A DNA stretch of 64,000 bases, from the IMG/VR virus record IMGVR_UViG_2706796644_000001, positions 96,001 through 160,000 of that record. One strand, given 5' to 3'. Positions within the stretch are counted from its first letter, which is position 1; every line of letters starts with the position of its first letter. Origin of the DNA: a virus (lineage: Duplodnaviria; Caudoviricetes). Under the pieces are notes generated by a model. That model was not told the origin of the DNA. It did not search any database and saw only the letters and a list, made by a program, of their open reading frames with translations. The translations under genes were made by a program, and so were the position numbers. Of the stretch, positions 1-64,000 are shown one piece after another.

Positions 1-1260
1 CCGAAATGGCTCCAACAAGGGATCATCCAATGGAACAGGGGATCGTTAGAACTAGAAAATGGTTCTAAGATTATGGCAGCATCCACGTCCAGTTCTGCTG
101 TTCGTGGTATGTCCTTTAATGTAATCTTCTTGGACGAGTTTGCGTTCGTTCCAAACCACATTGCAGATGAGTTCTTCTCATCTGTATATCCTACTATCTC
201 TTCTGGTAAATCTACCAAAGTTATTATCATCTCTACGCCACACGGGATGAATATGTTCTACAAACTGTGGCACGATTCAGAAAGAAAGAAGAATGAATAT
301 ATAAGCACTGAAGTTCACTGGTCAGAAATTCCTGGTAGGGATGACAAGTGGAAAGCACAAACTATTGCTAACACATCGGAAGCACAGTTTAAGGTTGAGT
401 TTGAGTGTGAGTTCCTAGGATCTGTTGACACTCTAATATCTCCGTCAAAACTTAAGATCATGGCATACGATGATCCTATAAAATCTAATGCTGGACTAGA
501 TATTTTTGAAGCAGCTCAGAAAGATCATCAATATGTCATTGCATGTGATGTTGCTAGAGGAGTATCTAGTGATTATTCTGCATTTGTAGTTATAGACACG
601 ACTACCTTACCATATAAGATGGTAGCAAAATATAAAAATAATACTATTAAACCAATACTATTCCCGAATGTAATCGTAGACGTTGCAAAAAATTATAATG
701 GAGCGTATATCTTAGTTGAAGTCAATGATATCGGTGGGCAAGTTGCAGACATCATACACTTTGATCTTGAGTATGATAATCTTTTGATGGCGTCCATGCG
801 TGGTCGTGCAGGTCAGATTGTTGGACAAGGATTTTCTGGAAAGAAAACCCAGATGGGAGTTAAGATGAGCACTGTTGTAAAAAAAGTTGGGTGCTCAAAC
901 ATGAAAGCATTGATTGAGGAAGATAAGTTACTCATTAGTGATTACGATATCATCTCAGAGTTGACTACCTTCATTCAAAAAGGTCAATCATTTGAGGCGG
1001 AAGATGGTTGTAATGATGACTTGGCGATGTGCCTAGTTATTTTTTCTTGGTTAGCACTACAAGATTACTTCCGTGAAATGAATGACACGGATGTTCGTCA
1101 ACGTATCTACGATGATCAAAGAGAGAATATTGAGCAGGATATGGCACCGTTTGGATTTATTTCTGATGGTTTAGAAGATGGTACATTCAAAGACTCTGGA
1201 GGGGATCTCTGGCACACAGATGAATACGGTGACCGTGCGTATATGTGGGAATACAGGTAG
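1..1260 (+). CDS. gp17: Terminase large subunit, 5' part outside window
   Basis: Frame is open from position 1. Walker B-like IFLDEFAF, IISTPHG, nuclease motifs ACDVARG and NDDLAM. Lies upstream of gp18. Confidence 0.97.
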   Translation, partial: PKWLQQGIIQWNRGSLELENGSKIMAASTSSSAVRGMSFNVIFLDEFAFVPNHIADEFFSSVYPTISSGKSTKVIIISTPHGMNMFYKLWHDSERKKNEYISTEVHWSEIPGRDDKWKAQTIANTSEAQFKVEFECEFLGSVDTLISPSKLKIMAYDDPIKSNAGLDIFEAAQKDHQYVIACDVARGVSSDYSAFVVIDTTTLPYKMVAKYKNNTIKPILFPNVIVDVAKNYNGAYILVEVNDIGGQVADIIHFDLEYDNLLMASMRGRAGQIVGQGFSGKKTQMGVKMSTVVKKVGCSNMKALIEEDKLLISDYDIISELTTFIQKGQSFEAEDGCNDDLAMCLVIFSWLALQDYFREMNDTDVRQRIYDDQRENIEQDMAPFGFISDGLEDGTFKDSGGDLWHTDEYGDRAYMWEYR

Positions 1261-1279
1261 ATATTGAATACTTCATTTT

Positions 1280-1287
1280 TATAAATA
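1280..1287 (+). promoter_or_regulatory. T4-type late promoter TATAAATA
   Basis: Exact late consensus in the gp17-gp18 gap. Similar (C/T/G)TAAATA boxes lie at about 3737, 4394, 6048, 6068, 7035, 8118, 9559, 11097, 20409, 32303, 41285, 44852, 47998, 55438, 57051 and 58667. Confidence 0.85.
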
Positions 1288-1329
1288 TTTTTAGAAAACT
1301 GAATAGTATTCTATAGGAGTGTATTTCAC

Positions 1330-3735
1330 ATGGCAGCGTCACAGTTATCGCCAGGTGTCGTTATTCAGGAGAGAGATTTTACCACAGTTAGCTCAGTTGC
1401 TCTGGCTAATATCGGTGCAATCGCAGCTCCTTTTGAACGTGGACCTGTTGAGCAGATCGTAGATGTTAACTCAGAACGAACCCTGATCTCAACGTTTGGC
1501 AAACCGAATGATACCAATTACGAATTTTGGTTTAGCGCCGCTCAGTTTCTGAGCTATGGCGGTACTCTGAAGACCATTCGTGCAGATGGTACTAACCTCA
1601 AGAACGCAGTATCTAATTCTGCTGCGGTAAAAATTAAGAATTTACAAAATTACGAAACCAGTTATGAGACTGGTGTCAGCAACAACTGGACCTTTGCAAC
1701 CCAGACACCTGGTGCATATGGTAACTCACTTCGCGTCTACATGACCGATGCTGGTGCTGATCAAATCCTGACCCTGACTGCTCCTAGTAGCGGTAACGAC
1801 TTTGAATTCACTGAAGGCGAAGCAGTTTCTGCTGGTAATGTAAGTGGTAAAGTCTATAGATATTCAATCAAACTTGGTATTGAACCTACCGTTAACGGTA
1901 CATTCATTCCTGAGGAATCTGCATGGGGAACTGCAACATACTATAAAAAGTATGACAGAGTTTCTAATGGCGGTAACGTCTATCAGGCACAAGAAGCTGG
2001 TACATCAGGTGCAACTGCCCCTGTTCATGCTAGTGGTTTGGCATCTGACGACAACATCAACTGGTTGTTTGTATCTGCTGCTGCAGCTGCAACGATTGAA
2101 ATTGGTGGTTCAGATCAAACTGTAGAAGTCCTTTCTTGGAATCCTTCAAGTCGTATTCTTGAGATTACTATTCCTAGTGCAGGAATTGTTGGTTTCATTG
2201 ACGACACGATGAGTGTTGTACAAGGTAGTGTAACTGGTGCTATCCAGTCTGTCACTAGAGAACTTCAAGTTGTTGGTTCACAGGGTTCTTCACCTTTCGC
2301 TGCAACTAATACTATCGCTGACACCAACGCTGCAGCTGCAGTTGTTGAAGCAATCAGAGATGAGTATCTTGAGCGTGAGTATATTCCTGGTAAGAAGTGG
2401 GTAAACATTGCTCCTCGTCCTGGAACTTCATTGTATGCCTTGGACAAAGGTGCATATGATGACGAACTGCATATCATCGTTCTTGATGGTGATGGTCTTC
2501 TTACGGGAACACCTAACACTCTCCTTGAGCGTTTCATCGGTATCTCTAAAGCAACTGATGCTAAGAGCACTGTTGGTGAGAACAACTACTACGCTAGTGT
2601 ACTGAAGCAAACTTCACAGTATATCTACTGGGGTTCGCATCCTGCATCTGCTGATCAGTTTGCAACTAATGCTACTATCAGTGAAGGCGCATGGGGTTCT
2701 GTCGCTGCTAACCGTAGTTTCAACAGAATCCAATCCAGCACGGCTGTTCATAACGAGCCTAACGGTCGTCACATGAACGGTGGTAAGAATGGTTCTTCCC
2801 TCAAGTTTGCATTTGCTCAAGGTGTTGACGATTATGTCAATACTTCCTCTGACTTTAGTAACGCTTACAACCTGGTTTCCGATGCAGAATCGGTAAGAGT
2901 TGATTATATCATCTCTGGTCCTCAGGGTGCTACTAGAGACGACGCACTTGCTAAAGTAAATGCTATCCTCAACATCGTAAACAGCAGAAAAGATTGCCTC
3001 GCATTCTTCTCTCCAATGCGTGCTGATATCATTGGTCAAACAAATTCGGATGTCATTACTAATAAGGTCCTTAACTACTTCAATAGTGTAGGTTCTAGTT
3101 CTTATTGCGTGCTTGATGCAGGTTATAAGTACATCTACGATAAGTACAGTGATGTTTATCGCTATGTACCTTGCAACGGTGACGTTGCTGGTCTCTGCCT
3201 TGAAACTGGTATCAATCAAGATCCTTGGTTCTCTCCCGCAGGTTTCTCTCGTGGTGTCCTGAGAAATGCTATTAAACTAGCATACTCTCCTAATAAGGAT
3301 CAGCGCGACAAGTTGTATGCTGAAAGAGTTAACCCAATCGTTTCTTTCCCTGGTCAGGGTATCATCCTGTTCGGTGACAAGACTGGACTTGGTTACAACT
3401 CTGCGTTTGATAGAATCAACGTTCGCCGTTTGTTCTTGACTCTTGAGAGAGTTATTGGTGAGTCTGCTAGACAGCAGTTGTTTGAGCAGAACGATGAGAC
3501 CTCACGTTCACTCTTCCGCAATTTGGTTGAACCTTATCTCCGTGATGTCCAAGGGCGTCGTGGTGTAACGGACTTCCTTATCAAGTGTGATGACGAGAAC
3601 AACCCTGCTGATGCCGTTGATCGTGGCGAATTCTATGCAGAGGTTTACGTTAAGCCTACTCGCACTATTAATTACATCACATTGACTTTCACCGCAACGA
3701 GAACAGGTGTCTCGTTCTCTGAAATTGCCAGTTAA
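1330..3735 (+). CDS. gp18: Tail sheath protein with inserted surface domains
   Basis: N-terminal SPGVVIQERD; C-terminal WFSPAG, FDRINVRRLF, KPTRTINYITLTF. Confidence 0.97.
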   Translation: MAASQLSPGVVIQERDFTTVSSVALANIGAIAAPFERGPVEQIVDVNSERTLISTFGKPNDTNYEFWFSAAQFLSYGGTLKTIRADGTNLKNAVSNSAAVKIKNLQNYETSYETGVSNNWTFATQTPGAYGNSLRVYMTDAGADQILTLTAPSSGNDFEFTEGEAVSAGNVSGKVYRYSIKLGIEPTVNGTFIPEESAWGTATYYKKYDRVSNGGNVYQAQEAGTSGATAPVHASGLASDDNINWLFVSAAAAATIEIGGSDQTVEVLSWNPSSRILEITIPSAGIVGFIDDTMSVVQGSVTGAIQSVTRELQVVGSQGSSPFAATNTIADTNAAAAVVEAIRDEYLEREYIPGKKWVNIAPRPGTSLYALDKGAYDDELHIIVLDGDGLLTGTPNTLLERFIGISKATDAKSTVGENNYYASVLKQTSQYIYWGSHPASADQFATNATISEGAWGSVAANRSFNRIQSSTAVHNEPNGRHMNGGKNGSSLKFAFAQGVDDYVNTSSDFSNAYNLVSDAESVRVDYIISGPQGATRDDALAKVNAILNIVNSRKDCLAFFSPMRADIIGQTNSDVITNKVLNYFNSVGSSSYCVLDAGYKYIYDKYSDVYRYVPCNGDVAGLCLETGINQDPWFSPAGFSRGVLRNAIKLAYSPNKDQRDKLYAERVNPIVSFPGQGIILFGDKTGLGYNSAFDRINVRRLFLTLERVIGESARQQLFEQNDETSRSLFRNLVEPYLRDVQGRRGVTDFLIKCDDENNPADAVDRGEFYAEVYVKPTRTINYITLTFTATRTGVSFSEIAS

Positions 3736-3768
3736 TCTAAATAATAATAAGCTAGGAGGCTAATTAAA

Positions 3769-4368
3769 ATGGCAGTAAAAGGTACAATTGACAATTTTAA
3801 AGCAAAGGTTGTCTCTGACTTTGCAAGACCTAACCTGTTTCAGGTTGATCTTGCATTCCCATCACAGATTATCGCAAATGGTTCATCTCTCACTGACCTA
3901 GGCAATTTCACGGTTCGCGCCGCTAACCTGCCTTCGGCTCAGATGGGTATCATTGAGGTTCCTTTCCGTGGTCGCGTTCTTAAGATCGCTGGCGACAGAA
4001 CGTTTGAACCTTGGACCATCACGATTATGAACGATAGTAAGTTCATTCTTAGAAACGCATTTGAGACCTGGATTGAAAAAATCCAAGCCGCAAATGAGAA
4101 CATTACTCAGACCACTGGTTTGGGTGATGAGTCTGATGCTACTGGTTACTTTGCAGACATGCAAGTACACCAACTGTCCCGCTCTGGCGAGGCAGGAAAG
4201 GCAAAATCAAATCCAGTTCGTTCCTACAAGTTTACTGACGTATTCCCAAGTAACGTTTCTGCTATTGATCTTGATTTCGGTAGCAATGACGCTGTTGAGG
4301 AGTTCACAGTAGAACTTCAGGTTCAGTACTGGCAAGCACTGACGGAAGACACAACTTCAGACGCTTGA
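3769..4368 (+). CDS. gp19: Tail tube protein
   Basis: ARPNLF, VPFRGRVLKIAGDRTFEPWTITI, EEFTVELQVQYW. Confidence 0.96.
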   Translation: MAVKGTIDNFKAKVVSDFARPNLFQVDLAFPSQIIANGSSLTDLGNFTVRAANLPSAQMGIIEVPFRGRVLKIAGDRTFEPWTITIMNDSKFILRNAFETWIEKIQAANENITQTTGLGDESDATGYFADMQVHQLSRSGEAGKAKSNPVRSYKFTDVFPSNVSAIDLDFGSNDAVEEFTVELQVQYWQALTEDTTSDA

Positions 4369-4374
4369 TATAAA

Positions 4375-4395
4375 AGGGGGTCTTCGTGACCCCCT
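4375..4395. terminator. GC-rich hairpin after gp19
   Basis: AGGGGGTC-TTCGT-GACCCCCT, overlapping the late box CTAAATA of gp20. Confidence 0.6.
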
Positions 4396-4431
4396 AAATA
4401 GTATCATATATGGTTATAAAGTAAGGACTGG

Positions 4432-6051
4432 TTGATGTCGCAACTATTCGGTTTTTCAATTGATAGAGCAAAGAAGGCCCCCAAAGGGCCTTCTTTCGTG
4501 CAAAAAGATAATCTGGACGGGGCATACCCTGTCGCAGGTGGACAACATTATGCACACACCGTAGACATTGACGGCATAGTTCGCAATGAATATGAGTTGA
4601 TCGGTCGCTATCGCGACATGATTCTTCAACCAGAATGTGATTCTGCTGTTGATGATGTAGTAAATGAAACTATCTGCGGTAATTTTGATGATGTTCCCGT
4701 AGAGATTGAACTATCAAATCTCAAAGTATCAGAAAAAATTAAGAAACTTATTAGAGAAGAGTTCACAACTATTCTAAAACTTCTTGATTTTGACAATCGT
4801 TCGTATGAAATTTTCCGCCGTTGGTACGTTGACGGTAGACTATTTTTCCACAAAGTAATTGATCCAAAGAATCCTAGAGGTGGTCTGACGGAACTCAGAT
4901 ACATTGACCCCCGTAAGATTCGTAAGATTTCAGAGATGGAATCAAAACCTGCTCGTCCTGCAACAAACATCAACGAAGCGTTGACTCAGAGACAAGCAGA
5001 ATATTTCCTTTACAATCCTAAGGGACTAAAGAATACTTCTGCTGGTGGGCAAGGTCTTAAAATCGCACCTGATTCTATCACTTATGTACATAGTGGTATC
5101 ATGGATCTTAATAAGAACATGGTACTGTCACATCTACATAAGGCAATCAAGGCAGTGAATCAACTGCGTATGATTGAAGACTCTCTTGTAATTTATCGTT
5201 TATCCCGTGCCCCCGAAAGAAGAATCTTTTACATTGATGTTGGCAACCTTCCTAAACAGAAGGCGGAACAGTATCTTCGTGAAGTTATGGGGCGTTATCG
5301 TAATAAGTTGGTTTACGATGCTAGCACAGGGGAGATCAGAGACGATAAAAAGTTTATGTCTATGCTTGAGGATTTTTGGTTACCCCGTCGTGAGGGCGGT
5401 AGAGGAACTGAAATCACAACTTTACCAGGTGGTCAAAACCTTGGTGAACTTGAAGATGTTAAGTATTTTCAAAAGAAACTTTACAAAGCACTCAACGTCC
5501 CCTCCTCCAGACTAGAGACAGAGACTACATTTAATATTGGACGCGCTGCAGAGATCACCAGAGACGAAGTTAAGTTCCAAAAATTTATTGCTCGTCTCCG
5601 CAAAAGATTCAGTGAATTATTCATGGATCTGATTAAGACTCAACTAGTTCTCAAAGAAGTTATTTCTATTGAAGAATGGGATGAGTACAAAGATCATATC
5701 CAAATTAATTATATTGCTGATAGTTACTTCAATGAATTGAAGGAAACTGAAATTCGTAATGAGCGTATGAATTTGGTCGGCACTATGGATCCCTTTGTGG
5801 GCAAATACTTTAGTGTTGATTATATCCGCCGTCAGGTACTTAAGCATACTGACACCGAAATTGCTGAAATTGATAAGCAAATTGAGGTAGAGATGGCGGA
5901 TGGTACTATCGTTGATCCTGCCGAAGAAGCAGCTATGGCTGCTGAGGGTGGTGCTTTACCACCTGGTGAAGGTGCTCCAGTCGCAGAGCAGCAACCGCTT
6001 TTTTCAGATGATGAATTGAGTGCGGAAGATGCAAAACGAGGACAGATCTAA
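4432..6051 (+). CDS. gp20: Portal vertex protein
   Basis: YRLSRAPERRIFYIDVGNLPK, EDFWLPRREGGRGTEITTLPGG. Confidence 0.98.
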   Translation: MMSQLFGFSIDRAKKAPKGPSFVQKDNLDGAYPVAGGQHYAHTVDIDGIVRNEYELIGRYRDMILQPECDSAVDDVVNETICGNFDDVPVEIELSNLKVSEKIKKLIREEFTTILKLLDFDNRSYEIFRRWYVDGRLFFHKVIDPKNPRGGLTELRYIDPRKIRKISEMESKPARPATNINEALTQRQAEYFLYNPKGLKNTSAGGQGLKIAPDSITYVHSGIMDLNKNMVLSHLHKAIKAVNQLRMIEDSLVIYRLSRAPERRIFYIDVGNLPKQKAEQYLREVMGRYRNKLVYDASTGEIRDDKKFMSMLEDFWLPRREGGRGTEITTLPGGQNLGELEDVKYFQKKLYKALNVPSSRLETETTFNIGRAAEITRDEVKFQKFIARLRKRFSELFMDLIKTQLVLKEVISIEEWDEYKDHIQINYIADSYFNELKETEIRNERMNLVGTMDPFVGKYFSVDYIRRQVLKHTDTEIAEIDKQIEVEMADGTIVDPAEEAAMAAEGGALPPGEGAPVAEQQPLFSDDELSAEDAKRGQI

Positions 6052-6077
6052 ATAGTACTATTATTATCATAAATATT

Positions 6078-6401
6078 ATGGCTTCCGAAAATGCAACCGA
6101 TATCGTAAATAAGATATTTGCTGATGATAAGGCAGATGCGATTGATGCAATTAACAACGCTTTAGGCGCATCATCTTACGATTTGATTCAGCAAAAGAAA
6201 CTTGAGTTTGCTCAGAGTTGGGGATTTAACCCCGATGATACTGCTCAAGCAGTTGCTGATGAAATTACTGATAATCTTCCAGATGCCTCTGACACCCCAA
6301 CGGATGTAGAGATTGACGGTAGACTACCAGAAGATCCACCAGAAGCATCTATTGAAAACGATGTAAATCCAGAGGAACCTACAGATGAAACTGATCAGTG
6401 A
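6078..6401 (+). CDS. Acidic protein at the prohead-core position (gp67/gp68-like)
   Basis: Very acidic, lies between gp20 and gp21, late box upstream. Confidence 0.55.
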   Translation: MASENATDIVNKIFADDKADAIDAINNALGASSYDLIQQKKLEFAQSWGFNPDDTAQAVADEITDNLPDASDTPTDVEIDGRLPEDPPEASIENDVNPEEPTDETDQ

Positions 6402-7032
6402 AGAAATTCTAAATGTTAACTTCCTTGCAGAAGAAACTGAGGATGGGAAAAAATCCCACTTCATTGAAGGAGTTTTTCTGCAAGGTGGAATCAAAAATCG
6501 CAACGGAAGATACTACCCCGTTGAAACACTTTCTCGCGAAGTTGCTAAATATGATGAGAACTTCATTAGCAAAGGACGCGCTCTTGGTGAACTAGGCCAT
6601 CCCGATGGTCCCTCTATCAATCTTGATAGGGTATCACACAAGATCGTTAATCTTGCACAAGAAGGTAATAACTTTATCGGTAAAGCTAAACTGCTTGATA
6701 CCCCTATGGGTAACATTGCAAAGTCACTTTTAGATGAAGGTGTTAAACTTGGTGTTTCTTCTAGAGGAATGGGTTCCATTCGTAAGGAAGAAGACATGGC
6801 AATCGTAGAGGATGACTTTATGCTTGCTACAGCTGCCGACATTGTAGCAGATCCGTCTGCTCCTGATGCATTTGTTGATGGAATTATGGAAGGCAAAGAA
6901 TGGGTTTGGGATAATGGATTGCTCAAAGAGGCACATATTGCCAAAATGAAGCGAGAAATTGACCAGGCAACCATCATCAATATCCAAGAGCGCAAAGTTT
7001 CCGCGTTCAAAACCTTTTTACAAAGTTTGTAA
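6385..7032 (+). CDS. gp21: Prohead core protease
   Basis: NRNGRYYP, ALGELGHP, GVSSRGMGS, DIVADPSAPDA. Confidence 0.97.
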   Translation: MKLISEEILNVNFLAEETEDGKKSHFIEGVFLQGGIKNRNGRYYPVETLSREVAKYDENFISKGRALGELGHPDGPSINLDRVSHKIVNLAQEGNNFIGKAKLLDTPMGNIAKSLLDEGVKLGVSSRGMGSIRKEEDMAIVEDDFMLATAADIVADPSAPDAFVDGIMEGKEWVWDNGLLKEAHIAKMKREIDQATIINIQERKVSAFKTFLQSL

Positions 7033-7058
7033 AGTATAAATAATCATAGATAAATCAA

Positions 7059-8111
7059 ATGCTGACTACAGGAGATTCAAACATGTCCGATATCCGCGAC
7101 GTAGAATTTGAAGCACAGATGGCTGAAGATGTTGCAACTGGTGTCGCTGCTATCAAGAAAGGCGCGAAACCAGGTGAGAATATTGACACGTCTGGTGCAA
7201 AGTCCACCTCTATTGGTGGCACCGATAACAAGACCGAAGAGGGAGCAAAAGGCACATCAAATCTTGGTGCTAAAGCTTCTGCCCCCGTTAGTGTAGAAGG
7301 AGACAAGTCTATTAAGACTAAACCTTCTGACGCATCATCTAAAATGGAGGACGTAGAGGAAGATGGCGAAGAAACAATCGCTGAAGCCCAGTACGACTTT
7401 AGTGAAGATGTTAACGCTCTTGTCGCTGGTGAAGAACTCTCAGAAGACTTCAGAGAGCGAGCAGTAACAATCTTTGAGGCAGCAGTAACCGCTAAGGTTA
7501 ATGCTGAAGTTGCTGCAGTACAAGAAGCATTTGAGGCTACTCTAACCGAACAGGTTGAGGAAATCAAAACAGAATTGGCCACCAAAGTAGACGACTACCT
7601 GTCTTATGCCGCCCAACAGTGGATGGAGGAAAATACCCTCGCTGTAGAGCATGGCGTTAAGAATGAAATTGCAGAGTCGTTCATGGTTGGCCTCAAGGCT
7701 CTTTTCGCGGAGCACCATGTTGGTGTTCCAGAAGAGAAGTTTAACCTGCTTGATGGCATGGTTGAACAAATTGATGACATGGAAGGAAAACTCAACGAGC
7801 AAATTGAGTCCAATATTTCTTTGAATAAGAGAATTGGAGATTTTGTTAAGATGGAAATTGTGAACGATTGCGCTGTAGGTTTAACCGAGACGCAAAAGGA
7901 GAAGCTCGCTTCTCTGGCAGAAGGTGTTGAGTTTGAGAGTGAAGAAGGTTTTCATAAGAAAATCACTACTATTAAGGAGTCATACTTCACTAGGAAGGAA
8001 TCTGCTACTGTAGATCCTACTGAAGATGTACAACCCTTGGTAGAGGAGACCCAGTATAATGGTCCGATGGGCGCTTATGTTGATGCCCTGAGCCGCTGGT
8101 CCCAATCGTAA
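7059..8111 (+). CDS. gp22: Prohead scaffolding protein (start may be 7083)
   Basis: Acidic coiled coil, IFEAAV, KVDDYLSY; lies between gp21 and gp23. Confidence 0.93.
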   Translation: MLTTGDSNMSDIRDVEFEAQMAEDVATGVAAIKKGAKPGENIDTSGAKSTSIGGTDNKTEEGAKGTSNLGAKASAPVSVEGDKSIKTKPSDASSKMEDVEEDGEETIAEAQYDFSEDVNALVAGEELSEDFRERAVTIFEAAVTAKVNAEVAAVQEAFEATLTEQVEEIKTELATKVDDYLSYAAQQWMEENTLAVEHGVKNEIAESFMVGLKALFAEHHVGVPEEKFNLLDGMVEQIDDMEGKLNEQIESNISLNKRIGDFVKMEIVNDCAVGLTETQKEKLASLAEGVEFESEEGFHKKITTIKESYFTRKESATVDPTEDVQPLVEETQYNGPMGAYVDALSRWSQS

Positions 8112-8151
8112 TTATTTGTAAATACTACCCTACTAAAATTTAGATAAAAAA

Positions 8152-9540
8152 ATGGCTGATCTAAAGCAACTCCAAGAAAAGTGGGCACCTGTGCTTGAGC
8201 ACGAGGCCCTCCCTAAAATTGAAGACTCGCACAAGAAAGCAGTTGTAGCTCAACTGCTTGAGAACCAAGAGTTTGCCGCTCGTGAAGAGCAGCAGATGCT
8301 GACTGAAGCACCTACCATGGCCGCTGGCACTGGTGGTTTCAGTGGTGGTTCTACCGCAACAGGTCCTGTCGCTGGTTTTGACCCCGTTCTGATCTCCCTG
8401 ATCAGGCGCTCCATGCCTCAACTGATCGCCTATGACATCGCAGGCGTTCAACCGATGACTGGTCCTACTGGACTGATCTTCGCAATGCGTTCAAACTACG
8501 GTACAGGTACTAACCCTGCTGCTGCTGGTTATGACGAAGCATTCTTCAACGAGCCTAACGCTGGTTTCTCTGGTGGCGACACGTCTTCCACCTACGATCC
8601 TGGTGCATCAGGTTCTGCCAACAACGATGCAGAAGGCACCAACCCTGCTCTCCTCAATGATGGTTCCCCTGGAACCTATGAGTTGACTGGCGATGCCCAA
8701 GGCATGTCTACCGCCGCTTCTGAAGCACTTGGCGAGTCTGGAACCGACTTCCGTGAGATGGGTTTCAGCATTGAGAAGGTTACTGTAACCGCCAAATCAC
8801 GCGCCCTGAAGGCTGAGTACAGTCTTGAGCTTGCTCAGGACCTCAAGGCAATTCATGGTTTGGATGCCGAGACCGAGCTGAGCAACATCCTCAGCACCGA
8901 GATCCTCGCTGAAATCAACCGTGAAGTTGTCCGTACCGTCTATGTAAACGCTGTTGCTGGTGCTCAGAACAACACCGCTTCTGCTGGTATCTTTGACCTT
9001 GACGTTGACTCCAACGGCAGATGGTCTGTTGAGAAGTTCAAAGGACTTCTGTTCCAGATTGAGCGTGATGCTAACGCTATCGGTCAGCAAACTCGTCGCG
9101 GGAAAGGCAACATCCTGATCTGCTCTGCAGACGTTGCTTCTGCCCTTGCGATGGCTGGTGTTCTTGACTACACCCCTGCACTGAACGGCAACAACGGTCT
9201 TATCCCTGATGACACCTCCAGCACCCTGGTTGGTACTCTGAACGGTCGCATTAAGGTCTACGTTGATCCTTACTCTGCTAACGTAAGTGACAAGCACTTC
9301 TATGTTGCTGGTTATAAGGGTTCTAGCGCCTATGACGCTGGTCTCTTCTACTGCCCATATGTACCCCTCCAGCAGGTTCGTGCAATCAACCCTGACACCT
9401 TCCAGCCCAAGATTGGCTTCAAGACTCGCTACGGCATGGTCTCCAATCCTTTCGCTCAAGGTCTTACTCAGGGTTCTGGCGCTCTGACCGCCAACTCTAA
9501 CCGTTACTACCGTCGCGTTCAGGTTGCTAACCTGATGTGA
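8152..9540 (+). CDS. gp23: Major capsid protein
   Basis: KWAPVL, GVQPMTGPTGLIFAMR, SRALKAEYSLELAQDLKAIHGLDAE, FQPKIGFKTRYG. Confidence 0.99.
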   Translation: MADLKQLQEKWAPVLEHEALPKIEDSHKKAVVAQLLENQEFAAREEQQMLTEAPTMAAGTGGFSGGSTATGPVAGFDPVLISLIRRSMPQLIAYDIAGVQPMTGPTGLIFAMRSNYGTGTNPAAAGYDEAFFNEPNAGFSGGDTSSTYDPGASGSANNDAEGTNPALLNDGSPGTYELTGDAQGMSTAASEALGESGTDFREMGFSIEKVTVTAKSRALKAEYSLELAQDLKAIHGLDAETELSNILSTEILAEINREVVRTVYVNAVAGAQNNTASAGIFDLDVDSNGRWSVEKFKGLLFQIERDANAIGQQTRRGKGNILICSADVASALAMAGVLDYTPALNGNNGLIPDDTSSTLVGTLNGRIKVYVDPYSANVSDKHFYVAGYKGSSAYDAGLFYCPYVPLQQVRAINPDTFQPKIGFKTRYGMVSNPFAQGLTQGSGALTANSNRYYRRVQVANLM

Positions 9541-9567
9541 TATAGGTCCTAACGGACATATAAATAC

Positions 9568-9593
9568 AAGGGACCCCTCGGGGTCCTTTTTTT
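9568..9593 (+). terminator. Intrinsic terminator after gp23
   Basis: AAGGGACCC-CTCG-GGGTCC followed by a T run. Confidence 0.88.
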
Positions 9594-9604
9594 ATTGCAT
9601 AATT

Positions 9605-11104
9605 ATGAAGTTCCTAGGTCTGAGACTCTGTGATCATGATACTAATATAACTTTGACTGTAGATGACAAGGTATATTATTACAAGTTAGAAAGAGATCTC
9701 CAACTTAAACACGTTGGATTTAGGAACCTGACAGGTTGGTATAAGAAATTTTTACAATGGGGTGTACCCCTTAGTGAAATTGATGCTATTGGTATTACAC
9801 TTGACTGTCACAAATATAAAACTATTAGAACTAATGAGCAAGAATTATTTGAAGAAATTAAAATCCCACTCTTCACACAGATGGGATACAAGGGACCGAT
9901 CTATCGTGTAGATCATCACTATGCTCACGCACTAAGTGCTTGGATGCTCGGGGAATCTGATGTAGATATGGTATACGATGGGTTTGGTGATGATCATTTA
10001 TCCCAAAGTATTTTCAGAAACGACCATCGCACTTACTGCGCTTCATACAAAACTCATCCTAGTTTTGGTACTGCTATGGGTGACACTGGTGCTCTTCTCC
10101 GTTTGAGAGGAGTTTCATATGATATGGCGGGAAAGATAATGGCACTCAAAGGATATGGTAATGTACCCGAAGAAGAAATAGATGATATCCATAATCGTCT
10201 AGGACCTTTGACTATGAAAGATCACCGTAGACTATGGAACTTTCCAATGATGGAAAGAATCTATGACAACGAAAGAGTGATGAGAAACCATATTCAAATT
10301 TGTCATACAATTTCAGAAAGAATTATAGAAGATTATTTTGCCAAAAATACGAAAGAGACTGATAGAATTTCTTATACAGGAGGAGTCGCTCTCAACACTA
10401 TTATCAACAGTAGGATTAGAAAGAAACGTCCCAATCTCATCATACCAGCACATGCAAGTGATGAAGGTTTATCTTTGGGGATCGTTGAATCACTCCGAAA
10501 AGAATACAAACAACCAGAGTTTAAGAAAGAGGGGTATCCGTTCTGGCAAACGGATGAAGCGCCGAAAGAACGTCCTTCCAAACTAACAATTAAATCAACA
10601 GCAGAACTTCTAGCTCAAGGTAATATAGTCGCATGGTATCAAGGTCATGGTGAAGTTGGACCTAGAGCATTAGGAAATAGAAGTATCCTTATGAATCCAA
10701 CCATTAAAGGTGGTAAGGATAAACTAAATTTGAAAGTAAAGCATAGAGAACCCTTCAGACCTTTTGGTGCATCTGTCCTTAGGGAAAAGTGTAGTGAGTA
10801 TTTTGATTGTGAATATGATTCTCCGTATATGCTATACGTTATGGATGTCAAAGATAAGGAAGCGTTTGCACCTATCACACATGTAGATGGAACTTGTAGA
10901 CCTCAGACAGTAACTGCAGATCAGGAAGACTTTTATGAGTTGCTCACTGAGTTTGAAAAACTTACTGGACTTCCTATGCTACTCAATACATCATTAAACA
11001 ATGGTGGTGATCCTATAGCAGGAAGTATAAGTGAGGCTTTGCAACTTCTGTATGATACCGAACTGGACTTTCTAGTTACGGGAAACGAAACATACACTAA
11101 ATAG
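9605..11104 (+). CDS. Carbamoyltransferase (NodU/CmcH/TobZ family)
   Basis: HHYAHA, DGFGD, AGKIMAL, GGVALN, GPRALGNRSIL, KHREPFRPF, HVDGTCRPQTV, LLNTSLN. Confidence 0.93.
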   Translation: MKFLGLRLCDHDTNITLTVDDKVYYYKLERDLQLKHVGFRNLTGWYKKFLQWGVPLSEIDAIGITLDCHKYKTIRTNEQELFEEIKIPLFTQMGYKGPIYRVDHHYAHALSAWMLGESDVDMVYDGFGDDHLSQSIFRNDHRTYCASYKTHPSFGTAMGDTGALLRLRGVSYDMAGKIMALKGYGNVPEEEIDDIHNRLGPLTMKDHRRLWNFPMMERIYDNERVMRNHIQICHTISERIIEDYFAKNTKETDRISYTGGVALNTIINSRIRKKRPNLIIPAHASDEGLSLGIVESLRKEYKQPEFKKEGYPFWQTDEAPKERPSKLTIKSTAELLAQGNIVAWYQGHGEVGPRALGNRSILMNPTIKGGKDKLNLKVKHREPFRPFGASVLREKCSEYFDCEYDSPYMLYVMDVKDKEAFAPITHVDGTCRPQTVTADQEDFYELLTEFEKLTGLPMLLNTSLNNGGDPIAGSISEALQLLYDTELDFLVTGNETYTK

Positions 11105-11121
11105 TAAAAAAGCGTAGAGCT

Positions 11122-11688
11122 ATGGCTGCCACTTGGTACGAAAAGGAACTAAAGAATAAAAACTTTCTGTCTCCTATTGGTTTCAAACTAGTCTTGGACA
11201 AAGCACCCAAGACGGCATTCTTGTGCCAGACTGCAAATATCCCAACTCTTTCTGTTGGTGAAATTGAAATCCCAACCAGGGGATTGGTTCGGTATCCAAT
11301 TGATGGTAACATTCAATACGGAGAACTTACTATAGAATTCCTGATTGATGAGAATTTGGAAAACTATTTGGAACTGCATAACTGGATGCGAGCATTAGGA
11401 ACTCCAAGTGATCTTCAGGAAAGAGCGGATTGGATCAGGAGTAAAAGGATCGGAGATGTGACAGATCCAATCAGAAGTCTTGTGAGTGACGTTACTTTGA
11501 TCGCCCTAAATAATAATATGAATGCTCAGTTTGAGTGTTTGTTTAAAGATGCCTTCCCCACTAATCTGTCAACGATTAGCTTTGATGTCACACAGACTGA
11601 CAACAATTTCTTTAGTGCGGAAGTAACATTCAGGTATACCTTGTACGAAATCCGTGCCATTAACAGCGGTAAGAGAAGAACCGTATGA
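11122..11688 (+). CDS. gp3: Tail tube terminator / sheath stabiliser
   Basis: NFLSPIGF, IDENLENYLELHNW, FKDAFPTNLS; position after gp23. Confidence 0.88.
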   Translation: MAATWYEKELKNKNFLSPIGFKLVLDKAPKTAFLCQTANIPTLSVGEIEIPTRGLVRYPIDGNIQYGELTIEFLIDENLENYLELHNWMRALGTPSDLQERADWIRSKRIGDVTDPIRSLVSDVTLIALNNNMNAQFECLFKDAFPTNLSTISFDVTQTDNNFFSAEVTFRYTLYEIRAINSGKRRTV

Positions 11689-11715
11689 TCTCTTGGTTAT
11701 TGAACAAATTTTGCT

Positions 11716-11868
11716 ATGCTACCAGATTGGAAAATGAGAGCTCTGGCCGATCCCGACCTGAGCGAGAAGAGTTGGACATTACTGAAACTGGGTCCAGCTA
11801 CCCTAGCCGAAGCATGGATGCTTCAGGCATTAAAAATGAAGTACCAGATCCGTGGTATTAGATCATGA
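11716..11868 (+). CDS. Small hypothetical protein (MLPDWKMRALADPDL...), not in ORF track
   Basis: 50-codon ORF fills the gp3-uvsY gap; its stop overlaps the uvsY ATG (ATGA). Confidence 0.55.
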   Translation: MLPDWKMRALADPDLSEKSWTLLKLGPATLAEAWMLQALKMKYQIRGIRS

Positions 11869-12293
11869 ACTTGGAAGAACTACAAAAAATGTGGGATAAG
11901 GACAGTAAGATTGATACTGATCTCTACTGCGAAGAGTCATCAAAGATCCCAAGTCTACATGCAAAGTATCACTCACTACTCAATACTTTCTCCACATTAA
12001 AGATTGAACGTGAGACTGAGTTTAATATTCTCATGAGAGATAAGTGGATTTACTATAAGGGTAAAGCACCCGCAAAAGTTTATTCCGAAATTCCCTTTGA
12101 CTTAAAACTAACTAGTAGAGATGAGATTGAAACCTTCATCAATGCAGATAGCGATGTTCAAAAATGCCGCTCCAAGTTAGCATACATAGATGTGTGTCTG
12201 AATTATTTGGATTCAGTCCTACGAATGATCAACAATCGTGGTTATCAAATTAAGAACGCGATTGATTGGGAAAAATTTAAAGCAGGATTTTAA
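11865..12293 (+). CDS. uvsY: Recombination mediator UvsY
   Basis: WDKDSKID, LHAKY, RGYQIKNAIDW; upstream of uvsW. Confidence 0.9.
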   Translation: MNLEELQKMWDKDSKIDTDLYCEESSKIPSLHAKYHSLLNTFSTLKIERETEFNILMRDKWIYYKGKAPAKVYSEIPFDLKLTSRDEIETFINADSDVQKCRSKLAYIDVCLNYLDSVLRMINNRGYQIKNAIDWEKFKAGF

Positions 12294-12319
12294 CTGCAAT
12301 TGTATTATGTGTTTTCCTT

Positions 12320-13780
12320 ATGGCAGATCTAAAAATTCGTAAGAAGAATGAGGTTTACCTTAAGATTGAAGCGGAACCTCATGTAAATTATGAACTGTCT
12401 GACTACTTCACCTTTGAAGTACCTCAGGCAAAGTTCATGCAGAAAAATGCTAGGTACAAAAAATGGGACGGTAAGATTAGACTCTACTCCCCTGGTACTG
12501 GAGAGATATATGTTGGGTTGATTGATTATCTGACTGACTGGTGTATTGATAAGGGTTATTCTTTTGACTATGAGCAATGTAAATTCTTTGGTCACCCTAA
12601 AGAAGAGAATGAACTAATCACTCCCGAAGGCGTATATGGATTTGTTAAAGCATTAAACATTCCATACAAAGCAAGAGACTATCAACTACTAGGAATTTAT
12701 GAAGCACTAAGATATAACCGCAGGTTACTATTGTCTCCTACTGCGAGCGGTAAGTCTTTGATGATCTATGCTATCACGAGATTCCATGTCAACGTAGACC
12801 GCAGTGTTCTCATCGTAGTCCCCACTACTTCTCTCGTGGAGCAGATGTACAAGGACTTTGAGGAATATGGATGGGCGGCGTCCAAATATTGCCACAAGAT
12901 ATATGCGGGGCAAGAAAAATACACGGACCATCAGGTAGTAATTACCACTTGGCAATCTGTTTACAAGGAACCGCGTAAGTGGTTTGACAGGTTTGATGTT
13001 GTCATCGGTGACGAGGCACACCTTTTCAAAGCTAAATCTCTCACTTCTTTGATGGGTAAGCTTCATGAGTGTAAGTATAGAGTAGGGTTTACAGGTACTC
13101 TTGATGGAACTGAAACTAATCAGTTAGTATTAGAGGGTGTCTTTGGTAGATGTTCTCAGGTTACTAGAACTAAAGAGTTGATGAAGCGAGGTCAGGTTGC
13201 ACAACTTGAAGTTAAAGTATTAGTACTGAAGCATGAATATCAAAGTTTTGCATCGTATCAGGATGAGATTGAATATATTGTCACTAATGAAAAGCGGAAT
13301 AAATTTATACTTAACCTAGCAAAAGATCTGAAAGGTAACACTCTTGTTCTGTACAACTACGTGGAGAAGCACGGGGAACCTCTTTTTGATCTGCTAAATA
13401 GTAACATACAACGTCCTGTATATTTAGTTCATGGCGGTGTTGATGTTAAGGATAGAGAGAAAATTAGAGAATTAACTGAGATCTCTAATGAGAGTATTAT
13501 CATTGCTTCGTACGGAACCTTCTCCACAGGCATCAACATAAAAAACTTACATAATGTGATCTTTGCATCACCTTCAAAATCAAGAGTCCGAAACCTCCAA
13601 TCTATTGGAAGAGTTCTCCGTAAAGGGGCAAACAAATCACAAGCAACACTATACGATATCGCTGACGATATCTCACATAATAACTTCAGGAACTATACTT
13701 TAAATCATTTATTTGAAAGAGTTAAAGTATACAATGAAGAAAAATTTGACTACGAAATTATAGATGTAAAACTAAGATAA
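12320..13780 (+). CDS. uvsW: SF2 helicase UvsW
   Basis: SPTASGKS, DEAH, TGT, QSIGRVLR. Confidence 0.96.
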   Translation: MADLKIRKKNEVYLKIEAEPHVNYELSDYFTFEVPQAKFMQKNARYKKWDGKIRLYSPGTGEIYVGLIDYLTDWCIDKGYSFDYEQCKFFGHPKEENELITPEGVYGFVKALNIPYKARDYQLLGIYEALRYNRRLLLSPTASGKSLMIYAITRFHVNVDRSVLIVVPTTSLVEQMYKDFEEYGWAASKYCHKIYAGQEKYTDHQVVITTWQSVYKEPRKWFDRFDVVIGDEAHLFKAKSLTSLMGKLHECKYRVGFTGTLDGTETNQLVLEGVFGRCSQVTRTKELMKRGQVAQLEVKVLVLKHEYQSFASYQDEIEYIVTNEKRNKFILNLAKDLKGNTLVLYNYVEKHGEPLFDLLNSNIQRPVYLVHGGVDVKDREKIRELTEISNESIIIASYGTFSTGINIKNLHNVIFASPSKSRVRNLQSIGRVLRKGANKSQATLYDIADDISHNNFRNYTLNHLFERVKVYNEEKFDYEIIDVKLR

Positions 13781-13783
13781 CCT

Positions 13784-14236
13784 ATGTTGACTTACGTTAA
13801 ACACGATGAAGAATTTCATTGTTCTATCAAACTAATTAATGGTGATGAACTAATTGCTAGAGCTCTAGTATCTTTGGATGACACTACTAATCAAGAGTTA
13901 GTGTACTTAGAAGATCCTCTCTTGGTGCAAACTTTTACCAAAGAGATTGATGGAGAAAAAGCAGTAAGAGGTCTTGGATTTACCAAGTGGCAGAACTTTT
14001 CTGACGAAGATTTTTATATTATTAGTTCGGATACAATTCTAACTATGGCTGCTCTTTCTAAAGAGATGGTCTTTGTATATGAAGCCTTCCTCGCCACAGG
14101 GAAAAAAGATACGGTCTCGCGCCCCACGTCCAATATACCCGACAACTATAAAGTAACTCTTACTGATAACGAAGGTTCTTTAGGTAAGATTCAAGAGGCA
14201 AGAAAGAAACTAGAAGATCTATTTGGTAATAGCTAA
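13784..14236 (+). CDS. Conserved hypothetical protein (possible Sm-like fold)
   Basis: IKLINGDELIA pattern is shared with the ORFs at 26516 and 33850; fills the uvsW-gp55 gap. Confidence 0.65.
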   Translation: MLTYVKHDEEFHCSIKLINGDELIARALVSLDDTTNQELVYLEDPLLVQTFTKEIDGEKAVRGLGFTKWQNFSDEDFYIISSDTILTMAALSKEMVFVYEAFLATGKKDTVSRPTSNIPDNYKVTLTDNEGSLGKIQEARKKLEDLFGNS

Positions 14237-14263
14237 TAGTGGTCTTTCACATCTGACATTGTT

Positions 14264-14292
14264 ATTCTACAGAGAAAACAGAGATCTGTCAA
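14264..14292 (-). promoter_or_regulatory. Divergent antisense sigma70-type promoter
   Basis: Minus strand reads TTGACA - 17 nt - TAGAAT. Confidence 0.6.
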
Positions 14293-14297
14293 GCTTG

Positions 14298-14326
14298 TTG
14301 ACAAGATTAGGATTTCCTGTTATTAT
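14298..14326 (+). promoter_or_regulatory. sigma70-type promoter for gp55-gp47-gp46
   Basis: TTGACA (14298) - 17 nt - TATTAT (14321), with extended -10 TG. Confidence 0.8.
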
Positions 14327-14348
14327 GTGAATAACAAAATTGGTACAC

Positions 14349-14831
14349 ATGTATACTAAACCAATGGCTCCCAGAAAAAAGGAACACTACCTTAATAACA
14401 AAGAGTTCCTTGCAGAGCTTGAGAAGTATCGTGCATCAGTTAAACGTGCTGCAGATGCAGGTAAGACTAAACCAAGGGTAAGTAATTATATTGGTGGTTG
14501 CTTTTTGAAGATTGCAACTCACCTTTCATATCGTCCTAACTTCATTAACTACATGTATAAGGATGATATGATTTGTGATGGTATTGAAAATTGTATACAG
14601 TATATTGATAACTTTGATCCAGCAAAGTCTAGTAATCCATTTGCATACTTCACACAAATTGTTTACTTTGCATTCTTGAGAAGAATTGCTAAAGAAAAAA
14701 GACAGATGGAGATCCGAGATAAGATTATTGAAAAGTCTGGTGCTAGTGAAGTCTTTACTATTGATGGAGATTCAAGTTCAGAATACGATCAAATTAAAGC
14801 AAGAGTAGAAACTAACTCAAGAGGATACTGA
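14349..14831 (+). CDS. gp55: Late-transcription sigma factor
   Basis: HYLNNKEF, YRPNFINY, NFDPAKSSNPFAYFTQI. Confidence 0.96.
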   Translation: MYTKPMAPRKKEHYLNNKEFLAELEKYRASVKRAADAGKTKPRVSNYIGGCFLKIATHLSYRPNFINYMYKDDMICDGIENCIQYIDNFDPAKSSNPFAYFTQIVYFAFLRRIAKEKRQMEIRDKIIEKSGASEVFTIDGDSSSEYDQIKARVETNSRGY

Positions 14832-14832
14832 T

Positions 14833-15864
14833 TTGAAGATCCTCCTTATTACTGATCAGCATTTTGGTGTACGGAACGATCACCAAGCGTACATTAACAT
14901 GTACAGAAAATTTTATACAGAAATCGTAATCCCATTCATCAAGGTACATGGTATAACCAATATCATTTGTCTGGGTGATACCTTTGATAAAAGAAAAAGT
15001 ATAAACTTCATGTCTCTTGATGAGGCAAAAGAAATGTGGTTCACTCCTCTTGCTGATCTTGGAGTGAAGATGGACATGTTAGTAGGTAATCACGACATCT
15101 ATTACAAGAATACTCTACGAATCAATGCTCCCGATGAGTTACTTTCAGGATACTCAAACATCAATGTCATCACTAGCCCTACCCGTGTTGTGTATGGTGG
15201 TCTTCCTATACTCCTTCTCCCTTGGATTTGCGATGAAAATCATGCAGAAGTTCTGGGAAAAGTAGCATCTACTGATGCAAAAGTATGCATGGGACACCTT
15301 GAACTAAATGGATTTGAAGCACATCCTGGAGCAGTGATGACTATGGGCATGGACCCAAACATCTTCAATAAATTTGAAAAAGTATATACTGGTCACTACC
15401 ACCAAAAATCCAACAAGGGTAATGTAAATTACTTGGGTAATCCATACCAGTTGTATTGGAATGATTATGCACAGAAGCGTGGGTTCCATGTGTTTGATAC
15501 GGACACTCTGAAGACTACGTTTTACCGTAATCCATTTGACATGTTCCATAAAGTATACTACAATGATACAGTATCAGTTGATTTCAATAAACTGAAAGGT
15601 ACTTATGTCAAAGTGATTGTTGAAGACAAAGGTGATCAAGTAAAATTTGATCAGTTCATTCGTCAGATGCAAAGTGCAGAAGTTGCAGACTTGAAAATCA
15701 TTGAGGACCTTGGTGTTGAACTTGAAAGTGGAATTGAAGTTGTAGAAACCGAAGACACACTCTCACTTCTTGAGACCTACATAGATGATATAGAGATCAA
15801 AGCAAACAAGGATAGCATTAAATCTATCATGAAGTCGTTGTATGTAGAAGCATGTTCATTCTAG
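14833..15864 (+). CDS. gp47: Recombination endonuclease subunit (Mre11/SbcD-like)
   Basis: DQHFG, GDTFD, GNHD, GHYH phosphoesterase motifs. Confidence 0.96.
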   Translation: MKILLITDQHFGVRNDHQAYINMYRKFYTEIVIPFIKVHGITNIICLGDTFDKRKSINFMSLDEAKEMWFTPLADLGVKMDMLVGNHDIYYKNTLRINAPDELLSGYSNINVITSPTRVVYGGLPILLLPWICDENHAEVLGKVASTDAKVCMGHLELNGFEAHPGAVMTMGMDPNIFNKFEKVYTGHYHQKSNKGNVNYLGNPYQLYWNDYAQKRGFHVFDTDTLKTTFYRNPFDMFHKVYYNDTVSVDFNKLKGTYVKVIVEDKGDQVKFDQFIRQMQSAEVADLKIIEDLGVELESGIEVVETEDTLSLLETYIDDIEIKANKDSIKSIMKSLYVEACSF

Positions 15865-16109
15865 TAGATGGAAAAACTGAAGGAGTGTATGCTGTTCGCA
15901 CTCAAGAAAAAAAGAAAGTAGTTCAGATATTTCAAGAAGAAGATGATGCTCGGAGATATCTTGTTCTATTAGAAGCAAGAGAAGATCCTGAGGACGAATA
16001 TTTAGAAGTCCATGAAATTGATCTGGACGTTGTTGTTGCAAACTGTCACCAGTATGGTTACTCATACGGTATTATTGAACCTGACGAACTTGTTATCCCT
16101 CCAGTATGA
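15852..16109 (+). CDS. Hypothetical protein (DUF3110-like)
   Basis: EGVYAV, FQEEDDARRY...LEA, VIPP pattern; overlaps both neighbours. Confidence 0.6.
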   Translation: MFILVDGKTEGVYAVRTQEKKKVVQIFQEEDDARRYLVLLEAREDPEDEYLEVHEIDLDVVVANCHQYGYSYGIIEPDELVIPPV

Positions 16110-17827
16110 TTACGTTTAAAAAGTTGCGGTGGAAAAATTTCCTGAGTACTGGAGATCAATTCACTGAACTGACCTTGGACGATGAGATGTCAACTCTTAT
16201 TGTCGGTACTAATGGCGCAGGGAAGTCTACTATGCTAGACGCTCTGTGCTTTGTTTTGTTTAACAAACCCTTTCGCAAGATTAATAAACCTCAATTGGTC
16301 AATACGATCAATGAGAAAGGAACTGTAGTTGAGGTTGAGTTTAATACTAATGGAAAAGATTACTTAGTAAGACGCACTATCAAACCTGGTAAGTTTGAGA
16401 TCTTTGAAAATAGTCAGCTGATTGATCAGGATGCAGCAAACAAAGACTATCAAAAATATCTTGAGCAATCAATTCTCAAATTAAACTTCAAGTCTTTCAC
16501 CCAAGTTGTTATCTTAGGTAGCAGTACCTTCGTACCTTTCATGCAACTTCCTGGTGCTCATCGTAGAGAAGTCATTGAAGATCTACTTGACATTCAAATC
16601 TTTTCGGTTATGAATAGTCTACTGAAAGATCGCATGCGTGATAGTTATGATAGTAGTCGCGACTGCAATCATCTTCTAGAACTTGCAGAAGGTAAGGTAA
16701 ATTCTCAACAGAGAAGTATTGCGAAACTTGAACAAGTTAACAATGAGAGAGTACAAGAAAAAGAAGAATCTATAAAAGTTAAACAAAATACAATAAAAGA
16801 ACTTGAAAAACAACTAAAACCCATTGAAAATGATATCAAGGTAAAAGAAACAGAACTGCTAAAGTTTCAATCCCTTAACAGTTCTTTGGAAAAGTTAAAG
16901 AACTTGAAAATTAAAATCAGTGGTAAAAAGAATATTGTAAAGAAAGAACTAAAGTTTTTTTCAGAAAATAATGTGTGTCCTACCTGCACACAAGATATTG
17001 ATACGTCGTTCAAGCAGAAGAGATGTGAAGATCTATCTAAGGAAGAGAGTAAATTTTCCAAAGGTCTTGAGGCACTTAAAATTGATATTGAAAAAACTTT
17101 GGTTGATGTCAATGCATTGACTGAAACTAATAAAGATGTTATTGATCTAAAGAATACTCTAGTTAATCTAGAACGTGATATCAATCGTTGCGAAAAAGAA
17201 TCTATCGCATTAGAGAAACAGATAAATGTTCTTCAAGAGAGTCGCCCAAACATCCAGGCAGAACAAGAAATTCTAGAATCTCTCAACAGAGATCTACTAA
17301 CAACACAAAATAATTGTGCTGATATCAACAAAAAGATTATGGAATACCAGACAGTATCCCATCTATTAAAGGATTCTGGAATAAAATCTACAGTAATCAA
17401 TAAGTATATTCCTATTTTCAATACACTCATTAATAAATATCTTCAAAGTATGGAGTTCTATGTTAACTTCACTTTAGATAATGAATTCAATGAGGTTATT
17501 AAGTCTCGTTTCAGAGACGACTTTACATACTCTTCTTTCTCTGAAGGAGAAAAGCAGAAGATTGACCTTGCCTTATTGTTTACCTGGCGTGAAGTAGCAA
17601 GAATGAAAAACTCTGCATCTACAAATCTTTTGATTTTAGATGAAGTATTTGATAGTTCATTAGATGACTCGTCAACTGGAGAACTTCTAAAAATTCTTAG
17701 AGGTCTAGGTGATACTACAAATTTGTTTGTAATTTCTCACAAAGGTGAAATTTTAGTTGACAAATTTATGAGAACTATTAAGTTTGAGAAGGTAAACGAT
17801 TTCTCTAAACTATCCTATGATCCATAA
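16106..17827 (+). CDS. gp46: Recombination ATPase (Rad50/SbcC-like)
   Basis: GTNGAGKST, CPTC zinc hook, FSEGEK signature, LDEVFD. Confidence 0.97.
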   Translation: MITFKKLRWKNFLSTGDQFTELTLDDEMSTLIVGTNGAGKSTMLDALCFVLFNKPFRKINKPQLVNTINEKGTVVEVEFNTNGKDYLVRRTIKPGKFEIFENSQLIDQDAANKDYQKYLEQSILKLNFKSFTQVVILGSSTFVPFMQLPGAHRREVIEDLLDIQIFSVMNSLLKDRMRDSYDSSRDCNHLLELAEGKVNSQQRSIAKLEQVNNERVQEKEESIKVKQNTIKELEKQLKPIENDIKVKETELLKFQSLNSSLEKLKNLKIKISGKKNIVKKELKFFSENNVCPTCTQDIDTSFKQKRCEDLSKEESKFSKGLEALKIDIEKTLVDVNALTETNKDVIDLKNTLVNLERDINRCEKESIALEKQINVLQESRPNIQAEQEILESLNRDLLTTQNNCADINKKIMEYQTVSHLLKDSGIKSTVINKYIPIFNTLINKYLQSMEFYVNFTLDNEFNEVIKSRFRDDFTYSSFSEGEKQKIDLALLFTWREVARMKNSASTNLLILDEVFDSSLDDSSTGELLKILRGLGDTTNLFVISHKGEILVDKFMRTIKFEKVNDFSKLSYDP

Positions 17828-17951
17828 TCTAGTAGGTTTCCTTGGACAGCACCCCATCATCCTTGCCACTGCTTCAGCACTGATGATGGCACCGATAGCA
17901 TTCTACTGCTGCGACTCGCTGAAGAACCCTCACAGGTACATGCACAAATAG
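17817..17951 (+). CDS. 44-aa hydrophobic hypothetical protein (MIHNLVGFLGQHP...), not in ORF track
   Basis: Fills the gap after gp46; one hydrophobic segment. Confidence 0.5.
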   Translation: MIHNLVGFLGQHPIILATASALMMAPIAFYCCDSLKNPHRYMHK

Positions 17952-17953
17952 AA

Positions 17954-17997
17954 CTGTCACACACCCCCTTGCTTGGATGAGTCCAATGAGTTATGAT
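17954..17997 (+). promoter_or_regulatory. Early sigma70-type promoter with upstream CTGTCAC box
   Basis: CTGTCAC - 8 nt - TTGCTT - 17 nt - TATGAT. Confidence 0.7.
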
Positions 17998-18018
17998 AGG
18001 TACAACAGCAAGGATCCT

Positions 18019-20220
18019 ATGGCAGTCAACACGGAAGTTAAAGGGCAACTCGCCAAACTTCTGGCCACTGAAAATCTTCAGGTGGAGCATCGTAAGATTA
18101 CCACTGCTTACTTTGATGTTGATCGCCGTGTTCTTGCCCTGCCAATCTGGAAAGATGTCAGTGGCGACGTGTATGACCTCCTAGTAGGTCATGAAGTTGG
18201 ACATGCTCTGTATACTCCTAATGTAGATTACAGTGGTGCCCCAAAGGATTTTATCAACGTCTTAGAGGATGCTCGTATTGAGCGTAAGATGAAGGTAACA
18301 TATCCAGGACTGAAGAAGTCTTTCTATCGTGGTTATTCTGAACTGCATCAGAAAGATTTCTTTGGAATTGCTAACCGTTATATATCCGATCTATCTCTTA
18401 TTGATCGTATCAATTTACACTTCAAGATTGGATCTCTTGTAGAGATTGTATTCTCTCCAGAAGAAGCACCATGGGTGTTTCGTGCATCTAACACACGAAC
18501 CTTCCAAGATGTCTTAGAACTTTCTCAGGACTTGGCTGAGTGGATTAAGTCTAAGCAAGATGAAAAAGAAATAGAACAACCAAAGACTAGAACTGGTACA
18601 GCAACAGATAGCGACACTGAGTACTCTCCATCTACTACGGAGCAGCAGTCATTCCCCTCAGATTCAGAAGAGGAAATGACTCACGAAGAGATGCTTGAGG
18701 AAGCAGAAAAGAGAGAACAAGAAAATGCAGATCTAGGCACTCCCAGTTACGAGAAGTGGGAAGATGAACTAGATGAGATGGAGAGTATTACTGATGCTGC
18801 TTCTGTACAATCTCAGCAAGATTTAGTTGATGATAATGCTAAGGAGTGGGTATACTTAGATCTACCTGAGATCAACATTGATAATGTTATAGTACCTTAT
18901 AAGGAAGTCTTTGAAGACCTAGGTTCCTTCTATAATAAGGAGGTTCCTGATTCTAATTACCATGAACATATTAAAAGACAGAAGAAGTTTAACGAGAGAA
19001 AGTACTATGAGTTCTACAAATCTTCTACCAAAACTGTAAACTATCTTGTCAAGCAGTTTGAAATGAAGAAGTCTGCTGATGCCTATGCTCGTGCTCAGAC
19101 ATCACGTACTGGAGTTATTGATACAAATTCAATTTATAAGTATAAACTCACCGATGATATCTTTAAGAAAACCTCTGTAGTTTCTGATGGAAAGAATCAT
19201 GGATTGATTATGTACCTTGATTGGTCAGGTTCTATGAACACAAACACCAATACAGGTACTCTTCTTACGGATACTATTAAACAAACTTACAATCTTATTT
19301 GGTTCTGTAAGAAAGTTAATATACCTTTCCGTGTGTATGCATTTACAAATGGTTGGGGTGGAACAAGAAGATCTAATTTGATGCACCAAGATTCATTTAA
19401 ACTTGAGAATAATATCTTGGGTATTTGTCCAACCTTTGAGTTGTTTGAATTCTTTTCTTCTAAGATGAAGAGTAAAGAACTTGACTTGATGATGAAGTAT
19501 GTGTGGGCGCAAGTATGGAACATGCATCGTTCCTTTGGAGTTCCTATGAATCCACGATATGGACTTGGTGGTACTCCATTAGCGGATGCAGTTATCTGTA
19601 CTCCAGATGTAGTAAAGAAATTCAAAGCAATTGAGAAAGTTCAGAAGACTAACGTTATTGTTCTTAGTGACGGAGAATCCAATCCACTAAGTTATGTGCG
19701 AGAGACAACTCAATTCAATTACTCTTACCAGACTGGAAGTTATGCAGAGCACGAGACATACTTCCGTCAAGATTATCTTTGCCATAACTGTCACAAAGTC
19801 TTTATCGTGAGAGATCCTAAAACTGGATACTCATCAAGAATTAAGACTGAAGCAAATTATACTACCCGTGAAATTGTTCAATACTTCAAGAACAATACTG
19901 ACTATAATTGGATTGGTATTCGTATCGGTGACAAACGTGACTTGAATTGGATCCTCAAGAATACTCTAACGTATGATGAGCAACAGATTCAAGACAAGCA
20001 TTGGTCAAAGCATAAGTTTTGTTCTATTAAAAATTACGGATACACTGAGTTGTTTATTTACTCATCACATAATATGGGAGCAAGCACCAAAGATATTGAT
20101 GTGAAAGTTAAAGGAGAAACCGTTACTGCCAGTGAACTTACCCGTGCTTTTAAAAAGCATATGGGATCAAAGATGACCAATAAAGCTATACTAAATAAGT
20201 TTGTTGAGCAAATCGCATGA
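18019..20220 (+). CDS. HEXXH metallopeptidase-like plus VWA domain protein (CobT-like partner of the AAA+ ATPase)
   Basis: HEVGH...LEDARIE, acidic linker, MIDAS motif LDWSGSM, GGTPL, LSDGE. The ORF-track start 17977 lies inside the promoter, so 18019 is preferred. Confidence 0.8.
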   Translation: MAVNTEVKGQLAKLLATENLQVEHRKITTAYFDVDRRVLALPIWKDVSGDVYDLLVGHEVGHALYTPNVDYSGAPKDFINVLEDARIERKMKVTYPGLKKSFYRGYSELHQKDFFGIANRYISDLSLIDRINLHFKIGSLVEIVFSPEEAPWVFRASNTRTFQDVLELSQDLAEWIKSKQDEKEIEQPKTRTGTATDSDTEYSPSTTEQQSFPSDSEEEMTHEEMLEEAEKREQENADLGTPSYEKWEDELDEMESITDAASVQSQQDLVDDNAKEWVYLDLPEINIDNVIVPYKEVFEDLGSFYNKEVPDSNYHEHIKRQKKFNERKYYEFYKSSTKTVNYLVKQFEMKKSADAYARAQTSRTGVIDTNSIYKYKLTDDIFKKTSVVSDGKNHGLIMYLDWSGSMNTNTNTGTLLTDTIKQTYNLIWFCKKVNIPFRVYAFTNGWGGTRRSNLMHQDSFKLENNILGICPTFELFEFFSSKMKSKELDLMMKYVWAQVWNMHRSFGVPMNPRYGLGGTPLADAVICTPDVVKKFKAIEKVQKTNVIVLSDGESNPLSYVRETTQFNYSYQTGSYAEHETYFRQDYLCHNCHKVFIVRDPKTGYSSRIKTEANYTTREIVQYFKNNTDYNWIGIRIGDKRDLNWILKNTLTYDEQQIQDKHWSKHKFCSIKNYGYTELFIYSSHNMGASTKDIDVKVKGETVTASELTRAFKKHMGSKMTNKAILNKFVEQIA

Positions 20221-20420
20221 AAACTAGATGGGACTTTGAGTATTATTACAAGGGTGACGAGAGAAAATACTCTGGTCATGTCTATGCTAATACTCAAATG
20301 CAAGCTTGTATAAACTTCCAGAAGGCATACAAGAATGCTTTTATGATTGGGTATCCACACCCAACATCAAAATCAACTTCTGGACAAGAGACCATAGCGA
20401 CCGATTCACTAAATATGTAA
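20217..20420 (+). CDS. Hypothetical protein
   Basis: ATGA-coupled to the previous gene. Confidence 0.55.
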   Translation: MKTRWDFEYYYKGDERKYSGHVYANTQMQACINFQKAYKNAFMIGYPHPTSKSTSGQETIATDSLNM

Positions 20421-20428
20421 ATACAAAG

Positions 20429-20743
20429 ATGTTATCAACACAGTACAGACTGCGCTTAGAGTTCATTTGTAAATGTATTGCAAATGGTGAAGAGGTAAAA
20501 TTAGATGATATGATCTGGGCAGAGAAGTTGGCAAAGAGTCACACTACTGCTAGAGACTGGTTACAAAAAGCACGAAGACAATCTTCTCAAGAAATTGAAG
20601 AAGGTAGTACCGATGATTTTCTGAATAGGATGGGCTTAGGTGACCCCGATCCATCCAATCACAGAAAGGGGTTTAGTAGTGCTGACGATATTAAAGATTG
20701 GTTTCAACAGGATAAACCTGATGATTGGAGGCAAAGAGATTAG
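20429..20743 (+). CDS. Cyanophage-type hypothetical protein (MLSTQYRLRLE...DDWRQRD)
   Basis: ATG follows late boxes at 20409 and 20417. Confidence 0.7.
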   Translation: MLSTQYRLRLEFICKCIANGEEVKLDDMIWAEKLAKSHTTARDWLQKARRQSSQEIEEGSTDDFLNRMGLGDPDPSNHRKGFSSADDIKDWFQQDKPDDWRQRD

Positions 20744-21219
20744 TGAGGGATAGAATTATTATTGCTGATAACATAATCTCTAAAGTAGATTGTGATTACC
20801 TAATTGAATTCTATGAAGATAATCCTCAGGACCATCGTCCATGGTTAGATTATAATAGAATGACGATTAAACCTCCAGCAAATCAGCGGGTGTTAGACAT
20901 TCTATTCAAAGTTATTCGTGAATCTTCTTATGTAATTGAATGGTGTGAGATTGCAAAACGACCTCCAACTTCAGGTCACCCAAAACATTTTGATGAATCT
21001 TCTGACAAAACAGTTTTGTCTTCAGTTACATATCTAAATCAAGATTTTGCTGGTGGTGAAACATATATTGTTAATGATATTGAAGTCCCTCCTAAAACTG
21101 GTAGAACATTATATTTTGATGGAAAATGTTATGAGCATGGAGTTAATACAGTAAAAGATTCTGATAGATATACATTAGCAATTTGGTATAACATAAGAGA
21201 TGAAAAAGCAAAAGTCTGA
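20725..21219 (+). CDS. 2OG-Fe(II) oxygenase (start probably GTG 20743)
   Basis: HFD, YLNQDFAGGET, HGV, RYTLAIW. Confidence 0.88.
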   Translation: MEAKRLVRDRIIIADNIISKVDCDYLIEFYEDNPQDHRPWLDYNRMTIKPPANQRVLDILFKVIRESSYVIEWCEIAKRPPTSGHPKHFDESSDKTVLSSVTYLNQDFAGGETYIVNDIEVPPKTGRTLYFDGKCYEHGVNTVKDSDRYTLAIWYNIRDEKAKV

Positions 21220-21343
21220 TTATGTCTGTGTCCCCACATGGAACCCAATTTTTGAACGTATGCAGTATCATTGGGTTCACAAGTCCGAAAAGAATCCAGT
21301 GCAATTCGTGAAAAATCTCAACCCAGAGCAAGAAGTGCTATGA
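21200..21343 (+). CDS. 47-aa hypothetical protein (MKKQKSDYVCVPTWNP...), not in ORF track
   Basis: Fills the gap; its stop overlaps the next ATG. Confidence 0.5.
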   Translation: MKKQKSDYVCVPTWNPIFERMQYHWVHKSEKNPVQFVKNLNPEQEVL

Positions 21344-21639
21344 GTAGCAAGATGATGTTCGTAGTTGATGCTGGCAACGGCAGATGTATCACTCACGATG
21401 GATACATTCAACTCGGTAGTTTCTCTCATAGTGTAGAGAAGCATCTTGAACTATGTCCCGAACAAGAATGGCAGGTAACATATTGGATGCCTGATCCATT
21501 TTATATGAGATACCCACGACCAAACTATCAGCATACTATGAAGGCGAATGAAGGTTCACCTAAGACTGATAATGCTACTGATAGTAGACCAAGAGATTTT
21601 CCAGACCAAGCAACGAATAGACTTGAGAGAACATTATGA
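21340..21639 (+). CDS. Hypothetical protein
   Basis: ORF with coupled start. Confidence 0.6.
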   Translation: MSSKMMFVVDAGNGRCITHDGYIQLGSFSHSVEKHLELCPEQEWQVTYWMPDPFYMRYPRPNYQHTMKANEGSPKTDNATDSRPRDFPDQATNRLERTL

Positions 21640-21748
21640 AAATGTGGGAGACAAAATGCTCTGGGTGTGGTAAGATGACACCAGCAAATCAGTGTCCTCA
21701 GTTGATGATGGTTCCTCTTTGCAAACCATGCTGGTTAAAATCTAAAAA

Positions 21749-21958
21749 ATGTCATTCTTCGTCCCGATGAGAGTGATAGGCAGCGGCCTTGTGATCGTTG
21801 CTTATTTTATTATTCTTCATATCAATACATCAGTTGGTGTTGTATTGCAATTGGTTGGTGATAGTATTTCAATTCCTTACTTCGTACGGACAAAATCTTG
21901 GGATGTAGTTATTATGATTACATTCCTCCTAGTGATCTCTGCCTCGCATTTACTATGA
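21749..21958 (+). CDS. Small membrane protein
   Basis: Three hydrophobic segments. Confidence 0.6.
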   Translation: MSFFVPMRVIGSGLVIVAYFIILHINTSVGVVLQLVGDSISIPYFVRTKSWDVVIMITFLLVISASHLL

Positions 21959-22467
21959 ACATCTTTGTCACTGACGAGTCACCTTACAAATCTGCACGGG
22001 TTCTACCAGACAAGCACATCGTCAAGATGCCCCTGGAGACCTGCCAGATGCTCGCTATAGTCGCCTCAGACAAGTGGGGACATGGTTATGGTACTTTGCC
22101 TAAGGCAGACGGTACACCCTATGCTACAGAGAAGGGAGCGTTTCGTAATCACCCCTGCACCAAGTGGGCAAATGAGACTGTATCCAACGCTCGCTGGTTG
22201 CTGCAGCATGGGTTTGCTTTATGTGAAGAGTATGCAGCACGATATGGTAAAGTCCATACTTGCTTCAAGACTCTCCTTGCTGCTGACGAAATCATCCCCA
22301 AAGTATCCTTGGATGACCATACTCCTTTTGTCTTTGCAGGACCTGACGAGTATAAGTATGATACAAGCATTGATATTTTCACTGCATATAAGATGTACAT
22401 TGCATCTAAACCATGGGTTTCAGATAACTACTTACGATTACCACACCACAAACCTGACTGGATTTGA
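21955..22467 (+). CDS. Pyrimidine-dimer DNA glycosylase / endonuclease V-like protein
   Basis: MNIFVTD...PDKHIVKMPLETCQML, NHPCTKW, EYAARYGKVH. Confidence 0.8.
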   Translation: MNIFVTDESPYKSARVLPDKHIVKMPLETCQMLAIVASDKWGHGYGTLPKADGTPYATEKGAFRNHPCTKWANETVSNARWLLQHGFALCEEYAARYGKVHTCFKTLLAADEIIPKVSLDDHTPFVFAGPDEYKYDTSIDIFTAYKMYIASKPWVSDNYLRLPHHKPDWI

Positions 22468-22745
22468 TTATGAAATTTAAAGCACTGATATTCATCCGAC
22501 TACGATCACAGGTTGATGACTCTCCTGGTAATGCTGTGAGAGATGGTAGTAAAAGATTGTCTGAGTTAAATATTAAGAAACTCAGACTTGGTAAGGTGAT
22601 TGATGTTTGGTTGGAAGCACCGACCAGAGAGTATGCTGAGAAAGAAATTGAAATGCTATCTGATCGTTTCTATGCTAATACAGTCATGGAAGATTGGGAT
22701 TATGAACTGACTGAGATTGACGCTTTCCCTAAAGGTATTGAATAA
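22464..22745 (+). CDS. purS: Phosphoribosylformylglycinamidine synthase subunit PurS
   Basis: LRSQVDDSPGNAV, LRLGKVID, ANTVMED. Confidence 0.85.
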   Translation: MIMKFKALIFIRLRSQVDDSPGNAVRDGSKRLSELNIKKLRLGKVIDVWLEAPTREYAEKEIEMLSDRFYANTVMEDWDYELTEIDAFPKGIE

Positions 22746-22939
22746 TGGATGACTTTAACAAACCAGGTTCTAATAAGACTTGGATGGACGATGGATTCAA
22801 GAAGTATGCTGCTGAATGGCAACTCAATAATATTGAGAAACTATTGGATGCTAAGGTAGAACGTTGTAATGTATATAATAGTGATGATAGAGATCAAGTG
22901 TACCATCAGATCACGATCCGATACAAGGTAGACAGCTGA
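22745..22939 (+). CDS. Hypothetical protein
   Basis: ORF coupled to purS. Confidence 0.55.
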   Translation: MDDFNKPGSNKTWMDDGFKKYAAEWQLNNIEKLLDAKVERCNVYNSDDRDQVYHQITIRYKVDS

Positions 22940-22943
22940 GCAT

Positions 22944-22987
22944 CTGTCACCCTGTTACTTGCGATCCCAAACCATAACTGCTATACT
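22944..22987 (+). promoter_or_regulatory. Early sigma70-type promoter with upstream CTGTCAC box
   Basis: CTGTCAC - 8 nt - TTGCGA - 17 nt - TATACT. Confidence 0.75.
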
Positions 22988-23011
22988 TACAAAGTAAACA
23001 GAGAGAAACCG

Positions 23012-24100
23012 ATGCCTCGCAAGTCCCAACTTACTACAGACACAATCGTTTCCTATCTGTCAGAGACATATGGAGATGAATTTGGTTCTGATGCAATTCG
23101 TTCTGCATCATCCACCTTTGGTGTGTCTGTGCCTACAGTAGTCAAGCGTCTTGAAAAGTATAAAACTGGCCGCGGCAAGTGGGACTTGTCTGTAACTGAA
23201 CTAGAGCAAGCATATCAAGCACCAGCAGCAGTTACTTCAGAGTCTATGGTTCCTCTGAAGCAAGAATCCTATGTACCTTTTGGTAACTTTGCTGATGTAT
23301 ATAAAGTAATTAAATCAAATATTTTCTATCCAGTGTTCATTACTGGACTATCTGGAAACGGTAAGACTCTTTCTGCAGAGCAGGCATGTGCCAAAGCAGG
23401 ACGTGAGATGATCCGTGTAAACATTACTATTGAAACTGATGAAGATGATCTGCTTGGTGGCTTTCGCCTTGTTGATGGGGCAACTGTTTGGCATAACGGA
23501 CCTGTCATTGAAGCACTTGAACGAGGAGCAATCCTGCTACTGGATGAAGTTGACCTTGCTTCCAACAAAATTCTTTGTCTCCAGTCCATCCTTGAAGGTA
23601 AAGGGGTGTTTCTGAAGAAGATTGGTAAATATGTAACTCCCATGGAAGGATTCAACGTCATCGCCACTGCTAACACTAAGGGCAAGGGTTCTGATGACGG
23701 TCGCTTTATCGGCACCAACGTGCTGAACGAAGCATTCCTTGAGCGTTTCCCTATTACATTTGAGCAATCTTATCCAAGTGCAGTCACAGAATCTAAGATT
23801 CTATTGAATGTTGGATGTGATGTTGACTTTGCAGAGAAACTAGTCAAGTGGGCTAACGCTATCCGCAAAACATTTTATGATGGTGGGGTTGATGAAATCA
23901 TCACCACCCGTCGTCTAGTACATATCTCACAAGCATATGATATCTTTGGTGATCGTCTTAAAGCAGTCAACTGCTGCATCAACCGATTTGACGATGACAC
24001 CAAGCAATCTTTCCTAGATCTGTATTCAATGGTTGACTCAGGAGAAGAAACCGAGTATACTACAGATGAAGAAATCGTCAGTGAACTGTCACCTTCATGA
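23012..24100 (+). CDS. cobS: CobS/MoxR-like AAA+ ATPase
   Basis: GLSGNGKT, LLLDEVD, ATANTKG, NEAFLERF. Confidence 0.9.
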   Translation: MPRKSQLTTDTIVSYLSETYGDEFGSDAIRSASSTFGVSVPTVVKRLEKYKTGRGKWDLSVTELEQAYQAPAAVTSESMVPLKQESYVPFGNFADVYKVIKSNIFYPVFITGLSGNGKTLSAEQACAKAGREMIRVNITIETDEDDLLGGFRLVDGATVWHNGPVIEALERGAILLLDEVDLASNKILCLQSILEGKGVFLKKIGKYVTPMEGFNVIATANTKGKGSDDGRFIGTNVLNEAFLERFPITFEQSYPSAVTESKILLNVGCDVDFAEKLVKWANAIRKTFYDGGVDEIITTRRLVHISQAYDIFGDRLKAVNCCINRFDDDTKQSFLDLYSMVDSGEETEYTTDEEIVSELSPS

Positions 24101-24384
24101 CAAACAAATACAACGAAGAGGAACTCCTCAAAGAGCTTAAGGACTACATTACAGGAACCTATGGGCAACACTATTCTGCAGGCAATGATGCAATTCAAAC
24201 GTTAGATTTGATTGAAGCATGTGGAGACGCTGAGGCATTCTGCCGTAGCAACATCCTGAAGTATGCTTCTCGCTATGACCGTAAGGGCACTGCTCGCCGT
24301 GACATTATCAAGATCCTACACTACGGTCTCCTCCTCCTTCACTTCTCCGACAAATCTCAAACGACTGAAAACTACCCACAATGA
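24097..24384 (+). CDS. Conserved hypothetical protein (DUF3310-like)
   Basis: HYS, NILKYASRY..KG...DI.K..HY. Confidence 0.7.
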   Translation: MTNKYNEEELLKELKDYITGTYGQHYSAGNDAIQTLDLIEACGDAEAFCRSNILKYASRYDRKGTARRDIIKILHYGLLLLHFSDKSQTTENYPQ

Positions 24385-25049
24385 CCGTCCTTTCTCAACA
24401 AACTATTGATCTACTGAATAACTTTAGTAGCATCAACAAATCTATTGTTATTAACCCTGGTAATAAACTTAGTACCATCAGTGTTAATAAGAACATTATG
24501 TGTACTGCTGACATTGAGGAGAATTTTGACAAGCAGATCTCTATCTATGATCTGTCTCAGTTCCTAGGATGCATTCGTTTGTTTGATCAACCAAACTTTG
24601 ACACCAGTAACACTCAGTATCTCTCTATCAGCAATAGTAGTGGAACGTCGCGAACTCGCTTCTTCTACTCTGACCCTGATGTAATCGTACAACCACCAGA
24701 CAAAGAACTTCAGATGCCGTCTGAAGATGTCAAGTTTAAACTTTCGTCTTCTGTACTGCGAGATCTAACAAGAGCAGGACAAGTCTATGGAGTTCCTGAT
24801 CTCTGCTTGTATGCAGACAACGGACTGCTAAAACTTTGTGTGACTGATAAGAAGAATGAAACTTCAAATACATTTGCTATTGAAGTTGGTGAGAGTGATG
24901 GAGAGTTTTGCTATTGCTTTAAGATTGAGAACCTTAAGTTGATTGATGATGACTATAATGTCACTGTAAGTAAGCACAACGTAGCATACTTTGAAGGTAG
25001 TAATAAATTCAACGCACGTTATTGGATTGCCTTAGAACCAAATCAATGA
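24381..25049 (+). CDS. gp45: Sliding clamp
   Basis: NFSSINKSI, IYDLSQFL, YWIALEP. Confidence 0.95.
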   Translation: MTVLSQQTIDLLNNFSSINKSIVINPGNKLSTISVNKNIMCTADIEENFDKQISIYDLSQFLGCIRLFDQPNFDTSNTQYLSISNSSGTSRTRFFYSDPDVIVQPPDKELQMPSEDVKFKLSSSVLRDLTRAGQVYGVPDLCLYADNGLLKLCVTDKKNETSNTFAIEVGESDGEFCYCFKIENLKLIDDDYNVTVSKHNVAYFEGSNKFNARYWIALEPNQ

Positions 25050-25582
25050 TATTCAAGCACTCTTTTTCACTACATCCTGATCTCAAATCAGGATTACTCC
25101 ATAGTATTAAATACTCCCCTGGAAAAGAGTTCAAGGATAGCAATGATTCTATTGCAAAAACAGATTACTATGAAAAACTGTCCATAGATCAAAAACAATA
25201 TCTAGGACTCCTTCATAGTAATCTTAATTCTGTCTATGAAGACATGATGCGGCACTATTGTATATCAGATTTTAGTTTATATAACGGTTGGTATCAGCAA
25301 TACAACAAATCCGATACACATGGATGGCATATCCACGCCATGTCTACTCTGAGTATGGTATACTATATTGAGTTGGAAGATCCAACTGATTGTACTGAGT
25401 TCTGGATTCCTGAAACACGAACAAGGTTCCAACCAGATGTCGTTGAGGGAGACATCATAGTGTTCCCTGCTAGCATACCTCACAGATCTCCTCCTCTACA
25501 ATCAAGTTCAAGAAAGACGATCATAAGCTGCAACTATAATATCCAAAAGATCAATTCAAACTGCATCAACAATGGCAAATGA
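25046..25582 (+). CDS. 2OG-Fe(II) oxygenase-like protein
   Basis: WYQQY...HGWHIH, VYYI, EGDIIVFPASIPH, KTIISCN. Confidence 0.78.
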   Translation: MIFKHSFSLHPDLKSGLLHSIKYSPGKEFKDSNDSIAKTDYYEKLSIDQKQYLGLLHSNLNSVYEDMMRHYCISDFSLYNGWYQQYNKSDTHGWHIHAMSTLSMVYYIELEDPTDCTEFWIPETRTRFQPDVVEGDIIVFPASIPHRSPPLQSSSRKTIISCNYNIQKINSNCINNGK

Positions 25583-26516
25583 CTTCCTTTGGGTGGAGAA
25601 ATATCGCCCCCTCAAAATTCAAGATTGTATTCTGACTGAGCAAGTCAAGACCAACTTCCAATCTTTCCTTGACAATGGTGAGATCCCCAACTTGCTTCTC
25701 TCTGGTCCTCCTGGTATCGGTAAGACTACAGTTGCCAAAGCGTTATGTGATGAACTAGGTGCAGATTATTATGTCATTAATGGTTCCGATGAAGGACGCT
25801 TCTTGGATACTATTCGCGATAAGGCAAAGAACTTTGCCAGTACTGTGTCTCTCACTTCTACTAGTCGTCACAAAGTTCTTATCATTGATGAGGCAGACAA
25901 CACGACTGCTGATGTACAGATGCTTCTCCGTGCAGGAATTGAAGAGTTCCAAAAGAACTGCCGATTCATCTTTACCTGCAATTACAAGAACCGAATTATT
26001 GAACCTCTGCATTCGCGGTGTGCGGTCGTAGACTTTGGTGTATCAGGTCAAGATAAGAAGATACTTGCAGGTACTTTCTTTAAGCGTGTACTTGAGATTC
26101 TAAAGAAAGAGAACATTGAGTATGATGCTAGTGTAGTTGCATCTGTAGTTCAGAAGTACTTCCCTGATTGGCGTCGTGTTCTGAATGAACTTCAAAAGTA
26201 TTCTGCTGTAGGTACAATTGATAGTGGGATCTTATCAGTCATTAGTGACGCCTCAGTAGATGAACTAGTCAGTGCATTGAAAGAGACCAACTTTACTAAA
26301 GTGAAGAAGTGGGTAGTTCAAAACATTGACAACGATGTCACTTCCCTGTATCGTAAGATTTATGATACTCTATGCACCAAACTAAATAAACAGTCGGTAG
26401 CAGCAATGGTTATAATTATTGCTGAGTACCAATACAAGGCAGCATTTGTTGCCGACCAGGAGATTAATCTCCTTGCAAGTCTAACCAACATTATGATGGA
26501 GTGTGAATTTAAGTAA
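25572..26516 (+). CDS. gp44: Clamp loader large subunit
   Basis: LWVEKYRP, GPPGIGKTT, IIDEAD, LHSRC. Confidence 0.97.
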   Translation: MANDFLWVEKYRPLKIQDCILTEQVKTNFQSFLDNGEIPNLLLSGPPGIGKTTVAKALCDELGADYYVINGSDEGRFLDTIRDKAKNFASTVSLTSTSRHKVLIIDEADNTTADVQMLLRAGIEEFQKNCRFIFTCNYKNRIIEPLHSRCAVVDFGVSGQDKKILAGTFFKRVLEILKKENIEYDASVVASVVQKYFPDWRRVLNELQKYSAVGTIDSGILSVISDASVDELVSALKETNFTKVKKWVVQNIDNDVTSLYRKIYDTLCTKLNKQSVAAMVIIIAEYQYKAAFVADQEINLLASLTNIMMECEFK

Positions 26517-26803
26517 TGGATGTAAAATTACTAAGAATTGTTAGTGGAGAGGAAATTGTTGCCGAGGTTGTTTCTTGGGAAAATGGTCTCATCACTCTAA
26601 AGAACTGCTTGGCAGTCCTTCCACAAGGAACCACCTATGGATTCATGCAGTGGGCAACTGTTATTGATCCAGACAATCCAGATGTTACACTATCCATGGA
26701 TCATGTCATCTATGTAGCAACAGCACATCCTTCAGTTGTCGCTAAGTACAATGAAATGTATGGATCTGTCATTGTTCCTGAAGAGAAAAAACTAATCCTA
26801 TGA
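26516..26803 (+). CDS. Hypothetical protein (possible Sm-like fold)
   Basis: VKLLRIVSGEEIVAE. Confidence 0.65.
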   Translation: MDVKLLRIVSGEEIVAEVVSWENGLITLKNCLAVLPQGTTYGFMQWATVIDPDNPDVTLSMDHVIYVATAHPSVVAKYNEMYGSVIVPEEKKLIL

Positions 26804-26979
26804 AAACCAAAGTGAAAGCCCAAGTTAAATCTAAATTTTATTATTACTTCTGGGGTGCTGCTACAGTATCTGTAGTTCTTGGACAGTTGTATGTTGGATC
26901 TGGGTATCGTGTCTATGCTCAAAGTTTGAATAGAATTTTTGATTCTGTTGAACTCGCACCAGCACCAGGATATCTATGA
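26800..26979 (+). CDS. 59-aa membrane hypothetical protein (MKTKVKAQVKSKFYYYFWG...), not in ORF track
   Basis: ATGA-coupled at both ends. Confidence 0.55.
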   Translation: MKTKVKAQVKSKFYYYFWGAATVSVVLGQLYVGSGYRVYAQSLNRIFDSVELAPAPGYL

Positions 26980-27803
26980 GTTCCCTAAAAACTCCTCTTC
27001 GTTATCCTGGTGGGAAGAGTCGTGCAGTAAAAATGATGGCACGACATATTCCAGACCTCTCAGACTATACTATTTACAGAGAACCATTTCTTGGCGGCGG
27101 TAGTGTCGCCATTTATATTACCCAAAAATATCCTAACTTAAAAATTTGGGTCAATGATTTGTATGAACCTCTTGTAAACTTCTGGAAAGTATTGCAGGAT
27201 GATGGGTATGAACTGGGATATAAGTTGCAAGAACTTAAGTCTCAATATCCAGATCAAGAATCTGCCAGAGGTTTATTTTTAGAATCTAAGGATGTTATTA
27301 ATGACAGAACAAAAAGTAACCTGGATAGAGGTGTTGCTTTCTATGTTGCTAATAAGTGCAGTTTTTCTGGTCTTACTGAAGCATCTTCCTTCAGTAAACA
27401 AGCAAGCGATTCCAACTTCTCAATGCGAGGTATTGAAAAATTAAAAGAATATCAGAAACTGATTGAGAATTGGCAGATCACCAACTATCAGTACGGTGCT
27501 CTTCTGGATGATAACCGTGAGGCATTTGTATACCTAGATCCCCCATACGATATCAAAGATAACTTGTATGGTAAGAAGGGTGATATGCACAAGGGATTTG
27601 ACCACGACACTTTTGCCACAGTTTGTGACAATTATGTTTGCCGTCAGATGGTATCATACAACTCAAACCAAATGGTGAGAGATCGTTTTAAGGGGTGGGT
27701 TGCATCTGAGTACGATCTGACCTATACTATGAGAAGTGTTGGTGACTACATGAAGGACCAGCACGAACGCAAGGAACTCATTCTGATGAACTATGACGTG
27801 TGA
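26976..27803 (+). CDS. dam: DNA adenine methyltransferase (Dam/D12 class)
   Basis: LRYPGGKS, EPFLGGGS, YLDPPY. Confidence 0.92.
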   Translation: MSSLKTPLRYPGGKSRAVKMMARHIPDLSDYTIYREPFLGGGSVAIYITQKYPNLKIWVNDLYEPLVNFWKVLQDDGYELGYKLQELKSQYPDQESARGLFLESKDVINDRTKSNLDRGVAFYVANKCSFSGLTEASSFSKQASDSNFSMRGIEKLKEYQKLIENWQITNYQYGALLDDNREAFVYLDPPYDIKDNLYGKKGDMHKGFDHDTFATVCDNYVCRQMVSYNSNQMVRDRFKGWVASEYDLTYTMRSVGDYMKDQHERKELILMNYDV

Positions 27804-27936
27804 AGTCACGCTCTATAAGGCAGGTACAGTCTTTAAGGAGAAGGTAATCTGCCGCGACTATAACGACGCTCGTAATGTCGCTCTCGCTCGTAATCCAGGA
27901 GCACAAGTTGTAAGTGTCACCGCAGTTTTTGAATGA
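27793..27936 (+). CDS. 47-aa hypothetical protein (MTCEVTLYKAG...ALARNPGA), not in ORF track
   Basis: Fills the dam-gp62 gap; its stop overlaps the gp62 ATG. Confidence 0.6.
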   Translation: MTCEVTLYKAGTVFKEKVICRDYNDARNVALARNPGAQVVSVTAVFE

Positions 27937-28355
27937 ATTATCAACTTAAAGATTATCTTAACAGTATCAATCAGAACAAAGAGAACCTGATGGATCAAGA
28001 TGCTTCAGCAGAAAAGAAGTATCCTGCATACATTGTTAACAAGTGTATGTCTCATCATATTGATACTGTAATGCATGCCAATGAGATGAATCGTTGGTCT
28101 AATTTACCATCCAAACTTCAGTATGACTTTTTTATAAATACTGTGAGACCCAAGAAGAGATTTTCTCCTTGGGATAAGAAAGACAAGATTGAGGACCTTG
28201 AAACTGTACAAAAATACTACGGGTATTCTGTAGAGAAAGCAAGGCAAGCAATTACTATCCTGTCTCGTGATCAGATTGACTATATTAAAGATAAAATGAA
28301 TACTGGAGGACATAATGAACGACATGAGCGAAGACAAGGAGATTCCATGGACTAA
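27933..28355 (+). CDS. gp62: Clamp loader small subunit
   Basis: ANEMN, LQYDFF, KKRFSPW, YYGYSVEKA. Confidence 0.93.
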   Translation: MNYQLKDYLNSINQNKENLMDQDASAEKKYPAYIVNKCMSHHIDTVMHANEMNRWSNLPSKLQYDFFINTVRPKKRFSPWDKKDKIEDLETVQKYYGYSVEKARQAITILSRDQIDYIKDKMNTGGHNERHERRQGDSMD

Positions 28356-28803
28356 AGATGATATGGTTGAGGTTACCCTCAGGGAACCTGATGACTTTCT
28401 TAAGGTGAGAGAAACACTGACACGTATTGGTGTTGCTTCTAGAAAAGAAAGGAAACTATATCAATCCTGCCACATCCTTCACAAGAAGGGGCAGTATTAT
28501 ATTGTCCATTTCAAAGAGTTGTTTGCCTTGGATGGCAAGAAAACCAATCTATCACAGAATGATGTACAGAGGAGAAACAGGATCGTCCAATTACTATGTG
28601 ATTGGGGACTAGCAGATGTACCTAAAAAAGATACCTTTGTTGATCAGGCTCCTCTGAGCCAAATTAAGATTATCTCTTACAAAGAGAAAGGTGAATGGGC
28701 ACTTGAGTCAAAGTATAACATTGGCAAGAAAAAGATACCTACCGAATCTTATGGAACAACAGAAGGAAAAGAACCCTCCAAAGAAGGAGGAGAACAAATT
28801 TGA
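28315..28803 (+). CDS. regA: Translational repressor RegA
   Basis: DDFLKVRETLTRIG, LYQSCHILHKKGQYYIVHFKELFALDG. Confidence 0.96.
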   Translation: MNDMSEDKEIPWTKDDMVEVTLREPDDFLKVRETLTRIGVASRKERKLYQSCHILHKKGQYYIVHFKELFALDGKKTNLSQNDVQRRNRIVQLLCDWGLADVPKKDTFVDQAPLSQIKIISYKEKGEWALESKYNIGKKKIPTESYGTTEGKEPSKEGGEQI

Positions 28804-29050
28804 GTGGGCGGATGAGGGTGTATCAACTCTCGTCAGAGTTATTATTCTTGGTTGGTCAGCAGCAATTCTGACCCTTAACTATGTAACTGTACCTGGCGTT
28901 CCTCAAAAAAACATTGATCCAACTTTTATCGCTAGTGTCTTTACTGGGACGTTAGCTACATTTGGTGTCATGCCTTCTAAGAAAAAGAAGGAAGATGATG
29001 AACCAAAACAAGCACCTACATTGGAGAAGAAAGATGCAAAAATTGATTAA
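28751..29050 (+). CDS. Two-TM small membrane protein with basic tail (holin-like topology)
   Basis: Hydrophobic VRVIILGWSAAILTLNYV and FIASVFTGTLATFGV, then KKKK. Confidence 0.65.
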   Translation: MEQQKEKNPPKKEENKFEWADEGVSTLVRVIILGWSAAILTLNYVTVPGVPQKNIDPTFIASVFTGTLATFGVMPSKKKKEDDEPKQAPTLEKKDAKID

Positions 29051-29267
29051 CGGTATCGCGTTGTTATCTGGTCTAGTTTCTTTATCTATCGTAGGGGGTG
29101 GTGCTTATCTGTATACACAAAAGGATGCGCTCATTGAGAGTGCTACAGAAGCAGCAACAAAGGCAGCAACAGAAGCAGTTACTAGTGCCCTTCCAGGGAT
29201 GCTAGACGCTGCAATGCCTGAAGTACCAGAACTGCCATCTGCAACTGGTGGCGCATTGCCATTCTGA
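29034..29267 (+). CDS. N-terminally anchored membrane protein
   Basis: MQKLINGIALLSGLVSLSIVGGGAYLY, then an Ala-rich helix. Confidence 0.65.
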   Translation: MQKLINGIALLSGLVSLSIVGGGAYLYTQKDALIESATEAATKAATEAVTSALPGMLDAAMPEVPELPSATGGALPF

Positions 29268-29269
29268 TC

Positions 29270-29872
29270 ATGGAAGATACTAAGCAAGTAGAGATCAAGT
29301 CACCAGTCAAAACGATTGCGTTCACACTAGGTGGACTCTTTGCCTTGGCACATATTGGCTTGTTGGGTTATGTTATTAACAGACCAGAAGAACCAAAAGT
29401 TCCTCAGGTTCCTACAATCAATATCCCTCGTGGAGATTATTCATCTTATACTATTAAAGCAGGTAAGGATGGATATGAAATTGAGTATCGTGCAAACGAT
29501 CCTGCTATTCTTGAGTCCGAAAGGTCTCTAGAAGTTGATAAAGAAAGGAGAGGATTGTTTGGTGGTGGATCCGAAGTTAGAAATGAGTGGCGTCGTGATC
29601 AGTTCACTATGGACGGCACACGCAACCTAGGAGGTGCTGCATTAGACGGCGAGGGAAAGTCTGCAAAAGACATAGAGTGTATCGTGGCGGACGCTGGAGC
29701 ACGGTCTCAAGGTGCAATGGCAGGTAGTGCTATCGCTGCTGGTGTCGCTGTTCCTGCCCTTGCTAGCATCCCCTACGTGGGTTGGTTGGCAGGTGGATGG
29801 GCATTGCTTCTAGGACAGAAAGCAGGGTCATCGCTTGGTTCTCAAGTTGGTAGTGTATTCAATGATTGCTGA
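29270..29872 (+). CDS. Membrane protein with C-terminal glycine-zipper-like hairpin
   Basis: N-terminal TM; GAMAGSAIAAG...GQKAGSSLGSQVG flanked by two Cys. Confidence 0.7.
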   Translation: MEDTKQVEIKSPVKTIAFTLGGLFALAHIGLLGYVINRPEEPKVPQVPTINIPRGDYSSYTIKAGKDGYEIEYRANDPAILESERSLEVDKERRGLFGGGSEVRNEWRRDQFTMDGTRNLGGAALDGEGKSAKDIECIVADAGARSQGAMAGSAIAAGVAVPALASIPYVGWLAGGWALLLGQKAGSSLGSQVGSVFNDC

Positions 29873-30663
29873 TGGATATTCCGAGGATAGGGACGAGTAA
29901 AATTACAGTAGGTAAACTAAAAATACCTGAGGTTGGGACATATCCAGAACCTGTAACCTCACGGTTTAGTTCCCCACCTGTCACTGTTAATATAGGACTC
30001 CCTATTGTCAATATACCAGGATGCGTTGAAGCAAACTCTGCCAATAATGAAAACCAAAATCTATTGGTGGATGATGATCCAGTCATATACTGTGATGCTG
30101 GTACTCCTAGTTTCAATCCGATTAATTACGAACCAAATCAAATGGTTTTGACTGGACCGCCACAGGTGAAACCAGTTGAACCTAAGAAAGAAACGGATAC
30201 CGAAGCAAAGGCTACACCTCCTCCACCACCAGCTGCACCATCAGCAGCAAACATTCAATGTCCTACTCAAGAACAGTTAGATGCAGAACCCGTGGGGTTC
30301 CTGTTTGATAGTGGACGTAAAGAAGTATTAGGATACAAGTTGGTAGGAGACCAATGTATCCGAGAGGTAGGTGATGTACCTATCATCACACAAGTATTAA
30401 ATGGATTACCCCCAACTGGTGTTGTTATCACCACTGGGGGTATTGCTGTAGTTGCTACTACATCTGCACTGCTTGCTAAACCATTCGCTGACATTCTTCT
30501 AAAGGTAATCAAACCTACAGTGAAGAAAGTTTTAAAGAAGGTTGCTTCTATTCGGGGGAAGAAACTAAAGGTCTTGTCTGTAGAGGACCGCCGAGCAGAA
30601 CAGAGGGATCGGAATCAAGCGATTGCAAAACTTCGGTCTGTGAAGGCGAAGACGAAGAAGTAG
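29872..30663 (+). CDS. Pro/Cys-rich protein with C-terminal TM and basic tail
   Basis: PGCVEA...C, CP...C, hydrophobic VVITTGGIAVVATTSALLA. Confidence 0.7.
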   Translation: MDIPRIGTSKITVGKLKIPEVGTYPEPVTSRFSSPPVTVNIGLPIVNIPGCVEANSANNENQNLLVDDDPVIYCDAGTPSFNPINYEPNQMVLTGPPQVKPVEPKKETDTEAKATPPPPPAAPSAANIQCPTQEQLDAEPVGFLFDSGRKEVLGYKLVGDQCIREVGDVPIITQVLNGLPPTGVVITTGGIAVVATTSALLAKPFADILLKVIKPTVKKVLKKVASIRGKKLKVLSVEDRRAEQRDRNQAIAKLRSVKAKTKK

Positions 30664-31447
30664 GACTAGGGATTGAATGCCTATGCTGTTTGATTGTAGT
30701 CACGTTCTGCACTACGACATCAGCACATATTTTATAGTAAGGGCTGTTAGGGTGGAAACTAATTCCATCCTTCATTAGTGTTCCGCAATTCTTAAGTCTT
30801 GCAATCTCAAAGTCTAATCTTTTGTTGGCAGTTATTTGCTGCATCATCTCAATGTTAGAAGCAGCTGCTTCCTTACAGAGATCTTGTAATTTTTTATCGG
30901 TAGGTGTGCTCCATGTCATAGAGAAACCTACACCTAGACTATAGTTATCTTTCTGTCCAGTTCTAGTTTTTTTATGGAAGAGGATGTCACCTGGATTATC
31001 AATCAAACCATCTTCATCTAGATCACTGACATCATATACTGGATCATTATAGTAAGGTTCGTATGGTTTAGATGCTGATGCACTACCAGTTACATACGGG
31101 GTGAAGTTGCGAGTGGGACCCTGACACTGTATACCTCCACCGTAGGTGTTTGTAATATATGGTCCCTGAAGGACTTGAATAGCTTGGTTTGTAACGGAGC
31201 CTGAACTATTAGCCACAGGAGAAGCAGTAGCAGACACACCACCAACAGTTTCAGCATAAGAAGGGTTCGCGAATAATAATGTTATTGGGAGAAGATACTT
31301 GTAGTATCGGTTACGCTTGTAACCTCTGTGGTTCTGTTTATAATTGTCTGATTGCTTAAACCAGGTCCTTGATAAGTTTCTGTGAATTGAAACGCTTGTC
31401 CTGGTATCGTCTGTGTGAATGTAGGTTTGTTTGTTACCCCAGTCCAT
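30548..31447 (-). CDS. Secreted-type hypothetical protein, start uncertain
   Basis: Signal-peptide-like KYLLPITLLFANPSYA|ETV, beta-rich body, four Cys. Confidence 0.7.
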   Translation of the reverse strand: MDWGNKQTYIHTDDTRTSVSIHRNLSRTWFKQSDNYKQNHRGYKRNRYYKYLLPITLLFANPSYAETVGGVSATASPVANSSGSVTNQAIQVLQGPYITNTYGGGIQCQGPTRNFTPYVTGSASASKPYEPYYNDPVYDVSDLDEDGLIDNPGDILFHKKTRTGQKDNYSLGVGFSMTWSTPTDKKLQDLCKEAAASNIEMMQQITANKRLDFEIARLKNCGTLMKDGISFHPNSPYYKICADVVVQNVTTIKQHRHSIPSPTSSSSPSQTEVLQSLDSDPSVLLGGPLQTRPLVSSPE

Positions 31448-31719
31448 GATGAAGTCACTCCATTAATAGTTACATTTGTGGAACCCGTGCCAGGTGACAG
31501 GTTCCCATTAGCGGTAACGCCATTACCAGTAGCAGAATACTGATACCCAGTATTATAATCCATGCTATTTATTGTCTCAGTTATCGTCTGAGTGGTCTCC
31601 GTCCTGCTGGTCATTGAGCCCTGTGTGAAATTTGGGACTACGGGGACCGCCAGGGCAGCTACAGGTATGGCACTTGCAACCGCCGCACTTATCGCAGACC
31701 AACGAATCATAGTATTCAT
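31282..31719 (-). CDS. Secreted Thr/Ser-rich beta-strand protein
   Basis: Signal peptide ending ALA|VPVVPNF; RBS AGGAGG upstream. Confidence 0.75.
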   Translation of the reverse strand: MNTMIRWSAISAAVASAIPVAALAVPVVPNFTQGSMTSRTETTQTITETINSMDYNTGYQYSATGNGVTANGNLSPGTGSTNVTINGVTSSWTGVTNKPTFTQTIPGQAFQFTETYQGPGLSNQTIINRTTEVTSVTDTTSIFSQ

Positions 31720-31730
31720 TGCGATCCTCC

Positions 31731-32231
31731 TTAGTCAATTACAGTGATCTCACTTACGAATTGTCCAGTTGCAGTAGTACCAGCTCCACCAGCTGTCACC
31801 GTAAGAGCACCTGTAGAAAGTACAGTACCTGCTAGAGAACCAGCAGAACCAGCAGTGTAAGAAGTTACATTACTGAAGTTAGGAACATCTCCTACAGTAG
31901 GAGCAGCAGTTGGGATAGCATCACCTTGAGTAAAGGAAGTGCTGTAAGAGAATGACTCTCCGTTAGTTGCCGAAAGTTGACTTGCAGAAATCGTACCAGG
32001 AGAATATACTCCACTGGTAATCGTGCCAGTTGAAAGTACACCAGCGGTTGTTCCATCTGAGGTGCCAACATTGGTGCCTGAAATACTATAGGAGTTGCCT
32101 ACTCTTACGGCAGTTGATCTAGCAGCGTCAACAGTTAGTTGAACACTAGAAGATTGTGAACTCACTAATCCACCTGCTTGAGCAGCCGAGGCAGATATTA
32201 AAATCATTACGACAGGGATGAGTTTTTTCAT
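31731..32231 (-). CDS. Secreted Ser/Thr/Gly-rich beta-strand protein
   Basis: MKKLIPVVMILISASAAQA| signal peptide; minus-strand late box CTAAATA at 32259-32265. Confidence 0.75.
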   Translation of the reverse strand: MKKLIPVVMILISASAAQAGGLVSSQSSSVQLTVDAARSTAVRVGNSYSISGTNVGTSDGTTAGVLSTGTITSGVYSPGTISASQLSATNGESFSYSTSFTQGDAIPTAAPTVGDVPNFSNVTSYTAGSAGSLAGTVLSTGALTVTAGGAGTTATGQFVSEITVID

Positions 32232-32314
32232 CGTAGTCTATCGTTAGTTTGTCATTAGTATTTAGTGTTTGGATAACCGTACACAGTGTACATTTATTCG
32301 GTCATAAATAAATT

Positions 32315-32370
32315 TGGTTGCCTTCGGGGACCACACAATTCACACTCGCTTTATAAGGAGTAGATACATG
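32315..32370 (+). promoter_or_regulatory. Structured hsp20 5' UTR with ROSE-like SD-sequestering hairpin
   Basis: UUCG hairpin 32315-32333; ACTCGCTT (32344-32351) can pair with AAGGAGT (32355-32361) with a bulged G. Confidence 0.55.
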
Positions 32371-32868
32371 ACTGGACTGAGAAAGTTCACGGCAAAAGAT
32401 ATGAATGCCGTGGTAGATGCTGTTGAAAGATATAGTATTGGACTAGATGATATTGTTTATAGACTACATTCATATGGAATTGGTAGTGTAAACGATGCAT
32501 ATCCTCCATACAATCTGGTGAAAGAATCAAACATCAAGTGGCGCATTGAAATGGCACTTGCTGGATGGTCACCAGATGCGGTAGAAGTGTCCACTGAATC
32601 AAATGTATTGCTGATCAAATCCAAAGCACCACATCAACATACTGATCCTGATCACGAGTATGTTCACCGTGGAGTCAGCACGAGAACATTTGCTAGGGGA
32701 TTCAACCTTTCAGATGATGTAGAAATTGGGAAGGTCTCTTTCCAAGACGGACTACTTGTGATAGAATTACAGAAGGTCATTCCCGATCACCAGAAACTAA
32801 AGGTTTATGAAATCCAAAGTTCTCAACTACCTGAAAGTGATAGTGTGCCATCCAGCGACACACTATAA
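32368..32868 (+). CDS. hsp20: Small heat-shock protein
   Basis: YPPYNL, IEMALAGW, YVHRG, F.R.F.L, DGLLVIEL; AGGAG RBS before ATG 32368. Confidence 0.95.
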   Translation: MTGLRKFTAKDMNAVVDAVERYSIGLDDIVYRLHSYGIGSVNDAYPPYNLVKESNIKWRIEMALAGWSPDAVEVSTESNVLLIKSKAPHQHTDPDHEYVHRGVSTRTFARGFNLSDDVEIGKVSFQDGLLVIELQKVIPDHQKLKVYEIQSSQLPESDSVPSSDTL

Positions 32869-33028
32869 TCTGATTACGATTGGAATCCTGATTACAATAG
32901 GAGCATTACATAACCATGCTCACTACGCAATGAATATGGATGCAGATTCTTATGTTAGACAGTGGTGTAGATCATCAGCAGAAAACAAAAAGACCTGTAT
33001 CCGTTATGGCGGACCCATGGACTACTGA
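32807..33028 (+). CDS. Small membrane hypothetical protein
   Basis: One TM, DADSYVRQWC. Confidence 0.6.
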   Translation: MKSKVLNYLKVIVCHPATHYNLITIGILITIGALHNHAHYAMNMDADSYVRQWCRSSAENKKTCIRYGGPMDY

Positions 33029-33080
33029 ATAAGTATACCTTATCATACCTATATGATATCGTCATTGGAGTTCGGTCATC

Positions 33081-33114
33081 TTGACAGATAATCCAACTCC
33101 TGTTATACTAAATA
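33081..33114 (+). promoter_or_regulatory. Overlapping sigma70 and late promoters
   Basis: TTGACA - 17 nt - TATACT whose end runs into CTAAATA. Confidence 0.8.
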
Positions 33115-33215
33115 CTTGCTAGCAATTCATTGCGAGTTGTTACAAAAACGAAGACTAGTCGGGTCTTCTATCATCTGTGGGTTAAACTCCACAAGCAAAT
33201 AAATTTTAAACAAAA

Positions 33216-33587
33216 ATGATCAAATCTGTATTCGCAGCAACCGCTGCCCTTTCTGTCTCTGCTGGTGCCGCTTTCGCTGGCCCCTACGTTAACGTGGAAG
33301 CCAACTCTGGTTTCACGGGATCCAGCTACAATGGAACCGCGACTGACCTGCACGTGGGTTACGAAGGCGCTATTGGTGAGAACGCTTCGTACTACGTCCA
33401 AGGCGGCGCTACTGTAGTCTCCCCTGACGGTGCTGAGAGCGACACCGTTCCTTCTGGCAAGGCAGGCGTTGGTATCGGTTTGACCGATGCTCTTGGAGCA
33501 TATGGCGAAGTCTCCTTCGTTGGATCAGGTGACGACAACGTTGACCGTGGTTACGGAACGAAGTTGGGTTTGAAGTACTCCTTCTGA
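33216..33587 (+). CDS. Small outer-membrane beta-barrel-like protein of picocyanobacterial type
   Basis: Signal peptide AAFA|GPYVNVE, alternating beta strands, C-terminal KYSF. Confidence 0.75.
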   Translation: MIKSVFAATAALSVSAGAAFAGPYVNVEANSGFTGSSYNGTATDLHVGYEGAIGENASYYVQGGATVVSPDGAESDTVPSGKAGVGIGLTDALGAYGEVSFVGSGDDNVDRGYGTKLGLKYSF

Positions 33588-33613
33588 TAAAACCTCCTAT
33601 ATACTAGGAACTG

Positions 33614-33641
33614 AAGAGACTCCCTTAGGGGGTCTCTTTTT
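33614..33641 (+). terminator. Intrinsic terminator
   Basis: AAGAGACTCC-CTTAG-GGGGTCTCTT with T run. Confidence 0.85.
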
Positions 33642-33653
33642 ATTGGAGAAGTA

Positions 33654-33884
33654 ATGAATTTTTACTATAACTGTTCTCCTCCAGGATATTCTGGTGAAAG
33701 AGAAATCTTGACAGTAGAACTTCCCTCGTATATGATGGAAGATATCTTGGAGTATGCTAGAAATGTGGCATATCAAAATGATACCCACACATCCAAAGTC
33801 TTAAAGAACATCGTAAACGAAACAATTAGTACTATTAGTCATAAAAATTATGTCCGTAAAAATCGCAAGACTAAGAAACGGTGA
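33654..33884 (+). CDS. Hypothetical protein
   Basis: GGAG RBS and ORF. Confidence 0.6.
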   Translation: MNFYYNCSPPGYSGEREILTVELPSYMMEDILEYARNVAYQNDTHTSKVLKNIVNETISTISHKNYVRKNRKTKKR

Positions 33885-34263
33885 GGATGTCATTGCAGAT
33901 ATCAAAGAGGTAAGTGCAAAAGACGATCCCAGTAAAACTGCTGTTGCATTTCAATTCAATGAACCTTATAGTGTAATCTTAGAGGACAGTGAAGAGATGG
34001 AGATGGCGATGTGGGGAGAGGGATTGATTGATGATGAGGAAATTGAGGGTGATGATGAGACTGAACTCCTCTCAGAAAATGAGGAAGAAGCAAAACAACC
34101 TACTCTCATTCTCTATCCTTGGTGTCCCCTCTCAAGAAATCGTGAGTTCTTCTTACGAATTGATGAAGTAGTAACAGTGTATGACCCACATACTCAAGTT
34201 GCTGATCAGTATACACAACTCCTAAAGGATAAACAGAATGTCAGTGAAAGTAGTTCTACTTAA
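33850..34263 (+). CDS. Conserved hypothetical protein upstream of gp43 (possible Sm-like fold)
   Basis: VKIARLRNGEDVIAD, PWCPLS. Confidence 0.7.
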   Translation: MSVKIARLRNGEDVIADIKEVSAKDDPSKTAVAFQFNEPYSVILEDSEEMEMAMWGEGLIDDEEIEGDDETELLSENEEEAKQPTLILYPWCPLSRNREFFLRIDEVVTVYDPHTQVADQYTQLLKDKQNVSESSST

Positions 34264-34477
34264 GAACGGTAATCTTGATGATTATTTAATTGGTGATGTT
34301 GAAGAATTAGATGAAGAACCGTCATGCTTCATTGAAAAATGCTACAGAATTATAGATGGCAATTTGGAAGAGTATCCCCAGTATGCGGACCAACGTGATC
34401 TCTTCTTGACATCTGACTCAATCTTTAGTATAGTGGATCCAAGCCCCGAGATCCTGAAGAAGTACAAGTCCCTGTGA
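34238..34477 (+). CDS. Conserved hypothetical protein upstream of gp43
   Basis: VKVVLLKNG; its stop overlaps the gp43 GTG. Confidence 0.7.
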   Translation: MSVKVVLLKNGNLDDYLIGDVEELDEEPSCFIEKCYRIIDGNLEEYPQYADQRDLFLTSDSIFSIVDPSPEILKKYKSL

Positions 34478-36963
34478 GTTTCTACACAAACGTCCAACTG
34501 ATCGGTAATAATATTCTTTACCGAGGCATTGAGGGTGGAGAGAGAATTCAGTCACGTACTGAGTTTTCTCCCACTCTTTTTATTACCAGTAATAAGGAAG
34601 AGAAATATAAGACACTTACTGGTCGCTCGGTCAAACCTCTCAAGTTTGAAAACGCTCGTGAGGCAAGGCAGTTTGCTGCTAAGTATGAGGATGTTGAGGG
34701 TGTAGAAGTTCATGGATATGATCGTTTTCTATATCAGTTCATCTCCGAAAACTTTCCTGGAGAAATAGATTATCGTACGGACCAGATGAATATTCTGGCT
34801 ATTGATATTGAGGTTGAGTGTGAGAATGGATTCCCTGATGCAGAGGCAGCAGCAGAGCGTATGCTCTGTATTACTGTCCGTGATATGAACTCTAAAAAGT
34901 TTACTGTCTGGGGTATCCGTGAGTTTGAGTGTGAGCATGAGCATTACATCTTCAATACTGAACATGAAATGTTGACTCACTTTATCAATTGGTGGGTGCA
35001 AAATACTCCAGACATTGTTACTGGTTGGAACTGTAACCTATACGATATTCCATACATCTGTCGCCGTGTGAGTCGTATCCTAGGTGAGAAGTGGATGAAA
35101 TCTTTATCTCCCTGGAACAAGGTTGATGAGGAAGAACTGTTTATTCAGGGTCGTCGCAATATTCAATTTGATATTTGTGGAGTATCTATCCTAGATTACA
35201 TGGACTTGTATAAGAAATTTACTTATACTAACCAGGAATCTTATCGTTTAGATCACATTGCATTTGTAGAACTGGGTCAACGTAAGTTAGATCACTCAGA
35301 ATACGATAATTTTAAGGACTTCTACACCCGTGACTGGCAGAAGTTCATTGACTACAACATCATGGACGTGGAACTAGTGGACCGTCTTGAAGATAAGATG
35401 CGTTTGCTAGAACTTGCATTGACTATGGCATATGATGCTAAGGTAAACTTTGAAGATGTGTACTCACAGGTTCGTATGTGGGACACGTTGATCTATAATT
35501 ATCTTAAACCCAAGAATCTCGTAGTACCCTCTAAGAAACGTGCAAACAAAGATGAAAAGTATGAAGGTGCTTATGTTAAAGAACCTATTCCTGGACTGTA
35601 TAACTGGGTTGTCAGTTTTGACCTCAACTCCCTATACCCTCACCTCATTATGCAGTACAACATCTCGCCAGAAACGCTGGTTGAGACTAAACATCCCTAC
35701 GCTACTGTAGACAAACTCCTTAAAAAGGAGATTGATTTATCTGGCGACTATGCAGTGTGTGCTAACGGTGCTCAATACCGTAAAGACATTCATGGTTTCC
35801 TTCCACAAATGATGCAGAAGATCTATGATGAACGAAAACTTTACAAGAAGCACATGCTTGCCGCTAAACAAGCTCTTGAAGATGCCACCACACCTGAGGA
35901 AACCCTGGCACTACAAAAATCTGTGTCAAGATTCAACAACATCCAAATGGCAAGAAAGATCCAACTCAACTCTGCCTATGGTGCCATCGGAAACCAATAC
36001 TTCCGATACTTCAATCTGGCAAATGCTGAAGCGATTACTCTCTCGGGGCAAGTAAGCATTCGCTGGATTGAAAATGATATGAATGATTACCTTAACAGAA
36101 TTCTAAAAACTGACGGTGAAGATTATGTTATTGCTTCTGATACTGATTCTATCTACCTCAATCTGGGTCCTTTGGTTGACCAAGTATACAAGGGAAGAGA
36201 GAAAACTGATGAGAGCGTTGTCACGTTCCTTGATAAGGTGTGTACGTTGGAACTTGAGCCGTTTATTGACCGTTCTTATCAATCCTTGGCAACGTACGCC
36301 AACGCCTACGACCAAAAGATGCAGATGAAGCGAGAGACTATCGCTAATAAAGGTATCTGGACTGCTAAGAAGCGATACATTCTTAATGCTTGGGACATTG
36401 AGGGTGTACGATTCCGCGAACCCAAACTTAAGATCATGGGTATTGAGGCAGTAAAGTCATCTACCCCTGCACCATGCCGTCAAATGATTAAGGACGGACT
36501 TAAGGTTATCATGCAGCAAGATGAGGAAGCCATGCAGAAGTTTATTGCTAAGTTCCGAGAAGAATTTAAATCTTTACCCCCAGATCAGATTGCATTCCCT
36601 CGTGGATGTAACAATCTAGGTAAGTGGTCCAATCCTGTAACCATCTTTAGTTCTGGAACCCCCATACATGTACGGGGATCTCTACTATATAATCATTATA
36701 TCAAGTCAAACAAACTCACGTATAAGTATCCACTTGTTCGTGATGGTGATAAGGTAAAATACATTTACCTTAAGACTCCCAACAAAATTAATCAAAATGT
36801 AATTTCATTCATGGGTCAGTTCCCAAAAGAATTGGGACTTGACAAGAGTATAGACTATGACCTACAATTTGAAAAGTCATTCCTAGACCCTTTCAAGGTT
36901 ATCTTGAACACCTTGGGTTGGCAGCCTGAAAAAATCTCAACACTTGAATTCTTATTTTCATGA
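34474..36963 (+). CDS. gp43: Family B DNA polymerase
   Basis: DIEV exonuclease motif, [27 protein letters not shown]. Confidence 0.98.
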
Positions 36964-37970
36964 ACTTTTTACAAGACATAGTAAAGGACCTAGGCAATGA
37001 ATACGCAGGACTGGTTAGCGATGGTGTTGCTGCAGGTGACACCAGTGGTTTCATTGATACTGGCAGTCATATCTTTAATGCTCTGGTATCTGGGAGCATC
37101 TATGGAGGTGTTCCTGGGAACAAGATTACTGCCATTGCAGGCGAGTCGTCTACTGGCAAGACTTTCTTTTGCCTTGGCATTGTTCAGCATTTCTTGGAGT
37201 CTAATCCGAACGCAGGTGTAATCTATTTTGAATCTGAATCTGCTATTTCTAGAAGCATGATTGAGGATAGAGGTATTGATTCCAATCGCATGATGATTGT
37301 ACCTGTATCTACAATTGAAGAGTTTCGTACTCAGGCATGTCGCATTCTTGACAAGTACATGGAACAACCTAAGGATGAACGTCAACCTATGATGTTTGTC
37401 TTGGACTCTCTGGGTATGCTATCCACTAGCAAAGAGATGCAGGACGTTGCTGATGATAAGCAAGTTCGTGATATGACTAAGAGTCAATTGATCAAGGGTG
37501 CATTCCGTGTGCTGACTTTGAAACTTGGCAAAGCAGATGTACCTATGCTAGTCACTAATCATACCTATGATGTCATCGGCGCTTATCACCCTACAAAAGA
37601 AATGGGAGGTGGTAGTGGTCTGAAGTATGCATCCTCTACTATCATCTATCTCTCTAAGAAGAAAGAGAAGGATGGCACCGAGGTTGTTGGTAACATCATC
37701 AAATGTAAGGCACAGAAGTCACGTTTGACCAAAGAGAATAGTCAGATTGAGACACGTCTTTACTATGATCGTGGTCTTGACAAATACTATGGACTGCTAG
37801 AACTAGGTGAGCGAGCAGGGATGTGGAAGAATGTTGCTGGTCGTTATGAAATGAATGGTAAGAAAGTATATGCTAAGGCAATCCTGAAAGATCCAGATAC
37901 TTATTTTACTGCCGAAGTGATGCAGGCACTGGATGAAGCAGCACAGAAAGAGTTTATGTACGGAGCATGA
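36960..37970 (+). CDS. uvsX: RecA-like recombinase
   Basis: [21 protein letters not shown]. Confidence 0.96.
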
Positions 37971-38575
37971 GACAACTAAAAGATTACGTTCGCACCTATG
38001 ATGGGGCAGTCACTCCATCAATGGCAAAGGAACTTATTAAACTATATGAAAACAATGTAGATCTTCATGAGAAGTATGATCAAAATGCCCGTCCACAATT
38101 TACGCAGTTAAATTTTACCCAACTCTATCAGAGCGATAGAGGAGAGTATGCAGATCTTCATGGTAAACTACAGAAAATATTCTTAAATTACATTGATGTC
38201 TATAAGACTGAGATGAATATTGACTGGCAGTTCCAAAATGACATTGCATTAGAAGAGTTTCGTATCAAAAAATACAATCCATCTAAACTGTCTGAGGATC
38301 CTTGTGAGAAATGTGTGCAACCCAAGTCACCAGATCAGTTCAAAGAGCACGTAGATGTGCTAGACTATAACTCCTCTCGTAGATACCTCGCATTCTTCCT
38401 GTACCTCAATGACCCATCAGCAGGGGAGACAGTCTTTCCTCGCTGGCATCAGCACATCAAACCACAAACGGGTAAGTTGCTAATCTTCCCTCCCACATGG
38501 CAATACCCCCACATTGGCAAACCATGTAAGGTAAAACCAAAGTACATCGTCGGATCCTATCTTCACTACCTATGA
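37967..38575 (+). CDS. 2OG-Fe(II) oxygenase
   Basis: [24 protein letters not shown]. Confidence 0.9.
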
Positions 38576-39954
38576 ACACTGAATTGCTAATTGTAAGCAA
38601 CCTACTTTATACTGAAGATTACTGTCGTAAAGCCATCCCATTTATTGAAGAAGACTATTTCGTAGATAAGAACTGTCGTATTATTTTTCAAGAGATTGAA
38701 AAATATATAAATACATATAACCGTCTTGCCACTAAAGAAGTACTATTCATTGAGTTAGAGAATCGCACCGATCTCACTGATGAAGGGTTTGGCGACATCA
38801 GAAATTGTGTTGACAATATATCTTACGAAGAATCCAATTTGCAATGGTTGTTTGATACTACTGAAAAGTGGTGTCAGGAACGTGCTATTTACTTAGCACT
38901 GATGGCTTCAATTAAGATTGCAGACGGACAAGACAAAGATCGTGACAAAGGTGCTATCCCTCATATTTTAAGTGAGGCATTGGGTGTTTCTTTTGACGCT
39001 CATATCGGTCACGATTACATATCGGATTCCGACGAAAGATATGACTCCTATCACGAAGTTGAAGCGAAAATTCCCTTTGATCTGGAATTTTTCAACAAAA
39101 TTACGAAAGGCGGTGTGCCTAACAAGACTCTTAATGTGGCACTTGCTGGCACTGGCGTGGGTAAATCATTGTTTATGTGTCACTGCGCCGCTGCATCATT
39201 ACTACAAGGCAAGAACGTACTGTATATCACATTGGAAATGGCAGAGGAGAAGATCGCAGAGCGTATTGATGCAAATCTTCTCAACGTCAACATACAGGAT
39301 CTAACATCTCTGCCCAAGGTGATGTTTGATAATAAGATTAACAATCTGTCTAAGAAGACTGAGGGTTCACTTATAATTAAGGAGTACCCAACTACTGCTG
39401 CACATAGTGGACACTTCCGAGCCCTTATTAATGAGCTTGCACTTAAGAAGTCATTTAGACCTGATATTCTTTTCATTGATTACCTTAATATATGTGCTTC
39501 CAGCAGATATAAGCAAGGTGGTACTGTCAATTCATATAGCTATATTAAGTCTGTTGCAGAAGAGCTTAGAGGACTGGCTGTTGAAACAAAAATCCCTATC
39601 TTTTCTGCCACGCAGACCACTCGTTCTGGTTATGGTAGCACTGACGTGGACATTACTGACACTTCAGAGTCCTTTGGTCTCCCTGCTACTGCTGATCTTA
39701 TGTTTGCCCTTATTAGTACTGAGGAACTTGAAGGTATGAATCAGATTATGGTCAAGCAGTTGAAGAATAGATACAATGACGTGAATCTCAACAAGAGATT
39801 CTGCGTGGGTATTGACAGAGCGAAGATGCGGCTGTATGATGTGGAGCAGTCTGCTCAAAACAACATTGTGGACGCTGGTCACGGTAGTGACGAAGAACAG
39901 ATTAACCTGGTTAAGACGTTCAACACAGGTAAACTTTCAAAACTAAATTTCTAA
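38572..39954 (+). CDS. gp41: Replicative helicase
   Basis: AGTGVGKS, YITLEMAEE, IDYLNI, SESFGLPATAD. Confidence 0.97.
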   Translation: MNTELLIVSNLLYTEDYCRKAIPFIEEDYFVDKNCRIIFQEIEKYINTYNRLATKEVLFIELENRTDLTDEGFGDIRNCVDNISYEESNLQWLFDTTEKWCQERAIYLALMASIKIADGQDKDRDKGAIPHILSEALGVSFDAHIGHDYISDSDERYDSYHEVEAKIPFDLEFFNKITKGGVPNKTLNVALAGTGVGKSLFMCHCAAASLLQGKNVLYITLEMAEEKIAERIDANLLNVNIQDLTSLPKVMFDNKINNLSKKTEGSLIIKEYPTTAAHSGHFRALINELALKKSFRPDILFIDYLNICASSRYKQGGTVNSYSYIKSVAEELRGLAVETKIPIFSATQTTRSGYGSTDVDITDTSESFGLPATADLMFALISTEELEGMNQIMVKQLKNRYNDVNLNKRFCVGIDRAKMRLYDVEQSAQNNIVDAGHGSDEEQINLVKTFNTGKLSKLNF

Positions 39955-39956
39955 TT

Positions 39957-40421
39957 ATGTCTAAAGGATTCCAAGCAAAAGTGGAAGTCAAGGAAGAAAA
40001 TATTACTTCAGAAATTCCCAAGGTAGACTATGATAAGTATACCGAGTTTGTAGATGAAGTTACTTCTGATGCAACAAAGTTCAGTGATTCTTTTCTAGAA
40101 CGTTTTAGTTCTCTTGAAGATAACGGTGCTGATGTTCAACGTCTAATGACTGCTGCCATGGGATTGTCTGCAGAAGCAGGTGAGTTTACTGAGATCGTCA
40201 AGAAGATTTTGTTTCAAGGTAAACCCTATGATGCAGATAACATTGACCACATGAAGACCGAACTGGGTGATTGTATGTGGTACATTGCTCAAGCAATGAT
40301 GGCACTTGGATCATCGTTTGATGAGATTGCACTGATGAATGTGAACAAACTGATGGCTCGTTACCCTGGTGGTGAGTTTGAAGTTACTCGTTCAGAAAAC
40401 CGTAAAGAAGGAGACCGATGA
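39957..40421 (+). CDS. mazG: MazG-like nucleoside triphosphate pyrophosphohydrolase
   Basis: GLSAEAGEF.E..KK, ELGD..WY, N..KL..RYP. Confidence 0.92.
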   Translation: MSKGFQAKVEVKEENITSEIPKVDYDKYTEFVDEVTSDATKFSDSFLERFSSLEDNGADVQRLMTAAMGLSAEAGEFTEIVKKILFQGKPYDADNIDHMKTELGDCMWYIAQAMMALGSSFDEIALMNVNKLMARYPGGEFEVTRSENRKEGDR

Positions 40422-41092
40422 AAAACATTATTATGAGTTTGCTAGCAGTAGTAGCAGCGATTGCTATTCCTGTGCAAGCAGAACCAATCACCGAAGAAGA
40501 CTACAACACACCACATGCTATGGGGTGTATGCTCCTTGGTGAATGCACTGATGATGTAGTGAAAGTATACTCTATGCTTGATATCTCAAACAAGTATGCT
40601 AACACTGAAGAATTCACTGGCGTCACTGGTGAGTTCCATAACATCCTACACTCACTCAATCAAGTTGGTGTGAATGTATTCCTTGCTGACGAGAAGTATT
40701 TCCCCAAAGGACATCGTGGGGTATACCATACTGTGAGTAACAACTTCTTCCTTAACAAGAAACACATGGGTCGTCCTGGTACACTGATGATGGTTATGCG
40801 TCATGAAGGATGGCATGCAGCACAAGATTGTATGGCAGGCACGATTGATAATAGTCTGATTGCTATCATCAAACCCGAGGATGAAGTTCCTATGATCTGG
40901 CGTGTGCTGGCAGAACGCACTTACCCTGAGTCTGCTGTACCTTGGGAAGCAGAAGCACAGTGGGCAGGTCGTACCGAAAACATGACAATGAATGCTCTCG
41001 CAGCATGTGCTGGTGGTAAAATGTGGGAGGTTTACGAACCTACTGCTCTTACTAGAAAGTATCTGGTAGACTTCGGATATATTAAAGAGTAA
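40418..41092 (+). CDS. Exported HEXXH zinc-metallopeptidase-like protein
   Basis: Signal peptide, RHEGWHAAQDC, downstream WEAEA. Confidence 0.65.
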   Translation: MKNIIMSLLAVVAAIAIPVQAEPITEEDYNTPHAMGCMLLGECTDDVVKVYSMLDISNKYANTEEFTGVTGEFHNILHSLNQVGVNVFLADEKYFPKGHRGVYHTVSNNFFLNKKHMGRPGTLMMVMRHEGWHAAQDCMAGTIDNSLIAIIKPEDEVPMIWRVLAERTYPESAVPWEAEAQWAGRTENMTMNALAACAGGKMWEVYEPTALTRKYLVDFGYIKE

Positions 41093-41292
41093 TGTTTAGT
41101 CTCTGGATCCACCTACGAGCATTCTTTACTGTTGTAGTGGTGAGTTGTTCTCATCCTGTCAACTGGAAGCATTGCTATCGGGTGGACCAGTGGTTACTAC
41201 CAGAGATAGTGCAGGGTTATAAACTGTGGACTGGAGAAGAGAAACCATATCAGATTGAGAAAGACTATATTGATAGTGCCAAGGCTAAATAA
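41092..41292 (+). CDS. Hypothetical protein
   Basis: Coupled ORF. Confidence 0.55.
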   Translation: MFSLWIHLRAFFTVVVVSCSHPVNWKHCYRVDQWLLPEIVQGYKLWTGEEKPYQIEKDYIDSAKAK

Positions 41293-41314
41293 TAATGGCG
41301 CTATAGAAAGATGA

Positions 41315-42712
41315 ATGGCAACCTCTTACAACTTAAATGACAAGGCGGGTATAAAGAAGAAAGCACCTAAAGATTTAAAACCCACCATCACTGCAATGCT
41401 GGCTTCTCTTCCTAGAGGTAAAATGGGAATCTATGCAGACGCTATGTGGACTGGATCTAAAAGTAAGCAATGGGGTTTCAAAGTAAATCAAGATGAGATG
41501 GAAGCAATCGCTCTCAACTTTGGAGAGAAGATAGGTCCAAAAGGATTCGTAACAGAAGCGGCAGGATATAGACTAAAATTTATTGCATCTGCTAAGAAGT
41601 CTGCAGGTAGTGGTGCGGCAGATGCAAAGACAACTAGAATGCAGGAGTTAGGATCTGCCTGGATTTTTAGAAGAGCACTTCAGGATAATGTAAAGTATTC
41701 TAAGTGGCAGGACATCATGCAGGATCCAAAGTATTCTGAGTTGGAAGCAATATATCCTGGTATCAGTGACGAGTGGATTCAAGGATACTATGCTCAACAA
41801 AAGAAGATGTTGGAGGTATACTCATCATCTAAGTTTGATGAATTCAATAGGGAAGGTGGATTCATGGGTTACATTAGTAACCTAATCAAAGAAAAATTTG
41901 GTATATCACAGAAAGATAATTGGAACCCTGCAGACATCTGGTTGATTCAGAATGAACGATCAGTCAAAGCACTTATTGAAGAGACTGTAGATGGTAATGG
42001 TTCTCAAACTATTCTAGAATTGAATGCCGTTCTTAGGAAGTTGTTTAATGAGGAGAAGGTTGTTGGTGTATCTCTCAAAAAGATTAGTGGTAAGACTGCA
42101 AAGTGGCAGAAGTATAATGTAGATGATCTTGGTCTTACTGACACATATAACTATGAAACTAAAGAGTTTCAGTGTGATCTTTCTTTGAAGGGTGAAGGGG
42201 AGTTTCAATCTCTTGCTGTTCGTGCAATCGTAGAGGGCAATAACGCTGTTTATAATTTCCAGATTCAGGGCAATGATACTAGTAAGGTATCAAACCTGAA
42301 GTTTGAACCTACAGAGAAGGGTGCATCATCTGCCCGTATGGGTAAGGCACCAGTTGCTATGGTTGGGATGCTATTGAAAGATGCTAAGGTTGATTTTGAA
42401 AATGATCATAAAAAGTATCCCAAAACCTCAGCAGAGTTTAGTAAAGAGTTTGATGACTATAAAAAAATATACAACAAACTGAAGAGTAAGGGTGTTGAGA
42501 TGGGAGAAAGTAATGCTGATACTGCACTGGGTAATATAAGTGCAGTTTTCCTGACTAAACCTCACGCTGCAACTAGTAAACTGATGGGCATGAAGTTTAT
42601 TCACGCTGTGGTAACAATGCCAAAGAAGAAAAAAGATGAGTTTATGACTGATATGGTATTCATCGCTGCCAAGAAGGGCAAACGCTTTGGACCGTTCGGC
42701 AAACTGTATTGA
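41315..42712 (+). CDS. Hypothetical protein, possible PD-(D/E)xK nuclease fold
   Basis: MQELG, WNPADIWL, VGVSLKK; late box at 41285. Confidence 0.55.
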   Translation: MATSYNLNDKAGIKKKAPKDLKPTITAMLASLPRGKMGIYADAMWTGSKSKQWGFKVNQDEMEAIALNFGEKIGPKGFVTEAAGYRLKFIASAKKSAGSGAADAKTTRMQELGSAWIFRRALQDNVKYSKWQDIMQDPKYSELEAIYPGISDEWIQGYYAQQKKMLEVYSSSKFDEFNREGGFMGYISNLIKEKFGISQKDNWNPADIWLIQNERSVKALIEETVDGNGSQTILELNAVLRKLFNEEKVVGVSLKKISGKTAKWQKYNVDDLGLTDTYNYETKEFQCDLSLKGEGEFQSLAVRAIVEGNNAVYNFQIQGNDTSKVSNLKFEPTEKGASSARMGKAPVAMVGMLLKDAKVDFENDHKKYPKTSAEFSKEFDDYKKIYNKLKSKGVEMGESNADTALGNISAVFLTKPHAATSKLMGMKFIHAVVTMPKKKKDEFMTDMVFIAAKKGKRFGPFGKLY

Positions 42713-42780
42713 AAGTGGCACAAGCCCCCTGTCACAGGGGGTTTCCCGTGCTATACTATAAGGGTAAAGATGAGAGTTCT

Positions 42781-43722
42781 ATGCCCAACAAACACCTAGA
42801 GCATCCAGAAGACAACATCCTCAACGGGGTGAACCCTTATGATGTCTTGGATTCTATGGTGAATTTTGATAAGGTCACTACTAAGTGGGACGGTGCTCCT
42901 GCCATTGTGTTTGGATACAATGAAGGTAAGTGGTTTGTTGGCACTAAGAGTGTATTCAATAAGAAGAAAGTCCTAATCAATTATAGTGTTTCTGATATTG
43001 TCAAGAACCACACAGGTAACGTTGCTCAGATACTAACTGCATGTTTCTATGCACTTCCTCGTACATGCCGTGGAATTTATCAAGCAGACTTCATTGGGTT
43101 TGGTGGAAACCTTTACTACAAACCTAATACAGTACTGTATCTCTTCCCAGAGATTATGAATCAGGATGTAATTGTTGCTCCTCATACTCTGTACAAAGAG
43201 ATATCTCCAACAGCACAACAGTATCCTCTTGATCATGTGGTTGTTCCTGGAACACCTATCCATAACAATAAGTATCGCTTCCTAAGACACAAAGCATCGT
43301 TGGTAGTTCCTAAGCGTGCTCGTCTATTGTCTCAGGCAGCAAAACTTCTGATTCCTTTCTGTAAATTTCCTAAGGGCGATACTTCTACTAGTGCTACTTG
43401 TTCCATGCACATCAAGAAGCATGTCAACAAATTTGTTCGTGCTGGTTATATTCCTAGTGCCTCAGAATTGTACAATACTTTGGACGATAAATATAAGCAG
43501 GAAGTTAATACCATGACTTTCCGTTTATATCATATTATCCTGAAATTAAAAGATATCCTGCTCTCCTGTGGCGTAGCAGATGAGCCCGTAGAATGTTACA
43601 TTGAAGGTCAACCAATCAATCATGAGGGGTTTGTTCTTACTGGTAAGCACTCTGTGAAATTGGTCAATCGTTTGGAATTCAGTCAGGCAAACTTTAACTC
43701 AAATAAGAATTGGAATAAATGA
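42781..43722 (+). CDS. Conserved phage protein with ligase-type nucleotidyltransferase motifs
   Basis: KWDG, YQADF, HEGFV, VKLV; promoter CTGTCA - 17 nt - TATACT at 42729-42757. Confidence 0.55.
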   Translation: MPNKHLEHPEDNILNGVNPYDVLDSMVNFDKVTTKWDGAPAIVFGYNEGKWFVGTKSVFNKKKVLINYSVSDIVKNHTGNVAQILTACFYALPRTCRGIYQADFIGFGGNLYYKPNTVLYLFPEIMNQDVIVAPHTLYKEISPTAQQYPLDHVVVPGTPIHNNKYRFLRHKASLVVPKRARLLSQAAKLLIPFCKFPKGDTSTSATCSMHIKKHVNKFVRAGYIPSASELYNTLDDKYKQEVNTMTFRLYHIILKLKDILLSCGVADEPVECYIEGQPINHEGFVLTGKHSVKLVNRLEFSQANFNSNKNWNK

Positions 43723-44888
43723 AAAAGTTTAGCGACTTCTTATCCGAAGCAGCAAAGTCACGAGCGTCGGATGAAGCACAAAAGAGAGGACTAGAGCATG
43801 TTGGTTATGGTTACTACGGTCTTGCCGATGGTACTGTAACTCACCGATCTCTTAACGGTAAGTTGGTAGAACTTTCTAAGGATCAGCAGGCAGCTAAGAA
43901 TGGGCAACCACCAGCACAAGAATCAGAACCCCAGTCTACAGAAGGCGAAGGTGAGGGCGGAAAAGGTGCGGTGTCTATTACTTTTGGAAGATTCAATCCA
44001 CCTACTATCGGTCATCAAAAACTCATTGATCGTGTAGCACAATCTGCTAAGGGTGGTGAGTATAAAGTATATCCATCAAGGTCTCAAGATCCTAAAAAGA
44101 ATCCTATTGATCCTGAGACTAAGGTGCATTACATGCGTCAGATGTATCCTGATCATGCCCATGCCATCACTAATAATGAAGAGTATAAGACTATCTTTGA
44201 TGTGCTAAAAGGTTTATATAGTGAAGGATATAGTGAAGTTAATATTGTAGTTGGTGGTGATCGTGTTGCTGAGTTTGATAACCTTGCCAATAAATATAAT
44301 GGTAAACTGTATGAGTTTGAAGAGATCAATGTAGTATCTGCTGGTGATAGAGATCCAGATTCTGATGGTGTAGATGGTATGTCTGCATCTAAGATGCGTA
44401 AAGCAGCAGCAGACAATGACTTTGCTACTTTCCGTTCTGGTATTCCTGAAGAACTAACTGATAAAGAAACAAAAGAACTCTTTAATGAAGTTAGATCTTC
44501 CATGCAAATGGAATCCTTTGAGGATTTTGCAGATGCATCTTATGTTTTACATGAGATTGCACCTAAATTAGATGAGAAATCTCTCAGAGAACACTACTAT
44601 AATAGTAATGCTTTCCCCGTAGGATCATTCATTGAGAATGTAAATACAGGAATTATCGGTAAGGTTGTAAACCGTGGTGCTAATTATGTCATATATATTG
44701 ATGAGCATGATACTGTCTATAGAGGATGGTTGAAAGATCTCACCGAGAAAAATGATATTCATGGGTTTGATTTTACTCCTCAAGGACTAATAGGAACAAG
44801 TGAACTATCTCAGTCAGTTGTCAAAATGACACCTGGACAATTCATACAAAAGATAAATAAAAGAAATAAGGTCGCTGCCAAGACATGA
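43719..44888 (+). CDS. Cytidyltransferase-family (HIGH Rossmann) nucleotidyltransferase
   Basis: TFGRFNPPTIGH, VVGGDR, GMSASKMR. Confidence 0.88.
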   Translation: MKKFSDFLSEAAKSRASDEAQKRGLEHVGYGYYGLADGTVTHRSLNGKLVELSKDQQAAKNGQPPAQESEPQSTEGEGEGGKGAVSITFGRFNPPTIGHQKLIDRVAQSAKGGEYKVYPSRSQDPKKNPIDPETKVHYMRQMYPDHAHAITNNEEYKTIFDVLKGLYSEGYSEVNIVVGGDRVAEFDNLANKYNGKLYEFEEINVVSAGDRDPDSDGVDGMSASKMRKAAADNDFATFRSGIPEELTDKETKELFNEVRSSMQMESFEDFADASYVLHEIAPKLDEKSLREHYYNSNAFPVGSFIENVNTGIIGKVVNRGANYVIYIDEHDTVYRGWLKDLTEKNDIHGFDFTPQGLIGTSELSQSVVKMTPGQFIQKINKRNKVAAKT

Positions 44889-46675
44889 ACCTCAACGAAC
44901 TACCAGACATGACCGACGCCTTACGGCAGGTCTATGAAAAGAAAAACAATGATGGCAATCTTGCCAATAATGCTGTCCCTTATGACAAGGTAACTAAAGC
45001 TGATATCATCACAGGTGCCAAAGGCAAGGATGAGCAAGGCGGAAAAAAGAAACCTAAGGGTCATGACTGCGCCAAACAGGTAAAGTATGAAGGTAAGGAG
45101 TACTCAGTTATTCCCGAAGCACATACTCTCTTGGAAGATGGTACTGTAACTCATTACGATATTGAAGATGAGGAGTACATCTATGAGAACGTTCCTGTTG
45201 AAGATCTTGAGATTCTGATTTCTGAGAAGCACGAGCACTTCGCCAACTATGATAAGAACGCTGAGGTTCTTGGTGAAGCAATCACCAGTGAAAAGGGTAA
45301 AGCAAAACTGAAATCTATGCTTGATGCTCGCACCACTGCTGCTGGTAGAGCAAAATCAGGTAAAGGTCAAAACGTTAAAGATATTCAGCATATTGGTCGT
45401 GCTAATGTTGATGGTCTCGGAGGAACACCACCTAACCGAAAAACTGCTAAAAATCCAATTAAGTCTAGGCATTATGGTGGAACTGGAAACAAAGCAGCAA
45501 AAAGAGCAGACGCCTTAACCAAGAAAGAAGAGGTTGAATTTGATGAGGCAATGTCATCTTACGATAAGAATCGTAAGAGAGCAGCACAAAGAGCAGCAGA
45601 CAGAAACGCAGCAAGAGCAGCAGGTAAAACTGGTGTAGTCCCTGGTGTGGGTTATGTAACTGCTAGAAAAGAGAAAGAAACATACACTGACGAGAAAGGA
45701 ACTGTCCGTCATAAGTCTGGTGCTAAGAACGAAGCATTTGCATTCTCAGAAGCAGACTTTGCTGAGTTGGAAACTCTTGGAGCAGAGATTGATGCACTGA
45801 CTGATGAGCAACTCATTGATGTCATGGAAGAAATCATTCTTGAGATGGCACAAGATGATCAAGACTTGATTGAAATCTGTGAGCATCTTGAGACTGTTGA
45901 AGTCTTGGACGAAAGAATGGATCCTAAGGAGATCCAACGTCGTAGAGATCAGGCAAAGGATAGACTATCCACTGGTGCATCCATGAAGAAGGCAGCAGCA
46001 AAATCTGATTCTGCTCCTGCTTCTGCTGGTCCTTCCCGTATGGATCGTCTGAAGAGTGCTGCTAAGAAAGCAGGTAGTGCTATTAAATCTGGTGCTAAGA
46101 AGGTTGGTAAGAAGGCAGTACAGACTGCTGGTAAAGTTGCTGGTGAATTCTCTGCATCCAAAGAGAAGCAGAAGTCTGCATCAATGGAGAGAGAACCTAA
46201 GGAACCAAAAGAAGCACCTAAGAAATCATCTGGTGTAACAAGATCTACAGTACCTTCTAGTAGTGCTGGCGGTGGCGGATCATCGTCTGGTGGCGGGAGT
46301 AGTGAGAGTGGTAGCACACGTAAGGCCGTTGGTGGTGCGTTGAGAAAAGTTGGTTCACTTCTTAAGAAGGGAGTCAAGAAGGCAGTTGGTAAGACATCAC
46401 GTCTGGTATCCAAGGGTAGCGATAAACTCGCCAAGCGTCTCGGTGAAGAGTATGATGAGATTGCAAGTCTCTATGAGTCTGGACTGTTTACTATTGAAGA
46501 GATTGAGAACATCGTAGAGGAGAAGAAGCCTTTGCCTAAGAACAAAATGTTCCGTAAGGCAGGTAACCTAGGTCGTGAAGTTGTAAGTCCTTCTGTGACT
46601 GATGACCAGCGTCAAAAAGCATATGATCGTTCTAAGAAGATCGTTAAGACCTTGAACAAGGAGAACCAAAAGTGA
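44885..46675 (+). CDS. Modular acidic/basic protein, probable internal head protein
   Basis: Late box at 44852; alternating acidic spacers and Lys/Arg-rich blocks. Confidence 0.65.
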   Translation: MNLNELPDMTDALRQVYEKKNNDGNLANNAVPYDKVTKADIITGAKGKDEQGGKKKPKGHDCAKQVKYEGKEYSVIPEAHTLLEDGTVTHYDIEDEEYIYENVPVEDLEILISEKHEHFANYDKNAEVLGEAITSEKGKAKLKSMLDARTTAAGRAKSGKGQNVKDIQHIGRANVDGLGGTPPNRKTAKNPIKSRHYGGTGNKAAKRADALTKKEEVEFDEAMSSYDKNRKRAAQRAADRNAARAAGKTGVVPGVGYVTARKEKETYTDEKGTVRHKSGAKNEAFAFSEADFAELETLGAEIDALTDEQLIDVMEEIILEMAQDDQDLIEICEHLETVEVLDERMDPKEIQRRRDQAKDRLSTGASMKKAAAKSDSAPASAGPSRMDRLKSAAKKAGSAIKSGAKKVGKKAVQTAGKVAGEFSASKEKQKSASMEREPKEPKEAPKKSSGVTRSTVPSSSAGGGGSSSGGGSSESGSTRKAVGGALRKVGSLLKKGVKKAVGKTSRLVSKGSDKLAKRLGEEYDEIASLYESGLFTIEEIENIVEEKKPLPKNKMFRKAGNLGREVVSPSVTDDQRQKAYDRSKKIVKTLNKENQK

Positions 46676-47736
46676 TGCTAAACTTTAATGCATACTTGGA
46701 GGAAAAGAAATCCAAGATTAAGCTCAACCCTAAGAAGGATGATCTTATGGAAAAGTGCTGCGATAAGACAGGTGAAGCAGAGTGTAAATGTGAAGACAAG
46801 ACACCTGCACAAAAATCAGTTGCAGGTAAAGGTAAAATGTGTCCTAAGTGCGAAGGCAAAGGATGCAAGCATTGTGGTGGCACAGGCTACCATGATGAAG
46901 ATGGCGAAGGTGCCGACATGAGCGAAGCGAAAAAGAAAGACGATTCTTATCTGGAGGTGGACCCCAAGAAGCGTCAAAAGAATAATGAGAAAGCTCGTAA
47001 AGAGATGGACAAAGTTCCATCCCAAAAAAATCCTCACTTTGAATCTACAGGAGACCAAGCGTATGGCAGTCAAGAAGAAGTTTCAGAAGAAAGCACAGAA
47101 GAAGTCGCAGAAACTGAAAACACACTCTTGACATTTGCCGAACTCTATAAGGGTAAGCACGGTCAGTCTGAGAAAGAGTATCAAGACGGTCGCTCACAGG
47201 GCGGCAAGATGGTCTCTGGTGACTCTAAAGGTAGCGGTGCAAAATACTCTCATGGTAGAAGAGTTGACGACGGTGGTGCTGGTCCACAACCTGCTGGTGG
47301 TTCTAAGAAACCAAAGGCACAAGGTAGAATGGACAAAGGTGGTCGTGCCGAACTGCAAATGCGTAAGGCAAACCTGAAAGCAAAGAATGAATCAATGGAT
47401 TACCTTAAGGATAATCTTGTTGATGCTGCGTTTGAACTCTATGAGCGTACACGTTATGCTAAAGAGACTGGTAAGGATCCTCAGACTGGTAAACCATCCG
47501 AGAAGGGTGGTACTATCAAACCTGGATCTGCTATGTCAAAGGTTCGTAAGAGTCTTGCTGGTCAGGGTTTGATGTCTTCCAGAAAGAAAGCGATTCAACC
47601 TCAGGGTAAGAAGAAAGAAAAGGGCAAGAAAGGTTATGAAGGTCCAACACCCGTTGATAAGATCAAGGGTAATCTTTCACGCAAGAGAGCACCTAAACCT
47701 AATCCTTACAAAGCAAGACCTGGCGAATCGGATTGA
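46672..47736 (+). CDS. Lys/Gly-rich modular protein with CxxCxGxG repeats, probable internal head protein
   Basis: MLNFNAYLEE leader, CPKCEGKGCKHCGGTG, basic modules. Confidence 0.65.
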   Translation: MMLNFNAYLEEKKSKIKLNPKKDDLMEKCCDKTGEAECKCEDKTPAQKSVAGKGKMCPKCEGKGCKHCGGTGYHDEDGEGADMSEAKKKDDSYLEVDPKKRQKNNEKARKEMDKVPSQKNPHFESTGDQAYGSQEEVSEESTEEVAETENTLLTFAELYKGKHGQSEKEYQDGRSQGGKMVSGDSKGSGAKYSHGRRVDDGGAGPQPAGGSKKPKAQGRMDKGGRAELQMRKANLKAKNESMDYLKDNLVDAAFELYERTRYAKETGKDPQTGKPSEKGGTIKPGSAMSKVRKSLAGQGLMSSRKKAIQPQGKKKEKGKKGYEGPTPVDKIKGNLSRKRAPKPNPYKARPGESD

Positions 47737-47770
47737 GCCTATATAGGAGGGCCACCTTATAACTAAAATT

Positions 47771-47968
47771 ATGGTATCCTTCCTACTTCCCCTTGCTTAC
47801 AAAATCGTAGACGCTGCAGTTGCAAAAATTCCTGACGATGCAGAATTGGGTGAGAAACTTGTTGAGTTGTGTCTTTTGATTGTAGGTAAAGCAGTAAAAC
47901 TTACTAAGACTACTGCAGATGATGAACTGTTTGCTAGAGTTAAAGAAGCACTAGCAGTAAGAGAATAA
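47771..47968 (+). CDS. Small amphipathic hypothetical protein
   Basis: ORF followed by a terminator. Confidence 0.65.
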   Translation: MVSFLLPLAYKIVDAAVAKIPDDAELGEKLVELCLLIVGKAVKLTKTTADDELFARVKEALAVRE

Positions 47969-47969
47969 T

Positions 47970-47998
47970 AAACATGACCCCTTAGGGGGTCTGTTTTT
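47970..47998 (+). terminator. Intrinsic terminator
   Basis: GACCCC-TTAG-GGGGTC-TGTTTTT, directly followed by the late box TATAAATA. Confidence 0.8.
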
Positions 47999-48034
47999 AT
48001 AAATAAATATATCGGAATTAATACGGAGTAACCC

Positions 48035-48655
48035 ATGTCTCTTTACGGGAGAACTGACAGTAACGCAAATAAGACTCAAGCAGGACTCGCCCGTGGTAAC
48101 GGCAGTGGCTCTGCTACCGAGACTATTGTTTTTATTGACGCTGCTGAAGCAGCATTGAACGAGAATGCTTCTCGTGGTATCACTGGCCCTGGTTGGTGGG
48201 CATATAGGACCTACACCGATGGCGCTGGTAATACTCGTCACAAGGCAGAGTGTCTTGCCTTCATCAGCAACCCTGATGGCACTGAGTCACAAGCAGATGA
48301 CACGATTGCAGCAGACGTTGCATCGGCAGTAACCATCTCTGCACAACCTGCAGCATCTACTAGTTCCTCTGGCGCTGGTACATTCACCCTTAGCACTTCT
48401 ACTACAGGAACACCTGGTGCTCTTGCTTATGTCTGGCAGCGTCAGACTGCAGCAGCAACTACCCGTTGGGTTAACATTGCAGCAGACACTGACACTGGTG
48501 TAACCTATGCAGACTTCACTACTGCGACTCTGGCATACAGTAGTCTCGGTGATGATTCACTTGACGGTTATAAGTACCGTGTCAAGATCACCTCTGCAGG
48601 TGGTACTGAAGAAGTCATCTCTGACGGCGCTGCAACCCTGACCTTTAGTAGCTGA
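48035..48655 (+). CDS. Probable virion structural protein with C-terminal Ig-like domain
   Basis: Late promoter; PGWW...RHKAE; Ig pattern ISAQP...YVWQ...DGYKYRVKI...AATLT. Confidence 0.7.
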   Translation: MSLYGRTDSNANKTQAGLARGNGSGSATETIVFIDAAEAALNENASRGITGPGWWAYRTYTDGAGNTRHKAECLAFISNPDGTESQADDTIAADVASAVTISAQPAASTSSSGAGTFTLSTSTTGTPGALAYVWQRQTAAATTRWVNIAADTDTGVTYADFTTATLAYSSLGDDSLDGYKYRVKITSAGGTEEVISDGAATLTFSS

Positions 48656-48658
48656 TAA

Positions 48659-49021
48659 ATGAAATTTGGTGAACTGAACGAAGACAACAGCGTCATGTTC
48701 GCCATCAAGCATTATGAAAATCCTCAATCAGTAACGAGAGAAGATTTTGATGATGATATGAAACGCTTTAAGTACCTCAAGAGATTATTCAAGAGGTACT
48801 TACGTGGGGGTAGTCTAAGATCCCATCTTATTATCAATCACTTGGTCATACTTTATAATGTATTTGATGACGCCGCGACCCCACTATTATTTTTCAAATT
48901 AGAAAAAGAATATTGGCCACTACTTAAAGCATTTTTATATTGGATGAATAGGTATCCAGAATGCTGGATGGAATCTCTGGAAGAAGATCCAGACATAAAA
49001 GAAATACTAGATAAGATATGA
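48659..49021 (+). CDS. Conserved T4-like hypothetical protein
   Basis: FAIKHYENP, RFKYLKRL, LIINHLVILYNVF. Confidence 0.8.
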   Translation: MKFGELNEDNSVMFAIKHYENPQSVTREDFDDDMKRFKYLKRLFKRYLRGGSLRSHLIINHLVILYNVFDDAATPLLFFKLEKEYWPLLKAFLYWMNRYPECWMESLEEDPDIKEILDKI

Positions 49022-49845
49022 TTAACGAGTCACCTACAATGAGTGCTGGTACTGGCGGGTTTAGTGGTAGTTCTGCTGCTACTGGACCAGTTGCTGGGTT
49101 TGATCCTGTATTAGATTTTCGTAAGAAAGCCTTCTCTAAGATTAAAGATCAACCTTATGTTAGTGAGTATCGTAAGCAGAAAAAGAATAAGAAGACAGTA
49201 AAGGAGAATGTTTCCAGACTGTTGCAGTATAAAGTAACGATCCCTGAGGTCGGTGAGACTATCATCTATGCTAGTTCCCCATCAGAATTGAGACAGAAGA
49301 TGCGTCTTCTTATCAATCCTCGTTACAGGGGCGATGTTGATATTGAAAGAGTATTCCCTGGAGCAGCTGCTAAGTTTTATATGGACAAGAGAATGAAGGC
49401 TATGAGAAATATTCCTGAGGAAGCAGATCCAGCTGATGCTCAAATGAAAAAGCAACTTGCAACGAAGCAAGTACAGCAAAAGATTGCGATTGAGAAAAAG
49501 AAGATCGCTCTTAAGAAGCAGGAAATGCAAAAAGCATTGTCAACTAAAGTAGCATCTATGAAACGTGCTGCTTCTGGTGGTGCAGGACCTAAGTCTGCTA
49601 CTGAATCATTCACACCTTCTGGTAATCTTGCTAAGATTAGTCAGTGTGCTGAAAATAAATGTGCTGGTGCTATCAAGTTTCTCAATGGAGAAGAGTTTGA
49701 AGTAACTCCAGATGTTGCTAGTAAAGTAATGCAGGGGTTTGGTTCCCTGTCACAAAAAAGAAACCAATCAAAGTTTAGTAATGCCTGTGCAGAATCTCAA
49801 GATTCTTTCAACCGTGTCTTGTCCTTCTGTAGCGGAGATAACTAG
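49018..49845 (+). CDS. Hypothetical protein starting with a copy of the gp23 N-arm
   Basis: Residues 1-32 are 26/32 identical to gp23 residues 49-80. Confidence 0.8.
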   Translation: MINESPTMSAGTGGFSGSSAATGPVAGFDPVLDFRKKAFSKIKDQPYVSEYRKQKKNKKTVKENVSRLLQYKVTIPEVGETIIYASSPSELRQKMRLLINPRYRGDVDIERVFPGAAAKFYMDKRMKAMRNIPEEADPADAQMKKQLATKQVQQKIAIEKKKIALKKQEMQKALSTKVASMKRAASGGAGPKSATESFTPSGNLAKISQCAENKCAGAIKFLNGEEFEVTPDVASKVMQGFGSLSQKRNQSKFSNACAESQDSFNRVLSFCSGDN

Positions 49846-50258
49846 TGGCTTTTGGTCTTGGAAAACTAAACACTCTTGAAGCAAAATTAGATATTTATGA
49901 AGACCTATCCAAGGAGATGTTGGATAAGTTAGAACGCGCCGTAGATAGAATCTCCGAGAATAGTAATAGAGTTGCTATTATGTTGGAGCGTCATGAGAAT
50001 CGCTTGGATGAAAGTGATAGAACTCATGATACCTTAATGAAACTTCTATCAAAAGTTGAACAAAAGATTGATGATGTTGAAAATAAGGTAGGAGAAATTC
50101 AAAAATTTAGGTGGGTGACTGTAGGAATTGCCGTTGCTGTTGCGACAGTTTTCCAACTGTCAACACCCCTCTCCAGGTTGACACCATCTGATGTAGGTTC
50201 ATCGCAGGTGTCGTATGAACTACATAGAGACCAAGTACGTCAACCTTCTGTCGTCTAG
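49845..50258 (+). CDS. Coiled-coil protein with C-terminal TM
   Basis: Heptad pattern, then KFRWVTVGIAVAVA. Confidence 0.7.
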   Translation: MAFGLGKLNTLEAKLDIYEDLSKEMLDKLERAVDRISENSNRVAIMLERHENRLDESDRTHDTLMKLLSKVEQKIDDVENKVGEIQKFRWVTVGIAVAVATVFQLSTPLSRLTPSDVGSSQVSYELHRDQVRQPSVV

Positions 50259-51213
50259 ACTAGACAAGTTTGCACGGAAGAAGGAAGGTCTCTGGAATTT
50301 TAGATGTCCTTACTGCGGTGACAGTAAGAAGTATAAGAACAAAGCACGAGGTTACTTCATTCGCGTGAAGACTGACCTAGTTTTCAAGTGCCATAATTGT
50401 GGTGTCGGTAGATCCTTCTCCAATTTCCTTAAGGATAATTGCATAGATCTGCATGACGATTATGTCATGGAGCGTTATAAGGAGGGACTGACTGGTGCTG
50501 GACGCTACATCAAATCTCCAGAACTTGATTTCAAGACAAGAACTATTAAACGAGTCAAAATGCCTACGGGTTTGACACCCATTTCTTGTCTAAATAATCA
50601 TCACCCTGCAAAGGGATATCTTCTTGGGCGTGGTATCCCAGAAAAGTTTTATGATAAACTTTTCTACGTTGAAAAATTTCAAGAGTGGGTCAACAAACAA
50701 AAACCAACTTACAGTAATACTAAATTTGAGCACCCAAGAATTATCATTCCGTTGATACAGGATGGGAGTTGGACAGGATTCCAAGGTAGATCTTTGGACT
50801 CTAAAGATAAGATGAGATACATTACTATCATTCTTGACGATAGTAAACCCAAGATCTTTGGACTTGACGACACTGATAAAGATTCCACAATCTACATTAC
50901 AGAAGGACCATTTGATAGTCTATTCATAGACAATTCAATTGCGATGGTTGGAGCAGACATTGATTGGTCCTTCTGTAGTGATAGAAATGTTGTCTTTGTT
51001 TATGATAATGAACCACGCAACGCAGAAATTATTGCCCGAATGGTCAAGGTCATAGATAGAGGATACAAAATTGTAATCTGGCCAGATGTAGTTGAGGAAA
51101 AGGACATAAACGAAATGATAAATGCTGGACACAATGTCCTAGACCTGGTAGAATCTAACATACATCAGGGTTTATCCGCCACATTAACACTTAACAATTG
51201 GAAGCGAGTATGA
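50215..51213 (+). CDS. gp61: DNA primase
   Basis: CPYCGDS...CHNC zinc finger, QGR, TOPRIM EGPFD, DNEP, KDIN. Confidence 0.96.
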   Translation: MNYIETKYVNLLSSRLDKFARKKEGLWNFRCPYCGDSKKYKNKARGYFIRVKTDLVFKCHNCGVGRSFSNFLKDNCIDLHDDYVMERYKEGLTGAGRYIKSPELDFKTRTIKRVKMPTGLTPISCLNNHHPAKGYLLGRGIPEKFYDKLFYVEKFQEWVNKQKPTYSNTKFEHPRIIIPLIQDGSWTGFQGRSLDSKDKMRYITIILDDSKPKIFGLDDTDKDSTIYITEGPFDSLFIDNSIAMVGADIDWSFCSDRNVVFVYDNEPRNAEIIARMVKVIDRGYKIVIWPDVVEEKDINEMINAGHNVLDLVESNIHQGLSATLTLNNWKRV

Positions 51214-53492
51214 GTAACGGTTTTTCAGTAAAGAAACGAGATGGTACTGTAGAGAAAATCAATCTTGATAAAGTACATGTCATGGTTGAACATGCATGTA
51301 AAGGATTGGCGGGAGTATCTGAATCTCAAGTAGAGATGAATGCTAACCTTCAGTTCTTTGATGGTATTGCAACTAAAGATGTTCAAGAGATTCTTGTTCG
51401 TTCTGCTAATGATCTGATTAGCCTTGACGCTCCCAACTATCAATTCGTTGCTGCTCGCTTGCTTCTGTTTGGTCTTCGTAAGAGTGTCTACAAGGGGCAT
51501 CCAGAACAAAGACCTACTCTGCTAGAACAACTGCGTTCGGGCGCTTCTAAGGGCATCTACGACCCCTCTCTGGAGGCAATGTATACCGAAGAAGAGTGGG
51601 GTATCATGGATGGGTTTATTGATCACGAGCGTGATTACATCTTTACCTATGCTGGTCTTCGTCAGGTAGTGGATAAATACCTAGTGCAGGATCGTAGCAC
51701 TGGTGAGGTATATGAAACTCCACAGTTCATGTACATTCTCATTGCCGCTACATTGTTTAAGCAATATGATACTTCCCGAAGATTAGATTATGTCAGAAGA
51801 TACTACAACGCAATCAGCAAGCACCGAATCAACATCCCAACGCCAGTCATGGCAGGAGTGCGAACGCCACTGCGGCAATTTGCAAGTTGTGTTCTGGTTG
51901 ATGTTGATGACACCCTCAACAGTATCTTTACTAGCGATATGGCTATTGGCCGATATGTCGCTCAACGCGCAGGCATCGGTATCAACGCAGGCAGAATCCG
52001 TGGTATCAACAGTAAGATCCGAGATGGAGAAGTTCAACACACAGGTGTTGTCCCATTCCTCAAAAAATTTGAAAGCACTGTCAGATGTTGTACTCAGAAT
52101 GGCATCCGAGGTGGATCAGCAACTGTCCACTTCCCAATCTGGCACCAAGAAATAGAGGACATCATTGTTCTCAAGAACAATAAAGGTACGGAGGATAATC
52201 GTGTCCGAAAACTTGACTACTCAATCCAAATTTCAAAACTTTTCTACGAACGTTTCATCCAGAATGGAGAGATTAGCCTCTTCTCACCGCATGACGTACC
52301 AGGTCTCTATGATGCTTTTGGTACTGATGCATTTGACGCTTGCTATGTGGACTATGAATCAGATCAGTCTATTCCAAGAAAGACTATCGGTGCTCAAGAA
52401 CTAATTCTTGACATCCTAAAAGAGAGAGCAGAGACTGGTCGTCTCTATCTGATGAACATTGACCACTGTAATACACACTCCTCATTCAAAGACAAGGTTA
52501 ACATGAGTAACCTGTGTCAAGAGATTACACTACCAACAGATCCTCTAGATCATATTGATGGTGATGGTGAGATTGCTTTGTGTATTTTGTCTGCTATTAA
52601 CGTAGGTAAAATCAAAAAGATTGATGACCTAGAAGAACTATGTGACCTTGCTGTCCGTGGTCTTGAGGAACTAATTGATTACCAAGAGTACCCTGTACTT
52701 GCTGCTCAACGTAGCACACTCGCCAGACGTTCTTTAGGTATTGGTTACATTGGACTCGCACATTACCTTGCTAAGAATGGTGAGCATTACGATGATCCCG
52801 AAGCATGGAAACTCGTCCACGAGTTGACTGAAGCATTCCAATTCTTCCTTCTTCGTGCATCTAATGCTATTGCTATAGAGAAGGGTCCATGTGAATACTT
52901 TAACCGTACTAAATATTCTGATGGCATTCTTCCAATTGATTCCTACAAGGAAGATGTTGACGAAATTGTAGTACCAGAGTACAAGTATGATTGGGATACT
53001 TTACGGATTGCTATCAAGGAATTCGGATTACGACATTCAACACTGTCGGCACAAATGCCTTCAGAAAGCAGTTCCGTTGTGTCAAATGCAACCAACGGAA
53101 TTGAGCCCCCGCGTGACTACCTGTCCGTTAAAAAATCTAAAAAAGGACCTCTAAAACAGATCGTTCCTCAATACACTACACTAAAAAATAACTACACTCT
53201 TCTATGGGAGATGACGAGTAACAGAGGTTACATTAACATTGTTGCTATAATGCAGAAGTTCTTTGACCAGGCAATCTCTGGCAACTGGAGTTATAATCCA
53301 TTGAACTATCCCAATAATGAAGTTCCAGTATCCGAGATGGCAAAAGATCTCCTCACTACTTACAAGTATGGATGGAAAACTTCTTACTATCAAAACACAT
53401 ACGATAATAAAAAAGATGGTGATGAGATTGAAACATTGATCAACGATATACTTACTACCGAGGAAGACGACTGTGACAGCTGCAAAGTTTGA
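51210..53492 (+). CDS. nrdA: Ribonucleotide reductase class Ia alpha subunit
   Basis: ATP cone VKKRDG, PTP, SC, SNLCQE, MPSESSS, KTSYY, C-terminal CDSC. Confidence 0.98.
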   Translation: MSNGFSVKKRDGTVEKINLDKVHVMVEHACKGLAGVSESQVEMNANLQFFDGIATKDVQEILVRSANDLISLDAPNYQFVAARLLLFGLRKSVYKGHPEQRPTLLEQLRSGASKGIYDPSLEAMYTEEEWGIMDGFIDHERDYIFTYAGLRQVVDKYLVQDRSTGEVYETPQFMYILIAATLFKQYDTSRRLDYVRRYYNAISKHRINIPTPVMAGVRTPLRQFASCVLVDVDDTLNSIFTSDMAIGRYVAQRAGIGINAGRIRGINSKIRDGEVQHTGVVPFLKKFESTVRCCTQNGIRGGSATVHFPIWHQEIEDIIVLKNNKGTEDNRVRKLDYSIQISKLFYERFIQNGEISLFSPHDVPGLYDAFGTDAFDACYVDYESDQSIPRKTIGAQELILDILKERAETGRLYLMNIDHCNTHSSFKDKVNMSNLCQEITLPTDPLDHIDGDGEIALCILSAINVGKIKKIDDLEELCDLAVRGLEELIDYQEYPVLAAQRSTLARRSLGIGYIGLAHYLAKNGEHYDDPEAWKLVHELTEAFQFFLLRASNAIAIEKGPCEYFNRTKYSDGILPIDSYKEDVDEIVVPEYKYDWDTLRIAIKEFGLRHSTLSAQMPSESSSVVSNATNGIEPPRDYLSVKKSKKGPLKQIVPQYTTLKNNYTLLWEMTSNRGYINIVAIMQKFFDQAISGNWSYNPLNYPNNEVPVSEMAKDLLTTYKYGWKTSYYQNTYDNKKDGDEIETLINDILTTEEDDCDSCKV

Positions 53493-54633
53493 AGTAGAAG
53501 GCATGACCGTATTTAACAAGAACAAAGTAGACACAAAGAAACAACCGATGTTCTTTGGTCAACCATTGGGAGTCCAGAGATATGACTCCTACAAGTATCC
53601 TGTGTTTGATAAACTAACGCAGCAACAACTAGGTTATTTTTGGAGACCAGAAGAAGTATCGTTACAAAAAGATCGTGCAGATTACCAAACTCTATCGGCA
53701 GAGCAGAAGCACATCTTCACTAGTAACCTTAAATACCAAATCATGTTGGATAGCGTACAAGGGCGCGGTCCTGGGATGGCTTTTATCCCTTATTGTTCAC
53801 TCCCTGAGTTAGAAGCATGCATGAATGTGTGGCAGTTTATGGAGATGGTCCATAGTCGCTCTTACACATACATCATTAAGAATGTGTATGCAGATCCTAG
53901 TGATGTGTTTGATACTATCTTGGATGATGAGAAGGTAATGGAACGTGCATCATCAGTCACTGAAGGGTACGATACTTTTATCAATCAGGCTCATCAGTAT
54001 GACAATGGAACCATGTGGGAACTTGCAAAGGAAGGTCACTATGCAGGGCAGCTTGAACGTCGTGAACTGAAACGTTCACTATATCGTGCAGTTGCTAATG
54101 TAAATATCCTTGAGGGTATTCGTTTCTATGTCAGTTTTGCATGTAGTTTTGGGTTTGGTGAACTTAAAATCATGGAAGGTAGTGCAAAAATCCTTTCTTT
54201 GATTGCTCGCGATGAGTCACAGCACTTAGTGATCACCCAGAATATCTTAAAAAACTGGAAGAATGGTGATGATCCTGAGATGGAACAGATTGCAAAGGAA
54301 GAACGACCCTATGTAATGGACATGTTTAAGAAAACTGTCAACGAAGAGAAGCAGTGGGCACATTATTTGTTCCAGAATGGTAGCATGATTGGATTGAATG
54401 AGAGACTACTTGGTATGTACGTTGAGTGGATTGCTAACCGTCGTATGAAAGCGATTGGTTTTGATCCTCTGTATGACATTCCAGCAAAGAACAACCCACT
54501 GCCATGGACTGAGTACTGGTTGAACTCTAAGGGTCAACAGAACGCTCCACAGGAGACGGAGATTGAATCCTATGTTATCGGTGGTATCACGCAGGACGTT
54601 GAAGCAAATACATTTGCAGGGTTTAGTTTGTGA
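53473..54633 (+). CDS. nrdB: Ribonucleotide reductase beta subunit
   Basis: FWRPEE, LDSVQGR, EMVHSRSY, LEGIRFY, RDESQH, APQETEIESY. Confidence 0.98.
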   Translation: MTAAKFEVEGMTVFNKNKVDTKKQPMFFGQPLGVQRYDSYKYPVFDKLTQQQLGYFWRPEEVSLQKDRADYQTLSAEQKHIFTSNLKYQIMLDSVQGRGPGMAFIPYCSLPELEACMNVWQFMEMVHSRSYTYIIKNVYADPSDVFDTILDDEKVMERASSVTEGYDTFINQAHQYDNGTMWELAKEGHYAGQLERRELKRSLYRAVANVNILEGIRFYVSFACSFGFGELKIMEGSAKILSLIARDESQHLVITQNILKNWKNGDDPEMEQIAKEERPYVMDMFKKTVNEEKQWAHYLFQNGSMIGLNERLLGMYVEWIANRRMKAIGFDPLYDIPAKNNPLPWTEYWLNSKGQQNAPQETEIESYVIGGITQDVEANTFAGFSL

Positions 54634-54712
54634 TTAGTGGTATATTTGTATTTTCTTTTATTGCATTACTGTGCTTTGGAATGCATATCACTTGGCCATT
54701 ACCATATAGAAA

Positions 54713-55276
54713 ATGATTAATGTTTATGAATGTGAAGAGTCTATCATTTCTGGAATGGTCAGTCTCTTCCGTGAAGTTAAAGCGACAGGTAAAGCAATTA
54801 AACCTGGAACTGTAGGACAGAATAAAGTGAGAGAGGACTACAAAAAATGTAGTGATCTATTTTTCAATGATATTCCTGATAGTAAAATTGAATACTCCTC
54901 ATCATATAAAGACGTGGAGTATCAGGAACACTTGATGGATTGTATAAAAGACTATAGTGACAAGTATCTTTTTGATGAACCTCTAGATTTCCATAGTCAT
55001 CCTAAGTACCAGTGGTACAAACCAGGAGAGGGATTTTATGCAGAGCACTTTGATGCTCTAGGACCTGAGCAAGATAGAGTAGTTGCGTTTATTACATATC
55101 TAAATACTGTTACTGATGGAGGCGGCACCCACTTTGTGTGGCAGGATCAAACAGTAGATGCAGTTGCAGGTAAAACTGTACTGTTTCCCGCAAGTTATAC
55201 TCACCGCCACAAAGGAGTCGTCTCCGAAACACAAGAAAAACTAATTATTACGGGTTGGTTTAGATGGAAGAGTTAA
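54713..55276 (+). CDS. 2OG-Fe(II) oxygenase
   Basis: HFD, TYLN, GGGT.F, FPASYTHRHKG, K.IITGW. Confidence 0.9.
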   Translation: MINVYECEESIISGMVSLFREVKATGKAIKPGTVGQNKVREDYKKCSDLFFNDIPDSKIEYSSSYKDVEYQEHLMDCIKDYSDKYLFDEPLDFHSHPKYQWYKPGEGFYAEHFDALGPEQDRVVAFITYLNTVTDGGGTHFVWQDQTVDAVAGKTVLFPASYTHRHKGVVSETQEKLIITGWFRWKS

Positions 55277-55446
55277 AACAGAACGGTCCTCTGAGCGAAG
55301 AGTTCAGAATCAAAGCCGAAAATAAATTTGATGAGTACCTGTCAGAGTTTGATGAAGGTCCTCTTATGGATGAAGGACTACAGTATCTCTGGGAGCAGGG
55401 CAAAAAGAACAATGTTAAGAAAGACACACACAAAAGTGATAAATAG
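55264..55446 (+). CDS. Hypothetical protein
   Basis: ORF overlaps the upstream stop. Confidence 0.5.
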   Translation: MEELKQNGPLSEEFRIKAENKFDEYLSEFDEGPLMDEGLQYLWEQGKKNNVKKDTHKSDK

Positions 55447-55472
55447 TATTACTGGGTCTATACTAGGTCCTA

Positions 55473-55511
55473 CGTTCATCCCTTCGGGGACGCAAGTAAG
55501 TCGCGGAACGG
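55473..55511 (+). ncRNA. Downstream-peptide (glutamine-II) riboswitch-like aptamer 1
   Basis: CGTTCA-TCCC-TTCG-GGGA-CGCAA...GGAACGG with P1 CGTTC/GAACG; upstream of a DUF4278-type peptide. Confidence 0.75.
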
Positions 55512-55513
55512 AG

Positions 55514-55693
55514 CGTTCATCCCATGCTTGATATACTTCTGTATACAACCCTCACCTGTGCTCAGACAGACGCAATTATAATGCGGATGCGAAAGTACGA
55601 ACATCTTGACACTGAGTCAAAGATTGAATTGGTTGAGGTCATGAAGGAATCAAATCCTGAATGTTATTGGGACGCAAACGACTAAAGGAACGG
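55514..55693 (+). ncRNA. Downstream-peptide riboswitch-like aptamer 2, with a 145-nt protein-coding loop
   Basis: CGTTCATCCC (55514-55523) ... GGGACGCAAACGACTAAAGGAACGG (55669-55693). Confidence 0.65.
55524..55685 (+). CDS. 53-aa protein nested in aptamer 2 (MLDILLYTTLTCAQTD...PECYWDAND), not in ORF track
   Basis: GGAG at 55510-55513, ATG at 55524, open to TAA at 55683-55685. Confidence 0.7.
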   Translation: MLDILLYTTLTCAQTDAIIMRMRKYEHLDTESKIELVEVMKESNPECYWDAND

Positions 55694-55724
55694 ATTAAAA
55701 TCCAACTACTTTAGGAGTTCACAA

Positions 55725-55892
55725 ATGAATACACTTCAAATGGTCAAGAAGCAGATCAATAAGGCATCTGCATTGCACAATGCACAGATTAGTCACACTG
55801 CTTACCGTGGTGTTGAGTATACTACACGTTGTGTAGATAACAAAGAGACACATGGTACATTCTGTTATCGTGGTCAGACCTACGCCAAATAG
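55725..55892 (+). CDS. DUF4278-type downstream peptide (55 aa), not in ORF track
   Basis: AGGAG RBS; two YRG repeats (AYRGVEY, CYRGQTY). Confidence 0.8.
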   Translation: MNTLQMVKKQINKASALHNAQISHTAYRGVEYTTRCVDNKETHGTFCYRGQTYAK

Positions 55893-55912
55893 ATGAAGTA
55901 GAACGTAATACA

Positions 55913-55940
55913 AAGAGGGGTTTAATGCCCCTCTTTTTTT
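55913..55940 (+). terminator. Intrinsic terminator
   Basis: AAGAGGGGT-TTAAT-GCCCCTCTT with T run. Confidence 0.88.
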
Positions 55941-56017
55941 GTCTTTATTTGAAGATAAACCTAGTTATCGTAGTAGGTCTTGCTATACTAAATAAGACAA
56001 CTACGCACAGAGGTGCC

Positions 56018-56662
56018 ATGAAATTGTTCTTGGACTGCTCTGACGCTGAGCTTATTGCTCGCCTACATGAAACTGGATTAATTGATGGGGTAACTACTAA
56101 CCCCACATTGATGAAGAAATCAGGTAGAGATCCAATAGAAGTTATCAAAGAAATATCTGATATTCTTCCATGGAATTCTTCTGTTTCAGCCGAAGTGGTT
56201 GGTGAAACAGCGGAAGAGATGTTGGAAATGTCAGAAAGTTATTTGGATATAGGATCTAATATTACTATTAAGGTTCCTTGTACTTACGAGGGACTTAAGG
56301 CATGTAAGGAACTGTCAAGTAATGAGATACCAGTCAATGTCACATTGATATTCACTACTGCTCAAGCAATTCTTGCTTCAAAAGCAGGGGCAACGTACGT
56401 GTCTCCTTTTGTTGGTCGTGTGTATGATCAACATTGGGATGGCATTTCTCTAATTGAGGAGATTTCTGATGTCTACGCAACACATTCAGTCAACACTAAA
56501 GTTTTGGCAGCTTCTATTCGTGAAGCCCGCCAAGTATCACATGCATTTAGAGTGGGTGCTGATATATGTACTATTCCAGTTACAACTTTTTACTCTCTAT
56601 ATAAATCAATTCTTACAGACAAAGGTTTAGAAATTTTTAATAACGATTGGGCCAGTATCTAA
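56018..56662 (+). CDS. talC: Transaldolase (TalC type)
   Basis: MKLFLD, GVTTNPTL, IKVP, VNVTLIF, YVSPFVGR, LAASIR. Confidence 0.96.
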   Translation: MKLFLDCSDAELIARLHETGLIDGVTTNPTLMKKSGRDPIEVIKEISDILPWNSSVSAEVVGETAEEMLEMSESYLDIGSNITIKVPCTYEGLKACKELSSNEIPVNVTLIFTTAQAILASKAGATYVSPFVGRVYDQHWDGISLIEEISDVYATHSVNTKVLAASIREARQVSHAFRVGADICTIPVTTFYSLYKSILTDKGLEIFNNDWASI

Positions 56663-56829
56663 TGTCACGCTCAGCTTTGACTAAGGTAGATATGCTAGCG
56701 CATGTCTACAAACTAAAGACCAAGATTCTCCAGGGATCAATGCTAGGTAACTGTTCTCCGAAGGAACAAGATGCTGCTCAGTATGCTCTAAGTAAAGTAC
56801 TAGATATTCTTGATGAGTATCGTATCTAA
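56662..56829 (+). CDS. Hypothetical protein
   Basis: TAATG-coupled to talC. Confidence 0.55.
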   Translation: MSRSALTKVDMLAHVYKLKTKILQGSMLGNCSPKEQDAAQYALSKVLDILDEYRI

Positions 56830-56838
56830 TTAATTACA

Positions 56839-57030
56839 ATGGAAACTCAAACAATGACTAATGTAGATCGCTTTGCAGATTTTACTCCTAGAGAAAAGGA
56901 GATGATCTCAGAAGCAGTATGGAGAAGACAGAGATGTTTCATCGCTGGTGATCGTCAGTACAACGAGTATGGTAGACTGTTAGATGAGGTACTAAAAGAT
57001 ACCACCTATCGTCCTGGAAAGGTAGTATAA
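56839..57030 (+). CDS. Hypothetical protein
   Basis: ORF with RQRCFIAGD motif. Confidence 0.6.
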   Translation: METQTMTNVDRFADFTPREKEMISEAVWRRQRCFIAGDRQYNEYGRLLDEVLKDTTYRPGKVV

Positions 57031-57077
57031 TTTAAATTAAAATCAACCTTCTAAATATTTCAAGAAGGTTGATACTA

Positions 57078-57518
57078 ATGAGTGAATCTAATTATGAAAA
57101 TCCTTGGATGTACATGGAACGAACTTTTAATAGCAGCGATGTTGGGGATTACTTTGGGTTTGTTTACTGTATTACCAATGTCACCACACACAAATCGTAC
57201 GTTGGGAGGAAGTATTTTTGGTCCTTTAGAACTCCCCCTGGAAAAAAACGAAAAGTAAAGCAGGAATCTGACTGGAAAAAGTATTACGGATCTTGTCCAG
57301 AACTTAAAGATGACATTAAGAAGTTCGGAAAACTGAACTTCACGAGGCACATACTAAGCCTACATAAAACTAAGGGTCAATGCAACTATGAAGAGACCCG
57401 ACAATTATTCAAGCATAATGTACTTACGGAGGCATTTGACGATGGCACCCCTGCATACTACAACAGCAACATCCTTGGTAGGTACATGCGAAAAGATTAC
57501 TTTCAGAAAGGTGGTTGA
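57078..57518 (+). CDS. GIY-YIG-like endonuclease
   Basis: GFVYCITN...YVGRK, WKKYYGS, YYNSNI. Confidence 0.8.
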   Translation: MSESNYENPWMYMERTFNSSDVGDYFGFVYCITNVTTHKSYVGRKYFWSFRTPPGKKRKVKQESDWKKYYGSCPELKDDIKKFGKLNFTRHILSLHKTKGQCNYEETRQLFKHNVLTEAFDDGTPAYYNSNILGRYMRKDYFQKGG

Positions 57519-57543
57519 CGCCTGACTCTTACCCTGCTATACT
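57515..57543 (+). promoter_or_regulatory. sigma70-type promoter for the tRNA unit
   Basis: TTGACG - 17 nt - TATACT. Confidence 0.8.
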
Positions 57544-57565
57544 ACAGAGGTTCCGAGAGACGACC

Positions 57566-57754
57566 ATGACACAGGAAGAACTCTACAACGACTTTGAACT
57601 GAACCTAGTTCATGCTGAGATTACTGCACTTGTAGATCAACTGCACGAGCATGTTTCTGCAGCTCGTGATGAAGAGTCCTTTCTGGTAACTAATCGTATC
57701 AACGAACTTATAGAATGGGCAAGTAGCTCAGTGGATAGAGCATCGCACTTCTAA
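57566..57754 (+). CDS. Hypothetical protein whose 3' end overlaps tRNA-Arg
   Basis: First ATG after the promoter; its stop falls in the anticodon loop. Confidence 0.5.
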   Translation: MTQEELYNDFELNLVHAEITALVDQLHEHVSAARDEESFLVTNRINELIEWASSSVDRASHF

Positions 57755-57789
57755 TGCGTTGGTCGGGGGTTCAAATCCCTCCTTGCCCG
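57717..57789 (+). tRNA. tRNA-Arg(TCT), CCA not encoded
   Basis: Acceptor GGGCAAG/CTTGCCC, D arm GCTC/GAGC, loop CT-TCT-AA, T loop GGTTCAAATCC. Confidence 0.95.
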
Positions 57790-57811
57790 TTGCCCTATTA
57801 AGGGCATGCAT

Positions 57812-57883
57812 TCCCAAGTAGCTCAGTGGCAGAGCCGCCGACTGTTAATCGGCTGGTCGCTGGTTCAAATCCAGCCTTGGGAG
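57812..57883 (+). tRNA. tRNA-Asn(GTT), CCA not encoded
   Basis: Acceptor TCCCAAG/CTTGGGA, anticodon arm GCCGA-CTGTTAA-TCGGC, T loop GGTTCAAATCC. Confidence 0.95.
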
Positions 57884-57921
57884 TTGCCCTTAGGGGCATC
57901 TGTTCACATCGCTAAAGAGAT

Positions 57922-58122
57922 ATGACAACACGGCAAAAGTTTGCGCCAGTCCTTGATATTCTCAATCAAGCAGTAACTGGTGATGTATTTCTAGATTCAG
58001 ATTATCCTAACATCTTCAAAAAAGTTTTTAAATTTTACGAGGATAAAGGAGTCCAATTCTGGGGCGATGTGGACGAGGATTATGCTATCCTTATTGATAA
58101 ACTAGCAACTGATCTTACCTAA
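57922..58122 (+). CDS. Hypothetical protein
   Basis: ORF after the tRNAs. Confidence 0.65.
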   Translation: MTTRQKFAPVLDILNQAVTGDVFLDSDYPNIFKKVFKFYEDKGVQFWGDVDEDYAILIDKLATDLT

Positions 58123-58364
58123 TGACACCTACAGTCCTCCTTGAACGTTCTCCGTACCGCTACGTTGAGTGTGGTACGCTTGAGATCAATGGCAAACCTG
58201 ACTTTCGTATTCAGAAATTTGATGAATGGACCAAGCGTTACAAAGACATGTATCTCTGTGACAATGGTATGCAACTAAACCTCGCCATGGAGGACTTTGA
58301 ATATACTAAATGGTTGGATCCCGAAGGTGTCCCATGTTACATTCGCGACTGCATCACTGCATAA
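58122..58364 (+). CDS. Cyanophage-type hypothetical protein
   Basis: LERSPYRYV, DFEYTKWLDP; coupled start. Confidence 0.7.
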   Translation: MTPTVLLERSPYRYVECGTLEINGKPDFRIQKFDEWTKRYKDMYLCDNGMQLNLAMEDFEYTKWLDPEGVPCYIRDCITA

Positions 58365-58367
58365 ATT

Positions 58368-58670
58368 ATGACTACTAAGTATTCCGCTGCTGAACTTGCA
58401 GCACGAGACGCCGTAATTCAGGCACTCTATGATAACGTTCCACAAAATACTTTGTGTGAACTGTGGCGACACTATCTCGGTCTTCGTTGTATTGCCGAGA
58501 CAACAGATCAAAAAACTACCCTGGGAACTGATAACATTACATTCACTAGTGATGTAGGTGAGTATCCTTTCGGTGCAGCACAACCTGTTGGTGATGTTGG
58601 ACTGGGTGGTCTTTCTTATGCATCAGATACAATTAGTTTTGGTGATTCTGGCATCTCGCTAACTCTCTAA
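58368..58670 (+). CDS. Hypothetical protein
   Basis: ORF with late-like box upstream. Confidence 0.6.
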   Translation: MTTKYSAAELAARDAVIQALYDNVPQNTLCELWRHYLGLRCIAETTDQKTTLGTDNITFTSDVGEYPFGAAQPVGDVGLGGLSYASDTISFGDSGISLTL

Positions 58671-58760
58671 ATAACAATGTCTTTGCCATTAGACATTAAA
58701 CTAGATGGTTGTAGCGCGATAGCAACAATAACAAAGGGGGCCTAGGTCCCCTTAAATATT

Positions 58761-59330
58761 ATGAATGAAAATTTTATTAGAACTTACGACAATGTACTTG
58801 ATGCTAATTTAATTAAGACGTTGCTGCAAATGATTGATCAGCAAGTAGTATACAGTACTGTTAATGATAAGAATAGACAAGATAAACAACTTGCGTTAGA
58901 TCCATACTGGCCGACGGTGGCAATGGATATTAATAACTGTCTACTTAATAAATGTGTTTCTCCCTACCTTGAAGATTTTCCTTACCTAAAAACTCAGGGT
59001 CCAGACTGGTGGTCTGGAGTAACCCTATTACAAAAAACTGAACCCATGGGAGGGTTCCATACATTTCACGGTGAAAACATTGCTTGGGCAAATAAAAATC
59101 GTGTAATGGCATGGATGATTTATCTAAATGATGTTGAGGAGGGAGGAGAGACTGAGTTTTTATACCAGCAGGTAAAATTAAAACCCACCAAAAACACGGC
59201 AGTCATATGGCCTGGTGGGTTTACTCATCTTCACCGAGGTAATCCTCCCATGTCAACCAAGTATATTCTTACTGGATGGATCTCATCTATGAGTAACATG
59301 CCAAGATTTACTATCTCTGAGGATTCATAA
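58761..59330 (+). CDS. 2OG-Fe(II) oxygenase
   Basis: FHGE, MIYLNDVEEGGETEF, WPGGFTHLHRGNPP, KYILTGW. Confidence 0.92.
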   Translation: MNENFIRTYDNVLDANLIKTLLQMIDQQVVYSTVNDKNRQDKQLALDPYWPTVAMDINNCLLNKCVSPYLEDFPYLKTQGPDWWSGVTLLQKTEPMGGFHTFHGENIAWANKNRVMAWMIYLNDVEEGGETEFLYQQVKLKPTKNTAVIWPGGFTHLHRGNPPMSTKYILTGWISSMSNMPRFTISEDS

Positions 59331-59367
59331 CCCGAGGTTTACAGACTAATAAAAAATAATTATCATA

Positions 59368-59404
59368 AGAAGGGCTTGACGCCCTTCTTTTTTTCCTATA
59401 TACT
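59368..59404 (+). promoter_or_regulatory. Terminator hairpin overlapping the sigma70 promoter of hli
   Basis: AAGAAGGGC-TTGAC-GCCCTTCTT with T run; TTGACG - 17 nt - TATACT. Confidence 0.8.
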
Positions 59405-59431
59405 ATGTAAAGATTCATTACGAAACGTATC

Positions 59432-59641
59432 ATGACTGTTACAACTGAAGACGGTGGACGCACAAACATGTGGGCTACCGAACCCCGCATGTATATCTCA
59501 CAGACCGACGCCGAGCGTTACGGTTATGAGTCGTATGCTGAACGTGCAGAGAAACTCAATGGACGTGCTGCTATGATGGGTTTTGTTGCGGCCTTGCTTT
59601 CTTACGCGATTACTGGTAAACTGTTCTTTGGTATTCTCTAA
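59432..59641 (+). CDS. hli: High-light-inducible protein
   Basis: AEKLNGRAAMMGF, TGK. Confidence 0.95.
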   Translation: MTVTTEDGGRTNMWATEPRMYISQTDAERYGYESYAERAEKLNGRAAMMGFVAALLSYAITGKLFFGIL

Positions 59642-59648
59642 ACACCAA

Positions 59649-59987
59649 ATGCAATTTACACAAGATGATCTTTGGAATCAGATTGCAACCCTTGGTTGGG
59701 ATGTGCGAAATGATAACATTGTCATTGAAATTGGTGGCACTGTAGTCTCTGGCATCCACCAAGGTGCAGAGTACAACCAAAAGTGGGCAACCCCTTATGG
59801 TGTTCGTAAGTATAACAAAGATGCATTCATTGTTATCAAGAACCTCTCACGAGACGACAACACTAAGTCTCAACCCATGGATAGACCACACGAACCTCAT
59901 CATTCAAAGACACCAGACATTGTTGTCAACATGGACGGCGGTGTAGGTGGTTCTTGGGAAGTTGAAACTACAGACTCTAAATCATGA
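59649..59987 (+). CDS. Hypothetical protein
   Basis: ATG just after the hli stop. Confidence 0.6.
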   Translation: MQFTQDDLWNQIATLGWDVRNDNIVIEIGGTVVSGIHQGAEYNQKWATPYGVRKYNKDAFIVIKNLSRDDNTKSQPMDRPHEPHHSKTPDIVVNMDGGVGGSWEVETTDSKS

Positions 59988-60481
59988 ATGAAATTCCAGA
60001 AGTAACATTTTACTTTCACAATCAAGATAACATAAGCAGCGATAAACTATTCAACGAAAAACGTGTATTAGTTTTTGCTGTCCCTGGTGCCTTTACTCCT
60101 ACATGTAGCACTAAAGAACTTCCAGGATATGAAGAAGTCTATGACGAGATTAAATCTCACGGCATTGATGAAATTTATTGCTTGTCTGTGAATGATTCAT
60201 ATGTAATGGATGCATGGTTTGACAAACTTGAAATCAAGAATGTTAAATATCTCCCTGATGGAAATGGATTCTTTACTGGTCAGATGAATGAACTGGTTCT
60301 GAAGAATAATTTAGGACTGGGTTTCCGATCATGGCGTTATAGTATGATCGTAAACAACGGCATTATTGAAAAACTCTGGGAAGAAGAAGGTAAAGTTGAT
60401 GATGCTGAGGACGATCCTTATGACATCACAAAACCTGAAGTTTCTCTCTACTACTTAAAACTCTCTAACCCTATCAAGTAA
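59984..60481 (+). CDS. Peroxiredoxin (Prx5/redoxin type)
   Basis: PGAFTPTCS, SVND, DGNG.F, RSWRYSM. Confidence 0.93.
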   Translation: MNEIPEVTFYFHNQDNISSDKLFNEKRVLVFAVPGAFTPTCSTKELPGYEEVYDEIKSHGIDEIYCLSVNDSYVMDAWFDKLEIKNVKYLPDGNGFFTGQMNELVLKNNLGLGFRSWRYSMIVNNGIIEKLWEEEGKVDDAEDDPYDITKPEVSLYYLKLSNPIK

Positions 60482-60485
60482 AACA

Positions 60486-60593
60486 ATGAACGAAAACGCA
60501 GAACGCATTAACGGTTGGGCAGCAATGCTCGGAGTCATCGCTGCTATGGGCAGTTATGCAACCACGGGGCAGATCATTCCAGGTATCTGGTGA
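60486..60593 (+). CDS. hli: High-light-inducible protein, 35 aa, not in ORF track
   Basis: MNENAERINGWAAMLGVIAAMGSYATTGQIIPGIW. Confidence 0.93.
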   Translation: MNENAERINGWAAMLGVIAAMGSYATTGQIIPGIW

Positions 60594-60736
60594 TGGATAC
60601 ATCTAACTTCCTAGCACTAGCAGTCGGATTTATGGTAGCAAACTTCATGCTTTACATCATAAAAAAGTCTGATGATGATAATGGTGGTGGAGGTGACGGT
60701 GGAATGATGACTCCCCTAATGGTCCCTACAAATTGA
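60593..60736 (+). CDS. Small membrane protein with DDDNGGGG motif
   Basis: TGATG-coupled to hli; one TM. Confidence 0.6.
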   Translation: MDTSNFLALAVGFMVANFMLYIIKKSDDDNGGGGDGGMMTPLMVPTN

Positions 60737-60831
60737 ATAAATAGTGACGTATCGTCGTCGCATGACAAAGGGGTAACTGGCACAATCCAGTTGACGCCCC
60801 TTTTTTTGTATGTTAATATAGGAAGGTTCAA

Positions 60832-61419
60832 ATGAGAAAGATGATTTTACCAACACTAGTGATGAGTACAGCAGTATCTCTGGCAGCAGTACCATCATTC
60901 TTAATGACCCTTCCAGAGGCACCACCACTTCCTGATGGAGTTGCCGAGGTAGTAGAACCTTCATGGCAGTGTCCTACATGCTCTGTTGAAGAACAGTATG
61001 TCCTCAAGGAACTCCAAGCACAAACTAAGATCACTGATAAGAATGCTCTTGCTACGCTGATGGGTAACATCAAGCAGGAGAGTAAGTTCATCCCTAACAT
61101 CTGTGAAGGTGGTGCTATTGTCCCCTATGAGAACTGTTTGTCTGGTGGGTATGGTTTAATCCAATGGACTTCTGCTCACCGATACCGAGGTCTTGGAACC
61201 TTCTGTGGTAAGTTCTCTTGCGATCCATCTTCACTTGAAGGTCAAACTCGCTGGATGATTAATGAACCTATCTTTCAACGTGTCCTTCCTGAGTTTGAAA
61301 GACGTGGAGACACCATTCCTCAGTACATGACACATGCATACTACTGGTTAGGATGGGGCATCAAAGGTAATCGCGAGGTTTATGCCTGGGATTACGAGAG
61401 CAAACTAACTTGGGTATAA
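60832..61419 (+). CDS. Exported lysozyme-fold protein (phage tail lysozyme type)
   Basis: MGNIKQES, GYGLIQWT; hydrophobic N-terminus; promoter TTGACG - 17 nt - TAATAT at 60791-60819. Confidence 0.65.
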   Translation: MRKMILPTLVMSTAVSLAAVPSFLMTLPEAPPLPDGVAEVVEPSWQCPTCSVEEQYVLKELQAQTKITDKNALATLMGNIKQESKFIPNICEGGAIVPYENCLSGGYGLIQWTSAHRYRGLGTFCGKFSCDPSSLEGQTRWMINEPIFQRVLPEFERRGDTIPQYMTHAYYWLGWGIKGNREVYAWDYESKLTWV

Positions 61420-61437
61420 TCACTCATCTTTCAGGGG

Positions 61438-61471
61438 TTGACGGATTCCTACACCCCTGCTATACTAAATA
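61438..61471 (+). promoter_or_regulatory. Overlapping sigma70 and late promoters of psbA
   Basis: TTGACG - 17 nt - TATACT running into CTAAATA. Confidence 0.85.
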
Positions 61472-61504
61472 GGTAAACAAATGTAACGACGGTGTTCGTT
61501 TCAT

Positions 61505-61615
61505 AACCGACTCCCCCCAAACCAAGACCTATAGGGAGTATAAATTACGTCTTTAATACCTGCCTCTGAGGGTGAGACAGGAATAATTTATTAGTGTTTC
61601 CCTGCACTCTTATCT
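61505..61615 (+). ncRNA. Structured psbA leader, probably the PhotoRC-II RNA motif
   Basis: About 160-nt non-coding leader with AAGAC/GTCTT and CCTG...GAGGGTG...CAGG stems; expected location for this motif. Boundaries approximate. Confidence 0.6.
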
Positions 61616-61630
61616 AACCCTTTCAATTCA

Positions 61631-62707
61631 ATGGCTTCAACTCTTACAAGACAACAAACATCCCCGTGGAATAACTTCTGCGAGTGGGTAACCTCAACCA
61701 ACAACCGTTTGTATGTTGGTTGGTTCGGTGTACTGATGATTCCTACGTTGCTTGCTGCAACTATCTGTTTCATCGTCGCCTTCGTCGCTGCTCCCCCTGT
61801 GGACATTGACGGCATCCGCGAACCAGTTGCTGGTTCACTCATGTATGGTAACAACATCATCTCTGGTGCAGTTGTTCCTAGTTCAAACGCAATCGGTCTC
61901 CACTTCTACCCCATCTGGGAAGCAGCATCTCTTGACGAGTGGCTGTATAACGGTGGTCCTTTCCAACTTGTAGTATTCCACTTCCTGATCGGCATCTATG
62001 CCTATATGGGACGTGAGTGGGAACTCTCTTACCGTTTAGGTATGCGCCCATGGATCTGTGTAGCATATTCTGCTCCAGTCGCTGCAGCGAGTGCAGTATT
62101 CCTAGTCTATCCTTTCGGTCAAGGTTCTTTCTCCGATGCTATGCCTCTTGGTATCTCTGGTACTTTTAACTACATGCTTGTATTCCAAGCAGAACACAAC
62201 ATCCTTATGCACCCGTTCCATATGCTCGGTGTTGCTGGGGTATTCGGTGGATCTCTTTTCTCTGCTATGCATGGAAGTCTCGTTACTTCCTCACTCGTTC
62301 GTGAAACGACTGAAACAGAGTCACAGAACTACGGTTATAAGTTCGGTCAAGAAGAAGAGACCTACAACATCGTTGCAGCCCATGGCTACTTCGGTCGTTT
62401 GATCTTCCAATACGCTTCATTCAACAACTCCCGTTCCTTGCACTTCTTCCTTGCTGCATGGCCTGTTGTCGGCATCTGGTTCACCGCCCTTGGCGTGTCA
62501 ACCATGGCATTCAACCTGAACGGTTTCAACTTCAACCAGTCCATCCTTGATGGTCAGGGTCGTGTGTTGAACACCTGGGCAGATGTACTGAACCGCGCTG
62601 GTCTTGGTATGGAAGTTATGCATGAGCGTAACGCACACAACTTCCCACTGGATCTTGCTGCTGCTGAGTCTACACCTGTAGCACTCATCGCACCATCCGT
62701 TGGTTGA
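61631..62707 (+). CDS. psbA: Photosystem II D1 protein, uninterrupted
   Basis: [36 protein letters not shown]. Confidence 0.99.
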
Positions 62708-62730
62708 TTAGTCAACCTGTGGTTTAATTT

Positions 62731-62752
62731 AGGGGACTACGGTCCCCTTTTT
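62731..62752 (+). terminator. Intrinsic terminator after psbA
   Basis: AGGGGAC-TACG-GTCCCCT with T run. Confidence 0.88.
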
Positions 62753-62777
62753 CTTTTCTATTTTATTATAAAGTTTT

Positions 62778-63068
62778 ATGTCTTTCTCTATTACTCTTCA
62801 GATTAGTGACGGCGATCAAGTTATTCAGTGTGAGTCCGATCAGTACATTCTAGACGCTGCAGAAGAGGCAGGAGTTGATATTAACTATTCCTGTCGTGCT
62901 GGTGCCTGTTCTTCCTGTGCTGGTAAACTTGTCAGCGGAACTGTTGACCAAAGCGATCAGTCATTCTTGGATGATGATCAGATTGCAGAAGGATTTATCC
63001 TTACGTGTGTATCTTATCCCACTTCTGATTGTGTGGTCATGACTGAGCAAGAGGAGAACCTGTACTGA
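62778..63068 (+). CDS. petF: Plant-type [2Fe-2S] ferredoxin
   Basis: [28 protein letters not shown]. Confidence 0.97.
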
Positions 63069-63286
63069 TGGAACCTTCTATTGCTGAACTCTTAACTTAC
63101 TATGTTATCGGTGGTGCTCTCATCATCGGTCCCCCCGCTATCTTCCTCATCATTGCTATGATGGGTGCTATTCAAAATACTAAGGGACGCATGGTAGGAT
63201 ACAAAGATCATAAGACTTACGGTGACTCGTCAATCTACGAAAATACACCAAGTGATCAATCAAAATTCTTCTTGGAAATTAGCTGA
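63068..63286 (+). CDS. Small membrane hypothetical protein
   Basis: One TM; coupled to petF. Confidence 0.6.
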   Translation: MEPSIAELLTYYVIGGALIIGPPAIFLIIAMMGAIQNTKGRMVGYKDHKTYGDSSIYENTPSDQSKFFLEIS

Positions 63287-63339
63287 GATCATACGTGATA
63301 CTTGGCCGAACCTGTACTACTTAAAAGGAATCAAAAAAC

Positions 63340-64000
63340 ATGACTACAAGCACACTAATAAAACCAACGAGGGGGTGGTTTGATGTCCTGGATGACTGGC
63401 TTAAACGAGATCGCTTTGTCTTTGTGGGTTGGTCTGGACTCCTACTTCTTCCCACTGCTTATATGGCCATTGGCGGTTGGCTTACTGGCACGACTTTTAT
63501 CACGAGTTGGTACACCCACGGTCTTGCTAGTTCCTACCTTGAAGGTGCTAATTTTCTCACGGCAGCTGTCTCAACGCCTGCTGATGCTATGGGTCATTCT
63601 CTTCTTCTACTTTGGGGTCCTGAGTCTCAAGGCGACTTCCAACGCTGGTGCCAACTTGGAGGGATTTGGTCCTTTGTTGCTCTCCACGGTGCATTCGCTC
63701 TCATAGGTTTTATGCTACGGCAATTTGAAATTGCTCGTCTAGTTGGTATCCGTCCTTACAATGCTATTGCGTTCTCTGGTCCTATTGCTGTTTTTGTCAG
63801 CGTATTCCTTATCTATCCACTGGGTCAGTCTTCATGGTTCTTTGCACCTAGTTTCGGGGTAGCAGCAATCTTTAGATTCCTGTTGTTCCTTCAGGGTTTC
63901 CACAACTGGACCCTCAACCCCTTCCATATGATGGGAGTTGCTGGTATACTAGGTGGAGCACTGTTGTGTGCAATCCATGGTGCTACTGTAGAGAACACAT
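63340..64000 (+). CDS. psbD: Photosystem II D2 protein, 3' end outside window, not in ORF track
   Basis: [33 protein letters not shown]...[14 protein letters not shown]...[12 protein letters not shown]. Confidence 0.98.

Follow-up and report, generated by a model that had tools for sequence, protein, structure and literature searches.

A basic accessory protein of T4-like cyanophages carries a copy of the major capsid protein N-fist that most likely serves in capsid docking

The window analysed here, a stretch of 64,000 nucleotides from Synechococcus phage ACG-2014d, contains the genes for the prohead protease, the scaffolding protein and the major capsid protein gp23, together with a string of genes that is headed by a gp188-like head protein and includes ORF275 (Table 1). 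The order of genes in this string (head protein, DUF7207, gp190-family gene and DUF7201, followed by the gp61 primase) was kept in the window and in every annotated slot that we checked, in a synteny sample of 19 genomes plus S-PM2, P-HM2, S-CAM1, S-RIM32 and Sf-CH1b. In the window, the stop codon of the DUF7207 gene and the start codon of ORF275 overlap as ATGA. The ORF275 protein has an exact match (100% identity) in an uncharacterised Synechococcus phage ACG-2014d protein and was assigned to the family of Syn9 gp190 (T4-GC 426, phrog_696; profile E = 6e-133, residues 1–275 against profile positions 1–263), with 528 homologues (E ≤ 1e-3) and family members in at least 237 cyanomyovirus records. 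Although RefSeq labels phrog_696 as 'major head protein', this label is wrong for ORF275 and is a widespread annotation error, because the protein has no Gp23 domain (nor any other Pfam match at E ≤ 0.1) and resembles gp23 over no more than 32 residues.

Table 1 Positions of the features discussed, numbered from the first nucleotide of the window
Feature	Position	Strand	Remarks
gp21 prohead protease (Peptidase_S77)	6385..7032	+	
gp22 scaffolding protein (T4_CASP)	7059..8111	+	pI 4.3
gp23 major capsid protein	8152..9540	+	Pfam Gp23, E 1.5e-150
gp23 M-L-T-E	8296..8307	+	Inferred gp21 maturation site, aligned with T4 L-T-E|A (Glu65|Ala66); PMC7136217
gp23* N-fist (residues 53–80)	8308..8391	+	Template of the copy
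Late-promoter-like motif, T4 type, TATAAATA	47998..48005	+	37 nt upstream of the gp188-like head-protein gene; consensus from PMC2984593
gp188-like head protein (phrog_613)	48035..48655	+	Heads the gene string containing ORF275
DUF7207 (Syn9 gp189, T4-GC 198)	48659..49021	+	Cyanophage core gene; 3' end overlaps the ORF275 start
ORF275	49018..49845	+	275 aa; pI 9.8, net charge +19
M-I-N-E of ORF275	49018..49029	+	I-x-E motif aligned to gp23 M-L-T-E just ahead of the maturation cut; feature of one clade
N-fist copy in ORF275 (residues 5–32)	49030..49113	+	Same length as the N-fist in this phage's gp23, with 24/28 residues identical
Lys/Arg-rich linker of ORF275 (residues 33–66)	49114..49215	+	Net +8, predicted helical
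Small alpha/beta domain of ORF275 (residues 67–132)	49216..49413	+	Beta-beta-alpha-beta-alpha; conserved; missing from phrog_4187-type homologues
Long Lys/Gln-rich helix of ORF275 (residues 138–186)	49429..49575	+	Possible coiled coil
Optional C-terminal domain of ORF275 (residues 203–272)	49624..49833	+	In long forms and P-HM1/S-PM2-type homologues; not in 175–195-aa forms
DUF7201 (Syn9 gp191, T4-GC 201)	49845..50258	+	Coiled-coil protein, C-terminal segment hydrophobic

The late-promoter-like arrangement of the window was also found in Syn9, S-PM2, P-HM1 and S-SSM7, so that in five divergent phages the motif NATAAATA precedes the gp188-like gene by 36–45 nt. Given this motif in five phages and the gene overlap, the string containing ORF275 is probably expressed late, together with the head protein. 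The supplements of PMC7238727 yielded no expression class for P-HM2 gene 171.

The similarity between ORF275 and gp23 lies at the N terminus, where residues 1–32 align without gaps with residues 49–80 of the gp23 of the same phage (26/32 identical and 29/32 positive; pairwise BLASTP E = 2e-7), reproducing the match first reported in an earlier note on this DNA; independently, the phrog_696 profile matches gp23 residues 50–80 (E = 9.2e-10). At the DNA level, 68 of the 96 bases are identical. Ten of the 26 identical residues share a codon and 16 do not, compared with 11.2 shared codons expected from independent draws on the window's codon usage, so the synonymous sites are fully randomised, in agreement with the earlier argument that this is no recent DNA duplication. 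Judged by these comparisons, the copy is both real and old. Beyond the 32 residues, BLAST revealed no further similarity of ORF275 to gp23, and the remainder of the protein, which likewise has no Gp23 domain and, in a predicted model of pTM 0.28, no HK97-like fold, appears unlike gp23, as had been claimed. Only two copies of the motif occur in the whole 179-kb genome (in gp23 and ORF275), and a PF07068 search recovered a single Gp23-family gene and no gp24 paralogue.

Alignment to T4 gp23 identified the copied segment as the N-fist of the mature protein gp23* (T4 residues 66–91) plus the four residues upstream of the maturation cut, and the ends of the copy in ORF275 coincide with those of the mature N-fist, that is, with the gp21 cut and the ISLIRR junction to the N-arm. 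What had been described as a copy of the mature N-arm does therefore reproduce the mature N terminus of gp23*, but the element is the N-fist, and the N-arm proper begins at ISLIRR; below, 'arm' refers to the copied element and its gp23 counterpart. The N-fist, an element of 25–28 residues at the N terminus of mature gp23*, contacts four subunits in T4, two each in its own and the adjacent capsomer. It becomes ordered only when the head expands, being disordered in the prohead, and it is also disordered where it faces the portal (PMC7136217, PMC9546572, PMC9958956).

Within the gp190 family, conservation is highest in the arm copy (mean pairwise identity 0.81, compared with 0.68 for the alpha/beta domain and 0.46–0.58 elsewhere), with residues G11, G13, G14, F15, G23, P24, A26, D29 and P30 invariant. 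It is under purifying selection (dN 0.150 and dS 1.20 among gp190 orthologues, dN/dS about 0.12), with values similar to those of gp23's own arm (dN 0.089, dS 0.92). The smallest architecture retained consists of the arm copy and a basic tail, as in a 57–65-aa ORF of S-SSM7 and the phrog_3286 mini-form of P-SSM2, and all forms, these mini-proteins included, have a basic stretch after the arm copy. In an AF2 model of ORF275 (pTM 0.28), a small alpha/beta domain and a long helix are accompanied by short helices, and residues 1–28 are predicted to be disordered (pLDDT < 50), as would be expected of a peptide that folds upon binding. With this model (pTM 0.28) as the query, Foldseek returned no PDB match at E ≤ 0.001, neither Foldseek nor VIA searches returned an HK97-type match, BFVD returned family members and uncharacterised proteins only, and ESM Atlas returned the protein's own family alone; the matches of a wide VIA-align search (Z ≤ 5.7) were dominated by the long helix (residues 136–194) and were uninformative. 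In these searches, run with the whole model, the alpha/beta and C-terminal domains matched no known fold.

To relate the arm copies to the gp23 of the same phage, we drew gp23/gp190 pairs mainly from complete GenBank genomes, because most related IMG/VR loci are short fragments without gp23. The gp23 arm of P-HM1 is identical at 19 of 26 positions to its own syntenic protein, compared with at most 12/26 to other gp23 arms and at most 11/26 to other gp190 arms, and the string TNVGPINTPTT is unique to this phage, where it occurs in both proteins. In P-HM2 the two genes have exchanged the corresponding Pro codon for a Gln codon (CCT to CAA in one, CCA to CAA in the other), and the adjacent synonymous sites differ. 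In S-H38, APTNS.G.TG is common to both proteins. A short TTG(Y/F)TG.D arm in gp190 is confined to phages with a short gp23 arm (4 phages), and a long gp23 arm was never paired with a short gp190 arm (0 cases). On average, own pairs are identical at 15.8 of 26 positions and non-own pairs at 14.45, the own-pair value being reached in 171 of 100,000 shuffles. The co-variation is thus real by these comparisons but partial. The copy tracks the phage's own gp23 arm, as the earlier note had proposed to check, in several independent lineages, but in 10 of the 22 phages, S-SM1 among them, the gp23 arm is short and the gp190 arm long, and the clade of S-PM2, S-RSM4, S-CAM1, S-RIM32 and Sf-CH1b has a conserved but different N terminus with no recognisable arm copy, sharing with gp23 only an (L/M)-N-E motif. 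A search of the S-PM2 genome for a paralogue of the N-terminal segment of its slot gene returned the self-match only. Separately, a conversion from gp190 to gp23 in S-RIM8, suspected from shared ATAGTGGF and PNAG, was discarded, the arm being identical at 20/26 positions to other gp23 arms and at 18/26 to gp190 arms.

Published proteomes place a member of the family in virus particles. In Table S8 of PMC3037559, whose columns were cross-checked with locus annotations, purified S-SM1 virions gave 17 peptide counts for the T4-GC 426 orthologue, alongside gp20 (18), gp3 (18), gp19 (73) and gp23 (119). Both gp21 and gp22 were also present in the S-SM1 virion preparations, so the gp190-family protein could have been carried over from proheads. 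Orthologues of the gp188-like head protein encoded upstream of ORF275 were detected in virions of S-SM1 and S-PM2. The S-PM2 slot gene (S-PM2p150, T4-GC 844) has no virion entry in the available portion of Table S8 (PMC3037559), and the gp190-family protein went undetected in the older and less sensitive Syn9 virion proteome. T4-GC 512, considered as a virion-detected S-PM2 orthologue, was dropped, as it is located in the baseplate region.

We favour, with moderate confidence, a reading in which ORF275 is a strongly basic accessory component of the head in virions, probably made late, whose N-fist copy most likely acts as a capsid-docking peptide that would bind the gp23 lattice. Because the arm copy partly co-evolves with the gp23 of its own phage, it is probably a docking tag that works by self-mimicry. 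Predicted to be disordered on its own, the free copy would fold onto the receptor surface of the authentic N-fist and, once docked, would fix the basic body of ORF275 to the capsid. The earlier suggestion of a docking capsid-arm mimic is strengthened by the standing of the copy as the most conserved part of the family (dN/dS about 0.12), by its tracking of the phage's own gp23 in several lineages and by the S-SM1 orthologue in virions. That note had named motif loss or absent co-variation, together with absence from particles, as grounds for abandoning the idea; what we found instead is selection on the motif, partial tracking of gp23 and detection in S-SM1 virions.

Where such docking might occur can be suggested only tentatively: the copy may bind, once the shell has expanded, to those N-fist receptor sites which gp23 leaves unserved, for example the five sites adjacent to the portal. 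If gp23 also forms the pentons, few receptor sites would be vacant, which counts against docking, and the strongly basic body would be more at home in the DNA-filled interior than on the outside of the shell, the site of the N-fist in T4. Matched arm variants appear to arise through short gene-conversion or recombination events between the gp23 and gp190 genes and then to be kept by selection. A fuller, more speculative version, which we hold to be conceivable but rather doubtful, is that self-arm mimicry serves as a capsid address, with the copy plugging empty N-fist sites (at the junction of the five-fold shell with the twelve-fold portal, or at other special positions), riveting the basic protein there and being kept matched by recurrent micro-conversion and selection.

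An alternative that merits attention, even if it is on balance improbable, is targeting to the prohead core: the copy would mimic the stretch of gp23 that, before cleavage, is turned towards the acidic gp22 scaffold within the prohead, and the basic protein would co-assemble in the core, stay inside when gp21 digests the scaffold, bind the packaged DNA and perhaps be ejected with it, much as cyanophages' own version of the internal proteins of T4 with their capsid-targeting sequence. The T4 N-terminal region that includes residue 66 lies inside the unexpanded head, probably in contact with the core, and the substitution A66D alters head length (PMC9546572); cyanomyoviruses lack gp67 and gp68 (PMC2984593); and P1 DarA-Hdf offers a precedent for capsid-bound, DNA-contacting internal proteins (PMC12810830). 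The net charge of ORF275 (+19) against the pI of gp22 (4.3), the mini-forms that consist of an arm and a poly-Lys tail, and the nearby genes, among them those for very basic proteins and for a cytidylyltransferase that was detected in virions and has a leader similar to the T4 targeting sequence, also fit. However, the copy spans the maturation cut to the N-fist/N-arm junction and so represents a mature element, not the scaffold-facing delta region (residues 1–52), and binding of gp22 by the N-fist segment itself would have to be assumed. In a rough comparison, moreover, the S-SM1 peptide counts resemble those of proteins present in 6–12 copies, not in hundreds like the T4 internal proteins.

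It is less probable, and in our view unlikely, that the protein is a regulator of assembly, in which the free copy would compete for the receptor sites of the gp23 N-fist and so slow or steer the locking or expansion of the lattice, or single out a special vertex at nucleation, with its presence in virions incidental or low-copy. The same conservation and co-variation data fit such a role, as do the apparent coupling of its expression to head genes and the appearance of N-fist contacts, which stabilise the shell, only at expansion. Yet the 17 peptide counts in purified S-SM1 virions suggest a stable component, and the conserved basic body and extra domains would be left unexplained.

We disfavour still more a functionless relic, in which part of the gp23 5' region was duplicated long ago, became fused to an unrelated gene and stays similar only through occasional gene conversion from gp23. 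Both gene families include long and short arm forms, a distribution implying that the gp23 and gp190 loci have exchanged sequence, and identical runs of 15–16 nt are found in S-RIM8 and S-SSM7. Synonymous sites in own pairs, however, stand at chance level, so there has been no recent conversion; the selection on the arm (dN/dS about 0.12 in the best-conserved part of the protein) and its retention in 57–65-aa mini-proteins are not those of a relic; and the parallel change in P-HM1 and P-HM2 is point-like, with no shared tract.

The (L/I)-x-E motif of ORF275 (I2-N3-E4) is missing from most orthologues: I-x-E before the arm is limited to one clade, most of the 120 cluster representatives start with MTVMTA, MMTV or MTA and have no Glu ahead of the arm, and four of the 120 have Asp at P1 (MNEDAPTM). 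This distribution argues against the cleavage-site claim of the earlier note and against the N terminus being a decoy or dedicated substrate that titrates or times gp21, a highly improbable reading despite the alignment of I2-N3-E4 with gp23 L-T-E, the (L/M)-N-E that the S-PM2 clade keeps in alignment with gp23 M-L-N-E and the gp21 gene in the window, since cleavage would take off only four residues and conservation sits on the P' side, in the arm, and not at the site.

If capsid docking by self-arm mimicry is borne out, it would be an undescribed way of attaching an accessory protein to an HK97-type shell and of handling the portal symmetry mismatch. T4-like cyanophages are among the ocean's most abundant viruses and have heads without T4 gp24, gp67 and gp68; a co-evolving copy of a capsid clasp is a concrete candidate mechanism for attaching accessory proteins to these heads. 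The gp23 and gp190 arms are also a clear natural example of a structural element and its mimic evolving in concert, and a natural tag of ~30 residues might serve for loading proteins into such capsids or displaying them there.

In the literature that could be searched, on the family and on T4, there was no account of a second N-fist carrier or of this copy. Residues 5–32 of ORF275 resemble the T4 gp23* N-fist in length and in starting at the position of the mature N terminus, but their carrier is a basic, non-capsid protein without an HK97-type match, encoded 40 kb from gp23. The capsid-targeting sequence of T4 IPII and IPIII is likewise a short N-terminal tag on a small basic protein; it is set beside an (L/I)-x-E gp21 site and brings its protein into the head (PMC9958956), as the arm copy may do. 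That sequence, however, is about 10 residues long (MKTYQEFIAE type), unrelated to gp23 and cleaved off by gp21, whereas ORF275 has no leader of this type (its N terminus is MINE followed by the arm copy) and its tag is a copy of a capsid arm that would stay on the protein, the cleavage motif not being conserved; Pfam and profile searches found no homology of ORF275 to T4 internal proteins. P1 DarA-Hdf, accessory head proteins that occupy defined capsid sites and contact DNA (PMC12810830), are a plausible functional analogue of a capsid-anchored, basic ORF275. They have no sequence relation to it and carry no capsid-arm copy. Short peptides also dock proteins onto HK97-fold shells in encapsulins, through cargo-loading peptides, and SaPI1 CpmB docks by imitating the C terminus of the 80alpha scaffold, a natural assembly contact. 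In those systems the peptide mimics or replaces a scaffold or cargo signal, whereas ORF275 mimics an element of the shell protein itself and co-varies with that shell protein.

The first 32 residues of ORF275 and gp23 residues 49-80 form a gapless alignment (26 of 32 identical, E = 2e-7), and the profile of ORF275's own family, phrog_696, independently matches gp23 residues 50-80 (E = 9.2e-10). The DNA of the two segments is identical at 68 of 96 positions; at the 26 identical residues 10 codons are the same and 16 differ, versus 11.2 shared codons expected from independent draws under the codon usage of the window, so the similarity is old and lies at the protein level, as the earlier note had proposed. 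Its view that the remainder of the protein is unlike gp23 also holds, as BLASTP, Pfam and the predicted model gave no gp23 resemblance in ORF275 beyond this arm copy (the N-terminal ~30 residues). The motif occurs only twice in the whole 179-kb genome (in ORF275 and gp23), which has one Gp23-family gene and therefore no gp24 paralogue.

HMMER aligned M-L-T-E/A of the window's gp23 with the T4 maturation site L-T-E/A (Glu65/Ala66; slashes mark cut positions) and gp23 residues 53-80 with T4 gp23 residues 66 to about 95. In T4, residues 66-91 form the 'N-fist', the unusual 25-residue tip of the N-arm, which is disordered inside the shell of the unexpanded head, probably facing the scaffold, and relocates to the outer surface on head expansion, where it contacts two own-capsomer and two neighbouring-capsomer subunits and contributes to the Soc site; in the five portal-facing gp23 subunits the N-fist is disordered (PMC7136217, PMC9546572, PMC9958956). 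The arm copy begins four residues upstream of the cut position and ends exactly at the gp23 N-arm (ISLIRR) junction, so that it has the borders of the mature N-fist, of which it is a conserved, selected copy: among gp190 orthologues the arm has a dN of 0.150 and a dS of 1.20, and no other region of the family is as well conserved (mean identity 0.81 versus 0.68 for the alpha/beta domain), indicating purifying selection of its own. Met8 of ORF275 is nearly invariant in the family though the preceding residues vary (invariant in a smaller, 21-sequence alignment), and its gp23 equivalent is Met in the window's clade only; it may serve as an alternative start codon, or the residue may have a function.

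We paired gp23 from 32 genomes with the slot gene, that is, whichever gene lies between the DUF7207 and DUF7201 genes. Two arm forms, 'long' (AGTGGFSGS...) and 'short' (TTG(Y/F)TG.D...), occur in both gene families; the short gp190 arm appeared only alongside a short gp23 arm (Syn9, S-MbCM6, P-SSM4 and S-B64), and a long gp23 arm was accompanied by a long gp190 arm in 7 of 7 cases. Several independent changes are matched between the two genes: P-HM1 has a deviant arm (TNVGPINTPTT...) in both gp23 and the slot protein (19/26 identical; at most 12/26 against any other gp23 arm and 11/26 against any other gp190 arm), its sister P-HM2 has a Pro-to-Gln change in both genes at one and the same position, next to synonymous sites that differ, and in S-H38 APTNS.G.TG is common to gp23 and the gp190 protein. 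Mean identity was 15.8/26 for own pairs versus 14.45 for non-own pairs (22-32 genomes, hand-picked from BLAST lists; the statistics ignore phylogeny), and 171 of 100,000 label shuffles reached the own-pair mean, a significance whose size, not direction, is inflated by phage kinship. Paralogues whose separation predates that of the phages should match own and non-own partners equally, so the excess reflects concerted evolution or co-evolution; own-pair same-codon fractions of about 30-47% are near chance (~43%, or 11.2/26, computed for the window pair), so exchanges between the loci are old. The suggestion that the copy tracks each phage's own gp23 thus holds for the matched changes but not throughout, as in 10 of 22 phages, S-SM1 among them, the gp23 arm is short but the gp190 arm long. 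Similarly, homologues generally keep the motif, but in the S-PM2 clade the N-terminus is conserved and of another kind (…(L/M)NEMMAG.G..L..PPAFVFVNP), with only (L/M)-N-E in common with the clade's gp23.

ORF275 is a full-length phrog_696 member (E = 6e-133), 100% identical to an uncharacterised Synechococcus phage ACG-2014d entry in BFVD, and the window belongs to that phage. Its family (gp190 in Syn9; cluster T4-GC 426 of Sullivan et al.) is carried by at least 237 cyanomyovirus records (tblastn), and a protein search gave 528 cluster representatives. As a whole, ORF275 is strongly basic (pI 9.8, net charge +19), unlike the arm copy alone, which is uncharged to acidic. An AF2 model built with a 49-sequence alignment was weak (pTM 0.28) and had no known-fold match by Foldseek against PDB, BFVD and VIA-align. 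The family is modular: most members have 175-195 aa without the C-terminal domain, the phrog_4187 slot gene (P-HM1, P-HM2, S-PM2, S-RSM4, S-CAM1 and S-RIM32) has that domain without the alpha/beta domain, and S-SSM7 and P-SSM2 have only a 57-65-aa mini-protein of arm plus poly-Lys (phrog_3286), the P-SSM2 form being the C-terminus of a longer open reading frame, for which an internal Met start would be required. In P-RSM1 the slot gene is split, with the arm copy in a 67-aa frame and the rest in another frame past an A-rich Lys run, and the record has no annotated CDS there; the split reflects a frameshift or else a sequencing error in a homopolymer.

Coordinates of features in the window, in ORF275 and at slots of other phages
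Feature	Position	Strand	Remarks
gp23	8152-9540		Pfam Gp23, E 1.5e-150
Cytidylyltransferase-like protein	43719-44888		Pfam CTP_transf_like; leader MKKFSDFLSE/A resembles T4 capsid-targeting leader
Two long ORFs (596, 354 aa)	44885-47736		No Pfam family; very rich in Lys, Gly, Ser, Glu
ORF275	49018-49845	+	275 aa; start codon overlaps stop of upstream DUF7207 gene
ORF275 Met8	49039-49041		
TATAAATA motifs	1280, 7035, 9559, 28133, 38706, 47998	+	Several immediately precede structural genes (7035, gp22; 47998, head protein); 9559 precedes the 499-aa ORF that follows gp23
ORF275 predicted (AF2)	residues 1-28		Disordered
ORF275 predicted (AF2)	residues 30-56		Basic helices
ORF275 predicted (AF2)	residues 69-131		Small alpha/beta domain
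ORF275 predicted (AF2)	residues 138-186		Single long helix
ORF275 predicted (AF2)	residues 203-272		Small C-terminal domain
Mini-protein slot, S-SSM7 (locus L141)	L141:1456-1650		Arm-like motif + poly-Lys/Arg tail
Mini-protein slot, P-SSM2 (locus L149)	L149:2144-2815		Arm-like motif + poly-Lys/Arg tail
P-RSM1 locus (L093)	NC_021071.1 78280-80445	reverse complement	Slot gene split

The gene string was constant in the slots examined (gp188-like head protein, DUF7207 (gp189), gp190-family gene, DUF7201 (gp191), gp61 primase), with genes of the head-protein/gp190 string overlapping or abutting. In the window, as in Syn9, S-PM2, P-HM1 and S-SSM7, the head-protein gene is preceded at a distance of 36-45 nt by NATAAATA, a motif resembling T4-type late promoters; exact TATAAATA motifs number 6 on the + strand of the window versus 2.9 expected by chance, and ORF275 is probably expressed late. 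Directly upstream of the string, the 596- and 354-aa ORFs may encode further head-associated or core proteins. The phrog_696 label 'major head protein' evidently stems from the ~30-residue gp23 likeness, and the same RefSeq annotation (NC_008296 (Syn9 gp190), NC_055710, NC_023584, NC_048015, NC_015283, NC_020486 and NC_070964) is a misannotation propagated from PHROG and cluster labels; one RefSeq member is even annotated 'gp23', in a family that shares only about 30 residues with gp23. ORF275 is not a major capsid protein: Pfam found no Gp23 domain in it, and the weak AF2 model showed no HK97-type fold.

For purified S-SM1 particles (Sullivan et al. 2010), Table S8 marks T4-GC 426 ('Structural protein') as Y, at 17 peptide counts; the S-PM2 entry is 'not present' and the Syn9 entry 'annotated but not detected' (PMC3037559), a column order confirmed by locus annotations (SSM1_195 and SSM1_197 are GC 425 and 426; S-PM2p148 is GC 537). 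S-SM1 counts in that table of 18 for gp20, 18 for gp3, 13 for gp13, 73 for gp19 and 119 for gp23 (PMC3037559) hint that the copy number is low to moderate, a rough estimate because Lys-rich proteins yield few detectable tryptic peptides. The cytidylyltransferase-like cluster, T4-GC 190, is also reported as an S-SM1 virion protein; gp21 and gp22 were likewise detected in the preparation (PMC3037559), so prohead carry-over is possible, and the virion evidence for the gp190 family comes from one phage in one study.

The N-fist copy is thus carried by a basic, probably late-expressed protein, and it is fairly probable that the copy binds the same partner as the real N-fist, which would dock ORF275 to the head. 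Docking on the expanded gp23 lattice, at receptor sites unserved by gp23 N-fists (for example, adjacent to the portal), is a tentative reading that we slightly favour, because the copy shares its borders with the mature element, a gp23 receptor would most simply explain the joint change of both ligands, and the peptide counts resemble those of low-copy proteins. Alternatively, the arm might imitate the scaffold-facing segment of gp23 and target the prohead core, leaving the basic body inside with the DNA; the charge of ORF275 argues for this, as do its neighbours (two strongly basic proteins and the virion-detected cytidylyltransferase, whose leader is CTS-like), and we hold it to be possible, though slightly less likely than docking on the lattice. 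A regulator competing with N-fists, or a functionless relic maintained by conversion, is less likely still.

A protease decoy had also been suggested, and the ORF275 N-terminus M-I-N-E/S does align with gp23 M-L-T-E/A. Among 120 cluster representatives, the prefixes included MTVMTA (33), MINESPTMSA (14), MMTV (13), MTA (8), MNEEAPTMSA (8) and MNEDAPTM… with Asp at P1 (4); the hydrophobic-x-E motif is limited to the window's clade, and the conserved feature is instead a protein start at most a few residues away from the point where mature gp23* begins, so a decoy role is unlikely. Removal of four residues is possible in the window's clade.

ORF275 has no recognisable homology to T4 internal proteins, Soc or Hoc, and a PDB search found no T4-like cyanophage capsid structure. 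Under core targeting, its basic body would lie inside with the DNA as T4 internal proteins do, and it would be likened to the P1 internal proteins DarA-Hdf. In its mode of action the arm itself would most closely resemble peptides that target proteins to the capsid or anchor them there, such as the T4 CTS, with further parallels in encapsulin cargo peptides and in CpmB, which imitates a scaffold terminus. We found no published description, in the searchable literature, of a capsid-protein arm copy on an accessory protein; what distinguishes ORF275 from the T4 CTS, encapsulin cargo peptides and CpmB is that the imitated element belongs to the shell protein itself and changes alongside it.

Follow-up and report, generated by a model that had tools for sequence, protein, structure and literature searches.

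The window, by which we mean the whole 64-kb stretch of DNA analyzed here, belongs to a 179-kb record of a T4-like cyanomyophage whose close relatives are phages of Synechococcus and Prochlorococcus. Among the genes listed in Table 1 it carries a locus with two copies of a repeat unit, the second of which contains a small gene (ORF-B) and is followed by a DUF4278-like gene; two tRNAs and one PhotoRC-II RNA also belong to this genomic setting. The 5' motif of the repeat, CGTTCATCCC, occurs at 55473 and 55514 (two matches, against 0.06 expected from shuffles), and its 3' motif, GGGACGCAA-N9-GGAACGG, at 55487-55511 and 55669-55693 (two matches, against 0 expected from shuffles); neither motif has a further copy anywhere in the 179-kb genome. 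The ATG of ORF-B adjoins the second TCCC, and the reading frame ends in W-D-A-N-D-stop. On re-reading the sequence, we found every element where the original prediction had placed it, and the reported layout is confirmed. The same arrangement of repeats and ORFs recurs in 270 phage records and in hundreds of IMG/VR contigs.

Table 1. Positions of the genes, repeat parts and candidate signals, counted from the first base of the window
Feature	Positions	Strand	Basis or remark
nrdB	53473-54633		neighbor, 5' side
2OG-Fe(II) oxygenase	54713-55276		neighbor, 5' side
60-codon ORF			phrog_3133; neighbor of the locus
Promoter region	55436-55464	+	weak sigma-70-type GTGATA-17-TATACT overlapping late-type box GATAAATA (55438-55445)
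Copy 1 P1/pseudoknot 5' strand CGUUC and junction A	55473-55478	+	partner GAACG 55688-55692 (putative outer core); covariation
Copy 1 stem-loop UCCC-UUCG-GGGA	55479-55490	+	TTCG loop in the window
Copy 1 linking strand CGCAAGUA	55491-55498	+	equivalents of C17-G18-C19; sequence compared with PMC6698751
Helix K 5' strand AGUCG	55499-55503	+	pairs with 55679-55683
Copy 1 P1/pseudoknot 3' strand GAACGG	55506-55511	+	partner CGUUC 55514-55518 (putative inner core hairpin, loop GAG); covariation
GGAG, possible Shine-Dalgarno of the nested ORF	55510-55513	+	at the inner-hairpin loop
Copy 2 P1/pseudoknot 5' strand CGUUC and junction A	55514-55519	+	covariation, alignments
Long-range closing helix 5' strand UCCCA	55520-55524	+	partner UGGGA 55668-55672; ends with the start-codon A
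ORF-B, 53 codons, phrog_504, small helical protein	55524-55685	+	homology, pN/pS, AlphaFold2 model
Closing helix 3' strand UGGGA and copy 2 linking strand CGCAAA	55668-55678	+	codes for Trp-Asp-Ala-Asn
Helix K 3' strand CGACU	55679-55683	+	covers the last sense codon and the first stop-codon base
Type-II-style hairpin CUAAAG (55682-55687) / CUUUAG (55709-55714)	55682-55714	+	GAACGG at the start of the loop
Copy 2 P1/pseudoknot 3' strand GAACGG	55688-55693	+	pairs with 55473-55477; covariation
Shine-Dalgarno AGGAG of the downstream gene	55713-55717	+	conserved in alignment A2
DUF4278-like (IF17-like) gene, 55 codons, YRG repeats, phrog_545	55725-55892	+	profile matches
Intrinsic-terminator-like hairpin, then T run	55912-55936	+	
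Transaldolase gene			directly downstream of the locus

The YRG-repeat gene and the terminator-like hairpin follow copy 2 as predicted. The gene matches phrog_545 (E 5e-36) and, below the 25.3-bit cut-off, DUF4278 (PF14105; E 2.8e-4, 21.6 bits). Upstream, the box at 55438 had been called a late box, and it is indeed one base off the T4 late consensus, but with a sigma-70-type pair overlapping it the plain label may be too simple. Upstream segments of relatives offer both kinds of signal: among 207 distinct segments, TTGACN-16..18-TANNNT occurs in 146, TAAATA centered about 32 nt 5' of CGTTCA in 123, both together in 84, and a perfect TATAAATA in 24. The promoter may be used early, late or in both phases.

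Genes nested in the repeat units

By sequence criteria, ORF-B is a real gene. Its product matches phrog_504 over the full length (E 2e-30), homologues with 32-70% identity are found in 270 phage records, and 354 IMG/VR stretches matching a peptide pattern code for a relative. In a dN/dS-type comparison of 46 distinct 53-codon homologues, codons 2-48 gave a pS of 0.578 and a pN of 0.193 (pN/pS 0.33), which bears out the claim that the nested ORF is conserved and under selection. Third codon positions are the most variable in the homologues, and an invariant arginine, Arg21, is encoded by all four CGN codons. AlphaFold2 models the product as helical (pLDDT 81), with low confidence for the last five residues, WDAND (block mean 47). 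As to function, a Pfam search returned no match, a Foldseek comparison of the predicted structure with the PDB returned nothing below E = 2, and in the protein atlas ORF-B falls into unnamed clusters only. The homologue in phage Bellamy has neither the aptamer halves nor the WDAND ending and carries a different C-terminus, so the protein family exists apart from the RNA.

The ends of the gene behave differently from its body. The last five codons, TGG GAC GCA AAC GAC, show zero synonymous changes across the 46 distinct homologues, with variation confined to the first two positions of codon 52 (N, H or I), which points to a constraint at the level of RNA on the end of ORF-B. On the other side, the ten bases 5' of the ATG are kept even at about 40% protein identity, in S-H9-2, S-CAM22, S-8S55, P-RSM1, S-SSM6b and S-TIM5, which belong to other genera, and in many relatives the whole AUG of the nested gene would pair with CAU in the folded state. 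The GGAG that had been read as the ribosome-binding site of the nested ORF proved not to be essential: it is absent from a whole class of relatives, GCAACGGTTCCGTTGA.

Many relatives carry a second nested gene, ORF-A, inside the stem of copy 1. This 66-codon gene of the Syn9 gp196 family (phrog_6471) lies within copy 1 in Syn9 (gp196), S-TIM5, S-8S55, S-CAM1/3, P-SSM4, P-HM1, P-RSM4 and many IMG/VR contigs; the copy 1 stem of the window phage is closed by a plain UUCG, hence this phage has ORF-B alone. With a pN/pS of 0.22 (42 sequences) ORF-A is likewise constrained, and here too a Pfam search for a function gave no match and phrog_6471 carries no annotated function. ORF-A starts immediately 3' of CGTTCA-TCxx and ends at or in xxGA-CGCAAG, and its closing helix includes both the start and the stop codon. 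The two flanks covary over about 200 nt, occurring as TCTTATG/CATAAGA, TCTCATG/CATGAGA, TCACT/AGTGA, TCTTAC/GTAAGA, TCTCAC/GTGAGA and TCC/GGA, with TCTT/AAGA and TCTC/GAGA as core forms. Of the 259 cells in 37 distinct flank pairs, 212 are paired; shuffling gave 188.6 +/- 4.0, and none of 2000 shuffles reached as high a value (0/2000). This covariation is the strongest evidence we have for a putative long-range closure around a gene.

Pairing within and between the two copies

A covariation test had been proposed for TCCC/GGGA, and the two copies differ in this respect. The copy 1 stem measures between 12 nt and over 200 nt in relatives, is variable in sequence and shows compensatory changes. 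The closing helix of copy 2, UCCCA/UGGGA, shows none: in alignment A2, which comprises 59 relatives of the window's unit, it is 100% paired, and its sole changes are C-to-U (giving U.G). Also in A2, the pair formed by the second base of the stop codon in the type-II-style hairpin is A-U in 35 sequences, G-C in 13 and G.U in 8; a nearest-neighbor model gives this hairpin, which takes in the stop codon of ORF-B as well as the leading AG of the next AGGAG, a pairing probability of about 1.0.

The predicted contact between the 3' loops of the two copies, AGTCG and CGACT, which we call helix K, held up well: the strands are complementary and covary in relatives. Helix K is paired throughout A2, and in wider samples of relatives one position appears as G-C, G.U, A-U and U-A and two more show wobbles, with no discordant change found in those samples. 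In P-RSM4 helix K reads AUUCG/CGAAU, and the last residue of ORF-B has changed there from D to E, accommodating the altered strands. Run unguided, RNAalifold returned exactly three helices, namely helix K, the inner hairpin formed by the copy 1 GAACG and the copy 2 CGUUC, and the closing helix, and it predicted no helix within the nested ORF.

The second of these helices joins strands from different copies. The original prediction had described two self-contained aptamers, each pairing its own CGUUC with its own GAACG; we find instead that the P1 strands are exchanged between copies. In a scan that left both positions of the inner pair free, position 36 of copy 1 and position 5 of copy 2 were G/C in 107 of 118 distinct contexts and C/G in the remaining 11, with 0 discordant, and the C/G contexts carry four different linkers. 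In the solved glutamine-II riboswitch, C5:G36 is one of just two pairs of the pseudoknot helix that are not highly conserved (PMC6698751). For the outer pair, scanning for a base other than G in the copy 2 3' strand yielded 17 contigs, all with A (AAACGG), and all 11 of those that could be parsed carry CGTTTA in copy 1, about 215 nt away, a C:G to U:A replacement without a discordant case; this class seems to be a single clade. Variation at the two pairs is independent: contig L290, for instance, combines the outer U:A with a canonical inner pair. When 67 distinct parsed units were read with exchanged strands, both pairs were Watson-Crick in all 67, against 50 that remained intact in the unswapped reading.

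The same result emerged from alignment A4, a deliberately variant-enriched set of 25 sequences. With swapped pairing, all cells were paired (100%), double changes occurred at two pairs and the covariation was 0.196, against 0.074 +/- 0.014 in shuffles; with unswapped pairing, 87.6% of cells were paired and there were zero double changes. The CGUUC:GAACG covariation of P1 thus holds for partners taken from different copies and fails for partners within a copy, with the key covariations drawn from few lineages and related sequences that are not independent of one another. The double changes of the inner hairpin could in principle have arisen through templated mutation in a quasi-palindrome; this route is closed to the outer pair, whose bases lie 215 nt from each other.

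Each of the four P1 strands is canonical in the window, and both pairings are possible there. That the RNA consists of two self-contained tandem aptamers, joined by a kissing contact between AGUCG and CGACU and with the ORF in the loop of aptamer 2, is nonetheless unlikely, since this arrangement would place C.C, G.G, U.C, G.A or C.A mismatches beside the junction in 17 of the 67 parsed sequences, all of which are Watson-Crick when swapped, and since the swapped reading shows no discordant single change in 118 plus 11 contexts. It does draw some credit from the window and from the 50 parsed sequences in which every strand is canonical, from a predicted energy of -60.1 kcal/mol, little different from the -61.6 kcal/mol of the swapped fold, and from contigs with a homing endonuclease gene between the copies that retain an intact copy 2. 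The two pairings may also alternate in the window RNA, in which case the alternation might be the switch itself. A circularly permuted local aptamer, pairing the copy 1 GGGA with the copy 2 UCCC, was considered and rejected: the copy 2 UCCC is fixed, and in the copy 1 stem the 3' strand tracks its own 5' partner (CUGA, CGGA, AAGA, AGGU).

Thermodynamic folding of the window RNA did not recover the long-range helices, whose pairing probability is at most 0.06. Compared with the minimum free energy structure at -71.3 kcal/mol, the swapped and the unswapped fold are each less stable by about 10 kcal/mol, a deficit that tertiary contacts, Mg2+ and ligand would need to make up. Within the lineage of the window, no variation occurs in the closing helix or in four of the five base pairs that make up each pseudoknot helix. 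We consider it very likely that the RNA structure is under selection and that the gene it encloses is real.

Relation to known riboswitches

At Rfam gathering thresholds no match was returned at the locus; that standard model searches would probably miss copy 2 had been foreseen. In a permissive scan copy 1 matched both RF01739 (Glutamine; 25.8 bits, threshold 35, E 3e-3) and RF01704 (Glutamine-II; 25.5 bits, threshold 33, E 4e-4), in keeping with the proposed glutamine-riboswitch-like cores. The whole phage subclass stays below the Rfam thresholds, and E-values of 1e-3 to 4e-4, obtained in small searches, indicate on sequence grounds homology to a divergent subclass. Copy 2 had been expected to score with the model once its loop was closed, and nature provides the equivalent: in contig L151 copy 2 is closed by TTCG instead of the ORF, and it scores 31.6 bits with the Glutamine model and 26.1 with Glutamine-II, both sub-threshold and both above copy 1 of the window. 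The split copy is thus a true homologue of the glutamine-riboswitch family.

The nucleotides of the ligand pocket, C1 G2 U3, C17 G18 C19, G35 and A37 A38 C39 G40 G41 (numbering of PMC6698751), are present, and CGUUC, CGCA and G-GAACGG are found in both copies and are invariant or nearly so in the 59 relatives. In the glutamine-II structure this pocket lies within the pseudoknot helix that pairs C1-C5 with G36-G40 (PMC6698751). By analogy, glutamine is the likely ligand. An RNA that is real and selected but responds to a protein or another ligand, or that serves to couple or limit the translation of small genes, would account for the scores under the Rfam thresholds and for the linking strands (CGCAAGUA and CGCAAA) and the CG of the junction strand, which deviate from the family consensus; we hold it to be improbable, given that all nucleotides contacting glutamine or metal in the solved glutamine-II structure are retained (PMC6698751) and that the downstream gene is of the DUF4278-like type, the usual target of glutamine riboswitches (PMC6212724). 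Very improbable is the idea that the aptamer halves are relics of a riboswitch killed by gene insertion and kept as translation signals or as recombination or homing sites, which has in its favor the homing endonuclease genes found in the same loops of some contigs, a sign that insertion does happen here, and the thermodynamic cost of the long-range helices, and against it the near-invariance of the halves across several phage genera while the enclosed protein falls to about 40% identity, the lack of synonymous change in the last five ORF-B codons, and compensatory changes over about 200 nt that pass through G.U intermediates, a pattern that fits RNA but not DNA.

The locus shares with glutamine-II RNAs (Downstream-peptide, RF01704; PMC6698751) a 5' CGUUCA, a variable stem-loop and a CGCA linking strand, then GGAACGG in the loop of a second hairpin abutting the Shine-Dalgarno sequence. 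Glutamine-II RNAs have a DUF4278-type gene downstream, and here the gene in that place is DUF4278-like by a match below the cut-off. The glutamine-II RNA crystallized as a strand-exchanged dimer of two molecules, and glutamine binding survives when the RNA is supplied as two pieces, cut in the linker (PMC6698751). Here, by contrast, the exchange would be intramolecular, between two tandem units; in addition, one stem-loop contains a 162-nt gene, the linkers pair as helix K, and the score is sub-threshold. Glutamine-I (the glnA RNA, RF01739, as in the gifB/IF17 leader of Synechocystis; PMC6212724) is a three-way junction with a CGUUC/GAACG P1, a J2/3 of CGGAAGUA where the present RNA has CGCAAGUA, then P3, and a J3/1 of GAAG where the present RNA has AAAG. 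When the strands are exchanged, the elements of the outer core come in the order of type I: P1, A, P2, CGCAAGUA, P3 (helix K), AAAG, P1. Tandem copies of glutamine-I are known (PMC2864571). Where glutamine-I has P3, the present RNA has a connector leading to a second core that bears a gene, and the window has no cis P3 hairpin.

Folded RNAs with a whole gene in a peripheral loop are familiar from group I introns with homing-endonuclease ORFs, and homing endonuclease genes occupy the same loops of this RNA in some contigs. Unlike those introns, the RNA of the locus is no ribozyme and is unspliced, and its closing helix contains the start and stop codons, so that translation and folding would collide. 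In leader-peptide attenuation, as in the trp operon, a ribosome on an upstream ORF selects the RNA structure that controls a downstream gene; the ORF here differs in coding for a conserved, folded protein of 53 residues, and the competing structure in being like a metabolite aptamer. Tandem glycine riboswitches also place two aptamers with direct inter-aptamer contacts in one leader. There each aptamer retains its own helices, and to our knowledge neither strand exchange nor a nested gene occurs among them.

A candidate switch and its meaning

Building on the observed anatomy and conservation of the locus, the coding status of ORF-B and the covariation of the helices, we favor, as more likely than not, a reading in which one composite glutamine-class riboswitch, made of two strand-exchanged aptamer-like cores, would head a small operon of ORF-B and the DUF4278/IF17-like gene. 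The outer core would join CGUUC-A-stem-CGCA of copy 1 to GAACGG of copy 2 (55473-55498 plus 55684-55693), and the inner core would join CGUUC-A-stem-CGCA of copy 2 to GAACGG of copy 1 (55506-55524 plus 55668-55678). The five base pairs of helix K would zip up both linkers and so connect the cores. On this model the stem of the inner core encloses the whole 53-codon gene, with the start codon at its foot, and the 3' half of a core coincides with the last five ORF-B codons and the stop codon.

Such an arrangement would set the sensor against its own message. A ribosome finishing ORF-B would cover 55668-55698 and to get there would have to unwind both helix K and the closing helix, along with the linking strand and the 5' side of the hairpin at the stop codon, so the folded sensor and translation of ORF-B would be mutually exclusive. 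The folded state would also pair the A of the ORF-B start codon, and if glutamine stabilizes this state the start of ORF-B would be hidden. Helix K and the stop-codon hairpin are predicted to compete for C55682 and U55683, whose hairpin partners, A55713 and G55714, are the first bases of AGGAG; because helix K would take two bases from the hairpin, the folded and presumably glutamine-bound state should leave the AGGAG of the DUF4278-like gene exposed. At low glutamine, ORF-B would be favored and the downstream ribosome-binding site closed. Proven glutamine riboswitches are ON switches, in which glutamine stabilizes the pseudoknot helix and turns translation on (PMC6212724); the direction of regulation proposed here is purely an analogy. 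The reciprocal logic, which opposes ORF-B to the DUF4278-like gene, may equally well be right or wrong. More doubtful is the complete version, which we put forward tentatively: a two-way translational toggle in which a folded double glutamine sensor would switch the nested genes off and the IF17-like gene on, and ribosomes would erase the sensor.

The usual view, on which search models are built as well, takes riboswitch aptamers to be compact, non-coding and self-contained. The locus departs from it in two respects: a complete protein gene lies within a conserved aptamer-like stem, which itself contains the start and stop codons, and tandem units appear to swap the strands of a key helix, an exchange previously known solely as a crystal dimer. 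A gene-spanning stem and strand exchange break the assumptions of the models, and standard scans therefore miss such elements. The literature on glutamine riboswitches covers tandem glnA RNAs, the Downstream-peptide motif, ON-switch behavior and both crystal structures (PMC2864571, PMC6212724, PMC6698751); in our search of it, neither a gene lying within an aptamer stem of a riboswitch nor intramolecular strand exchange in tandem glutamine riboswitches was described.

The locus offers a natural system for studying the interference between translation and ligand sensing on a single mRNA. It also suggests a putative tie between three small, widespread cyanophage genes and the nitrogen status of infected Synechococcus and Prochlorococcus. 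If the toggle is true, the nitrogen status of the host would determine which of two sets of small proteins the phage makes.

Features flanking the tandem aptamers

The 60-codon ORF upstream of the two glutamine-riboswitch-like cores has its 3' end within the riboswitch unit's promoter region, with the TAG of GATAAATAG serving as its stop codon. A near-palindrome (55453-55469 in the window) overlaps the -10 region, both in the window and in relatives; it reads GGTCTATAATAGACC in most relatives versus GGGTCTATACTAGGTCC in the window, and might serve as an operator or, in the transcript, form a 5' hairpin. At the 3' end of copy 2, the GG...CC complementarity of a mini-hairpin is kept in relatives whose sequences differ, and this hairpin may offer the pseudoknot strand a competing, alternative pairing.

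Features of the window near the riboswitch unit and downstream of it
Feature	Position	Match or score	Remark
60-codon ORF	55264-55446	phrog_3133, E 1e-42	
Mini-hairpin GGAU-UAAA-AUCC	55692-55703		takes in the last G's of GAACGG
tRNA gene, first of two neighbours	57717-57789	72.1 bits	
tRNA gene, second of two neighbours	57812-57883	69.2 bits	
PhotoRC-II RNA	61499-61594	71 bits (threshold 39)	

Linkers and ORF ends in Prochlorococcus phages

In the Prochlorococcus phages P-HM1 (L160) and P-SSM4 (L161), both linkers contain AGCCGACU, replacing the AGUCG/CGACU pair; a small cis hairpin (CCG-ACU-CGG) is possible in copy 1, and these linkers seem to be another solution. ORF-B, the gene within the copy 2 stem, ends in KDAKAD in both phages. 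ORF-A, nested in copy 1, extends into CGCAAGUAA in P-HM1 and likewise in P-RSM4 (L162), with the UAA of CGCAAGUAA as its stop codon, and is terminated in P-SSM4 by a TAG immediately 5' of GACGCAAG.

Endonuclease genes in the loops of the RNA

Loops of the riboswitch RNA hold homing-endonuclease genes in some relatives (L166, reverse complement 657-2180; L024, 803-1359; L050, which is Sf-CH5). A 192-codon gene that matches phrog_314 (E 2.5e-8), annotated in Sf-CH5 as a homing endonuclease, is placed exactly between copy 1 GGAACGGAG and copy 2 CGTTCATCCC. A third aptamer (CGTTCATCCC...TGGGACGCAAG) encloses a 182-codon gene of endonuclease VII/HNH type (phrog_1035, E 2.8e-17), beyond which lie a contiguous fourth aptamer and a DUF4278 gene. 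The conserved DNA of the aptamer may be a homing target.
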